This document shows, in pieces, positions 1 through 64,000 of a DNA stretch of 64,000 nucleotides. A program made the translations under genes and the position numbers. Position 1 is the stretch's first letter; every line of letters starts with the position of its first letter. The stretch is from positions 38,750,001-38,814,000 of the forward strand of contig NC_067401.1 in NCBI RefSeq assembly GCF_016432865.1. The letters run 5' to 3'. This DNA comes from Antechinus flavipes. Lineage: Eukaryota. The notes beneath the pieces were generated by a model, which worked only from the letters and a program-made list of their open reading frames with translations, searched no databases and was not told the origin of the DNA.

Positions 1-149
1 TACTGTACCAACTAGTTGCCAGCCCTCTTAATGTATCCTCAATAGTATTAGCTTTTTTGGCTTTATGTCACATTGTGGATGTATACTGAACTTAACAATC
101 CACTAAAACCACCAGAACTTTTTAAAATTTTATTAATGCCTTGTGCTTT

Positions 150-657
150 TATGTCACAGTAATTTCCTAGTATACCCCAACCTTGACTCCTTCTCTTATA
201 ATAAAGAAAAACTTTTCAGAAAAAGACTGATAGAACAACTGCATCTGGCAGCATATGTAATATTCCCTACATGTAATCTCTCTGAGAAGAGAGAATTATA
301 TTTATTATCTCTTCTCCAGGGCCAAGATTGGTCATTACAATTATTCAGAGTTCCCCTGCCCTTTTTTATCATTAAATGTACATTATTTTATCATTCTTAC
401 TCCTGGTTCTCTTACTCTTATCTGTACTAGTTTACATCAGCTTTCCCAATTTTCTCCAAATTCCTCATATTGGTCATATCTTACAACCCAATAATTCATA
501 GCCCACAATCTGTTCCGCCATTACGCAATCAATGGGTACCTACATCAGCTCAAGCTTTTTTGCTACCACAAGAAGTGCTACTACAGATATTTTTTTGCAT
601 TTATAGAGTCTTTCTTTGATTTCCTTATTGTGTACACCTAGTAATGGGATTTCTGGG
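150..657 (-). mobile_element. Old L1 3' fragment
   Basis: ccacaatctgttc...ttgctaccacaagaagtgctactacagatatt...cacctagtaatgggatttctggg. Confidence 0.55.
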
Positions 658-1199
658 AGTCCCCAGACTTTTTTCCACTTGAACTGTTGGCGAGTCAACT
701 GTTCAAAGTTGGGATTGGTTCAAAGGTGATATTTGGAACCCGAGGATAGGATTCTTCATTTCTTCCCTTTAGATGTTATTCCATTCAATCGATCCATCAT
801 TTGGATCGATTGTTTTCTTTTGAGATCCAGAATCTGCCATTCACTGGTCTGCTGTCTCCTCAAATTTCCCGTCCTTCGCAAATTCGGCGCATTCATGCAA
901 GTCATGAATAAAATGTGGATAAGCAAATGGTCAAAGTCAATTGACTTCCCTTCAAAATGACATCATCTCATTAGTTAGAACTAGTAGCCTCCTACCAGGT
1001 CCAAATCTGCCTAATTACGTTATCTGCCGCATGTCCCCCCATTTATCCCGAAGCGGATCATAGAAGGCTTTTTTTTTTTTTCAGGTTAAGTGACTTGCCC
1101 AGGGTCACACAGCTCGATTCTTCCTGACTCCAGGTCTGGTTTAGATTCTTGTAAAAAAAAAAAAAGAAATGAAATGAAAATTAGGTTAGGCTTTTCAGG

Positions 1200-1800
1200 C
1201 TGCCCCCCAATACGATGGCGGGGAGCCACTTGATTCCCTTCGGGGAAAGGCCGTAGCCCGAGGAAATGCGGGGTGAAGCGAGTGGAGCTCGGCCACGTCT
1301 CGGGTCAGCCTAAGGGAGCCGAGGTGAGCGGGAGGGAGTTTCGTGCACTGTCCTCCGGCCTTGGAGTCGGGAAGAAGCCCCTGCTACCCCTTCCGGCCCA
1401 GGCTCCCCCTCCCCACTGGGGCCCGAAGGGAGCGCTTGGCCTGCGGCAATACTGAAAATATCGAGTGTGGCTGGAGGCGGCCTCCCCGGCTAGCCTCTGA
1501 GGTCGGGGGAGGGGGGCGGCGCGGGGGGCTGCGTGCTGGCCTGGCTCCCCGGCGGGAAGCGGCGGCAGAGCCCTGATAAGCACTGAGCGGAGGCAGAGAG
1601 AGGAACCTGGTGGCCGAGAGCAAACCACAGCGGGGCGGGGGGAGAGCGGGCCCCCGGAGTCACGGAGAGGGAGCACGAGGCTCCCAGCCCAGAGACGGGG
1701 GTGCCCCGGACACAGACCTCCCTGCAGGTGGGCACGGTGGGCACCCTCCCCCATCACGCACCTTCTCACGTGCAGCTGCCCCGAGTGCCCGCGAATCCTG
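1200..1800. promoter_or_regulatory. GC/CpG-rich island in the RORC intron upstream of the first DBD exon
   Basis: Dense CpG and GC boxes against a CpG-poor background; boundaries approximate. Confidence 0.6.
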
Positions 1801-2319
1801 ATGCTTTTGCAGTCATTCACAGAATCAGAAAGCACTTATTAAGTGCCGGCTGTGTACCAGGTAATAGTGACCTGGTTCCTTGTCCTTCCATAGGTTAAAC
1901 CATATACAGCAGATATGGGGGAAAGACACCAGCAGCTGGGGAAGGCTTTGTGTAGAAAGTGGAACCGAGCTGAGCCTTGAAAGAAATGACTGAAATTGGA
2001 CATAATGACAGTCCCTATATAATTCCTGAAAGCATAGGGGTCTCAAATACTCACTAGACACACTTAATCTTAGTATGATATAGAGCAAAGAGCAGTAAAC
2101 CGAGTCAGGAAACCCAGGGTGTAGCTTTGCTAATTCTCTGTGTGACTTTGGATGAATCATTTTATTTTATTTTTTTTAATTTTATTTTAATGATGATAAC
2201 TATATAAACAATATACATATAAAATAACATTTTATTTAACATTTTTAAATTTTAATGATAATATTAATATTTATATAACTATATATAAGTACTTGGGTTT
2301 GTGAAATATTTAACTTATT

Positions 2320-2490
2320 TTATCATCCTCCTTGGGAGATGAATGCTATTATTATCCCCATTTTACAGATGGAGAAACTGAGGCAAACAGAATTAAGTGG
2401 TACTCGGGGATGTATGGTTGAGGCTGGATCTGACCTTAAACCTTCCAGAGTCCAGGGCCCGAGGTCAATCTACTGCACCATCTAGTACCA
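2320..2490 (-). mobile_element. MIR/CORE-SINE
   Basis: attatccccattttacagatggagaaactgaggc core; many similar MIR fragments occur through the window (e.g. about 3960-4130, 6470-6630, 23040-23140, 23890-24030, 36390-36550). Confidence 0.8.
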
Positions 2491-3262
2491 CAGTTTTCTC
2501 ATGTGTAATCAGACCACTAAGATCCTTTCAAGTTCTGATATGATTCATACATATATATTCTCTCCAATAGACTCGCATCTACTTTACAAACTCATCAATG
2601 TCCATATTGTGATCATACATGAACCCTTTAACATGCATATATACAAATCCTGGGTCAGTAAGGCAGTCAGTCCTTCCCTTTGCTTTCCAGGTACTCGTCA
2701 AGAAATTGTTTGAGTCCCATGGCAACTATACTTATGACCCCAGAATCCCCCCAACCCCTGCTGTTTCTTGAACTCACTCTGAAAAGTATCTTGTGGTAGT
2801 ATGGGCCCAATCCTCCCCCTCTAAGCCTGGGTGAGCAAGGGCGTACGTCCCTGCCTGGTGCCCAGGTGCCCCTAGCCCAGCCCACCACATCCTCCTCACA
2901 TGCCCCGTACTTTGCCCGTGGGAGCAGAGTCTGGGGTGAGGGGAGGGGAAGAGAGAAAATAAGGTTCCTTAGGCGGGAAGCAGGTGCTTCGAGGCAGCAG
3001 GGACTCTGGGGTCCCAAGGCGGGAGGGAAGTATAAAGAGTCTCTGTGACTTAAGGGGTAGGGAGGGGGTGGGAGAACAGGTGGTCTCTCTGTACATCTGC
3101 TGCCTTTGCCACCCCACAGAGCTGATGCTATTTCCCTGACTTCCCTGTCCTCTCCCCAGCCCCCCACAAAAAACATTTAGCTTCCTTCGGTGATCCCTGC
3201 TTTCCCTCCAAATGTTGAGGGTGAAACTGAATACTCGGTACCCAGATTGAATAAGCCAGTGA

Positions 3263-11736
<8,474 letters not shown>

Positions 11737-12828
11737 GTTGAATGGCCAATCCCCTCCCCACCACAGCCTCCTGTCCTAACCTCAAGCCCTCCACCACCGT
11801 CTCCCCATTGCCCAACCATCATCCACTTTCTCCTCCTCTGTCCCCTTTTCCACGGCCTCCAGAAATGGCCTTAGGGTAAGCTACCATTCAGGCCAGTTGA
11901 CTTGAATTCATTCCCTGGAGCAGGTTCGTTCTTACTGACCAGTCTGGCAGTAGTAGAGATGGCTAAAGGGAAAAATGTTGGGATCTCTCCAACCACAACT
12001 TTATGATGCTTAATATTCCCCATCCCTCTAAACTCCTGAGGCTTGAGAAGCAAAGCAGTGGATATGGGAGAGAGGGGAATCACGGCAACAGAGAAACTTG
12101 GGGGGCCACACTCGACAAACTCCGATTCTAAGCTCTGAACCCAAGAGGGGAATTTTTGAAATACCTCATTTCATTTCCCAGAGGGCTGTGGTCAGGGGAA
12201 GCTAGATCAAGCTCAAAAACAGAGTTCAAACCCAAAAGGAACTGTTCATTTTATGAATGGCCACATTTCTTCATGCCTTTTCAGGGAGTTAGGAGTGCTG
12301 ATGATGTGGGTAGGGGTGGAGAAAGGAGGTTAGAGATAATAACTGCAGGAGTTCAATGTCTAGGGGTGATGGGAAATAAGACTGGATTGACAAATATGAA
12401 GGGAGGGTGAGAACAAAAGTCATATGCACTTTAGACACGGGATAAAGGAATTGGTACAAACTATAAAGTGTTCATACAAAGGAAAAACACTTAAAGATGT
12501 ATAAACAAGGTCCTATCAAATACACAATACGCCCCTGTGGTGCTTCAGGAAGAAGTCCCTTGTCCTGAGGGATCCTGGAGGAATGATGATGTGGGGCTTC
12601 TGGATTCTACTGTCCTTGGGCATGTCTGCTCTAGGTCTGGGACGCTGCCACCTCTCAGCAGGGTGTCAGCAGCACTTAGCCATCATACCTCATGGCATCA
12701 ACATGAGTAACGGTCGGGCACAGACCAAGGAGACAGCTGAAGCAGATGACACCATCTCCATGTCCTCAAAGGATCCCCCCCACCCAGCGGACTTGCTCCT
12801 TGTCCTGGGGAGAAGAACAGTATCACAC

Positions 12829-13113
12829 GTTCTGTGAAATGTCCATTCCAGCATCACAGACTGGGAGAGGGTGGAGGGGAATAGAATGGGGACAGCCCTC
12901 AAATATCCCCCCCCAAAATCCTATCCTTCCCCTGGACCCTTTTCAACCTTGCAAATGGCTATTGTCATATGTTCTGTGAAAGGTCATTTCCAGGATCACA
13001 AACTCTGGGAGGGGGTGGAGGGGAGGAGAGTGGAGTAGAAAGGGGGCAGCCCTTAACCCCCAAAATTCTATCCTTCCCCTGGACCTTTTTCAACCTTACA
13101 AATGGCTATTGTC
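12829..13113. repeat. Diverged ~142-bp tandem duplication 3' of the RORC stop
   Basis: Copies start with gttctgtgaa (12829, 12971) and end with aaatggctattgtc; a shared block ctatccttcccctggacc(c/t)ttttcaacctt is nearly identical. Confidence 0.85.
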
Positions 13114-14019
13114 CTCCCTTTGGTGATGTAGGGCAGTTGAAGGGGGGTGGGGTGATGAAAGCTGAAAGTCTCATTACTTTCATTCTCTGGGGAAGGGTAA
13201 CAAGGGAAAACTCAATTCTAGATTTGTGTCATTCTTTATTAGATGATTTTAAAGGCGATGGGGAGGGCGGGCAGAGAGAGCAGGAAATACAACAGTGTCA
13301 CAGAGAAAATCAAGAATATTTAAGCTACTCTTGGCCAAGGTTACCTAGATGACCTGATTGAATTCATTCCTGCTCCAGACAAAACTATCAGCACCATAAT
13401 CAGGACTGGCCATAGTGGGCCATAATGATTTGGGCACTGGTCTTAAGAGTGAAGAAGATAGTTCAAATCCTGCCTTAGGCACTTTATAATATGAAATTAC
13501 TGGGTCTGGGCTTCAGCTTCCACAGCTCTAAAACAAAGGGGCTGTGCTCACTCTTTTAAAAGTAGGTCCCTGCTCTAAATCAATGGCCCTATTATACAAT
13601 CCTCCCCTAGCTATTTGGATTGAAAGTTTTCGCGGAGAAGCAAAATGAAAGGGTCTCAGTTTCTTCATTTATAAAAATCCGATGGCTGGACTAGATAATT
13701 TCTGGATTCCAGCTCTATTTGATATTTATAAGTGACTCAGGATGAGATCCTATTTCCTCATCCATAAGATTGGACTGCATGGTTTTTTTAAAGTCCTTCT
13801 CAGTTGTAATATCCTTTGTCTATTACAATCTGAGGGCTGTTCCCAAGTGCCAGAGTCCTGAATCATAAAACTGTCCTCCCCTGGACCTGGTGCTCTCCTA
13901 TAGGCTCTCTTGCTCCCTGGTTCTCTCTGCCCTGTATCAGTGGCTCCTGCTGCAGCCCTCCCCTAAGACTTTATTTATTTATTTTGCACCAACGGGTTTG
14001 CTGCAGACTCATTCTCACT

Positions 14020-14227
14020 TGGTTTAAAAAGAGAGAGAAGGGAAAAAGAGAGAAACCCTTTGCAGTTCTACCTTGGTGGCAGCAGCAGAGACTGGGAGGC
14101 AAGCCTTAGGGAAAATAGGTGTGCTAGAGAAGTGCAAGGGGTCCAAAGGCACAGACTGAATGGGAGCATTCCTCAACCCCAGACAGGATGCAGTGCCCAA
14201 CCTGATGAAGCTCCCAGGATCTCCCTG
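14020..14227 (+). other. LINGO4: Candidate LINGO4 first (5') exon
   Basis: Consensus donor CTG|gtaagt at 14228 and TATA-like tttaaaaa near 14023, about 2.9 kb upstream of the coding exon; the start position is a guess. Confidence 0.45.
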
Positions 14228-17099
14228 GTAAGTGCCTCCCTATCAGCCCCAACCCTGTTCCTCATTCTTATCTTTAGATAGCTTTCCTCACTTCCAGGCA
14301 CTTTCAGGGTATGATAGACCAAAGGTATCTGATAGATTTCCTAACCCCTTCTTTGGTTGCTGGCATAGGATGGATTAGGACTAGCAGGAATTTGTCAGGA
14401 GGATTCAAAGGGCACTTAGTGCCTTATGCCTATGGAAAAGAAATCCGGGAGGGAGGGGGTAGCTCTTTTCTCTTTTGGGTAGAAGGGGGAATACTTAGCT
14501 AAGCAAGGGTCATTCTGACCTGTTTGTATCTGAAATCTATCTCTGTTCTTTTATCCTCCCTGTCCATATACTCTAATATAGATGCTCGAGGATCCTTTTA
14601 GAGGGAGGGGACATTATACTTTGGGCTGGCATCAAATGTTGCCTCAAGACTGCAGCATAAAGGTTGGGAAGGAGGAATCTCTTTAAACGAGAGGAAGAGA
14701 TCATCTCTTCTCCAAATGCTTTGACTTCCTCTATGTATCTGTATTTCCCACTCACCCACCCCCCTTCTTTTGCAATTTAAGAAGGAAAAAGGAGTGGGAC
14801 TGGTACCTTTCCCTCCTCTTTTGCCAACTGGCAAGAAGCCAGTTCAGCAGCCATGGAGAGATCATGAGAAAAGTTTGCTCTTATAGACACCTTATAAATA
14901 AACCAAGGAAAGAGATCCCCTCTAGATCCTTCAATCTTTCTGTTCTTTGCCCACCAATCTGCCCCCATCCCCAACCTGAGAATGAGGGGGAAAGAGACCT
15001 GCTTAAGGAGGAAGTGCTCTACTGGGTACAGCATAAGGATGGGCAGGAACTGCAGCATCGGGATTGCTGTTACCCCTCAGGGTGAATTTCCCAGTGGTCG
15101 GGTGGAAAGCATAGCTGGAGTAGGGGAGGCTCACTCAGCAGATTCCCTCAGTCTCGAACAAACCTGGGAGCACTTCCGCAGTCAGGCTAATCTCGCTCGC
15201 CCCCAGCCCGCTCTGGGTATTGAAGATGCTTTAGCTTCCATTGTTTCCCTGCGTCCCTCTCACTATGTCTTAAAATCTCATTGCGCCTGAGTTTTAGTGT
15301 CTCACGTAGCCGCTACCTTCTGCAGGAAAAAGCCAGAGAGGGTTGCTGTCTCTTCAGCTCCCTTCCCAATTGACAGAAAAGGTACAAGAGAACTGACCTT
15401 GTTGGGGTGGTGGGGACCAAGAATAGGGGCTAGGGCTGGGATAGCCTATGATTTGAAGCCCACCTCTACTGGCTCCTGGGGGCTGTGTCACTTTGGCCAC
15501 TTTTTTGCTCCTGATCTAGGGTTCCTAATTTGACATGGAGAGTTGGGAGGATTCTTTACTTTCCCCTCCTTCATCCCACTCTCATTTCTCCACCTGCTGC
15601 CCCCGACCCTTCTCTGTGTCATTCATAGTGGCAGTTGTCTGAGTGTCCCTGAGGCCCTGCTGTGAGCCAGCTCTGCAGACTGCCTGCGGGTAGGAGAGTG
15701 CCAATTCAAGGCTAGCTCAATAGCCGCTGTGCCAGACGAGTGACCCAGCTCCTGAGGTCTCTCACCAGGCATTCTCCTCCCATCCCTATCTCTGTGCGTC
15801 CTTTTATCTCTGCCCAGGTACTTCTCTCCCTTGGGAAGCTAGATCAGGAGAGCAGGATGCCCCTAAGGCAAGATCAAAGGGCCATTTCAAGGGCCTGAAA
15901 GCACCAAAATTCCTTCTTCCCATGCAGAGTGACATGATTTTCCCCATAAGAAAAAAGGGGAGATGCTGTTGATGTCTTTCTAAAGCTCCTATAGGTGCAT
16001 GTAGCTTCCAAATGGTTCTGGGGGGGGAGAAGGGGAGGGAAGCCCTTTACCCCACCCCTCAATACTTGCCTCCTCCATTCAGTGCCATGGTTAATGTGCA
16101 GGTTGGCTGCCATCCATACAACTACTCTGGGGAAATTGAATCTCCGTAGTCCAGAGAGACGGCCTCAGACCCTGAGCCAGGCCACAAGGAGCAGTGGCAG
16201 TAATGGGAAATGGGGAGAGCTCCTGGATCCCAGCGGACCCCATCCTACCACCTTCCATGACGCTTATTGTTTTTATGACTTCTGAAGCTCTTCCACAGCT
16301 GCTATTCTGACTTTCACAAGCAGCTTGTGAAGTGAGCAAAGGAGGCATTATTATAGGACATTTAGAGGGGGTGTAAAGGGACTGGCTACAAATCACAAGG
16401 CTAGTAACTAGCAGGAACAAGAAGCCAGCCCTTATGACTTTTAGGTCTCCAAGGCTACAGAGCAGAACAAGTGCACCCTCTGGAGCTCAAAGAAGCATTT
16501 TTCTCCATCCTAGGCTGATAAAGTCAGGACCCAAGGGCCTCTCCCCTCACAAGACGGAGAGCTCTGGGCCACGGACACACACCCCTGAGACTCAGGGAAA
16601 CGCTAGACGGAACTTCAAGCCATCCATGCTGCACACCGGGCATGGCTCCAGGTAAGTCGAGACATGGAGGTGAGGTAACTGGGGAAGGCAGATGGCTAGA
16701 GATCCCACAGAATAAAGAGGACAGACTATAACACCACTTCTCCAAACCTCCCCAACACTCCTCACCAAGACCAGACTTAGCTGGCTTTAACTAACCAGAA
16801 GCCACGGGCCCAGAGACAATGGCTACCTCAAGTCCCGACCACTCTAGATAAAGGCTAGGCTGCAGAGGGGTGGGAAGAGGAGGCCGGAGCCCCGAAAAGG
16901 GCAGAGAGGACTCTGGGGGGTAATCAATCTGGATTCCGCATGGTCCTGTGGCCCCCACACTGGCAATGCCCTCTCTGAGCACACCGGGCTCTCCTCCCTC
17001 CCACCTCTCCAAGATTCCCAAGGAAACCCTGGGTCTGTACCCAGAATAAAGGGAGGCCTGGACTTGCCCATCACCGCCTCTCCCAGCAGTAACGAGGGC

Positions 17100-18881
17100 A
17101 TGGACACAGACGTGGTTTCCCGTTGGGTCTCCGCCCCTTGGCCACCCCTCTTCTTTCTGCTCCTTCTGGCCGGAAAGAGTGGCCGAAGCTGCCCGGCCGC
17201 ATGTGACTGTGCCTCCCAACCCCAGGCGGTGCTCTGTGCCAGCCGGCAGCTGGAGGCAGTTCCCGGGGGGATCCCCCCAGACACTGAGCTCCTGGACTTG
17301 AGTAGGAACCGCCTGTGGGGTCTCCAAAGGGGGATGCTCTCCCGCCTGGGACCTCTCCTTGAGTTGGATCTCAGTCACAACCAGCTTTCCACCCTAGAAC
17401 CCGGGGCCTTCCAGGGTCTCCGAAACCTCCTCACTCTGCGGCTTCGGGGTAACAGGCTCCGAATCGTGGCCCCCGGCGTTTTCTCCGGCCTCTCCTCCCT
17501 CACCCTACTGGACCTCAGCCTGAATCAGATCGTCCTTTTCCTGGACGGTGCCTTTGGAGAGCTGGGCAGCCTTCAGCAGTTGGAAGTGGGGGACAACCAC
17601 CTGGTGTTTGTGGCCCCGGGGGCCTTTGTGGGTTTGGCAAAGCTAGGCACCCTTACCCTAGAACGATGTAATCTCAGCACTGTGCCCGGACCTGCTCTGG
17701 CCCGGCTCCCAGGGCTGACGGGGCTGAGGCTGCGCGAGCTGGACATCAGTCGGCTACCCACTGGGGCTCTGAGAGGACTGGGACAGTTACGGGAGTTGGA
17801 GATCCACCAATGGCCGGCTCTGAGGGCCCTGGAACCTGGGAGCCTGGCCGGGCTCAACCTCAGCCACCTTGCCATCACTTACTGCAACCTGAGCTCCGTG
17901 CCCTTCCAAGCCCTGAGCCATCTGAACTTTCTCAGGGTCCTGGACCTGTCCCAGAACCCCATCTCAAATATCCCAGCCCGGAAACTTAGTTTTTTAGTAC
18001 GGCTCCAGGAACTCCACCTCTCGGGGGCCCACCTCGCCTCTATTGCTGCTCACGCTTTCCATGGTTTGGCTGCCTTCTGCCTCCTGGATGTGGCTAACAA
18101 TGCTCTTCAGACCCTGGAAGAAGCTGCCTTCCCCTCCCCAAACAGTCTGGTCACCCTGCGACTGGCTGGCAACCCCCTGATCTGTGACTGCCGTCTCTTG
18201 TGGCTCCTCCGGCTTCGTCACCACCTGGACTTTGGCAAATCCCCCCCAGCCTGTGCCAGTCCACTCCACGTCAAGGGAAAGAACCTCCGGGACTTCTCGG
18301 ACATCCTGCCCCCAGGGCACTTCACTTGCCGAGCGGCCCTGATTCAGAGGTCTGGCCCACGAAGGGTCAGTGCAGAGGAGGGGCAGCAGGCGGTCTTCTC
18401 TTGCTCTGGGGACGGAGAGCCAGCTCCTACTGTTTCCTGGCGAGGACCCCAGGGGACCTGGCTGGGAAGAACTGGGCGAGTAAGAGTCCTTGAGGACGGG
18501 ACCTTGGAGATCCGATCAGTACAGCTTCGAGACGGCGGGGCTTATGTCTGTGTGCTCAGCAACGTGGCTGGGAATGACTCGCTGAGCACCTGGCTGGAGG
18601 TGGTCCGGATCACGTCCCCTAACGGGACCCTTTCTGATACCAACGTCACCTCTCTGGGCACCCCGGGACCCTTCTTCCTGGACAGCAGGGGCCTGGTGGT
18701 GGTCTTGGCTGTGGGCTTCCTCCCCTTCCTCACCTCGGTAACCCTCTGTTTTGGCCTCATTGCCCTGTGGAGCAAAAGCAAGGGACGAGTCAAACATCAC
18801 ACCACCTTTGACTTTGTGCTTCCTCGCACTTCCGGGGAGCGGGATGCCGGGGGCAACCGAGTCACTGCCAAACTCTTCTGA
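17100..18881 (+). CDS. LINGO4: Leucine-rich repeat and Ig domain-containing Nogo receptor-interacting protein 4 (593 aa, single coding exon)
   Basis: ATG at 17100 in strong context (gggcATGg), 13 nt after acceptor tcccag|. Signal peptide, LRRNT (SCPAACDC), LRR array, LRRCT ([11 protein letters not shown]), Ig-I domain, TM helix and tail GNRVTAKLF. The ORF-track start at 17064 is a TTG lying in the intron. Confidence 0.97.
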
Positions 18882-20565
18882 TCTCCCTTTCCATCCTCCC
18901 TGAGAGCCCAGACAGCCAGTTTGAGTGGAGAGAAGGCTAGTTGGGCCAGTGCCTTACCCCAAAGGATGTTCTGGAGAATCAGGACCCAAGCGTCCCCAGC
19001 ATGCCCCCGCCCTCCTTGTGCTGGCTAGAGCAGCTTGTCCTCTGCCTCGCTCCATGGACATTTCCCACCGGGAAATGACAGCCAGCTTCTACTGATTCCC
19101 CCCATTCCCCGAGGGTTCTGGAGTGCTGGAGATTTATGGGACGTCGCCCTCTGAACAGTGCAAGGCTATTACCTCCCACCAGCACACAAGCGGGCAATAG
19201 GACCCGAGGGTCTTAGACCCATTCCCTTCTTTGATCACTAGCAACATATCTTTGCTCCTCACTTCATTTAATTGTCAAAACCAATCACCAGAGCCAGTGA
19301 CGGGGCCATCCCAGAGATGGGTCTGTGAAGTCACCACTTGCTTCTCTGCCTCTTTCCCCCAGGTACAGATTCTACAGAGGCAGACACCCTTCTATTGCCC
19401 CCACCCCCACCCCAGGGCCCAGAGCTAGAAAGAGGATGCTCTTCATGGTCCCTGGGATCGAGGGAAAGGAGAAAATGGTGTGCACAGGCACCATGTCTGC
19501 CTGACAGAGGGGGACCATTAAACCCGCTGCCAAAAGGCTGGAATTGGTGAAAACCAAGAGTGATTTTGAGTCTTTTTTCTACCAATCCATTCCCTTCTAA
19601 CCTTCCCTTCAAGTCTATCAAACCTGTCACTTTCCTCCTTCACCTTCCCTCTTATCTATAAGTTCATGAATCCTAACCCTTATTCCTCCACCTTTCTGTA
19701 ACCAACATATCCAGTCTGAGCCAAAAAGAATCACTTCTCTGTCAAGAGCTTCCTCCCTGAACTGGCCAGGAAATCTTTCCTGGAAATTAATCCAAGTTCC
19801 TCCCATTAGAGTCAGACCCTTTCTGCCCCTCACCCTATTCTCCAAGGGACTAGGGAATGAGAAGTTTTCCACCTCTGGAAACATCTGTTGGCCACTCTCC
19901 TCCTCAGCCTTCTTTAGCTGGATGACATAGCTCCTTTTATCTTCCACAAATCCTGGGGAGAAAGAGAATATTTCAGAGAATGATTATACTCCAAATCCCC
20001 AGGCCCATCAGCTACCAGCAGAGATAGAGGAAAAGAGACAAATCTTGGGGCACAAGGAAAGGAGGCAGTAAAATTGGGGAGGGGGCAGGGAGGAACAAGG
20101 GATCTGGAAGCTGCTGGAAAGGAGGACAAGGGGGCTGGCTAACTCCCAATGGCTGCCTTCCTATTGCAGTTTTCTCTTGTTCTGAAGCTGTGCCTGGGAA
20201 GTCACCCATCCGTCAGAAACCCAGATGGAAAAGCTGGCAAGAGAGAGAGCTTATTCAGCTGAAATATCCCTACAGAAGGGAAATGGGGAAATGGATAGAT
20301 ATATGGAGATGGGAAAAAGAGAAGAGAAAAGGGGAGACACAGAGGGACAATGAAAGAGATTGTCAGCCAGAAAGTCAGGAGGAGGCAAAGAATAGAAGGG
20401 GTGTAAACATCTGAAAAGGGAGAAGGGGAAGAAATAAAAGAGAAGAAACAAGCCAGAAGGACTGAAATACACAATGGCTATATAGTTCTTGTATCAGCAG
20501 TTTCTACCCTTTTCCATCAACAGAAGCCTCGTCTTGCTCCAACAAGGAAAACAAATTTCCCCCAG

Positions 20566-20567
<2 letters not shown>

Positions 20568-20626
<59 letters not shown>
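20568..20626. repeat. (CA)n microsatellite, about 29 units
   Basis: Pure AC run. Confidence 0.98.
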
Positions 20627-20629
<3 letters not shown>

Positions 20630-21356
20630 AGATGACCGAGAAGCCAGCAGTTCTTTTTGGTGCTCAGGAGTCACTGTTATTGCTGAATCTACAATGGAGG
20701 ATGCCAGAAGAAAGCGTCCCAAAGCTGTTTCTGTTTAATATGCTCATTAGGAGACTGGGAATCCAGCAGTTTGGGAATGAAATAGGAAGCCAGCGTGCCT
20801 CTGGAGCCGTAGGGGAGGCCACCACCCCGTGTCTCTCTTCCTCTTCCTCCTTTTCCATTCCCAAGGCCCGAGGCAGGCTGTCCTGGCTCTCCTAGACTTG
20901 CCAAGCCCCTCATCTCTCCGTTCTCTGTGGGCAGCCCAGAAGCCCGGGACTCTCAGACCCAGGTCACCCCAGCTGCAATGCAGAGAAGGGCCTGAGCACC
21001 AGCTGCTCCAGGGGGGTGCTATTTCAGGCAGTGCCTGTAGGTGGCAGGGATGGCCACACAAAGGTAGGAGCACAGGCCAGGGAGGCTGGAAAGGCCTCAG
21101 GGCCCTGCATTGTATGAAATGTCATGTGAGGTACAAAGGCAAAGTCAGTAGCTCCACCAAATTAAGTTCATCCAGGAGAGAAGCTGCCTGGGCCCTTTCA
21201 AATAGAATCGTGGGTAGTGGCTCGGTGCTCCAACTTAGGGTGGGCTCATGGGAGCAGAAAAGGGGAGCAGGACTTCCTAAAAGCTGCAACCTCCCAATTC
21301 AAGTGGAGCCTACGGATGGCAAGGACACCAAGAGCAAAAAGAGGAGCAGCACTCCC

Positions 21357-22993
21357 AGTGTGCCCACAGTGGCAGGCTCCATGCACGCAAACAGGGTCCC
21401 GGTGTGCCCACACTGGCAGGCTTTGTGCATGTAGATACACTCCCGGTGTGCCCACTCTGATAGGCTTCATGCACACAAACAAGCTTTTGGTGTGCCCACA
21501 CTGGCAACTTCATGCACACAGACACTCTCCTGGTACCCACAGTGGCAGGCTTCATGCACGCAGACAGGCTCCCGGTGTGCCCACTCTGATAGGCTTCATG
21601 CACACAAACAAGCTCTTGGTGTGCCCACACTGGCAACTTCACACACACAGACACTCTCCTGGTACCCACAGTGGCAGGCTTCATGCACGCAGACAGGTTC
21701 CCGGTGTGCCCACACTGGCAGGCTTTGTGCATGTAGATACACTCCTGGTGTGCCCACTCTGATAGGCTTCATGCACACAAACAAGCTTTTGGTGTGCCCA
21801 CACTGGCAACTTCATGCACACAGACACTCTCCTGGTACCCACAGTGGCAGGCTTCATGCACGCAGACAGGCTCCCGGTGTGCCCACTCTGATAGGCTTCA
21901 TGCACACAAACAAGCTCTTGGTGTGCCCACACTGGCAACTTCACGCACACAGACACTCTCCTGGTACCCACAGTGGCAGGCTTCATGCACGCAGACAGGC
22001 TCCCGGTGTGCCCACACTGGCAGGCTTTGTGCATGTAGATACACTCCTGGTGTGCCCACTCTGATAGTCTTCATGCACACAAACAAGCTCTTGGTGTGCC
22101 CACACTGGCAACTTCATGCACACAGACACTCTCCTGGTACCCACAGTGGCAGGCTTCATGCACGCAGACAGGCTCCCGGTGTGCCCACTCTGATAGGCTT
22201 CATGCACACAAACAAGCTCTTGGTGTGCCCACACTGGCAACTTCACGCACACAGACACTCTCCTGGTACCCACAGTGGCAGGCTTCATGCACGCAGACAG
22301 GCTCCCGGTGTGCCCACACTGGCAGGCTTTGTGCATGTAGATACATTCCTGGTGTGCCCACTCTGATAGTCTTCATGCACACAAACAAGCTCTTGGTGTG
22401 CCCACACTGGCAACTTCATGCACACAGATACTCTCCTGGTACCCACAGTGGCAGGCTCCATGCACGCAGACAGGCTCCTGGTACCCACAGTGGCAGGCTT
22501 CATGCACGCATACAGGCTCCCGGTGTGCCCACACTGGCAGGCTTTGTGCATGTAGATACACTCCTGGTGTGCCCACTCTGATAGGCTTCATGCACACAAA
22601 CAAGCTCTTGGTGTGCCCACACTGGCAACTTCATGCACACAGACACTCTCCTGGTACCCACAGTGGCAGGCTTCATGCACGCAGACAGGCTCCCGGTGTG
22701 CCCACTCTGATAGGCTTCATGCACACAAACAAGCTCTTGGTGTGCCCACACTGGCAACTTCACGCACACAGACACTCTCCTGGTACCCACAGTGGCAGGC
22801 TTCATGCACGCAGACAGGCTCCCGGTGTGCCCACACTGGCAGGCTTTGTGCATGTAGATACACTCCTGGTGTGCCCACTCTGATAGGCTTCGTGCACACA
22901 AACAAGCTCTTGGTGTGCCCACACTGGCAGGCTCCATGCACACAGACACCCTCCTGGTGCCCACATTGGCAAGCTTCATGCCACAGATACACT
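21357..22993. repeat. Minisatellite of about 38 monomers of 42-44 bp with 129-bp and 302-bp higher-order periods
   Basis: Monomer classes B, C, D and E arranged as (B-CDE-CDE)n; the 302-bp period is also visible in ORF-track starts 21492, 21794, 22096, 22398. Confidence 0.97.
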
Positions 22994-24169
22994 TGTTTGG
23001 GGCTATATGATATGCAGGGTTCTAGGACATAAATTAGCTAATCCAATACTTTAATTGTGAAAATGAAGAAACTTGAGTCCCAGAATGGTGAAGTAATCTG
23101 ACCAATACCAAGAAGGAGCCAAGGTTCAAATCCAGGTTCACATGGCGAATGCCATGCTCTTTCCACCTGTCTCTCATCCAGGTTGTCACAGCATGTGCAC
23201 TGTGTGTGGATATGGCTGCACACAGCAAAGTGAGTTTGTATACACAGGGAGGAGAACACATACAAAAACATGTGCATGTATGTTGTGTCTGTCTGTGCTA
23301 CAGAGCAGTGTGTTAGGATCCCACCCCAAATGCAGCATCTCCAAAGAATAAGGAAGCATTGAAACCCTAGTCTCACCTCATGCTCCCCAGATGGGACAGC
23401 GGGATAAAAGGGCATTGTTACTGGTCCTCTGGGCTAGCTCCGGCTCTTTCCCTTGGTGCCCCTCAAAACGGCTGAGTATGTTGCTTCTCTCCTTCCAAAC
23501 TCACCAGGGCTGACCTGTTAAGAACAGATAAAAGGCATGAAAATGAGACCGCTCCCATTTGTTGGAGGCCAGAACCCCTGACCAATTTCTTAGCTTCAAA
23601 AGCTCTAAGTCCTTCCATAGCCAAGAGAATGTTCCCCGGTCCCCGTTTCCTTTTTCTTCCTTCATTCTCGACCCCTCCACATACACTGTCTCCAATTGTA
23701 GCTGCCACTTTCTCCTTCTTCAAGGGCCATTGGGAGGAAGAGCAGATATAGAAAGAAAAGCAAAAGATCTCAGGAATCTATATGCCAAAATTGGAAAGAC
23801 AGTTCACCACACAGACCAACTACTGCTGATCTTTGGAGATCAAGGGTAGGCAGGGATTTCCCAAAATGGCACTAACATGTGAAGTGTTACAGATCTAGAG
23901 CCAGATAACCATCTACTTCAATCCCCTTATTTTTCAGATGAGAAGCTGGGCTCAGGGAGATTAAGTTATTTACTTCAGATCACAGAGATTTGAACCTAAG
24001 GCCTTTGACTGGACTCAGTGGTCTTTCCACTGTTAACACGTCTCTTCAGTTTTAAAAAGAGAATGAACTGAAGAAGTCGTTTAGTCTAGTTTATTTTAAA
24101 GAGGAGAAGGTCAAGGCATTAAAAGGCTGAAACTAACAGAAGATGGCGTATCATCTTCCAAGAGTTTAC

Positions 24170-25095
24170 CTCTCATCTCTATGCAGGTGACTCACAATCC
24201 AGTCTCAACCTCCCACTTCCCCAGTCCCACCAATCGCCAATTGGATATTTCAAACTGGATGTTCTGGACACACATCAGACTCAATGTGTCCCGAATTGGA
24301 CTCATCTTTCCTCCCAAACTCTTCCCTTGCTCAAGCTTCATGATTTCTGTCAAGGCCCCAGGATCCCGGCTTTGTCATCTCAGCGTCATCTTCCAGTTGT
24401 CGAGTCTTATCATTTCTTCCTCCAAAAGGTAGATTTTATCTAAGCATTCCTCCTTTCCCACAGCTATCTGCTATCTTGGCTCAGGCCTCCTCTTCTCTCA
24501 CCTGGTCATCACAGCAGCTTCTTGGTGGATCTCTCCTGGTCATAAGGTTCCTAGCCAAAATTGCCAAAGTGATTTTTCTTAAAGGCAGACGTACCTGTGT
24601 TAAGTTCCCAATGTCAATTCACTCAACCTCTATTACCTCTAGGATAGAAACTTCTTTAACTTTTAAAACTCACAATCTGGTTCCAACCCAATTTCCAGCT
24701 CCATTGAATATTATTCCCTCTGCTCTACTCTGTGATCCTGATACACTTGTTTTTTTCTTTGTTCTTCATACCTGCTATTCCATTTCCTACCTTTTACTCA
24801 CCATTCCCACACCCAGAACTTAATCCCCAACCTTCAGCTCACTGAATCGAGGGCTTCCTTAAAGACTCAATTCAAGATTACCTTCCAAATGAAGCCCTTC
24901 CTCCCAAACTACCTTGCATATAGCAACTTTGAATTTTTCTCTTTATATTTATTCTGTGTAAATGTGCTTATAGTCTTATTAGAATGAAACCTCTTTGTAA
25001 AGGACTGTTTTATTCTTTGTATTTTTGCCCTAGGCATCTCAACAGGGCTTGTCTCATAATAGGTACTTAATAAAAAGCTTGTTGTTTGATTGTTA
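24170..25095 (+). mobile_element. L2 LINE 3' fragment
   Basis: L2-like text (ctcaaactc/ctcatctttcctcccaaact) ending with the L2 tail ggtacttaataaaaagcttgttg; boundaries approximate. Confidence 0.65.
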
Positions 25096-25649
25096 TTACT
25101 AGAATTCAAAGCTCCTGACTTTTGGTCCAGCATCTTTTCCATTATACATACTGCCTTTTGGTTAGAGATTTTGATCAGACATGTTCACTTAAACAAAACC
25201 TCCTCCCCCTGTCTCCTCTCCAACCTAAAGAAATGGGATTCCCTTCTAAACTCAGTTTTCTCTGAAAACAATGATGTTCACCCTCTCCTTGGCAGTCCAC
25301 AATCACTTCCATCTTTGAGCTTGGCAAGACCCTTCCAAGTTCTGACATTCATCCCTGTTATGTTGATGTTGATGCCCTTTTCTTTGACAACCCTTTCATG
25401 GATGGGAACTGAGGGCAGGACAGAAACTGGTTCTGCTTTTTCTTTGAACACCCAAGTCAGATGGAGGCTGGAGATTTAAAGAGCTCTTCTAGATTAATTT
25501 GGGAATGGGAAGATAATATGATGTACTACAAACCCGCACTGGATTTAGAGTTCAGGAGAATTGATCCAGATTCATCGCTGCCATGTAGTACTTTTAGTCA
25601 TGCAATCTGCAGGGTATCTTCCATGCCCTCACCTCATCTATCTACTCAG

Positions 25650-26280
25650 TTTCCCAATATTGTCATTACCCCCCACAAAACTCTCACACATCTAACACCT
25701 TCTCTCCATTCACACAACCACCCCCTAGACAAGACTCTTATCCTATCTCAGCTGGACCACTCAAAAGGGAACCTCAACTCTCCCCTCTCCCACCCAACTG
25801 CCAACAAGATCTTCCTATAGCAAAGGTGGCCATGTTGTTCTTCTGATCTATAAAGCCCAGTGGCTTCCTATTCCAAGATCAAACATTAATTCTTCCTTAG
25901 CATTTAAAGCCCTTCATGGCCCTTGCTTTTCCTCACATATAACCCTTCATCCTTCTCTATGCCTCAGCATTACCTGCCTTCCCTGCCTAAAATACTCTTG
26001 CTCTTCATCTCTGCCTCTTAGAATACCTGACTCCCTTCAGGGCTCAGTTCAAATCCCACCTTGGGCAGGAAGTCTTTATAATTGCTTGTCCTTCCCTTCC
26101 ATCTATTCTGCATGTATAATATATGTACCTACTTAAGAGACAAGATGTCTTCCCATTAGAATGTCAGTACCTTGAGGGCAGAGACTGGTTTTGCTTTGCC
26201 TTTGCATCTTCAGCACCTAGCACCGTGCCTGGTACATACTAAATGCTTAATAAATGCTTGTTGATTCCTCTATTGATTGG
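25650..26280 (+). mobile_element. L2 LINE 3' fragment
   Basis: Ends with gtgcctggtacatactaaatgcttaataaatgcttgttga. Confidence 0.65.
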
Positions 26281-26963
26281 GAACTTGGGCAAATAAGTTA
26301 ATCTGCCTGAATCTCAGTTTCCTCAATTGTAAATGCGACTTTTTTCTCTAAATTGATGATATTAGGACTTATCAAAGAGGCAAGTATTTACCAAAAAGGG
26401 TAAAAACCTATGCCAATAGGCTTTGCCAAAGCAAGTCCAGCTTCTTTCCACATGTAGTTTTCTATATGTATCCCTAACTCCCCAGAAAAGGAGGGGGACA
26501 ATAGATACAGAGAGGGACCTGATCAGCAAAGCATTTGCCTTAATTTAATCTTACAGAAATAAATTATATAAAAAACATTTAATAGCCTTTCCTCTACTAC
26601 AAAAACCCATCTCATTTGTAAAATGGGGATAGTAAATTTCTATAATACCTACTACACAGAGCTGCTGTGAAGATTAAAAGCTAAAATGTTTGTAAGATAC
26701 TTTATAAAGCACCACAGAAATGCCAGCTATTATTATTAAATAGGAAAGTGAATTAAGTCCCATAGCTCCTAGCCATAGGGAAGAAGCACAGAGATATCTG
26801 AAGATAAATGATCTGTGGAGATAGGCACGCTCAGTTCTGTCCCCTGAAACTAAAATCTGTCTCCCTAAAAGAAATTATAGTCTTGGGAGGACAGGGAAGC
26901 AAAACTCATTACCAAGATGAAGGTAGGAAACTTAATGCAAGACCTTTGGTCTAGGAAATGAGT

Positions 26964-29060
26964 ATAAACTTCCAGTCAAGATGGCCAACATGAAAATGGA
27001 CCACCCTGCTCCCACATAACTATTCCATCAAAAACATGAAATGTGCATGTGACCAAATAATGATCAAGAAATCTTAATGAAATACTACAATAAGTATCTT
27101 CTTGCACCTTAGAAATGTAGAAAAAGTAAGCCAAAAGCCTGTAAGAAGAGAAGGACCTTCTAAGAAGGCTGGGGCCAGAATAAACAATCAAGTGAGCAGC
27201 CTCCCAGTGTAGAGCTTGCTGAGCCCTGAAACAGCAACAACTGTTTCTTCCAACTCTTTGTTCTCTACCCCCAGGATAAGAACTCCCAGGGAACAAACAG
27301 CAGCTCAGGGAACCTAAAGACTAGAGTCCCTAAACTTTGTCTTGAGAAATCCTGGAAAGCCCTAAAGATCCAGTATTCTGACCCCCAAAGATCCTTGAGG
27401 GGAACCCAAGTTCAAAAGAATTCAGATAACCTAGGGTAAAACCAGATAAGACCAACCACCCCAACTCAGAGCTTAAGTGGGGGACAAAGCTTGGCCATAA
27501 TAAATGATTATTCCTTCCCCTCTTCAATGTTAAAGCCTCTGTTCAGGAACTCAATTCAGTAAACAAAATAAAACACTGACCCAAACAAAAATGATTAGAG
27601 ATCCTTCAAAAGAAGGATCAAGTAACTCCATTTCAACTGCAAAAACGATTCCTTTTTAAAGGAGGAAAAAAAGGAACTTCCACAAGAACTATATAAATAT
27701 CTACAAAAAATTAAAGAAATAAAAGTGATAGAAAATCTCTAGAAGAAAGAATTAGAGAAGAATAAATAAAAAGTTTAGAAAAGAAAATGATAAACCTTAC
27801 TCAGGTTAACAGACTTCTTAAAATAAAATACTTCAAACAGAAATCAGTGAATCTGGAAGACGGGAAGAAATATTAAAACAAAATCAAAAGACTGGGGTGG
27901 AGGGGAAGAAGAAAATCAAAGACATATGATATCCAAACAATTGATATTAAAAACAGTTTAGGGAGAGATAATTGGACTTTGTAGAAATAATCATTTTAAA
28001 AACCTAGATATTACATTTTAAGAAATCATAAATTAAAATTGCCTATAGCACAATGAAAGGACAAGATAAAGATAGAATATATCAGTCACTTTCTGAAAGG
28101 AACCCCCAAAAGCAGTCGTAAGAATGTGATAGCCATAGCTTATACATCAAAGAAAATTTTACTTCAAGCATCACCAAAAAAAAAAAAAAAGAAGAAGAAG
28201 AAGAAGAAAACCCAACCTAAGTGTTAAAGATCTAAAAGACCACATAAGATCTGGCAGCTTCTACTATAGAGATCTTAAAATGCACTATTTCCAAAGGTCT
28301 AGGTTTAAAACGAAAAATAATTAACCTCCAAAACTGAGTACAATCCTATAGAAGGAAAAAAATGAATAAAGTGTTACAATCAAATTAAAAGACCAGAGCT
28401 CCATGGGTATTATGAAATGAAAACACAAGAGAAACTTAGAAATATACATTTATTGGAGCAATTGGAGAGGACTATATGCTGATATATTATTCAAAAAAAG
28501 GGAAAAGCCTTCAGACACTGAATGGCTTCAAAAACTATTGTTAAAAAAGAAAATGAGAGGTTTTGGGTAGGGGAACACTGGTCCTGGTCTGAGGATTTTA
28601 AGAGGAAAAAAGGAGCACTGATAATTTGGTGTAGAAATACAACAAACAGCAGGAAAACAAGAGGATATGGATATATCAGGAAGGAAAATAATATCAGGGA
28701 GGGAATAGGTAAGAGTGAAACAAACTTCCTGATCCTGAATTGAAAGTTAAAAAAAAAAAAAAAAAGAATTAGAATATAAAGAGGTATCCATCCATTGGGA
28801 ATGGGTAAACAAAATATGGTATATGAGTAAAATGAAATATTGCACTGTAAGAAATGATATGAGACAATTTCAAAGAATTCTGGGTAGTATGAACTGATAC
28901 AAAATGAAGCAAACAGAACCAGGAGAACAATTTATATGAGGACAGCAATATAAAGAAAAGTAATTCTGAAAGATTTAAGAACTCTACTCATATAATAATC
29001 TCTAGGATCTATAATGGCACCTCCTCATAGAGGAGTGCGATTCAAGACACAAAAATAGAC
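26964..29060 (+). mobile_element. Degraded L1/HAL1-like element
   Basis: Starts with L1-type caagatggc, followed by A-rich ORF1-like remnants and then an L1-type 3' region (tccattgggaatgggtaaacaaaatatggtatat...). Confidence 0.5.
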
Positions 29061-29229
29061 ATACTTTACCTAGTAGTACTTAGTACTTAGGCCCCTGTGT
29101 GGCTTATTTGTTCCAAGACTGTTTTTTCTTCCTTTTTCTTTCTCTTTTGTTTTTTAATTTTTATTTGCCAGGAATAGGGGTAGGGATGAAGGCAAAGGGA
29201 GTTGGGAGGGGAGTGGGTATCTGTAGTCT

Positions 29230-29262
<33 letters not shown>

Positions 29263-29285
29263 ACATATACACATACATACACACA
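29230..29285. repeat. (CA)n/(CATA)n microsatellite
   Basis: Compound AC repeat. Confidence 0.9.
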
Positions 29286-30129
29286 CATCCCCAAACCCAT
29301 GCCTATCACATAATCAATCCAAGCCCTTGACCACTATTGGGCTCTTTCTGCACTCCTTCTTACCTCACACAAAGAGGGACATTAGAACATGTTTCAAAAA
29401 GGCACAAAAGAGAACAGAAATATAAACAAGCGGATTTTAAAAAAAATCTTTTAAAAATGTTATATGTGGAATTTATTATCTACACAGTAAGCAAAGATTA
29501 GTCCCTTCCACCAGGAGGTGTCCATCACAAACTGGACATATCTGAAGTAAATCAAAGAATCAAGAAATAAGCATTTATTGAGTCCCGACACCGGCACTGT
29601 GTTAGGTATTGGAATACAGATGCAAGGAACTTTGATTCTAATACAGAAGACAAATACAAATATGTACGTGTAGACTAAATGTAAAGAAAATAAATACAAC
29701 ATAATTAAATACAAGGTAGTTAAGAGAAAAAGCAACAGCAGCAGAGGAGAGGGAGTAAGGAAAGGCTTCATGTAGAACAGATTGTTACCTTAACCTTAAG
29801 TTTGTGAACTCATTTTTGAAATAAGATGTCAATAACTATTTCAATATAATTGGTTTTCTTTTAATCCTAAGCATCTTATACATTAAAAACATGATTCTGA
29901 GGGAGCCCCTAAGTTTCACCAGTGTTGAAAAGGCTTATGACCCAAAGCAAGTGAAGAAGCTTCTCCCTTTAGCTAGCTCCAAAGGAATTGAAGCAATGAT
30001 CAATAATGAGAAGTTCAACAATTTAGCTATCCCAAGTTTGAGCTGAAACTACTATTAGGCCTGACCTCACTATTTCTAATCTTATTGGAAATCCTGCTTT
30101 CATGGTCCTTTTTTTCTCTCTGGTCATCA

Positions 30130-30600
30130 AATCACCAAATCGAGAGATCATGTAAGTCACCCAGTCCAACCCTGAACAAGAAACCAAATGAAAAGCTCAA
30201 GTGAAGGGGAACCTCTACCTCCCCGCAGTCCACATTACCTTTGCTCTGGTTACTGGGAATTGTTTTCCTTATACCAAGCCAAATGTTTCCTCTCTATCAC
30301 TTCTACTCATCCATGATTCCTGGATCCTAACTGAGATCAAAGGGAAAAAAAATTGAATTCCTCTTTCCACATGACAGTCCCTTGAAATACTAGGGCACTG
30401 GTATCATATCTCCTCTAAGTCTTCTCTTTTCCAGGATAAACATTTCCTGTTACTACATTTGATCCTGACTGAGCCCTTTACCATCCCAAATCAGTTTCCT
30501 CTGGATACTCTCCATTCATCAATGTCCCTCCCAAAGTTTAACATCCAGAACTAAAATATGACACTCCAGATATGATCTGACCAGAATCCAGCCATAAGTA
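30130..30600. mobile_element. L3/CR1 LINE remnant
   Basis: CR1/L3-type 3' text (tcctctttccacatgacagtcccttgaaatac ... ctccagatatgatctgaccaga); strand not assigned. Confidence 0.55.
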
Positions 30601-30618
30601 TCACAGCAGAACTCTTAC

Positions 30619-30751
30619 NNNNNNNNNNNNNNNNNNNNNNNNNNNNNNNNNNNNNNNNNNNNNNNNNNNNNNNNNNNNNNNNNNNNNNNNNNNNNNNNNN
30701 NNNNNNNNNNNNNNNNNNNNNNNNNNNNNNNNNNNNNNNNNNNNNNNNNNN
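30619..30751. other. Assembly gap (133 N)
   Basis: Run of N. Confidence 1.
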
Positions 30752-30764
30752 ACAGAACCCATGC

Positions 30765-31085
30765 CAGGGTAATTTTTTACAACATTATCCCTTGAACTCA
30801 CTTCTGTTCCGATTTTTCTCCTCCCTCCCTCCCTCCACCCCCTCCCCCAGATGGCAAGCAGTCCTATACAAGTTAAATATTTCACAGTGTATCCTAGATA
30901 CAATATATGTGTGCAGAACCAAACAGTTCTCTTGTTGCACAGGGAGAATTGGATTCAGAAGGTAGAAATAACCCGGGAAGAAAAACAAAAATGCAAATAG
31001 TTTGCATTCATTTCCCAGTGTTCTTTCTTTGGGTGTAGCTGCTTCTGTCCATCCTTGATCAATTGAAACTGAGTTAGGTCTCTTG
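30765..31085 (-). mobile_element. Marsupial L1 3' end
   Basis: ccctccctccaccccctccccagatggcaagcagtcct ... ttgttgcacagggagaattggattcag, typical of the marsupial L1 3' UTR in antisense. Confidence 0.75.
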
Positions 31086-34000
31086 GACACTTTCTCTCTT
31101 AATACAACCAAAGATCACATTAATTTTTTTTGATGTACATATCCCAAAGCCCTATTTCCTTCCTATACCATGTCTTCTCTTTCCATATATCTGTATCAGA
31201 AGTGCCATGCTGGTCTAAGTCAATTGTAGCCAGGGAAAGTTCTAAGGAGTAGAAAAATATCTGTTCCTGATTCCTCACTTCTCACAGATCTCTTGGTTCT
31301 GATGCCCTCTGTAGACCCCAAGGCCTCCCTCTGTGCCTTTTTGCCTCCAAAATCTAGAATCAAAGGATAGAGAAGGAAATTAGGAACATATAGTTGGGTC
31401 TCTAATGTAAAAGAGAATCCTCACCTCTCTTTGCCCTCACCGCAAAAGACCTGTTAGTAAAGAGAGAGGGAAGGAGTTTTTTTTTTTTTTTTCCCTTTAG
31501 AAAGGGAAGGAGTTTTATGAGATATTAGAGAATCAGATGATGGAATATAAAGGGGTACAGAGGAGAGATAACAAGGGAGATCAGTCCTATGTGAAAGATT
31601 CAGACCAAGCCATAATTACTTATTTCATTCCCCATGTCAGTGTATGTGTTGGAGATGGACATTGTTCAGTTCTTCCCCTTATTCCATCTAGCTTTTCCTA
31701 TTCCTCAACTGACTTTCTCCCTTGCCTTCATCTTCAGCAACAGTAAAGTTGGTAGCAGATGCTAAAAAAAAAAAAAAAAAAAAGTTAAAACGGAATCTAG
31801 TATATATTCTTACTTGCTTTGCTCACGGATCACTCCTACCAGACTATCTACACATGAGTCAAAGATGGTACTGGTGATGCTATGGTCATCGTTATAACTG
31901 GCCCATGTTCCTCTAAGATACTGCACAAGAGAAAGCTACTATGGCATAGTCACAGAATCTAAGAGTGAAAGGTACTTCAGAAGCCCCTCAGGCCAACTAG
32001 AATCAGAGGAACATAAAACTAAGCTTGCAGGAACTTGAGATTACCATCTAGTCTCCTAACATATCCCTCAACACCATTTAACAGATGAGAGAATTGAAGC
32101 CTAAAGGAACACAGTGACTGCCAAGATCAGGCAGGTGATAAGTAGCAAAACTCAGATCTTTTAGTTCCAAAAGTAGTATTTTACACCACCCTATATTCAG
32201 TAATAGTAAACAATCAGTCATACCATCCAGTCAACACTTATAGTTTAACTTATGTAGCACCTGGCTGGAGCCACTTTCTGAAAGTCCCAAGTGAACAGGA
32301 TTTTCCCTTTCATTTTCTGGTAAGTGACAAAGAGACAGAAGCAAGGAAGGGGAAGCAGAAAGACTCAGATATTTTGAACCATAATTGCAAAGCTCTCAAA
32401 AGCTCATCATCCTCTATAGAAGAAGGCATTTTTTTTTTTTTTGGACATGGCTAATACAGGGATTTGTTTTGTTTGACCATGCATATTGGTTACAAGGACT
32501 TTTTTCTTCTTTCTTTTCTTTTTTTCAATCGGTTGAGGTGGGAGAGAGGGGGGAAGAAGAGGAAGAAAATAGATTTTTGTTCATTGGGAAAACAAATTTA
32601 GTTAAAGAAAGATCCCAATACATCATGACCCTAAAATAGAAGGGCCCTTAGAATTACAATAGTGTTTTGTGACTCACCTCTCTCTCCCTTATTCTGTCTA
32701 TAGTGATTGACTAAGCTGTTTATGAGTTGGAGTTAGCAGTCATTCAGTCCATAAGTATTTATTAAGTGCTAATTCCATGCCAAGCATTGGGTTAACCATT
32801 GGAAATATAAAGAAAGGCAAAAATAGTTAGTTATTAAAAATAATTTAAAAATTAATTTTTAAATTTAATAATTTTTTAAAAAATTATTAAAAAATAGTTA
32901 CATGCAAGATAAGATACAGAATAGATGAAATTATCTCAACAGGGAAAGCACAAACAGCTAGTGGGACCAAGAAAGTCTTCTTGCAAAAGTCAGAGTTTGA
33001 GATGAGTCTTTAAGGAAGCTAAGAGAGAGATGAGGAAGTCTCCATGCATTCTAGGCATGGCAGTTCCAGGTCAGATCAAAGGCATGGAGATGGGAGATGT
33101 TTTCAAGGAACAGCAAATAGGACAGTTTAGGTAGCTAAATCACAGGGTGTGTAATAGAAACTAAAGTGTAAGAAAACTGTAAAGGGCAAAATTATGAAGA
33201 GATTTAAATATCAGAGACCTTTATATTTGATTGTAAAATACTGGATTTTATTAAATAGGGGATAAAGAAGAATATCATCTGACCTATGGTTTACAAAAAT
33301 CCCATTTAGCAAATGAGGGAAGGATTAGCCAGGGAGACAAGTAAAAGGTTATCATAATAGTGCAGGAGAGGGGATAAGAGTCTGGATGGGGGACAGAAAA
33401 AGAGGTATATGAAGGATGTCATGAAAATAGAAACGAGAAGCTTAAGCAACAGATTGGATGTATGGTGGGAATGAAGGGAAGGAGCTGAGAATAACTCCGA
33501 ACTTTTGAGCCTAGATGATTGGGAATAAGGTGGTCCTTTTGACAAGAATAGGAATGTTCAGAGGAGGGGAGGATTTGGAGAGAATGATTATGAATTCTGT
33601 TTTGAACATGCTAAGTTTGAAAAAATAATAATTATAGTTAGCATTTATGTTTGCCAATCACTTTATGTATACTATCTCATTTGATCTTTACAAGGACCTC
33701 TAGTACCAACCCCATTTTACAGATGAGGAACCTGAGAATAAGTAAAGTTAAGTGACTTATTCAGGGTCCCACAGTTAGAAAATGAGAAAGAATTCAAACT
33801 CAATTCTTTCTGACAATAAACCCAAATCTCTATCCAGTTCTAATGTCCAAAAATCAACTCAACAAGAGTTTATTAAGCCTCTGTTACATGCTAGACACTG
33901 TACTAAGCACTGGAGATATAAAGAAAAGCGAAAATAGTCCCTGCTCTCAAGCCATTAATAGTGAAAACAACAAGAAAACACTTATAATACAAACAAGACA

Positions 34001-34699
34001 CGCAGAGGATAAATTGGAGATAATAGCATTAAGTGAGACTGGAAAAGATTTTCTATAGAAAGTTGTGGATTTCAGTTGTGGCACGAAGGGGAATAAATCA
34101 AGGAAACCAGAGGTTTGTAGGTAAGAACTGATGTTCCAGACTTAGGGAACAGTCAGAGAAAAAGCATAGTATAGACGGTAGTGAGGCACTAAGTTGTTTG
34201 AAAGACCAAGGAGTGAGGATTTAGCGGTGGTGAGGCTGGGCAGGGCAAGGACTAGGGGACAGGACCACTTTTTCCCGGGACATACAGTGATCTAGTTCAT
34301 CCGGAGATATAGGAGAAATGGGATATAGTGCTAAGTGTTTAGCGCTTCAGAAAGGTCCTTCATACTGGTGAGGAACAAAATGAATCCCGAGAAATCCAGC
34401 CTCTCCCCAACGAGTGATGGCTCACTTGTCTCTGATCCAGCCAAAGGTCATCTTATTCTTCCAAGCCAGCTGGAGCTGGTCAGGAAGGTGGGGATCCTGT
34501 TTTACGCACTACCTGGCTGTGTCAGTGTGCGCGAGCCGCTTGATCTGAGTCTTAGTTTCCTCATCTGTAAAAAGGGGCGAGGGGACAATAATACAGCAGG
34601 GTTATTACGAGGATGGAATGAAACGGATCGATGAAAAGTACTTTGCAAAGCTCAAGTCACTAAGTAAGTCTCAGCTGTCATGAGTTATTTGTGCAGAGA

Positions 34700-35700
34700 G
34701 AGGTTGTCCCTAGGAGAGAAGAAAAGCGCGCCTTCTGGCCGCCCCGCCCCCCTCAAGTCTCGAACCTCCCCTCCCCCCACTTCCCCTTACCACGCCTCCC
34801 TCATCGGGGATCCTTTCTGAGGTCTGATCTCCATCCTTCCCACCTGGTTTCTTCCTTGGCCGAGAAGGATCCTCTCCCCTCCCCCCCAAATTTTTAGGTT
34901 TGTTCCCGCCTCTCCACGTGCTTCGACACGCTGCCCAAGCGTGCCCAGACTCCTGGACTTGTCACAACGTGGGGACCCTGTGTCCCTAGAAAAGGGGCTC
35001 TGACCACGACGAGTCTCTCCCACGACATATCGCAGCTGTCCCCTGGCTAAGTGATAAGACACAACATGGGCAATATGCAGAGGACAACACAATCGTGACA
35101 CTCCATCGCGACACACCTGGGGAATCGTCCTTTTCCCTTCGGCCAACCTACTACGAGTCGTCCAAGCTAGCGGGACAACAGGTTTTCTGCCAAAACTCAA
35201 GCAGCCGCAGAGGTTCCGTTCAATGATTGGCCAAATGCTACGCAGAGCGAGCTCCTGGAAACCTCCGATTGGCTGTTTAATTCTCAGGCAGGTGCCGGTC
35301 CAATGGAAGAAAAGGCGGTCCCTCCCTAGCTTGCGGCTCTTATTGGCAGTCGTAGAGGACCGACTTTGAAGCTCACTCTCATTATTGGGCACCCACACGA
35401 GGCAGGTATGTCGTTCACTGAGAAACTCACGGGACGATTGGCTTAGGGAGAAAGTAGGGGCGGTGGTAGGGAGGGAGCAATGGAAGCCGATCGGCCGGAG
35501 AGGACACTGGCGGAGGATTGGATGTGGTGGGTCACGTGGGTGGGCGCTGATTGGCTGAAGCGAGGCCCGCAGTTCCCCTAGTCGGGGTGTGAGGAGACGG
35601 CGACTGGGGAGCCGAGGGGACGACGGCTATTCCCAGAGGAGCGGTATAAGCCGGGGCCGGGACCGGAGAGGGAGATTAGAGCTGGGTCCGAGGGCGTGTG
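34700..35700. promoter_or_regulatory. TDRKH: TDRKH CpG-island promoter with 8 CCAAT boxes, an E-box and GC boxes
   Basis: ATTGG/CCAAT at 35226, 35268, 35300, 35342, 35384, 35437, 35517 and 35550; GTCACGTG at 35531-35538; CpG-rich. Confidence 0.8.
35555..35643 (+). other. TDRKH: Candidate TDRKH non-coding exon 1
   Basis: Immediately after the last CCAAT box and ends GAGCG|gtataag; TSS approximate. Confidence 0.5.
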
Positions 35701-36864
35701 AGAAGATGAAATGGAGTTAGAAAAAGCGAAGCGGTTGGAAAAAAGCCAAGAGTCTAGGGGCGGAGAGGATGAGGAGAGGGGGTTTGGGGAAGATGGAGGC
35801 CTTGGGCCCTGTGGGAAGGGGGTTGAGGAATCGAGAACATTTATTAAGTGCGTTCTTTGAGAAAAAGAAAAGCGGAGGAGGTTGGGCGAGAGCGGGGAGG
35901 TAAAGGGAGGGGCAGGGGAAATGGTGGAATAAGGGTGTGAGGAGGCAACCAAGGTGGGGTGAGGTATGGGGAGGTGGGGAAGGAACCGAGGAGATGAGCC
36001 CTGCGGCCCTAAATTTGGGAGGGCTGAGGGGATGTTCGAGGGAGGCCTGGAAATGAAAGAGAAGCCAAGAAGAAACTGGGAGAAGGGAGCGCCAGCAGGT
36101 GGGGGGAGGGGCAGAAAAGGGGGTGTGTGGGTAGGAAGGGAGAATGCGAAGGCTGGAGTTGGCATGGGAACGGAGAGAGGTTGGAAGTAGGAAGGGTCTG
36201 AGGGAGGGGGCGGGAAGTAGGTAAGAGGTTCTGAGTCTTGTGGGAGTGTCAGTACAAAAGCAAATTTTTATAGTCGCCTTAACCTCAGAAATCATAACTG
36301 CAAAGAAAAGACTCTAACTTTAATATTTAGTGATGCTAGCATAAGTTGGAGAGCCTATTTTTAGTCTTACCAGGGTTCCAATCTTAGGATCATAGATTTA
36401 GAGCTGGAAGGGACCACAGAGTTTATCTAGTTCAAATCCCTAATTCTACAGATGAGGAAACTGATCCCCAGAGAGGTTAAGTGATTTGCCCAAGATCATA
36501 CAGGTAAGAAATTAAAATTTGAACCTAGGTCTTTTAACTACAAAGCCCCCCTACATTTCTTCATATCACATCATATCAGTCCTGAGCTGTCTGGGGGGGG
36601 GGGGGGGGGAAGGCCCCAGGAGAAGTATAGTTGTCACTTTGCCTTTCTTCAGGGTTGTTGTTTTTTCTTTAATTTTCCTTTTAATAAAATTATCACTTGC
36701 TCCCTACCTCGTTTTTGCCTTTATTACTAAACTCAATTATTTGATCCCTCTCTCTGCCACCCTTCTAGTGCAGTTACCATAATTTGGAATTGACAGAAAA
36801 CTGACTTTGCTTTCAAAGCCTGTTTTTACTCTTTGCCCCCCCTTTTTAAAAAATTATTATTATT

Positions 36865-37110
36865 ATAGCTTTTTATTGACAAAACATATGTATGGATAAT
36901 TTTTCAACATTGACCCATGCAAACACTTGGGTTCCAATTTTTCCCCTCCTTCCCTCCACCCCCTCCTCTAGATGGCAAGCAGTCCCATGCATGTTAAACA
37001 TGTTAAAGTATATGTTAAATACAATATACGTATACATATTTATACAATTATCTTGTTGCACAATAAAAGTCGGATTTAGAAAGAAGGTAAAAATAACCTG
37101 GGAAGGAAAA
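36865..37110 (-). mobile_element. Marsupial L1 3' end
   Basis: Poly-T followed by caaaacatat...ccctcctctagatggcaagcagtcc...ttgttgcaca. Confidence 0.75.
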
Positions 37111-39077
37111 CAAAAATCCTTGCCCCTTTCTTAAGGGAAAGGTATGAGGTTTCTTTATCCCATAAGTTTTTATACATAAAGAAAGAAGTGGATTTATTAT
37201 CCTCAGATGCTTCTGAAATGCTCTTAACAGGCATGAAAAACACTTGACTCTTGGTTTGTGAAAGCTCCTTTTAGAAGTAGTTTGACTTTCATTGATTTTT
37301 AAAAGGAAATTTGATACAAAAATGTATATTGGTTATTATCAATTTGTTTATAATGGAAACTCTTGTACATATAAGGTTAAGGTTTAAAAACATTTTCTTC
37401 ACTTCAGCTCTGTCAAGTAAGCAAGTATCCTCATATTTTTCTGTCCGGATCAGAGATTTCATCTGTGAAAGGAGTTCCTGGTAAAGTAACACCCTCCACC
37501 AACCTTGGTTTGCTACTTTGGTTTTAAGAAAGTTGCCTAGGTCAATGAGAGGTTAATGGACTTGCCTAGGATTACCCAGCTAGTATTTATGGAAGCAAAC
37601 TTCTTCTAGCTTCCATACCCTAGACCACAATGCCTTTCTATTCCCTTTGTACAGATGAGGAAACAGAGACTCCAAAGAGGTAAGTCATTTGCCCAGGTCA
37701 CCCACTAGTGTCAGAGTCAGTTTCCATCTGACTTCAAGGTTAGTGCTTTTTTTTTTCCTTTAATTTTATTTTTTCACATTGTGCCTATATGCCAAGGCAG
37801 AGAGTGGAGTAATGCAGCATATTTAATTGTGAGCAGAAAGGTGTCAGAGGACTGATAATAATTTTGCTAATTTTCATATTTGGAGTTCTTTGAATTCTCA
37901 GCTCTAACTTATTTTAGCTATAGTATGGATTCTTTTGTGCCTGCACTTTTTTATGTACTGTATCACTTGTCATTGGAGTTAGGTTCACAGATCTGAAATG
38001 TTGCATTTTCAAAGGAAGTTATGCTCTTCCTTGAACAGAATTAACTGGTCTGACTTGAACTGTGTGCTTATCCTGAATTTCTGTATCTTTATAGAATGGT
38101 CAGATTCTGGTATTCTGTCTTTTCCTTGTATTGCTCCCCTATTCCATTTAAGTAATAAAATCAAGCAAGCATCTAGTAATTTTTAAATGTTTTATCCAGT
38201 AGTGTTCATGACAGTATGTATATCTAAATGAATTTAGGCTTTAATTTAGTAATAAACAAATGGTATGGGTGTGTGTAAATATATATGCATATGTGTACAT
38301 ATGAGTGTGAAAATTTTATCCTTTTGATTTGGTAATTATTGAGATTATTTAAATTTAGTCTTTGGTACAAGTGGGCTTATACATAAATCCATTCATATCG
38401 GCAAAATGTTGATACATCTCAAATAAAGTATTTTATGATCTGAACAAGATTTAATGGTACCTTGCCCTTGGATTATCTCTTTTGCCATATCTGCCCTTGC
38501 TTAAATTGCTTTGAGTACTTCAGGTTTGGAATGCATTTTTCCCAGATAGGACTAAAGACCAATGGAAATAAAACTATTTGCATTGTTGCATCCATGATCT
38601 TATTGGAATCAGTGGGATTAGTTAGTATCTTATATATTCTGCCTTCCCTCTCCCTGGAAGGGGGAGCACCACTTTTTTTCCATGAAGGCTTCTAAGATCC
38701 TTCTCTCATTGCATTTATCTCTCTTAACATGCTTATCGTAGATTTACTTATGTCTTATCTTCTTAGTAGATAATAAGATTCCTAAGACTAGGATTTTTAA
38801 ATCTGGTGCCTGATAAGAGTTACATGTATGTAACAGATACTTAATTGACCGCTAAAGTCACATTTATCTTCTACTTTCCTTTTTTCATACGCTTTGATGT
38901 GAATAGGAAATGAAAATACTGACCACTGGAAAGGGGTATTTGGAAGTTTGGATACTTTCTGGAAATACTTTCTAGTGCTCTCAATTCAATTTTAAAAATA
39001 CTTATTAGGTACCCACCTTACATGTTCATCACATAGACATTGACAGTAGATATCACAGAAATGCCAAAACCCTAGAG

Positions 39078-39268
39078 CAAGGATCCTCAAACTACGGCCC
39101 GCTGGCCAGATGCCACAGCTGAGTACGTTTATCCCCCTCACCCAGGGCTATGAAGTTTCTTTATTTAAAGGCCCACAAAACAAAGTTTTTGTTTTTAGTA
39201 TAGTCCGGCCCTCCAACAGTCTGAGGGACAGTGAACTGGCCCCCATTCAAAAAGTTTGAGGACCTCTG
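39078..39268. mobile_element. hAT MITE, OposCharlie1 (OC1)-type non-autonomous element, 191 bp
   Basis: TIRs caaggatcctcaaact / agtttgaggacctctg; perfect 8-bp TSD ccctagag (39070-39077, 39269-39276); internal sequence matches the dasyurid OC1 MITE as I recall it. Confidence 0.88.
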
Positions 39269-40098
39269 CCCTAGAGCTTTAGCTTTACCTTCATAGTTTG
39301 TACATAATGCCAAAGTATTTAGGTAAGAATATGGCTGTATACAGAATCTTTGGCTTTGATCCAGATTGCCTGAGATAGATAGCTGTCACTGTCACTAACA
39401 AGTTTTTCCTCAGCTAGCATTATTAAATACCTACTAAGTACTTAGGCATTGTATTACATGGTAATGTCCTTGCCAAGTAGTTGACAGTTTAATCAGAGAG
39501 AACATATGCAGACTTAAACAACTGGACAAAAAAGATATATTAAGCATGTTCTTCATTTATTTAAAAATCCACAATCATGAATTTTTAGAAGAGGATTGAC
39601 AGATCAAATTGTTGCTAAGGTACTAGTTGAGCTAGTGTTTATACATATGGTTGATTGCTTGCCTTAAAAAAATTTAGAGTTGGAAGCAGAGAAGAGGGAG
39701 GAAAGAGCTCAAGTAGAAAATATAGCATTTGTTATTTAAAGTCATGTATTTTAAAGTACAAAACGAAGAAAGAAATCTTAGCATGTGCTGTTGTTCCAAG
39801 CTACTGCTTTGACGAAGCATTTAGAATCTTTGGGAAAAGCATTTTAAATCAATATTAAATACATCCGCAGAAATTTTGAATGTTGTAGAGTCTATGGAAA
39901 AACTTACAAAATCCTGAGAGGTTAAGAAAAATAACATTATGACTCAACATAAATAATATTTACACTATATAAATGACTATGATATAGAGGTGCTTTTTTT
40001 TTTCCCCCTTTGGTTTCTCTCAAGCCAGTTACTGTTATTTAAATAAGACCTCAAAATTAAACTCAGGTGTAACACTTAATGTTTTAAAGAAAAGCCTA

Positions 40099-40240
40099 GG
40101 GGCAGCTAGGTGTCAAAGTAAAGCATCAGCCCTGAAGTTAGGATGACCAGAGTTCAAATGTGATCTCAGACTTTAACACTTCGTAGCTGTGTGACCTTGG
40201 GCAAGTCACTTAACCCCAGTTGCCTCAGCAAAAAAGAAAG
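40099..40240 (+). mobile_element. WSINE1-type CORE-SINE
   Basis: ggggcagctagg...gagttcaaat...gtgaccttgggcaagtcacttaaccccagttgcctcagc + A tail; 13-bp TSD aaagaaaagccta. Confidence 0.85.
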
Positions 40241-43159
40241 AAAGAAAAGCCTACCTAATATCACTGGGAAAGTTCTAAAAAATTTTCTATCTTCAAAGAA
40301 AAATTGACTTTTGTACACAATTTGAGACAGAAATTTTGTAATCATAAAACTACACACAAACTTCAATACAGGCACAGTCTCCTTGCCAAAGACAGTTTAC
40401 CTAATGGTCAAAGTGAGCTTGCTAATTTACTATTGGAAAAACAAGAGCATAGAATCCTCTTATTAAGGCTGCAAGCTCAGCAAACAGCAGTAAAGATTTG
40501 GGGTATTTTTTGGTGGGGAAAGAGGAGTGGGAGCCAGGTTGGGCAAGAATGTATAATGTTGTTACAGGCTTTATAAACACTACAGTTTTGCAAATTTTTT
40601 AGTGAATTACTAAAAACTTGAAAGTCTGCATTTAATTTTTAACTAAGAGGAAGGGAGAGATGCTTATTCCAACGGGCAGGAGTGAAAAACATCCGGATCT
40701 TAGAATCATATATCTGGAGCTGAAAGGGAAATCAGAAGTCAGGTAGTCTAGCACCCTCATTTTTTAGATCAGGAAACTAAGATCCAGATTGGTGTAAGGT
40801 CACTTAGAATGGGATTAAGGATTTGAATCCAGATTCTGCAAGTACCCAAGTCTAGTGCTTTGTCTGTTCTTCCAGATTTAATTCTACCTTGATTATTGTT
40901 GTGGTAGAATTGCTGCTCTTGCATCTGAAATAGGAATTCTATTCTCTTTCAGAGAAGATCCTATTTAAAACTGACATTTTATTTCAGAGTAGATTTTGGT
41001 TTTATCTGTATTTCTAGCATCACTAGAATTGAACCAGATTTTTTGACAATCATCATTGAAGTTGCATTTTTGTGTAGTAGTCATATAAACTAAAGGGTTT
41101 TTCTCCCATACCTGAGCAAATCCAAAGGGAAAATAGCTTTTTAATTTTTTGGTAACAGTAAAACACAACTGCAGCCTGGAGTCTCACAAAGCTGCTTGAA
41201 TTGATAAAAGGTTTTTCAATTGACTAATTGATTTGTATTGTCTTGACTATTCAAGTTAATGGAATAATCTTGAATATGATCTTCCTAACATGTAAACATG
41301 AAACCACATCACACATAGAACTTTTCCCTCTTTCCCTTTTACTACCTCTCCAAAAAATAAACAAAAAAAATGTAGCTATTTTTTTAAAAGGGACTCTTAA
41401 ATTTTTGTGAATACATGATGAACAGAAGAGAAAAATAAAATCATCATAGGAAGATAAATTGAAATTGATTGTGAAAGACTTTACATGTGAAAGAGATGAG
41501 TTTGTATTTTAACCCAAAGGCAATAAAGAGTCACTAAAGCTTCTTGATCAGAGGAACTGGGTCAGAAGGGTGCTTTAGGACTTTCACTATGGTAGCCATA
41601 AAGAAGATGGATAGAAGAGGGGAAGACACCCATTGGGTGCTGTTGCACTTGTTCTCCAGGTGAGAAGTGTTGTTGAGGGTCTGAACTAAAGGAATTGAAG
41701 CGTAGAGAGAAGGGTACAGATATGAGAGATGCTTTGGCTTTAGATGCAACAAGATAACAACTTGATGGGTAGGGCTTGAAAAAGGGAAGGGAACTGGCAT
41801 TTTTATATAGTACTTACTGTGTATCATGCATCATTCTAAGCATTTTACAGATATTATCCCTTTTGATGCTCACAACAAGCCTTCCAGGTAGTTGCTGTTG
41901 TTAGTCCTATTTTGTACTTAAGGAAACAGGCTGACAGAAGTCAAGTGATTTGTGTCTGGTGCCACACAACTAATAAGTGCCCCTGCCAAGATTTGAACTC
42001 AGATCTTTCTGACTCCAGGCCCAGCCCTTTACCCCATTGTACCATCAGTTGCCACCAAGAGCAGGAAATACTCTAATGTGATTATGAGATTGTGAAGCTG
42101 AGTGACTGGAAGAGTAGTGTTCTTGATAGGAATAGGGAAATTGGAAGGCAAAGATTTTTGAAAGAATGACTTCCAATTAGCGCTATCTAGCAGGCGGTTA
42201 GAAACATGTTGGTTTGGGAGTTATCTGCAGACAGGTGATAGTTGAAATGGAGTTGATGAATCATCAAGCGATGGTATAGGGGAAAAAAGAGAAGAAACAA
42301 GAGCTCCAAGGTCTATCCACATATTGGGCTTAGAGCATAAATGATAGTGCGTTAGGCCAGAGAGACAAATCAAGTCATTCCAAACACCACAAAGCTTCAG
42401 GAAGGACAAGGGCCAAGAAAAGAGTGTGGGGTTGGATGACTAAGAGAAGTTGTAGGGTTAGAAGTTCTGTACCAAACTTTACTTTCTATTTCATTCTATA
42501 TACTGATGCAGAGCAATTTTCCTAAGTCTTAGGCTGGATATCTACATGGCACAATCGGAAAAGCCCTAGACTTGGAGCCACAACTGGCCATCTCAGACAC
42601 TTAACCAGTTGTGTGACCCTGGGCAAGTCACTTAATCTTTCTTAGTCTCAGTTTCTTCCTCTATAAAATGAAGATATCTGTGGCACAACTCACAAAATTG
42701 TGAAGATCAAATAAGAAAGAATCATCTGGAGATGTAAAACATTTTGAAAACTTAATATATTTTAATCTTGTTCAAATTTTATTAGTTCACTACTGCTACA
42801 AATTTAACATCTTAGCATAACTTTCAAAGTCCTCCATAATCTAAAATCATCCTACTTTCTAGCTTTAGTTTGTGTTACTGTTGTTTTTATCATCTAAGCT
42901 CCCCAGCCAAATTGGTTTGTTCATTGTTTTTAAATTTCGTGAGTTTGTGTATTTTTCTAGGGCTGGGCAGCAAAGTGACAAAGTAAGTTTCTTTTTACCT
43001 ATGGCCTTCAGTTGCTTGTGCAGTAAGTTGGGTTTCTTACCTTGGAGTTGGTACTTAGAATTTGGGCAAAAGTATTGCTAGCAACAAATAAGTTTTAGTT
43101 GAAAGCTTTCCTTGTTTCCCCTCCCATGCTTCAGAATGCAGGTTAGAACTTCAGAGAAA

Positions 43160-43283
43160 ATGTCCACTGAATGGTCTTCTTGGACAAACCTCTCAACCAT
43201 TCAGAAAATAGCACTGGGCCTTGGAATTCCAGCCAGCCTGACCGTTGCTTATATCCTCTACCGAAGGTATAGAGAAAGCAGAG
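43160..43283 (+). CDS. TDRKH: TDRKH first coding exon (MSTEWSSW...RRYRESR)
   Basis: AGAG|gtacgt, 124 nt coding. Confidence 0.96.
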
Positions 43284-46200
43284 GTACGTATTTTTGTGTA
43301 TATGCACATATACATGCAAAGTTTTAGAAACTGACATATTTCATTAACCTGAAGTAAAAAAAAAAAAATGAAACTTTTTAAACTTAACTTATCATATTTC
43401 AACTGGAACATGAGTCTTTGCCAACCAACTGCATTTCCAGTAGCAAAGAAATACGTTCCTTTTTGTATTGCAATTTTGCCATTAGCGGCAAGTCTTTAGA
43501 CTGAGATACCAATTCATCTATCCTTTTCTAAGAGCTCTTATTGATCTAAAGAGAAAACTAGTGGATTTTTTTTTTTTTTTTTTTTGCTGAGTCAGTTGGG
43601 GTTAAGTGACTTGCCCAAGATCACATCAGCTAGAAAGTGTTAAGTGTCTGAGACCAGATTTAAACTCATTTCCTCCTGACTTTAGGGCTGGTGCTCTATC
43701 TACTATGCCACCTAGCAGCCCTTAGTGGATTCTTTTTTAAAAAATAAATTTTAATTGATTTTTTTTAATTTATCATATTTCAATTGGAACATGAATCTTT
43801 GCCAATCAACTGCATTTCCAGTAGCAAAGAAATATGTTCCTTTTTGTATTGCAACTTTGCCATTAGCGGCAAGTCTGTAGACTGCGATACCAATTCATCT
43901 GTCCTTTTCTAAGAGCTTTATTGATCTAAAGAGAGAACTAGTGGATTTTTTTTTTCTTTTTTTGCTGAGTCAGTTGGGGTTAAGTGACTTGCCCAAGATC
44001 ATACCAGCTAGGAAGTGTTAAGTGTCTGAGACCAGATTTAAACTCATATCCTCCAGACTTCAGGGCTGGTGCTCTTATCTACTGTGCCATCTAGCCGCCC
44101 TTAGTGGATTCTTTTTTAAAAAATAAATTTTTATTGATTTTTTTTTTTAACATCAGCATAATTTCCCCCATATGCCTGCCCTCCCAGAGAGCTAGCCCAT
44201 ACAACAAATGATAATTTGAAGAAAAAGAGAGGGGGAAAACCAGCATAACTGCTCAGTGCATTTTAAAAAAAAAGAAGTCTGAAAATATGTGCATTGTATT
44301 ATCCTGCGCCTGCCAGCTCTTCTTTGTAATTTTGCAACATTCTCTTTTGAATTTTTTTGTGTTTGGTTTTTTCCATTTATATTGTTCTTTGGGTATGTTA
44401 TTTCCTTGGCTCTGCTTATTTCACTCTGAAGTAATTCATGTAGATCTTTCCATGCTTCTCTGTATTCATCACACATAATTTTTAAAAGCATAGCAAAATT
44501 CCTTTACATTCATATGCTACCATTTGATTAGCCATTTCCCAGTTGATGAGTACATACTTTGTTTTGAATTCTCTACTACAATGCAAAAAATGCTACTATA
44601 AATATTTTGGTGTATGTGAGAAATTTTTTTTTTTTTTTATTACCAGTGACCTCCTTGGGATATAAGCCTAATACTAGAGTCGCTGGGTCAAAGGGTATGA
44701 ACTCTTTATTTGCATATTCCTACATTGTTTTCTAAAACAGTTGTACTGGTTCATAGCTCCACCAATAATCCACCAGGGTCCTATCTTTCCATATCCCAGA
44801 TTAGATATCCTCATCTTTTTTCATCTTTTCCAGTATGTTGGATAGAAGATAAAACCTCAGGGTTATTTTGATTTGCATCTCTTATTATTAGAGATTTGGA
44901 GCATTTTTCTATGTTATTGTTAATAATTTTCAATCTGTCTTTTGAGAAATGTTTTGTTTATATCCTTTGACTACTTTTGAGGAATAGCTTTTGGTCTTAT
45001 ATCTGTTACTGTATATGTGTAAATATAAATACCCTATTCTTTTATATATGTATCTTCCTATTCAGCCTTGAGAGATCAATTTCTTCTCATTCATACCATC
45101 CCCACTAATGGACTGTGTTTCAGGGTTTAAATGTATTGCAAAAAATTGGTGGAATAAAAAGTCTTGAATCTGAACAGAATATCCAGGGTAATTCTGGATT
45201 CCTTCTCCTTTTGGAGATAGTTTAGAATCAGAAAACTCTCTAAAACTCAATACACCTTCCTTGTAAGAAAGGCCAGGGATCCTTTCCTGTTTTGATGTCT
45301 GTGAAGTAACAGTCTTCAAAGCTATCCTGTCTGCTAGTCACATCTTCTGTAATCTTTTAAGTTCCCATTCAGATAGCACCTTCATTTGTTGCTATTATTG
45401 GGTTTCTTTGTCTTTTTTCTTTCTGGGATCTTATAGTTTTTGACAGTCAGATGTTTGCCATAGAAGTCAGGGAGCACAAAGGTATTATATGAGCTTTCAG
45501 CATTGGGATTTATCTGATGGTCATTTTATAGAAGAACGTCTGACATTCGTTGGGGAAGATGATATTGAGGTAGAAATGCGGGTACCCCAGGAGGCTGTGA
45601 AGCTGATTATTGGCCGACAAGGAGCCAATATTAAACAAGTAAGTATGTTGACTTTTGTGTTCATTGATTTTTTTTCCCCTCCCCTCCAATATCATATATA
45701 CATACAGAAAATAAGTTGCCTTTAGAGAAAAACACTTTTGGCAAGCTAAATTGCTTCCCTTCGATGACTGATGGCTTTCATTCTAGCCATTATTTCATAA
45801 TGTAAGGCGCTTATATTTAAGAAAGTGACTAAATTACTCAAAAATTTACTTTATAGATAATTTACCATAAACATTAAGTTTTAGATTAGATGATTTTCTT
45901 TGCTACTCAGCATATATCTAATAGTTACCTTCCTCATTTGTCAATTAAAAAAAATTAGAAAAGCAACTTCCCATCTCCTTAATCCAAGTAATTATTAGAA
46001 AAATAAAACTGCAAGCAATTTGATATAGGTTATTCAATGTAGTCATGCAAAACATTTTATATTAATCATGTTGTCAAAGACAATACAGACCTCCCACCCC
46101 AAAAAAATTTAAAAACAAGAAAAATAAAACTTTGTAAAAATATTTGCTTTGATTTGCATTCAGCATCCCTCGGTTCTTTCTTAGAAGTGGATTGCATTTT

Positions 46201-49200
46201 TCATCATGAGTCCTTCAGACCTGTCTTGCTGAGAATAGCTAAGTCATTCACAGTTGATTATCATACAATACTAAATATGCTTCTCCTGGTTCTGTTCACT
46301 TCACTTTGCGTCAATTCATAGCAGTCTTCCCAGGTTTTTCTGAAATCATTCTCATCATTACTTGTTGCATAATAATATTCCATTACAATCTTATACCATG
46401 ACTTATTCAGCTAGTTCCTTGATACCACAGGATAAATATTTTTGTACATATAGGTTATTTAAAAAAAAAAAAAAAAAAGAGGATACAATCCTAGTAGTAG
46501 TATTGCTGAGTCAAAGAGTATGCATAGCATAGTTTTTTGGGTATAGTTCCAAATTGCTCTCCAGAAATAGTTGTATCAGTTCACAAACTTCCACCACCTG
46601 TGCTTTAATGTCCCAATTTCCCCTCCAATATTTATCAGTTTACTTTTTTTTTTTTTTTGACAGAGCCCATGCCTGGGTAATTAGAAAAGAAAAAAAATCA
46701 TTTTACTTTTTTTTTGTTATGTTAGCCAATCTGATAGATAGGAATTGGTACCTCAGAGATTTTTAAATTTGCATTTCTCTAGTTGGTACTGATTTGAAGT
46801 ATTTTTTTCACATGACTATAGATAGCTTTGATTTCTTCATCTGAAAACTACCTGTTCACATTCTGTGACTATTTGTCAGTTTGGGAATGACTTGTGATTC
46901 TTAAAAATTTGATCCAGTTCTTTATAATTTGAGAAATGAGGTTTTTGTTAGAGAAACTGGCTATAAATTTCCCCCCCAATTTTCTGCTTATTTTCTAGTC
47001 TAGGCTTTTTGGTTTTGTGCAAAACCTTTTTAATTTAATGTAATCAAAATTATCCATTTTATAACTTATGTTTTCTATCTTGTGTGGTTATAAATTCTTT
47101 CATTATATATAGATCTGATAGGCAAACTATTCCATGCTCCCCCTTAATTTGCTTATACTCACACCCTTGTATTTAAATCATGGACTCATTTTAACTTTAT
47201 CTTAGTATGTGGTATGAGGTGTTGGTCTATATTTAATTTCTGTAGAAGTGCTTTCTACTTTTCCCAGAAATTTTTGTCAGATTATAAGTTCTTTCCTAAA
47301 AGCTTGGATCATAATTACTATAGTCATTTACTACTATGTAAAAATCTATTTCACTGATCTACCAATATTTCTTAGCCAGTGCCAGATTGTTTTGATTATT
47401 GCAATCTTATATAGTTTTAGAACTGATAATAGCTAACTTCTTTTTCAAGTTTTTTCTATTGATTCCCTTGTTATTTGACCTTTTGTTCTTCTAGATGAGT
47501 GTTGTATTTTTTTCTAAGATATTTTTTCTTGGGTATGATACTGAATTAATTTAGATAGAATTGTCATTTTTATTATGTTGGTTCAACCTGTCCATGAGCA
47601 GTTAAATATATTTCCAGTCGTTAAGATTTGATTTTTTTTTTTTGTGTGTGTGTGTGTGTGTGTGTATGAAAAGTGTTTTGTGATTGTGCCACCCATCTAT
47701 CTTGTCAGGAAGACTTCCATGCATTTTTTATTGCCTACAGTTATTTTAAAAGGAATTTTTTTTTCCTATCTCTTGGTGCTAGACTTTGTTGGTAATGTAG
47801 TATATATCATTCAACTTTGCTGCTTTATTATTTTAACTAGTTTTTTGTTGGTTTTCTGGAATTCTCCAAGTGTACCATAATATCATCTGCAAAAAAAGGA
47901 TAGTTAAGTTTCTTCGTTGCCAATTCCAATTCTTTGCATTTCTTTTTCTTTTCTAATTGCTATAGGTATCATTTCTAGTATAATATTAAATAATAGTGAT
48001 AATATATGAGCATCCTTTCATCATCCTGACCTTATTGGGAAAGCTTCTAGCTTATCTCTGTTACAAAAAATGCTGATAACACAAGTCATTTTAGAAAGTT
48101 TTCATTTCCTAAAATATTTAGGTAATTGATTTGTGATTAAAAATAATGAAAATGGTCAAAGAATATGAAGTTTAGCTTGAGTCCAAGCTAAAAATAACCA
48201 CATGAAAAAATACTCTAAAATTCTAACAATTAGAGAAATACAAATTAAAACAACTACGACGTTTTTAACTTCATACCTATCAGATTGGCAAAATTGACAC
48301 AAAAGAAAGCAAGATACTAGGACGATTTTGGGGTAAACAAACAGTACATTAATGTACTGTTGGTAAAATTGTAAACTGATTCAACCATGCTGAAAAGCAA
48401 TTCAGAACTCTGCCCAAAAAGATTTTAAACTGTGCATATCCTTTGACCCAGAGAATGAAGAAAGGAAAAGGACTCATGTTCAAAAATATTTATAACAGCA
48501 TTTTTTGGTGGTGGCAAAGAATTGAAAACTGATGGAATTGGAAGTTGATGGAGATGCCTATCAATTAGAATGGCTGAACAAATTATGATATATGATTGTA
48601 ATGGAATACTGTTGTGCTTCAAGAAATGCTAAAGGGAGTGGTTCAGAGAAACCTGGGAAGACTTGTATGAACTGATGAGATGTAAAGTGAGTTAAAAAGA
48701 ACATTTAATAACAATATTGTAAAGACAAATAACTTTGAAAAACTTAAAAACTCCAGCCAGAATGATGACCAACCAATTATTCCAGAGATTTAGTGATGAA
48801 ACATGCTCCTGATAATTTGTGAAGGACTCAAGTACAGATTGAAACTTTTTGGTTTTTTGACATGACCAAAGGATGATTTGTGGGAAGGATGGTTTGTTCA
48901 GCTATACATGTTTGTGACAATTTTGTGGGGAGGTCAAGGGAAGTGGAGAGAATTATAGACTGCTGAAAATAAAGTAAAACTAACTTTAAAAAAAAATCTT
49001 TTTGAAGGTTAAAAAAAAGTATCACAAATCTTAATATTTTTAAATTGATTGTTTTTATAATTGTTTGCCATTATCTATTCATTGCCTGTTAATGCAGGTA
49101 AGGTAAGGATTGATTGCATTTCCAATTAGGACCTGGATCAGGGAGTTGGCTACTTAGCCCTTTTCTTTACTTCCATCTCCCTAGAGCACCCATAGTTCCA

Positions 49201-52200
49201 TTTAAAGAATCAGTTCTCGAAGTCTCTAGTTAAAAGAAATTTTTGTCAATAGATTTTTTTTTTCCTTCTTCCCATGACCTATTTTAAAAAAAGAGAAGAA
49301 AAGAAAAACCAAAGTCCTCACAACAAATATGGCAAGGAAAACTAATTCCCACTTTGGCCATGTCCAACAACATATGTCTTATTTTCTCCCTAAGCCCTGC
49401 CATATTCATAGATGTACACACTTTCCCTTTTTTTCCTCCTTTCCTCTCTGAAGCTAAGGAAACAGACTGGTGCTCGAATTGATGTGGACACAGAAGATGT
49501 AGGTGAAGAACGAGTGCTGCTCATCAGTGGCTTTCCTGTCCAGGTTTGCAAAGCCAAAGCAGCAATCCACCAGATTCTGACGGAGAACACCCCAGTGTAT
49601 GAACAGCTTTCAGTACCTCAGAGATCTGTGGGCAGAATTATAGGTACTGTTGTCTCCCTTTAATGCTGCTTTATTTCCTTATCTTCTTAAGTGTTTTTCT
49701 TGGTCACTGTCATCTCCATTAGGTGAGATATCCAAAAGATGACCACAATTTTTACCCAATTTGTCTCAAATATAATCCCAAAATACCAATTAAGTTCAAA
49801 AAAGATTTAGAGAAAACTATGGGTGGTAGATTCACAAAGGATTAAAAAGTGGACTGCTCCTCTCTTTAACCTTTTGAAGATAGAATACATACTTTCTCAT
49901 AAAATATTAGCCCTTTACTATAAGGTTTTAAAATTTTATAGCACTTAATAGTATTTAGAATGCTTTTGATAAGCTGATTTTCTATGTACCTCATAACTCT
50001 TCTGTTTAAGTAGGCAGGGCAGGTACTATCCCTGGCTTACAGATGAGCAAACAGACTCAACACTGGCATTTCTAAGGTCATAAAGTTACCATTCCCCCCC
50101 TTCCCCAAAGCCAGGATTAGAACCAATTCTTCTTAACTTGGTTAATGCCCTTTTTCTCTAACTTACTCTAGTAGAGTATTCTGGTTTATTTTAGGACTGA
50201 AAAGTGAAGCCTCCTTGAATGATTTAAAAAAATAGATATATTTAGAATGAAGGAATTAAAACCACCTGAAATTTTTTAAAGAAAAAAAAAAACATTTCTT
50301 AGAGGCTATATTGCCAGGAAAGATTTCAGGAACTATTTTGTTCAGGCATTTATTAAGAACCTAGTATTTGGCTCAGTTTGGAAATGAAAATTTATTCTTA
50401 CTTCCACTGATTTTTCTAGTTGCTGCAAAGTAGTGGCAAGCAGAATTTGTCTATATATCTTTCTGCAGGGAGGGGTGGGGAAACCATTCGTGCCATCTGC
50501 AAGAGTTCTGGGGCCAAAATTACCTGTGACAAGGAATCAGAAGGGACATTGCTACTAACACGACTCATAAAGATTTCAGGAACACAGAAGGAAGTGGCAG
50601 CAGCCAAGGTGAATATTGAATAAAGCTGAGCGTGCATGTGTTTGTGTGCAAAATCTAAATGAGAAAATCCCCTTCTTTCATGACTTGAGGATCTGAGATG
50701 ATTTTTTTCTGTCAAGCATCTTATTCTAGAAAAAGTGTCCGAAGATGAAGAGCTTCGGAAGAGGATTGCTCATTCGGCAGAATCCAGAGTACAGCGCAAA
50801 CAGCCCATCAGTGTCAAGAGAGAAGAAGTGGCAGGGCCTGGAGGAGCTGGGGAGCCAGCCTTTCCTAAGGACATGAGCACTGGCAAGAAACTGGCCCCAT
50901 CACTGGCTGCCAATCCTAGCCGAGGAGGAGGAGATACAGCTGGTTTGAGACCAGAACGGGTGGAACATTCCCATGAAAAAAAGCTCAGTGACAACAGCCA
51001 CCAGGAGGACATGGGAGCCCAAGCCAATCCAGAGATGCCAAAATTTGAAAGTATGTTATCTCCAGTGACAGCTTGATTGTCCATGCTAATAAATGGGGGA
51101 AGACTCACTTGGATAACTGAAATATACAGATAACCGAAAGTATTTTATATTTGTCTTGGAAATGAATCATGTTTCTGAAAATAGTAAATTGCTGAGCTAA
51201 TATTTGTTCATAATTATAGCAGTTCATTTCCAAAGTACAAAGTGGTGGCAAGAAAAAGCATTAAAAATCCTGTGCTGGAAAGTCTGGCAGTCCAGGATTA
51301 AAATATTTCTTCAGATAATCCCACAACTATTTAAAGTTCCTCAAAACACTTCTCATTCAGTATGAGGTGTGATTACAGATGAACAGTTTTTCTTGTGTGG
51401 TTTGTGGAATCAGACTTGTTACTTTGTAGTCATATTTCTTTACAGCATCCCTAACAAAGGAAAGTCCCAGGTTCTGGAAGCTTTTTCTTCCACAAGTGAA
51501 AAGTTGTAGGATAGAATAGTAAATGGGAAACGAGGTATCCTAGTAGATATTAGGCTACAAATCTTGCTACCTGATGTTTTGTTCCCCATCCTGTGGGAGC
51601 TATAACAATCCCCAAAGGAGACTACGTCTGAAGGGATATAAACGTGACTAGAGATCTGAATTATATCATAGCCATGGTGTTGTAGTTGGAAAGGAACAAG
51701 TATAAAAATCCTCAATTCCATATTTGTGTTTTTGAATATTTTTAAAACTGAAAGCTATCACTCCTATTTAGCCCACTTCCGTCTTCTATTAGCCAGGGAT
51801 GTTTTTGTCATATCCACCAACCACAACTGCATAATGTGTTCAGTCCCCAGCCCTGACTTCAGTTTTCATGCTGATGAGTATCTAGAAGTCTATGTGTCTG
51901 CCTCCGAAAACCCCAACCATTTTTGGATCCAGATTATTGGCTCCCGCAGTTTACAACTGGACAAGCTGGTCAATGAGATGACCCAATACTATGAGAACAG
52001 TCAATCAGTGAGTTGCCATGTGGACCAAGGGGTTGGGGAGATAATAAGCCTTGAGGGAAATAAATATCTCCTACCTTTTCCTTTCTATGCATTTTCTTCC
52101 TTTCCCTTTGGGAACCAGTTTTCTGTGACTCATGGATATTTGTTCTTTTCTCTCACCTTTTATCTGATGCATCTATTGCCATTCCCCCCGCTTCCCTCCA

Positions 52201-53885
52201 ACTTGGACAAGTAGCCTGAAGATCTTACCGTACACGTGGGTGACATTGTAGCAGCACCTTTACCTACAGATGGACCCTGGTATCGGGCCCGTGTCCTGGG
52301 TACCCTCGAGAATGGGAATCTGGATCTCTACTTTGTTGACTTTGGAGATAATGGGGAGAGCCCACTCAAGGATTTGAGAGCTATCAGGTCAGTAGGTTCA
52401 GTCATATATATAGCTATAAAGAGGGAGGTCAGATCATATCTTAATTCTAGTTATATCTCATCCCTTTCAATTGGAGACATTGTAAAGAGCTCAATTAGGA
52501 AGTTTAAAGTGGAACCAGTTCTAAGGGGGATAGATTAGATTTGCTCATGTGTTATAGTCTTAAAGCAGAGATACAATATGACTTTTAGAAGATCTTATAA
52601 GATTCTTAATTACCTTTTTTTTTTTTAAATTATTTCAGGAGTGACTTTCTAAGCCTCCCATTCCAAGCAATAGAATGTAGTCTAGCAAGGATTGTTCCCT
52701 CAGGTAAGTTAACCATGTGATTTGGTCTCACAATAGAATGAGTTCCATATAGCACACTGGGAAATTCTCTTTATCTTGTCTGGCTACTTGATAGAACTCC
52801 CAAGAGCTCAGATCACTTCTGCAAAAAAGATAGGCTGTCTCTTGATTTTATTCCCATTCTCAGCACTGACTCCTCTGCCTCTTTCACCAGGTGAACAGTG
52901 GGAAGAGGAAGCACTAGATGAATTTGACCGTCTCACTCACTGCGCAGAGTGGAAGCCTCTGGTGGCCAAGATCTCCAGCTATGTGCAAACAGGAATTTCT
53001 ACTTGGCCAGAAATACACCTTTATGACACAAGCAATGGACAGGTAAGGCATAGAACTCAGTACCTTGGTCTTTTGACTTTGGGGATTATCCTTAATTTCC
53101 CCAAATTCCTCATCCTAGCCTTTTCCCCCCATTTTCATGACTAGCATAGAAAATAAAAAGGTATTTTAATCCTTTTGTTTTTCTCTCTTCCAGAATCTTG
53201 ACATTGGGCTAGAACTAGTACGCCAAGGTTTTGCAGTTGAACTTCCCCAAGACGTGGGAGAAGGAGATGCTGCTGTCCCTGAGATGCTGCAGGATATATT
53301 GGTGAGTGAGCTCCAGTAGTTGTAAAGGATGATACCCTTGGGGGACTCGGTTCACAGCCTAGAGTTCTGCCTCAGGCTCTGGGCTCTCCTTAGATCTGAG
53401 GCTGCTTCACCAGCCTACAAAAGGTGCTTTAGTTTTGCTCTTCCAGAGCCAAACTTGGCTGCTTCCACAGTTGACAGCGTTGAGGCAATGATGTGTTTCC
53501 TTTTCCCTCACCTCATTTACTAACACTTGTCACTTGTCTTTTTTTTACTCCTTCAGGCCACAGAGACAGATGCCTCTCTAGACAGCCTGTTGTCTGAGGC
53601 TAAGAAGAGTCCTGGAGAGACACCACACACTCTCTCATGCCTCAGTTTATCAGGTAACTGACAAATGTTTTCTACCTAGGCTCCTGAAACTCCTTGGTTG
53701 CTGCCTTCTCTCTCTTTGATCCAGAACTGGACAAGTTTGATGAGGTCCTGGCTCTGCCCAACCCAGTACTTTGGGAATAACTTATTCAAGTTGGGTGTTA
53801 CCTAATTTCCCCTTCCTGTCTTTGCTTAGAAGCTGCTTCAGTTTCTGGTGATGATGGTGTCCTTGCAGAAGACGACTTGCTCTGA
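43160..53885 (+). CDS. TDRKH: Tudor and KH domain-containing protein (TDRD2), 569 aa
   Basis: join(43160..43283,45532..45638,49454..49643,50469..50608,50717..51050,51844..52007,52215..52387,52639..52703,52891..53042,53194..53301,53557..53653,53830..53885) = 1710 nt with no internal stop. N-terminal TM segment, two KH domains (IIGRQGANIK, IIGRGGETIR) and an extended Tudor domain (WYRARV...YFVDFGDN). Confidence 0.97.
43389..44150. repeat. ~381-bp tandem duplication, each copy carrying an antisense WSINE1 with TSD
   Basis: Copies begin ttatcatatttcaa at 43389 and 43770; SINEs at about 43568-43722 and 43948-44101, each flanked by tagtggatt. Confidence 0.92.
44160..45050 (-). mobile_element. Old L1 3' fragment
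   Basis: agccatttcccagttgatg...gctactataaatattttgg...gggtcaaagggtatg in antisense. Confidence 0.7.
45532..45638 (+). CDS. TDRKH: TDRKH exon (KH1 start)
   Basis: tttatag|AA ... CAA|gtaagt, 107 bp. Confidence 0.96.
45960..48070 (-). mobile_element. L1 fragment (ORF2 C-terminal part plus 3' UTR), degraded
   Basis: T-rich antisense L1 ORF2 text (gccagtgccagattgttttgattattgcaatcttatatagttt; tatcatctgcaaa). Confidence 0.75.
48190..49020 (+). mobile_element. L1 3' fragment, sense orientation
   Basis: catgaaaaaatactctaaa...aaattaaaacaact...cctatcagattggcaaa...cctttgacccag. Confidence 0.75.
49454..49643 (+). CDS. TDRKH: TDRKH exon (KH1 end / KH2 start)
   Basis: ctgaag|CTA ... ATAG|gtactg, 190 bp. 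Confidence 0.95.
50469..50608 (+). CDS. TDRKH: TDRKH exon (KH2)
   Basis: ctgcag|GG ... AAG|gtgaat, 140 bp. Confidence 0.96.
50717..51050 (+). CDS. TDRKH: TDRKH linker exon (HLILEKVSEDEELRKR...MPKFE)
   Basis: gtcaag|CAT ... GAAA|gtatgt, 334 bp. Confidence 0.94.
51844..52007 (+). CDS. TDRKH: TDRKH exon (extended Tudor N-part)
   Basis: gttcag|TC ... TCA|gtgagt, 164 bp. Confidence 0.95.
52215..52387 (+). CDS. TDRKH: TDRKH exon (Tudor core)
   Basis: aagtag|CCT ... TCAG|gtcagt, 173 bp. Confidence 0.95.
52639..52703 (+). CDS. TDRKH: TDRKH exon (SDFLSLPFQAIECSLARIVPS)
   Basis: tttcag|G ... TCAG|gtaagt, 65 bp. Confidence 0.96.
52891..53042 (+). CDS. TDRKH: TDRKH exon (EQWEEEALDEF...DTSNGQ)
   Basis: caccag|GT ... 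CAG|gtaagg, 152 bp. Confidence 0.96.
53194..53301 (+). CDS. TDRKH: TDRKH exon (NLDIGLELVRQGFAVELP...QDIL)
   Basis: ttccag|AAT ... TTG|gtgagt, 108 bp. Confidence 0.94.
53557..53653 (+). CDS. TDRKH: TDRKH exon (ATETDASL...SCLSLS)
   Basis: cttcag|GCC ... TCAG|gtaact, 97 bp. Confidence 0.94.
53830..53885 (+). CDS. TDRKH: TDRKH terminal coding exon (EAASVSGDDGVLAEDDLL*)
   Basis: gcttag|AA ... TGA at 53883-53885. Confidence 0.92.
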
Positions 53886-54826
53886 TGTCTGTGTTCTGGC
53901 TGGCTCAGCCATCTGCCTGCTGTGTGAGTGGGGCTCTGATTTGTGTCTTATGGAGCAGGAAAACGGTGAGGGGTGAAGATGGGGAGCTGCTGCATTCTCT
54001 CTTCCTTCTCCCTGATCCTTTTCTGTGGCTGTCATTTTCCAAGCTTGACTTGCTCTCATATCTTGACCCTTTCTCATATTTGTATCCATGCTTAGGAAGT
54101 TGGCAAGGTATGGCATGGGAGCCTGTGGCTGAACAGAAAATCGAATTCCACAGAAGATACCCACATTTCCTCCTTTGTGGGCTGCTTCCTGATTGGCCTG
54201 CTGTGAACCAAATACAGCTTCTTCTACTAGCAGAATGAAGAACTTTTCAGAAAAAGACTATATATGCGTGTATGTGTGTATGTGTCTATCAGAAGCTGCC
54301 TGGCTTCCTTTAGCACTGCCCACAACTACTAGCAATAAAAGTACCATCCCACTAATTCAGGATATTTGGTCGAAACTTGAGATGGGAAATATTGGTTAGG
54401 TTTCTGTTAGTTGAGAATAAGGATCATTCATTCAGAAGTCTACTTCATTTTATGAGGTGACTTACTAGAAAAATTTTTAAGTTGTGAATTGAGGAAGTTC
54501 TGAGCCCCCATGTGCTCTCACGGTTCTTTCCAACTGTGGATGAAGAGGCAGAGTATAAAGGCAACAGGGTTGAAATCAAATAGTCCAAGGAAATAAGCAG
54601 GTAATGCTCCCTTGCCAGCTTCAGGTGATATCACGCCAATTATTGAGGGCAAGATTTTTGAGAGTTGTTTTCTTTTTTGAACCTAGGCTGTTTTGCAAGT
54701 AGAAAAACAAGATCTCAGGAACATGTTATAAGATGCAATGCCTTAGGTAGGTGTAATGCCTACTATATGTATGCATATCCATATGTATGTAAAAATAGAG
54801 AACTCTGTAAGCCACTTAAGAGAATC

Positions 54827-54837
54827 ATTAAAATAAA
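54827..54837 (+). terminator. TDRKH: Candidate TDRKH polyadenylation signal (ATTAAA overlapping AATAAA); a proximal AATAAA lies at 54334-54339
   Basis: Hexamers 0.45 and 0.95 kb downstream of the stop. Confidence 0.5.
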
Positions 54838-55416
54838 GTTCTGGTTTTAAAATGACCCACAAAGATGCCAGTTGAATTAGCAGTAGACCGAGGCCTGTAG
54901 ATATAAGGAGGAACCAAGTTCTCCCTTGGTGCCTTAATTTCGTATGTATTTGAGAGGTCCCATCCAGGGAAGGGAGATGTTCCCTTAGGAGTTTTACATT
55001 CCTTAGTGGAGTGTTAAAAAGGCTCAAAATAATTGCCAGTTTGGGAACAGTGAATTTTTAAAGTGTTGGTGGTAGAAAAAGCCCCAAACTGGAAACCTGG
55101 AGAACTAGTGTTCTGGTTTTCCATCTGCTCAGTGTGACCTCAAGTAGTAATAGTTCACACATTGAACTCAGGGCTTCAATATCAAACTGACATTTATTCT
55201 CTCCTTTTCTTTGTCCAGTAAGAGGGACATTAGGAAGATCTTTCAGCTGATGAGATACAGAAAAGTTGTTTAAAAGAATACAAGTACATGAGTGCGGGGA
55301 GGTGGGGGTGGAGTGTTATAATAGAAATGAACAGTAACTTGATTTATTTTTGTTTTACAACACAAGTTCTTTATTTGCGTGTGTGTGTGTGTATCATAGA
55401 CTACCCCAACCAGAAT

Positions 55417-55565
55417 TTTTTTTTGCTGCTGCTGAGGCAATTGGGGTTAAGTGACTTGCCCAGGGTTACACAGCCAGAAATTGTTAAATATCTGAGGCCA
55501 GATTTGAATTCAGGTCCTCCTGATTTGAGAGCTGTGTTCTATCCATTACACCAACCAGCTGCCCC
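55417..55565 (-). mobile_element. WSINE1-type SINE
   Basis: Antisense copy with 8-bp TSD accagaat (55409-55416, 55566-55573). Confidence 0.8.
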
Positions 55566-56821
55566 ACCAGAATATTTTTAATGCATAAAATAACATTGGA
55601 TGACAGAAGAAGCCAATTATATGGAAATAATTGTTTTCAAAATACTTTTTGAAATTCATAGACCCTAGTCAAACAGCCCCTATTTGAGGGGAAAACTAAG
55701 GTAAGAATAAATTAATGTTTTTAGCTCATTAGAATACCTTGAGTAGTGTCCTCGATGTAGAAAGTTGCTAGTGGATAAATTATCTTTTTCCATATCCACA
55801 ATTAAGTTTTTACTGCCTCAGATAATTCCAATACTGTCTTGTCAGAAGAAATGGAGTCTGACCCAGGGGAATCAGGTAGTCAGTGAAGCACTTTTTTTTA
55901 CATTTCCCCTCTGGTAAACAAGTTAGTCGTCGTTTGCCTCAGTTTCCTCTACTGTAAAATTAGATAATGGCACCTTCAAAGAATTGTTGTTAGGATCTAG
56001 TGAGATATTTGCAAAGTGTTTATTTAGCAGAGTCTCTGGCATAATTGGTGCTACAGAAATGCTTATTCTCTTCTCTTTATCTGCAAAATGATTGTGGTCC
56101 ATTTATCATCAGTCTCCGGATAGCTTTTGCTTCCTGTTCTAAGGGGCGCTAAAGTAAAGGACAGAACCAGTAGAACTATTGCCATGGACTAAAATCTTCC
56201 ATATTTGGGCTGCTGTTGAGACTCTTCATGATAGGAGTAGAGAATACATGGGTTTTGATGTCAAGTCAACTTCCTTAGTGCAATATGACTCCCAGGATAA
56301 ACAGTGAATGGACAAAGGGGACAACATTAATTTATTATAAACAGCTCACATTTATATAGTGCTTTAAAAATTGGAACACATTTTGCATTCTTTGTTCTAC
56401 CCTGGAAGATTGGTGGTGGTGATAGGATCGCCACATTATGGATAAGGAAACTGGCTCAGGTTGGTTACATGGGCGCTTAAGATCCTCCCTGACTCCAGGT
56501 CCAGCAATATCTAAACCCACTTGACCAGAGGCATCACACATGTGACCCACACTCCCAGGTGAGGTTTGAATTAAATCCAAGTGTAATTGGGAAATATTTT
56601 ACCAAATTGATAAAAAATAAAAAGCAAAATTACATATTAAAAGTCAATTGTGTAGTTCAGCAGGGCTCTTTCTGTACAATTAGTGTGGCTCAGTTTCTAC
56701 CCGAGTTTGGCAACACTGCCCTAGATCATCTTTTGCCTCAGGATTAAATATGTCCACTTCTCAGTGCTATTATTTTGTTACTCTCAAAGACAAAAACCAA
56801 GAATCGATGATTCTACTACCC

Positions 56822-56827
56822 TTTATT
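56822..56827 (-). terminator. OAZ3: Candidate OAZ3 polyadenylation signal AATAAA
   Basis: tttatt on the + strand, about 130 nt after the OAZ3 stop. Confidence 0.55.
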
Positions 56828-56955
56828 CCTGGGTTGGGAGGAGGTACCCTGAATCACATCCTAAAAACCTAGGACTCTGGATCCCACTATGCCTGGGGCC
56901 TGAGCCATATTATTTAACCTCCAGTTCCCCCACTTGAGTGGGAGCATGGCTGTAT

Positions 56956-57098
56956 TTAGGAAGGCTTACTAGATAAGTGGCCACAATCCCTCTCAAGAGG
57001 GTATACCATGAAGATGACATTGTCCCAGGGTGGGAGGGCAGGGTGGTCGGGTCTAACCACCTCAAAGCCCATGTAGCTGAAGGCCCGAAGCAAGGCAC
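56956..57098 (-). CDS. OAZ3: OAZ3 terminal coding exon (GALLRAFSYMGFE...SKPS*)
   Basis: tcgtag|GT ... TAA at 56958-56956. Confidence 0.96.
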
Positions 57099-59343
57099 CT
57101 ACGAGGGAGGAGAAAGCAAGTCACTAGACGAGCCCTTTTCGAGCTTACCCACTTTCTTATCCCTCCACCTCTCCATACCCTTCCTTTGTCTCCCAACTTC
57201 CCTCAAGTACAGATAGAAAACTCCCAAAAGGATTACTTCCCAAGCCCACAGTCTCAACAGTGCAGAGGAAAAGGAACAATAGTGAGGGTGTCTCCATCAA
57301 CACAAAGTGGACAGGGCAGTTTCCCAACCCCAATACCTCGGTCATTCCTAGCATTGTGGAAGTTCACAAACACTGAGTCCACATCTGTTTTCTCCTCCAC
57401 ATACTCCAGTGTCGCTGTCAAACTGGGAGCCAGAGAAAGAGAAGCTACTGAATGTAACCACGCAATAACAAGGGACAAGCCTATTGTCAAATTCATCAGC
57501 TACCTGATCCTTCCTTAACCTAAACACCCGAGGAGCAAGTTTCCAAAAGTTGGTGTAAATACTCCAAATTTTGCAGCTTATTAGACTTATCCAGAGTAAA
57601 GTAAAAAGCCAAGGAGACTTCCTACCATAGGAAAAATATTATTCTTCCATATCAGTTTCTAGAAGCCTAAGGGCTCCATGTCTGTGTGTGCCTTAAGCCC
57701 ATCTCCATTTATCTATGGAACAGGGGCTCCATTTGTGTGTCATCATACGTATATCTTCATATTTAATCCCTATGTATATCTTGGCCTTTCACATCTAGAG
57801 CATCATTTTCAGGGATAGCTGACTGCCTGGCTATCCCATGAGAGTAATCCAAGTTGGGATAATGAAGGTTCTACTCTCACCTCTCCCGATTGCCTTGGTC
57901 CAGTGCCCTGTAGGGGATGTCCAGGAAGAGCCGATGGTCACAGAGGAGGCCGTGCCAGTGGGCAGAAGCCTGAGGGGTGAGGCGGAAGTGGAAATCTAAT
58001 TGTACTGGGTCCTGGTGGAGCAGGGAATCATTAGCTAGCACCGTCAGGTTCCCAGCCTGTAAAGAAAAAAAAAGTCAAAGTTAGAAAAGTTTTTTTTAAT
58101 TGAATGCTTCCATCCAAACTTGCCCCCCCCCCAAAAAAAAAAAAAAGTCATTGGAGCTTTCATAGTATCCCTTAATTCCAGAATTTAACACTCAAAAATC
58201 AGATTATCAGGATAGCATATTGTCTAACCTCAATTTATCAATTATCCCTAGAGGCTTTGCAGTTAGAGGTGGTTGAATTCTTCCCTGGTAGAGTTTAGAA
58301 AGTTGAAGACTTTATTCCTTCTCTTATTTTATCATTCCAACAGAAAAAAATCTTTCCCAAAACAGCAATACTGTCCTGTTTTCAAGGCAATTATATCAAA
58401 TTCTTTCCTGCCCACTGCTTACTCTGTTAATTATCATTTAGATTCTTTCAATCTCTTCCCTCTTATGAGTAAGGAAATGAAAACTGGACATGTCATCTGA
58501 AGAATATACTAAAGTGGGAAAAGAACACGAAGTCAGAACAATACTTGGTTTCTAGTTTTCACTTTGTCACCTTGGGTAATTCTGTTCCTCCATTGACCTG
58601 TTTTTTCAATTGTAAAATGAGCTTCAACTAAATCTCTAAATTCCCTTAAAAATTATGACAATCTCTTTCAACTGGCTATTCCCCTAGAATGTTGCTATGG
58701 AGAGCAGGTACTGGGATGGGGTGGGGGTCCTCTTCAGAGTTCACTTACCGAGTACAGCTCTTTGAGCTGCTCGTGGTCTCCCTGATCAGTGCTTCTGCCC
58801 ACCTGGAGACCTGCTAGGGACTCAGGAGCACTGGAGGCAGCACCGAGGTCGGAGTGTCAGGTTATCCCTCTCAGTTACGATGTAGCTGATTAAGAAGCAG
58901 GGGCCTAAATTAGGTGCTCATCTGTGTATGATGGGAAACACTAGACCCCTTCATGCCATCTCCTTTCCCCAAATCATTAAATCATCCCTTTTCTGCTGTT
59001 TTCTAAACCAATATCTTTATTACTAAGAATTCTCCACCCCAAACTCCCAACCTATTTCAGTATTTTCCCACCCCTTGCCAGTTGGTAAGTTATTTTGAAA
59101 TTTGAAATGCAGATGGAAGAACAGAGTTTAAAGAAGCAACTGTAGCTTGGGAAGAGCTTAAAAATATTACCTTCTGAGACAAGGGTTACAAGGCATCATC
59201 TTCTCCTGAACGGTGAGCCGGTACTTGTAACAGTAATTCAGACAGGCAAAGGGAGAGCAGAATGGGAACAAAGAGTTTAGTTTATTCCCTTTCTTGATTA
59301 AAGAAAGGGAATATATAGGAGGGCACAGCCTATAACAAGGCAG
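56956..59343 (-). CDS. OAZ3: Ornithine decarboxylase antizyme 3; CUG-initiated, +1 programmed frameshift; about 237 aa (189 aa from the first AUG at 59199)
   Basis: complement join(59171..59343,58749..58885,57881..58056,57337..57422,56956..57098). Frameshift site TCC TGA at 58827-58822. Antizyme domain (LTATLEYVEEKTDVDSVFVNF; ALLRAFSYMGFEVVRPDHP). Confidence 0.96.
57337..57422 (-). CDS. OAZ3: OAZ3 exon (LTATLEYVEEK...RNDR)
   Basis: tcccag|T ... GAG|gtattg, 86 bp. Confidence 0.96.
57881..58056 (-). CDS. OAZ3: OAZ3 exon (AGNLTVLAND...DQGNRE)
   Basis: ttacag|GCT ... GAG|gtgaga, 176 bp. Confidence 0.96.
58749..58885 (-). CDS. OAZ3: OAZ3 frameshift exon (YIVTERDNLTLRPRCCLQCS/ESLAGLQ...KELYS)
   Basis: aatcag|C ... 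TCG|gtaagt, 137 bp, contains TCC TGA G. Confidence 0.95.
59171..59343 (-). CDS. OAZ3: OAZ3 first coding exon from CTG (LPCYRLCPP...EKMMPCNPCLR)
   Basis: Open frame of 57 codons + 2 nt, ending AG|gtaata; the 5' leader ctcactttgccaaagggtggcactgaattaagaaaCTG resembles the human OAZ3 leader as I recall it. Confidence 0.88.
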
Positions 59344-59774
59344 TTTCTTAATTCAGTGCCACCCTTTGGCAAAGTGAGATGGGGAGAGAGGATCTGGAGA
59401 CTTCTGTTACCTACTATCATTGTGACCCGCTAGGCCAGAGACAGTCCCACTGTGACACGGACAGAAGTCCTGGCCCTAACTCATCTCAGGACCTCATTGT
59501 TGCTCTGCATATCTACTTTACCCAAAGGCTCAAAGATATTTCAGAGACAACACATAGGCTTTCCAGTGTTACTCTCTGAAAGCCATTTCATCTTTCCTCA
59601 AAGAATAGTGTCCTCTTCCCCATTCTAGATAGTGGTGTTTTGAGGGAGGAAAGGTTGAAATATCCTCACTGCAAAGTCATAAACCAAGGGAAGAAGTGTT
59701 CTGGGACCTCTTTTCAGAACTGAGGAAGCTACCAGTTTCCTTTTATGTGGTCCATAACTTATGTTTTCCCCTAG

Positions 59775-61130
59775 GTCAATGTTCCTTCAATTTTTTTAAA
59801 ATATTTTTTCCAATTACTTATATAGTTTTCAGCATTTACTTTTGTAAGATTTTGAATTCCAAATTTTTTTCCTCCTTCCTCCCCTCTCCACTCCCCAAGA
59901 GAGCAAGCAATCTGATATGTTATGCATATACAATCACACATATTAGTCATGTTGTAAAAGAAAAATCAGAAGGAAAAAAGTCACAAGAAAAAAAAAGTGA
60001 ATATGCTTTGAGCTGCATTTAGTCTCCATAGTTCTCCAGATGTGGGTGATGTCTATTGGAATTGTTTTGGATCACTGTATTGCTGAGGAGAGTCTGTCAT
60101 AGTTGATCATCACATAATCTTGTTACTGTGTACAGTGATCTTCTGGTTCTGCTCACTTCACTCAGCATCAGTTCATGAAAATCCAAGTTTTTCTGAAATC
60201 AGCCTGATCATTTCATTTTTTTAAATGTTATTTTATTAAAGCTTTTTATTTACAAAACATATGCATGGGTAATTTTTCACCATTGACCCTTGCAAAACGT
60301 TCTATTCCAAATTATCCCCTCTTTCTATCCCCTCCCTTAGATGGCAGGTAGTCTAATACATGTTAAATATGTTTAAAATATATGTTAAATCCAATATATG
60401 TATACATATTTAAAGTTATCTTGCTGCACAAAAAAAAAAAAAAAATCGGATCAAGAAGGAAAAAAAAACTGGGAAAGAAAACAAAATGCGAGCAAACAAC
60501 AGAGTGAGAATGCTATGTTGTGGTCCACACTCAGTTCCCAGAGTCCTTTCTCTGAGTGTAGATGGCTCGCTTCATCACTGAACAATTGGAATTAGTTTGA
60601 ATCATCTCATCATTGAAGAGAGCCAAGACCATCATATAATCTTGTTGTGTACAATAATCTCCTGCTCCTGCTTGTTTCACTCAGCCTCAGTTCATGTATG
60701 TCTCTCCAGGCCTTTCTGAAATCATCCTGCTGACCCTTTCTTACAGAACAATAATATTCCATAACACTCATGTGCCATAACTTATTCAGCCATTCCCCAA
60801 TTGATGGGCACCCCTTCATTTTCCAGTTTCTTGCCACTACACAAAGGGCCACCACAAACATCTTTGTACATGCAGGTCCCTTTCCCTCCTTTAAGATCTC
60901 TTTGGAATATAAGCCCAGTAGAAACCCTGCAAAAGTATGCAGTTTGATATTTTTTTGCTGCTCATCATTTCTTATGAAACAATTACATTTATATGCCATA
61001 ATCTGTTCAGCCATTCCCCAACGATAGGCAACTTCTCAATTTCCAATTCCTTGCCACCACAACAGGGGCTGCTATAAACATTTTTGTACATGTAAGTCCT
61101 TTTCAAGTCTTTTAACTTCTCTTTGGTATA
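59775..61130 (-). mobile_element. Stack of about 3 L1 3' fragments between the OAZ3 and MRPL9 5' ends
   Basis: Repeated L1 3' motifs (cactcagcatcagttcatg at about 60160 and 60680; cagccattcccca at about 60787 and 61008). Confidence 0.75.
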
Positions 61131-61961
61131 CAGACACAGTAACGCCTGTTTCTCCAGGTTGGATCAAAATGTTCACTGAATATAACACATCAAGTGTCCA
61201 CTATATGCAGAATAGATGAGTCTGAAAAATACTGACTTGATTTATAAGGATAGTTGTCATAATTTTTGTGGGCTTTATTTGGAAAAACTTACGTTGACTA
61301 GAATCCAGGACTAGAATCAGCACGTTGGAAGTCCCCTAGATATTTATTGGGAACCTCTTTTCCATTCAGAGCCTGTTTGTTTCTTAATAGATGAAAAACA
61401 CTATTCTTCCCCCGATACTTATAACCGGAGGCTGGTGTAACCGTCTGCTCATGGACGGTCTCCGAAGGTGGTCTTTTCCATCTTTTGAGGAGGACGCCCA
61501 GTGATTTTATCGAATGTACAAGGGACCCTTCCTTGGGGAGGGGAGGGGCGGGGGGGGGGGGGGGAGGAAGAAAGCTCTGACAATAGGAACGCAGGGGTCA
61601 CGCTTCCAGGAGCTCAGCTTTGTCTCGGTTTTGTTTGTGTTTTGCTAAGTCGGGCAGCTTTTCTTAATTTTGCTAGAATTGTGGTCCCCAAAGTGCTAAG
61701 GACAAACTGGGGGGAGCGCACTGCTTCAGAAGGGCACGGCCAGGGAACATCTAACACGCCGACCATTTCTCCTCCGGGTCTCAGTTTCCCAGCTTCGCTT
61801 CCCGAGGACCCTTCCCGACAGAAACTCTAGGGGAGGCTCGCCTGACTGCCTGTCCCCTCACGCGCAGACGTAGTACGTTCTGAATCAGGCGCGTCTCGTG
61901 CGAGCCCTTCTGGCCGGGGTCCTTCTTTCCTGTCGTCGCCGGCGCTCTTCTCTCCGAAGCC

Positions 61962-62072
61962 ATGGCGTTGCGCCTTGGCCGGCTCTTGCTGACTGGGGCC
62001 GGACGGCTGCTTCCTGGACTCAGAGATGGAACTCCCGGCCTGGAGCGTAACTTTAGTCTCTCTCCCAACTGG
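61962..62072 (+). CDS. MRPL9: MRPL9 exon 1
   Basis: ATG ... TGG|gtgagg, 37 codons. Confidence 0.9.
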
Positions 62073-62382
62073 GTGAGGGATCCGAGGGCTTGCCGGGGGA
62101 GGGGAGGAGGAAGCTGCGCTCTGAGCTTCAGGGTGGGCTCCCTGGGGAGAGTGGGAGGGTTCTCCCGCTAGCCCCGGCCCTCGCAGCCTGACCGAGCCCA
62201 CCTCTATTCCCCCTCTTTGGGCCAGAACACAGTGGTCGTGGAGCGCTGGTGGAAGGTCCCGCTGGCCGCCGAGGGCCGGAATCCGCGTCTGCGCCGGCGA
62301 CACCGGATTTACCGGCTGGTGGAGGACACCCAGCACCGACCGAAGGAGAACATGGAACTCATTCTAACCCAGACCATAGAGG
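61962..62382 (+). CDS. MRPL9: Mitochondrial ribosomal protein L9 (bL9m), 3'-partial
   Basis: join(61962..62072,62226..62382). Kozak gccATGg, presequence, then NFSLSPNW / [52 protein letters not shown]. The next exon was not found before the window end. Confidence 0.95.
62226..62382 (+). CDS. MRPL9: MRPL9 exon 2
   Basis: ggccag|AAC ... GAGG|gtaagc, 157 bp. Confidence 0.96.
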
Positions 62383-63329
62383 GTAAGCAAAGGTCTGCGG
62401 CGGCGGGAAGCCTGGCCGGCCAGGTGGGAGCCCCGCATGGGACCCGTGCGGATAAAAGCCAGGACTCTCGCTAGGCCACAGTTGGGACCCTTCGCGAGTC
62501 CTCTCTGTTGCCTCGCCCCTGACCGTTCTCCCGCAGCTGCTCCAGAGCAAAGGAGCCTAGGGGTTAGCTCCGGGATGATGGCGGAGTTTATGTCCATTTT
62601 TAAGGAGGAGAGCAGGGGAGAGAATTTTTTCTGGAGTGAAAAGACCAATAAACTTGGTGGAGATTGAGAAAAGCATCGTCCTCTTGCTTCCCTGGCATCG
62701 TACTGTGCACTTACCCCCAAAAAGGTTATTCTCTTCCTCTAAGGAGAGTGGGCGTATCCGACATCTGTGGTTTATCAAAGTGGGTGCCAGGACAAGTAAT
62801 CTACAGAACCCTCATTAGGAGGGATCCTGGGGTAAGGCATTGACATTTTACTCTTCCCAACTTCCTAACGGCATGCAGTGGTTAACCATGTAGTTTCCTG
62901 ATTTCACTCCGAATTACCTTTTATGCTGTCATGATAAGCTTTTTAAAAACTTTTGAAGAGATGGCCATGAGAGTAAAATCCACTGAGGTGAGGAAGCAGA
63001 GATTTTTGTGACTTAGTTCTGCCTCAATGCCAAAACATCCTTGTTTTTTATATCTGTTTTCAGTGTGATAACCTTTGAAAAGTTTGATGACCACAGATTC
63101 ACTCCAGTTTAAAGTTTTCTTAACTGATCTTGTATAGTGTGACCCAAGTTCAAGTCCCCCATCTCCAATTTATCAGTGTACTTTCTAAAGTGCTATAACT
63201 AGATCTGAATACATTTCTCTAGACAAAGTTTGACCAGTTGAACTGTCACCTCCCATGTTCTGACTTAATTTCCCTTAACGCAACCAAAAATCATGTTAAT
63301 TTTGTTTAAGCTATCATATTATTGAGCTT

Positions 63330-63995
63330 ATAATCCATGAAAACTCTCAGATACTTTAAAATCAAATTATCTTTTGGATGTCTTCAACTGCATGCCCCTT
63401 AGACATCTCAAACTCAACATATCCAAAAAGTAACTTTTTTTTCTTCCCTTGTGAACTGTGCTGTTATTGTTAAAGGCACCACCATTCTTCTAGTCACAGA
63501 CTTTCTGGAAACCTCAGTGTCATCCTCAAGTCTCATCCCATATCTATTATGTTGTTGAATCTTTCACCATATATATCCTCTTATCACTCCATATTAATAG
63601 CCATCACCTTAGTTCAGATAATTCTCATCTCTCATCTGGTCTCTTCCTCCCCTCCATGCAAGCCAGATACATTGACTAGTTGCTTTTTCTCACACATAAC
63701 CCTCCATTTCCTATTTCTGCCTTTGTTCTCCTTGTGTGTGGAGAATGCTTTTTTTTTTTTCTATTCAGTCTCTTCATTTCCTTGAAGACCCCAGGAAAGT
63801 CTCACCTACAAGCAGTTTTTCCTAATCTCCCCAACTACTGACTTTTCCTCTCTTAGGTTACCCTTCATTGAGTTTGTAGCTATTGTGTATGTACATCATT
63901 ATTTACCTGTAGTCTCCTCTGTTGCAGTGTGAGTGCCTTGAAGGCAGGATTTGCTTTTCCCTTTTTATCCCCTGTGCTCAGCACAGGGATAAAAC
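63330..63995 (+). mobile_element. L2 LINE fragment
   Basis: agacatctcaaactcaacatatccaaaa ... gtgagtgccttgaaggcagg ... ctgtgctcagcaca. Confidence 0.65.
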
Positions 63996-64000
63996 TTCAT

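What the first reader, a model, noticed from the sequence alone, without database searches (positions are those of the whole stretch)
21357..22993. 1.6-kb minisatellite with three-tier higher-order structure between LINGO4 and TDRKH
Seen in sequence: about 38 related monomers fall into classes B (44 bp, ggtgtgcccacactggcaggctttgtgcatgtagatacactcc(c/t)), C (44), D (43) and E (42). CDE forms a 129-bp trimer, and B-CDE-CDE forms a 302-bp unit at 21401, 21703, 22005 and 22522. A rearranged B-C-D-E-E unit sits at 22307, with diverged monomers at both edges. Diagnostic variants record the history: the second D of each unit has cac(a/g)cacac where the first has catgcacac; units 1-2 share aagctttt; units 3-4 share gatagtc. 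This is satellite-like HOR organisation in a gene-dense euchromatic interval. I do not recall an equivalent array at the human locus. Inference: a young, probably lineage-specific VNTR that could be transcribed (LINGO4 read-through or a TDRKH-divergent lncRNA) or act as a multimerised protein-binding or methylation element about 12 kb upstream of a piRNA-pathway promoter.
Basis: partly seen in the sequence, partly recalled or inferred. Interest (0 to 1): 0.75.

Follow-up and report, generated by a model that had tools for sequence, protein, structure and literature searches.

The report
Copy-variable nested minisatellite beside LINGO4
A real 1.6-kb non-coding tandem repeat with nested 44/129/302-base periods lies between LINGO4 and TDRKH of a marsupial, but short-read contigs of its closest relatives carry only a 0.2-kb stub of it and nothing points to a function, so it is a fast-changing yet ordinary minisatellite.

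Summary
The array spans 21358-22987 and has 38 head-to-tail monomers of 41-44 bp in four classes. They form a 129-bp C-D-E trimer and a 302-bp B-CDE-CDE unit. There are four full units, one 215-bp rearranged unit, a partial sixth unit and diverged edge monomers. Full units are 98.3-99.7% identical; classes are only 70-80% alike.

New here: Logan contigs of the nearest organism (0-1 mismatch in the flanks) and of a sister species (about 1.2% diverged) cross the locus in one piece. They skip exactly 1423 bp (4x302+215) and leave a five-monomer stub. A relative about 4% diverged has the interior junctions D-E-C and C-D-E. A more distant one has B and C monomers in another order.

So the locus and its monomer classes are old and shared, while the 302-bp amplification is recent and variable. 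A copy-number error in the assembly is less likely but not excluded.

Nothing supports a function:
- no CTCF-like motif
- no strand structure
- no Rfam or Pfam match
- low CpG
- poly(A) signals lie upstream of the array
- the RNA-library contigs are uninformative

The scan has already reported a nested minisatellite of this kind elsewhere in this genome. Verdict: a new member of a known kind, of low interest.

The parts
21358..22987 (+). Whole minisatellite: 38 monomers of 41-44 bp, GC 0.565, CpG observed/expected 0.21
   Evidence: TRF, monomer segmentation
21363..21406 (+). Left edge monomer E0, an E-like monomer that has diverged; present in the short form of relatives
21401..21702 (+). HOR unit 1 (B-CDE-CDE, 302 bp)
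   Evidence: 3-5 differences from the other full units
21703..22004 (+). HOR unit 2 (302 bp)
22005..22306 (+). HOR unit 3 (302 bp)
22307..22521 (+). Rearranged unit 4 (B-C-D-e-E, 215 bp = 302 minus 87)
22442..22483 (+). Hybrid monomer: E head joined to D tail at a shared CTCC. This is the scar of an 87-bp out-of-register deletion (E tail + C + D head)
   Evidence: alignment; arithmetic 7+44+36=87
22522..22823 (+). HOR unit 5 (302 bp)
22824..22917 (+). Partial sixth unit (B-C). G at 22892 is private to the window; X1 and X4 read A
22918..22999 (+). Right edge monomers d (D-like, without the D deletions) and y (diverged, running into the flanking SINE-like repeat)
21397..22819 (+). 1423-bp interior (4x302+215) that single contigs of runs X1 and X4 skip. 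It holds all 462 31-mers that are specific to the interior
17100..18881 (+). LINGO-family single-exon ORF (593 aa; LRR_8, I-set). Taken as LINGO4 from synteny. Its stop lies 2.5 kb upstream of the array
23025..23160 (-). Old dispersed repeat abutting the right end of the array. It looks like a MIR-type SINE core in reverse orientation (family and orientation recalled, not tested)
   Evidence: nhmmer copies at 36414-36503 (E 1e-5) and 40733-40864 (E 0.011); alignment A1
34501..36000 (+). CpG-island-like stretch, the candidate TDRKH promoter, 11.5 kb downstream of the array
   Evidence: Tudor exon at 51726-52214 matches TDRKH structures

Best explanation
This is a locus-specific, non-coding minisatellite that grows and shrinks by out-of-register exchange or slippage between its own 44-bp monomers. 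Its three periods are the footprint of that history, not of a function.

Shown: an old run of about 44-bp monomers diverged into classes B, C, D and E (70-80% alike, mostly by transitions, several of them CpG to TpG/CpA). Relatives also carry a repeated C-D-E trimer. In the assembled haplotype a B-CDE-CDE block of 302 bp was amplified to five or six copies that differ by 1-5 substitutions. One copy then lost 87 bp through an E/D crossover at a shared CTCC. The edge monomers, which exchange least, are the most diverged.

Inferred:
- The five-monomer form seen in contigs of the nearest organism and a sister species is a contraction (first B against last B), or an old allele.
- The array is therefore a copy-number-variable VNTR.
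- It was methylated in the germline.
- It has no sequence-specific role for LINGO4 or TDRKH.
For: - Structure and unit identities.
- Hybrid monomer 22442-22483 and the 87-bp arithmetic.
- Short form: one contig in X1 (depth 32, 0 mismatches in 1940 flank bases) and one in X4 run 20637-21396/21379 straight into 22820/22803. Both skip 1423 bp, and depth over 21489-22699 is 0.
- X1's share of words, 0.82, equals the 0.821 predicted if it holds every short-form 31-mer and no interior one.
- A k=31 graph of the long form must break into 36 unitigs with the flanks ending at 21426 and 22900. The short form gives one unbranched path.
- X8 (left flank 3.9% diverged) breaks where the long form predicts (786-bp against 790-bp flank piece). 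It has gapless pieces for D-E, E-C, C-D-E and d-y at 1.5-2.5 times single-copy depth.
- No function signals.
- Multi-tier HORs built on about 40-bp units in euchromatin are already described, for example the hornerin 39-bp quartic HOR (PMC9584774).
Against: - All comparative evidence comes from de Bruijn contigs, which show presence better than absence. No raw or long reads could be laid.
- If the coded nearest organism includes the very animal that was assembled, a polymorphism cannot explain the missing interior. Two animals of the species were sequenced in the likely source study (PMC9290055).
- The short form in two species, against a long-type array in an outgroup, needs two contractions or a long-lived polymorphism.
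- Absence of function rests on motif and structure scans only. No expression, methylation or binding data were available.
Confidence: 0.7

Rival explanations
1. The array has the long form in all these animals, and the short form is an artefact of short-read de Bruijn contigs (collapse of a tandem cycle). Nothing would then be known about copy-number variation.
For: read laying itself warns that contigs show presence, not absence, and that a filter leaves some records out. Every 31-mer of the short form is also a 31-mer of the long form, so only missing words argue for absence.
Against: - The same pipeline kept 44-96-bp interior pieces in X8.
- Interior words would stand at 2-9 times single-copy depth, so they are not rare variants.
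- A graph holding them cannot yield an unbranched contig across the locus.
- X1's word share fits zero interior words to two decimals.
Confidence: 0.13
2. The copy number in the assembly is wrong: noisy long reads were over-expanded, and the animal really carries the stub or a much shorter array.
For: - The nearest organism's two runs (shares 0.82 and 0.78) seem to lack the interior.
- If earlier notes name the genome correctly, it was built with wtdbg2 from PacBio CLR reads and polished with short reads of the same animal (PMC9290055). One of those runs may therefore be that animal.
Against: - The interior holds monomer types and junctions that are absent from the stub (the 41-bp D, E-C, D-E) but present, gapless and 96-98% alike, in a relative. 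An assembler cannot invent them.
- The units carry nested shared variants and a clean crossover scar, and all four full units are exactly 302 bp with no indels. That is unlike an unpolished consensus.
Confidence: 0.1
3. The array is a functional multimerised element: a protein-binding or insulator platform, a methylation element, or a transcribed repeat acting on LINGO4 or TDRKH.
For: - It lies between two genes, 2.5 kb past the LINGO4 stop and 11.5 kb before a CpG island.
- Array-type monomers persist at the locus in relatives up to about 10% diverged.
- An RNA library of a relative has one 182-bp array contig.
Against: - Relatives carry very different copy numbers and monomer orders, down to five monomers. 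Dosage and order are therefore not conserved.
- There is no CTCF-like consensus, no structure and no Rfam family.
- CpG is depleted to 0.21.
- Poly(A) signals precede the array.
- The RNA-library contigs are equally thin (depth 2.8-5) on the unique flanks, as DNA or nascent-RNA background would be.
Confidence: 0.05
4. This rival concerns origin only and is compatible with the main reading. The array was seeded at the 3' end of an old MIR-type SINE, like other minisatellites noted in this genome.
For: - The right end abuts a dispersed repeat (23025-23160) that has two more copies in the window.
- In the alignment the repeat's homology appears to reach into the last, diverged monomer.
- Earlier notes describe SINE-tail and SINE-head minisatellites in this genome.
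Against: - The other two copies show no similarity to the monomers upstream of the shared part.
- The SINE family was recognised from memory, with no repeat library at hand.
- No other contig in two whole genomes is 85% or more like the monomers.
Confidence: 0.25

Closest known systems
Hornerin (HRNR) multi-tier HOR built on a 39-bp unit (Paar et al. 2011; Romero et al. 2018, as described in PMC9584774)
   Same: A short primary unit of about 40 bp is organised in nested higher-order periods in gene-rich euchromatin. The top tier is tandemly repeated, and copy number was first thought lineage-specific and later found in relatives.
   Different: Hornerin's repeat is coding and in frame. This array is intergenic, its 302-bp period is not a multiple of 3, and it has three tiers, not four.
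Classical hypervariable minisatellites / VNTRs (for example human D1S80, PMC3356730; VNTR review PMC12776774)
   Same: The unit is 10-100 bp and the array 0.2-2 kb. It is GC-rich and locus-specific, with length change by whole repeat units and variant repeats interspersed along the array.
   Different: Most classical loci are described as one tier of variant repeats. Here a strict 7-monomer register is visible. Variation among individuals is inferred from contigs, not measured in pedigrees or populations.
Alpha-satellite higher-order repeats
   Same: The defining HOR signature is present: monomers within a unit are 70-80% alike, units are 98-99.7% alike, and the array edges are diverged.
   Different: The monomer is 44 bp, not 171 bp. 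The array is 1.6 kb, not megabases, it is single-locus, and it is neither centromeric nor heterochromatic.
Nested-HOR minisatellite between RPL18 and SPHK2 in the same genome (earlier scan finding s1-196603)
   Same: It is in the same genome and is also an intergenic, gene-dense, non-coding array with nested periods. It was reported as shorter in a relative and judged an ordinary expanding minisatellite.
   Different: The locus and unit are different, and a sequence look-up found no shared words. I did not re-examine that finding.

Membership tests
Minisatellite / VNTR | Head-to-tail tandem array of 10-100-bp units, total 0.1-30 kb | tested here: met
   38 monomers of 41-44 bp, 1.63 kb
Minisatellite / VNTR | Single locus, not a dispersed or high-copy family | tested here: met
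   No copy elsewhere in the window. In X1 and X4 no other contig is 85% or more like the array, and stub depth equals single-copy depth
Minisatellite / VNTR | Copy number varies among individuals or close species by whole units | tested here: inconclusive
   Contigs of X1 and X4 lack exactly 1423 bp = 4x302+215. This is contig evidence only, and the identity of the animals is coded
Higher-order repeat (HOR) organisation | Monomers within a unit clearly diverged, and units far more alike than monomers | tested here: met
   Classes are 70.5-79.5% alike. Full units are 98.3-99.7% alike. Mean monomer identity peaks at lag 7 (0.92) and lag 3 (0.82)
Higher-order repeat (HOR) organisation | Three nested tiers (44, 129, 302 bp) | tested here: met
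   TRF periods 129 and 302. B recurs every 7 monomers. One fixed site (D1 T against D2 C) separates the two trimers in every unit, so the third tier rests on B plus that one site
Satellite DNA (centromeric or heterochromatic) | Very long arrays, many loci or high genomic abundance | tested here: not met
   1.6 kb, single locus, single-copy depth
TE-internal VNTR | The repeat lies inside a transposable element and recurs in its other copies | tested here: not met
   No dispersed monomer copies. The two other copies of the neighbouring dispersed repeat lack monomer-like sequence. No repeat library was available
CTCF-site tandem array (as noted elsewhere in this genome) | A CTCF core consensus in most units | tested here: not met
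   The consensus CCASYAGRKGGCRS (recalled from memory), allowing up to 2 mismatches, has no hit inside 21358-22987. Window total was 15 against 10.7 expected
Structured RNA or hairpin-forming repeat | Folding energy better than shuffles, or a match to an RNA family | tested here: not met
   z = +2.2 and +3.5, that is worse than shuffles. No Rfam hit

The most novel reading that the evidence does not exclude
The 1.4-kb HOR block is present in germline-derived DNA but absent from somatic DNA of the same animal. According to the paper that earlier notes point to, the long reads came from testis and the short reads from brain, liver, heart and lung of one male (PMC9290055). If the coded runs X1/X2 are that animal, long-read assembly and short-read contigs disagree by exactly the interior. 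That would mean tissue-specific loss, or massive germline expansion, of a minisatellite next to a piRNA-pathway gene. My evidence does not exclude this. A second animal, or a technical cause, is far more likely.
Probability: 0.02. Interest if true: 0.8.

Novelty: new member of a known kind. Interest (0 to 1): 0.2.

Why it matters
If the length difference is real, the locus is a cleanly readable example of how a higher-order repeat is built. It shows an old diverged monomer run, a trimer, a heptamer, a burst of amplification, a crossover scar and collapse back to a stub. It could also serve as a highly informative marker for individuals and populations in a group with endangered species.

It also carries a caution. 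Reference-guided genomes of relatives, and short-read data in general, will misreport this interval.

It does not bear on any open question about LINGO4, TDRKH or the piRNA pathway, because nothing ties the array to their regulation.

Tried and rejected
- Coding repeat: rejected. 302 is not a multiple of 3, the long ORFs are stop-poor repeat frames, and Pfam gives only sub-threshold low-complexity hits.
- CTCF or insulator array: rejected, no consensus match in the array.
- Hairpin or structured RNA/DNA: rejected.
- Widespread satellite or TE-internal repeat: rejected at 85% likeness or more.
- Flanking inverted repeats or an element bracketing the array: only chance-level 22-31-nt pairs.
- LINGO4 3'-UTR membership: unlikely, because ATTAAA at 19517 and AATAAA at 20433 precede the array. 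This was not testable with reads.
- Expression: one metatranscriptome of a relative gave thin contigs on the array and flanks alike, which is uninformative. I had no second read-laying run for a silent control stretch.
- Bacterial promoter/terminator scan: irrelevant to a mammal, ignored.
- Earlier findings by sequence: blank.
- The large protein searches were not used. The proteins were not in question.
- The N runs at 4322-4456 and 30619-30751 were left untouched.

Full report
**Observation.**
Tandem Repeats Finder reports a single array at 21358-22987. Its periods are 129 (81% matches), 173 (81%) and 302 (5.2 copies, 92%, score 2256). Reading the sequence and anchoring on CCCAC gives 38 monomers spaced 44/44/44/41.

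Clustering and alignment give this order: E0 | B C D E C D E | B C D E C D E | B C D E C D E | B C D e E | B C D E C D E | B C d y. A partial sixth unit (B-C, 22824-22917) should be added.

Class consensuses are 70.5-79.5% alike. The four full units differ by only 1-5 substitutions and no indels, that is 98.3-99.7% identity. This is the defining signature of a higher-order repeat.

The third tier is real but thin. It rests on B recurring every seventh monomer and on one fixed site that separates the first D from the second. A 24-nt monomer core matches 25 times against 0.00 expected, and only inside the array.

**Anatomy of the rearranged unit.**
Monomer 22442-22483 has an E head and a D tail joined at a shared CTCC. 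The loss of E tail + C + D head is 7+44+36 = 87 bp, which is exactly 302-215. Unit 4 is therefore a normal unit that suffered one out-of-register exchange or slippage between E1 and D2. This is direct evidence for the process that shapes the array.

**Substitution pattern.**
Many differences between classes are CpG against TpG/CpA at the same columns. Examples are CACGCA / CACACA / CATGTA, CCCGG / CCTGG, and the three states CACGCAC / CATGCAC / CACACAC of D. CpG observed/expected is 0.21 at GC 0.565. I infer germline methylation and CpG decay. This was not measured.

**Context.**
- A 593-aa LRR + Ig ORF at 17100-18881 (+) is a LINGO-family protein. I take it as LINGO4 from synteny with TDRKH.
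- The Tudor exon at 51726-52214 (+) has TDRKH as its best solved relatives.
- A CpG-island-like stretch lies at 34501-36000. The array therefore sits 2.5 kb past the LINGO4 stop and 11.5 kb before the likely TDRKH promoter. Both genes are on the + strand.
- ATTAAA at 19517 and AATAAA at 20433 precede the array.
- The right end abuts an old dispersed repeat (23025-23160) that has two more copies in the window. From memory it looks like a MIR-type SINE core in reverse orientation, but that was not tested. The other copies carry no monomer-like sequence.

**Relatives (the main new result).**
The run index lists six coded organisms with falling word shares: A 0.82/0.78, B 0.59, C 0.51-0.55, D 0.38, E 0.23, F 0.11. 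I laid Logan contigs of four runs on 20400-24000.

- *X1 (organism A).* One 4237-bp contig at single-copy depth matches 20637-21396 and then continues directly at 22820-24000. It has 0 mismatches in the flanks and one in the array (22892).
- *X4 (organism C).* One 4215-bp contig does the same, with about 1.2% mismatches.
- *Both.* They skip 1423 bp = 4x302+215, and no other contig of either run lies on 21489-22699.

Three checks say this is a real short form rather than a collapse:
1. The short form holds 2120 of the 2582 distinct 31-mers of the stretch, or 0.821. That is X1's reported share.
2. A k=31 graph of the long form must fall into 36 unitigs, with the flanks ending at 21426 and 22900. 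The short form is one unbranched path.
3. The same pipeline kept 44-96-bp interior pieces in X8.

*X8 (organism E, left flank 3.9% diverged).* It breaks its left-flank contig where the long form predicts (786 against 790 bp). It has gapless pieces for D-E, E-C, C-D-E and d-y at 1.5-2.5 times single-copy depth. The 41-bp D monomer and the repeated CDE trimer therefore predate the split from E.

*X19 (organism F, an RNA library).* It has a 182-bp contig that reads B-C-B-B with about 11% mismatches. B and C types are older still, and the order differs there.

**Reading.**
The locus and its monomer classes are old. The trimer is shared. The 302-bp amplification is seen only in the window. The stub E0-B-C-d-y in A and C is best read as a contraction (first B against last B gives exactly this product, whatever the copy number) or as an old allele.

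The two trimers of a unit differ by 0.8-3%, while the flanks differ by 3.9% from organism E. That fits concerted evolution.

**Caveat on identity.**
Earlier AI notes name the genome as the yellow-footed antechinus. I did not verify this. The paper on that assembly (PMC9290055) gives these facts:
- PacBio CLR reads came from the testis of one male.
- The assembly used wtdbg2 and was polished with short reads from that male's somatic tissues.
- A second male was also sequenced.
- Short reads were made for two more antechinus species and Murexia.
- Two A. stuartii animals came from another study.

This layout resembles the coded studies, so run X1 or X2 may be the assembled animal. If so, polymorphism cannot explain the missing interior. 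The remaining choices would be an assembly error, a contig artefact or a tissue difference.

Against an assembly error: the interior holds sequence types that the stub lacks but a relative has, the variants are nested, the crossover scar is clean, and the unit lengths are exact.

My odds are:
- real long allele at a copy-variable locus: about 0.7
- contig artefact: about 0.13
- assembly copy-number error: about 0.1
- remainder: other explanations

**Function.**
- No CTCF-like consensus lies in the array. The nearest is a 1-mismatch site at 21034-21047, and the window total is at chance.
- Both strands fold worse than shuffles, z = +2.2 and +3.5.
- There is no Rfam family and no Pfam family above threshold in the repeat ORFs.
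- The RNA-library contigs are as thin on the unique flanks as on the array (depth 2.8-5). That library holds 375 million letters of contigs, so DNA or nascent-RNA background is the simplest reading.
- Copy number and monomer order are not conserved among relatives.

I conclude that this is a neutral minisatellite. That is an inference, because no expression, methylation or binding data could be used.

**Comparison and verdict.**
Nested HORs on about 40-bp units in euchromatin are known (hornerin 39-bp quartic HOR, NBPF 3-mer HOR: PMC9584774). VNTR dynamics by unequal exchange are textbook (D1S80, PMC3356730; review PMC12776774). The scan has already reported a 5.6-kb nested-HOR minisatellite, and some 50 other minisatellite notes, in this same genome. 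This is a new member of a known kind. It is a tidy example with an interesting length discrepancy, and its interest is low.

Noticed in passing
window 20568-20627: Perfect (AC)30 microsatellite 730 bp upstream of the array. All short-read contigs of the four runs end on either side of it.
   Followed up: partly
window 23025-23160 (copies at 36414-36503 and 40733-40864): Old dispersed repeat abutting the right end of the array. It looks like a MIR-type SINE core in reverse orientation (recalled, not tested), and its homology appears to reach into the last diverged monomer.
   Followed up: partly
window 23909-23944: A segment of about 36 bp where many contigs of every DNA run pile up (summed depth 224-330 against 32-60) with unrelated loose ends. 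It is a high-copy dispersed repeat fragment.
   Followed up: no
window 21034-21047: Single CTCF-like consensus match (1 mismatch, + strand) 320 bp upstream of the array. The window-wide count is at chance level.
   Followed up: no
window 43384-44145: Two tandem copies of a 381-bp unit, 93% alike, in the presumed TDRKH gene body.
   Followed up: no
window 10455-10514: Perfect 30-bp tandem duplication (2.0 copies, 100%).
   Followed up: no
window 23183-23545 and joint 20853/23646 in run X8: Organism E has no contig on 23183-23545. One of its contigs (depth 42.8) joins 20853 to 23646 with 23 other letters between. This may be a lineage-specific indel or a paralogous piece; it is unexplained.
   Followed up: no
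window 22892: G in the window creates a CpG in the last C monomer. X1 and X4 both read A, which is the class consensus.
   Followed up: no
window 20400-20521, 21043-21320, 23170-23390: An RNA (metatranscriptome) library of a distant relative has thin contigs (depth 2.8-5) on these unique intergenic stretches. I cannot tell low-level transcription from DNA carry-over.
   Followed up: no
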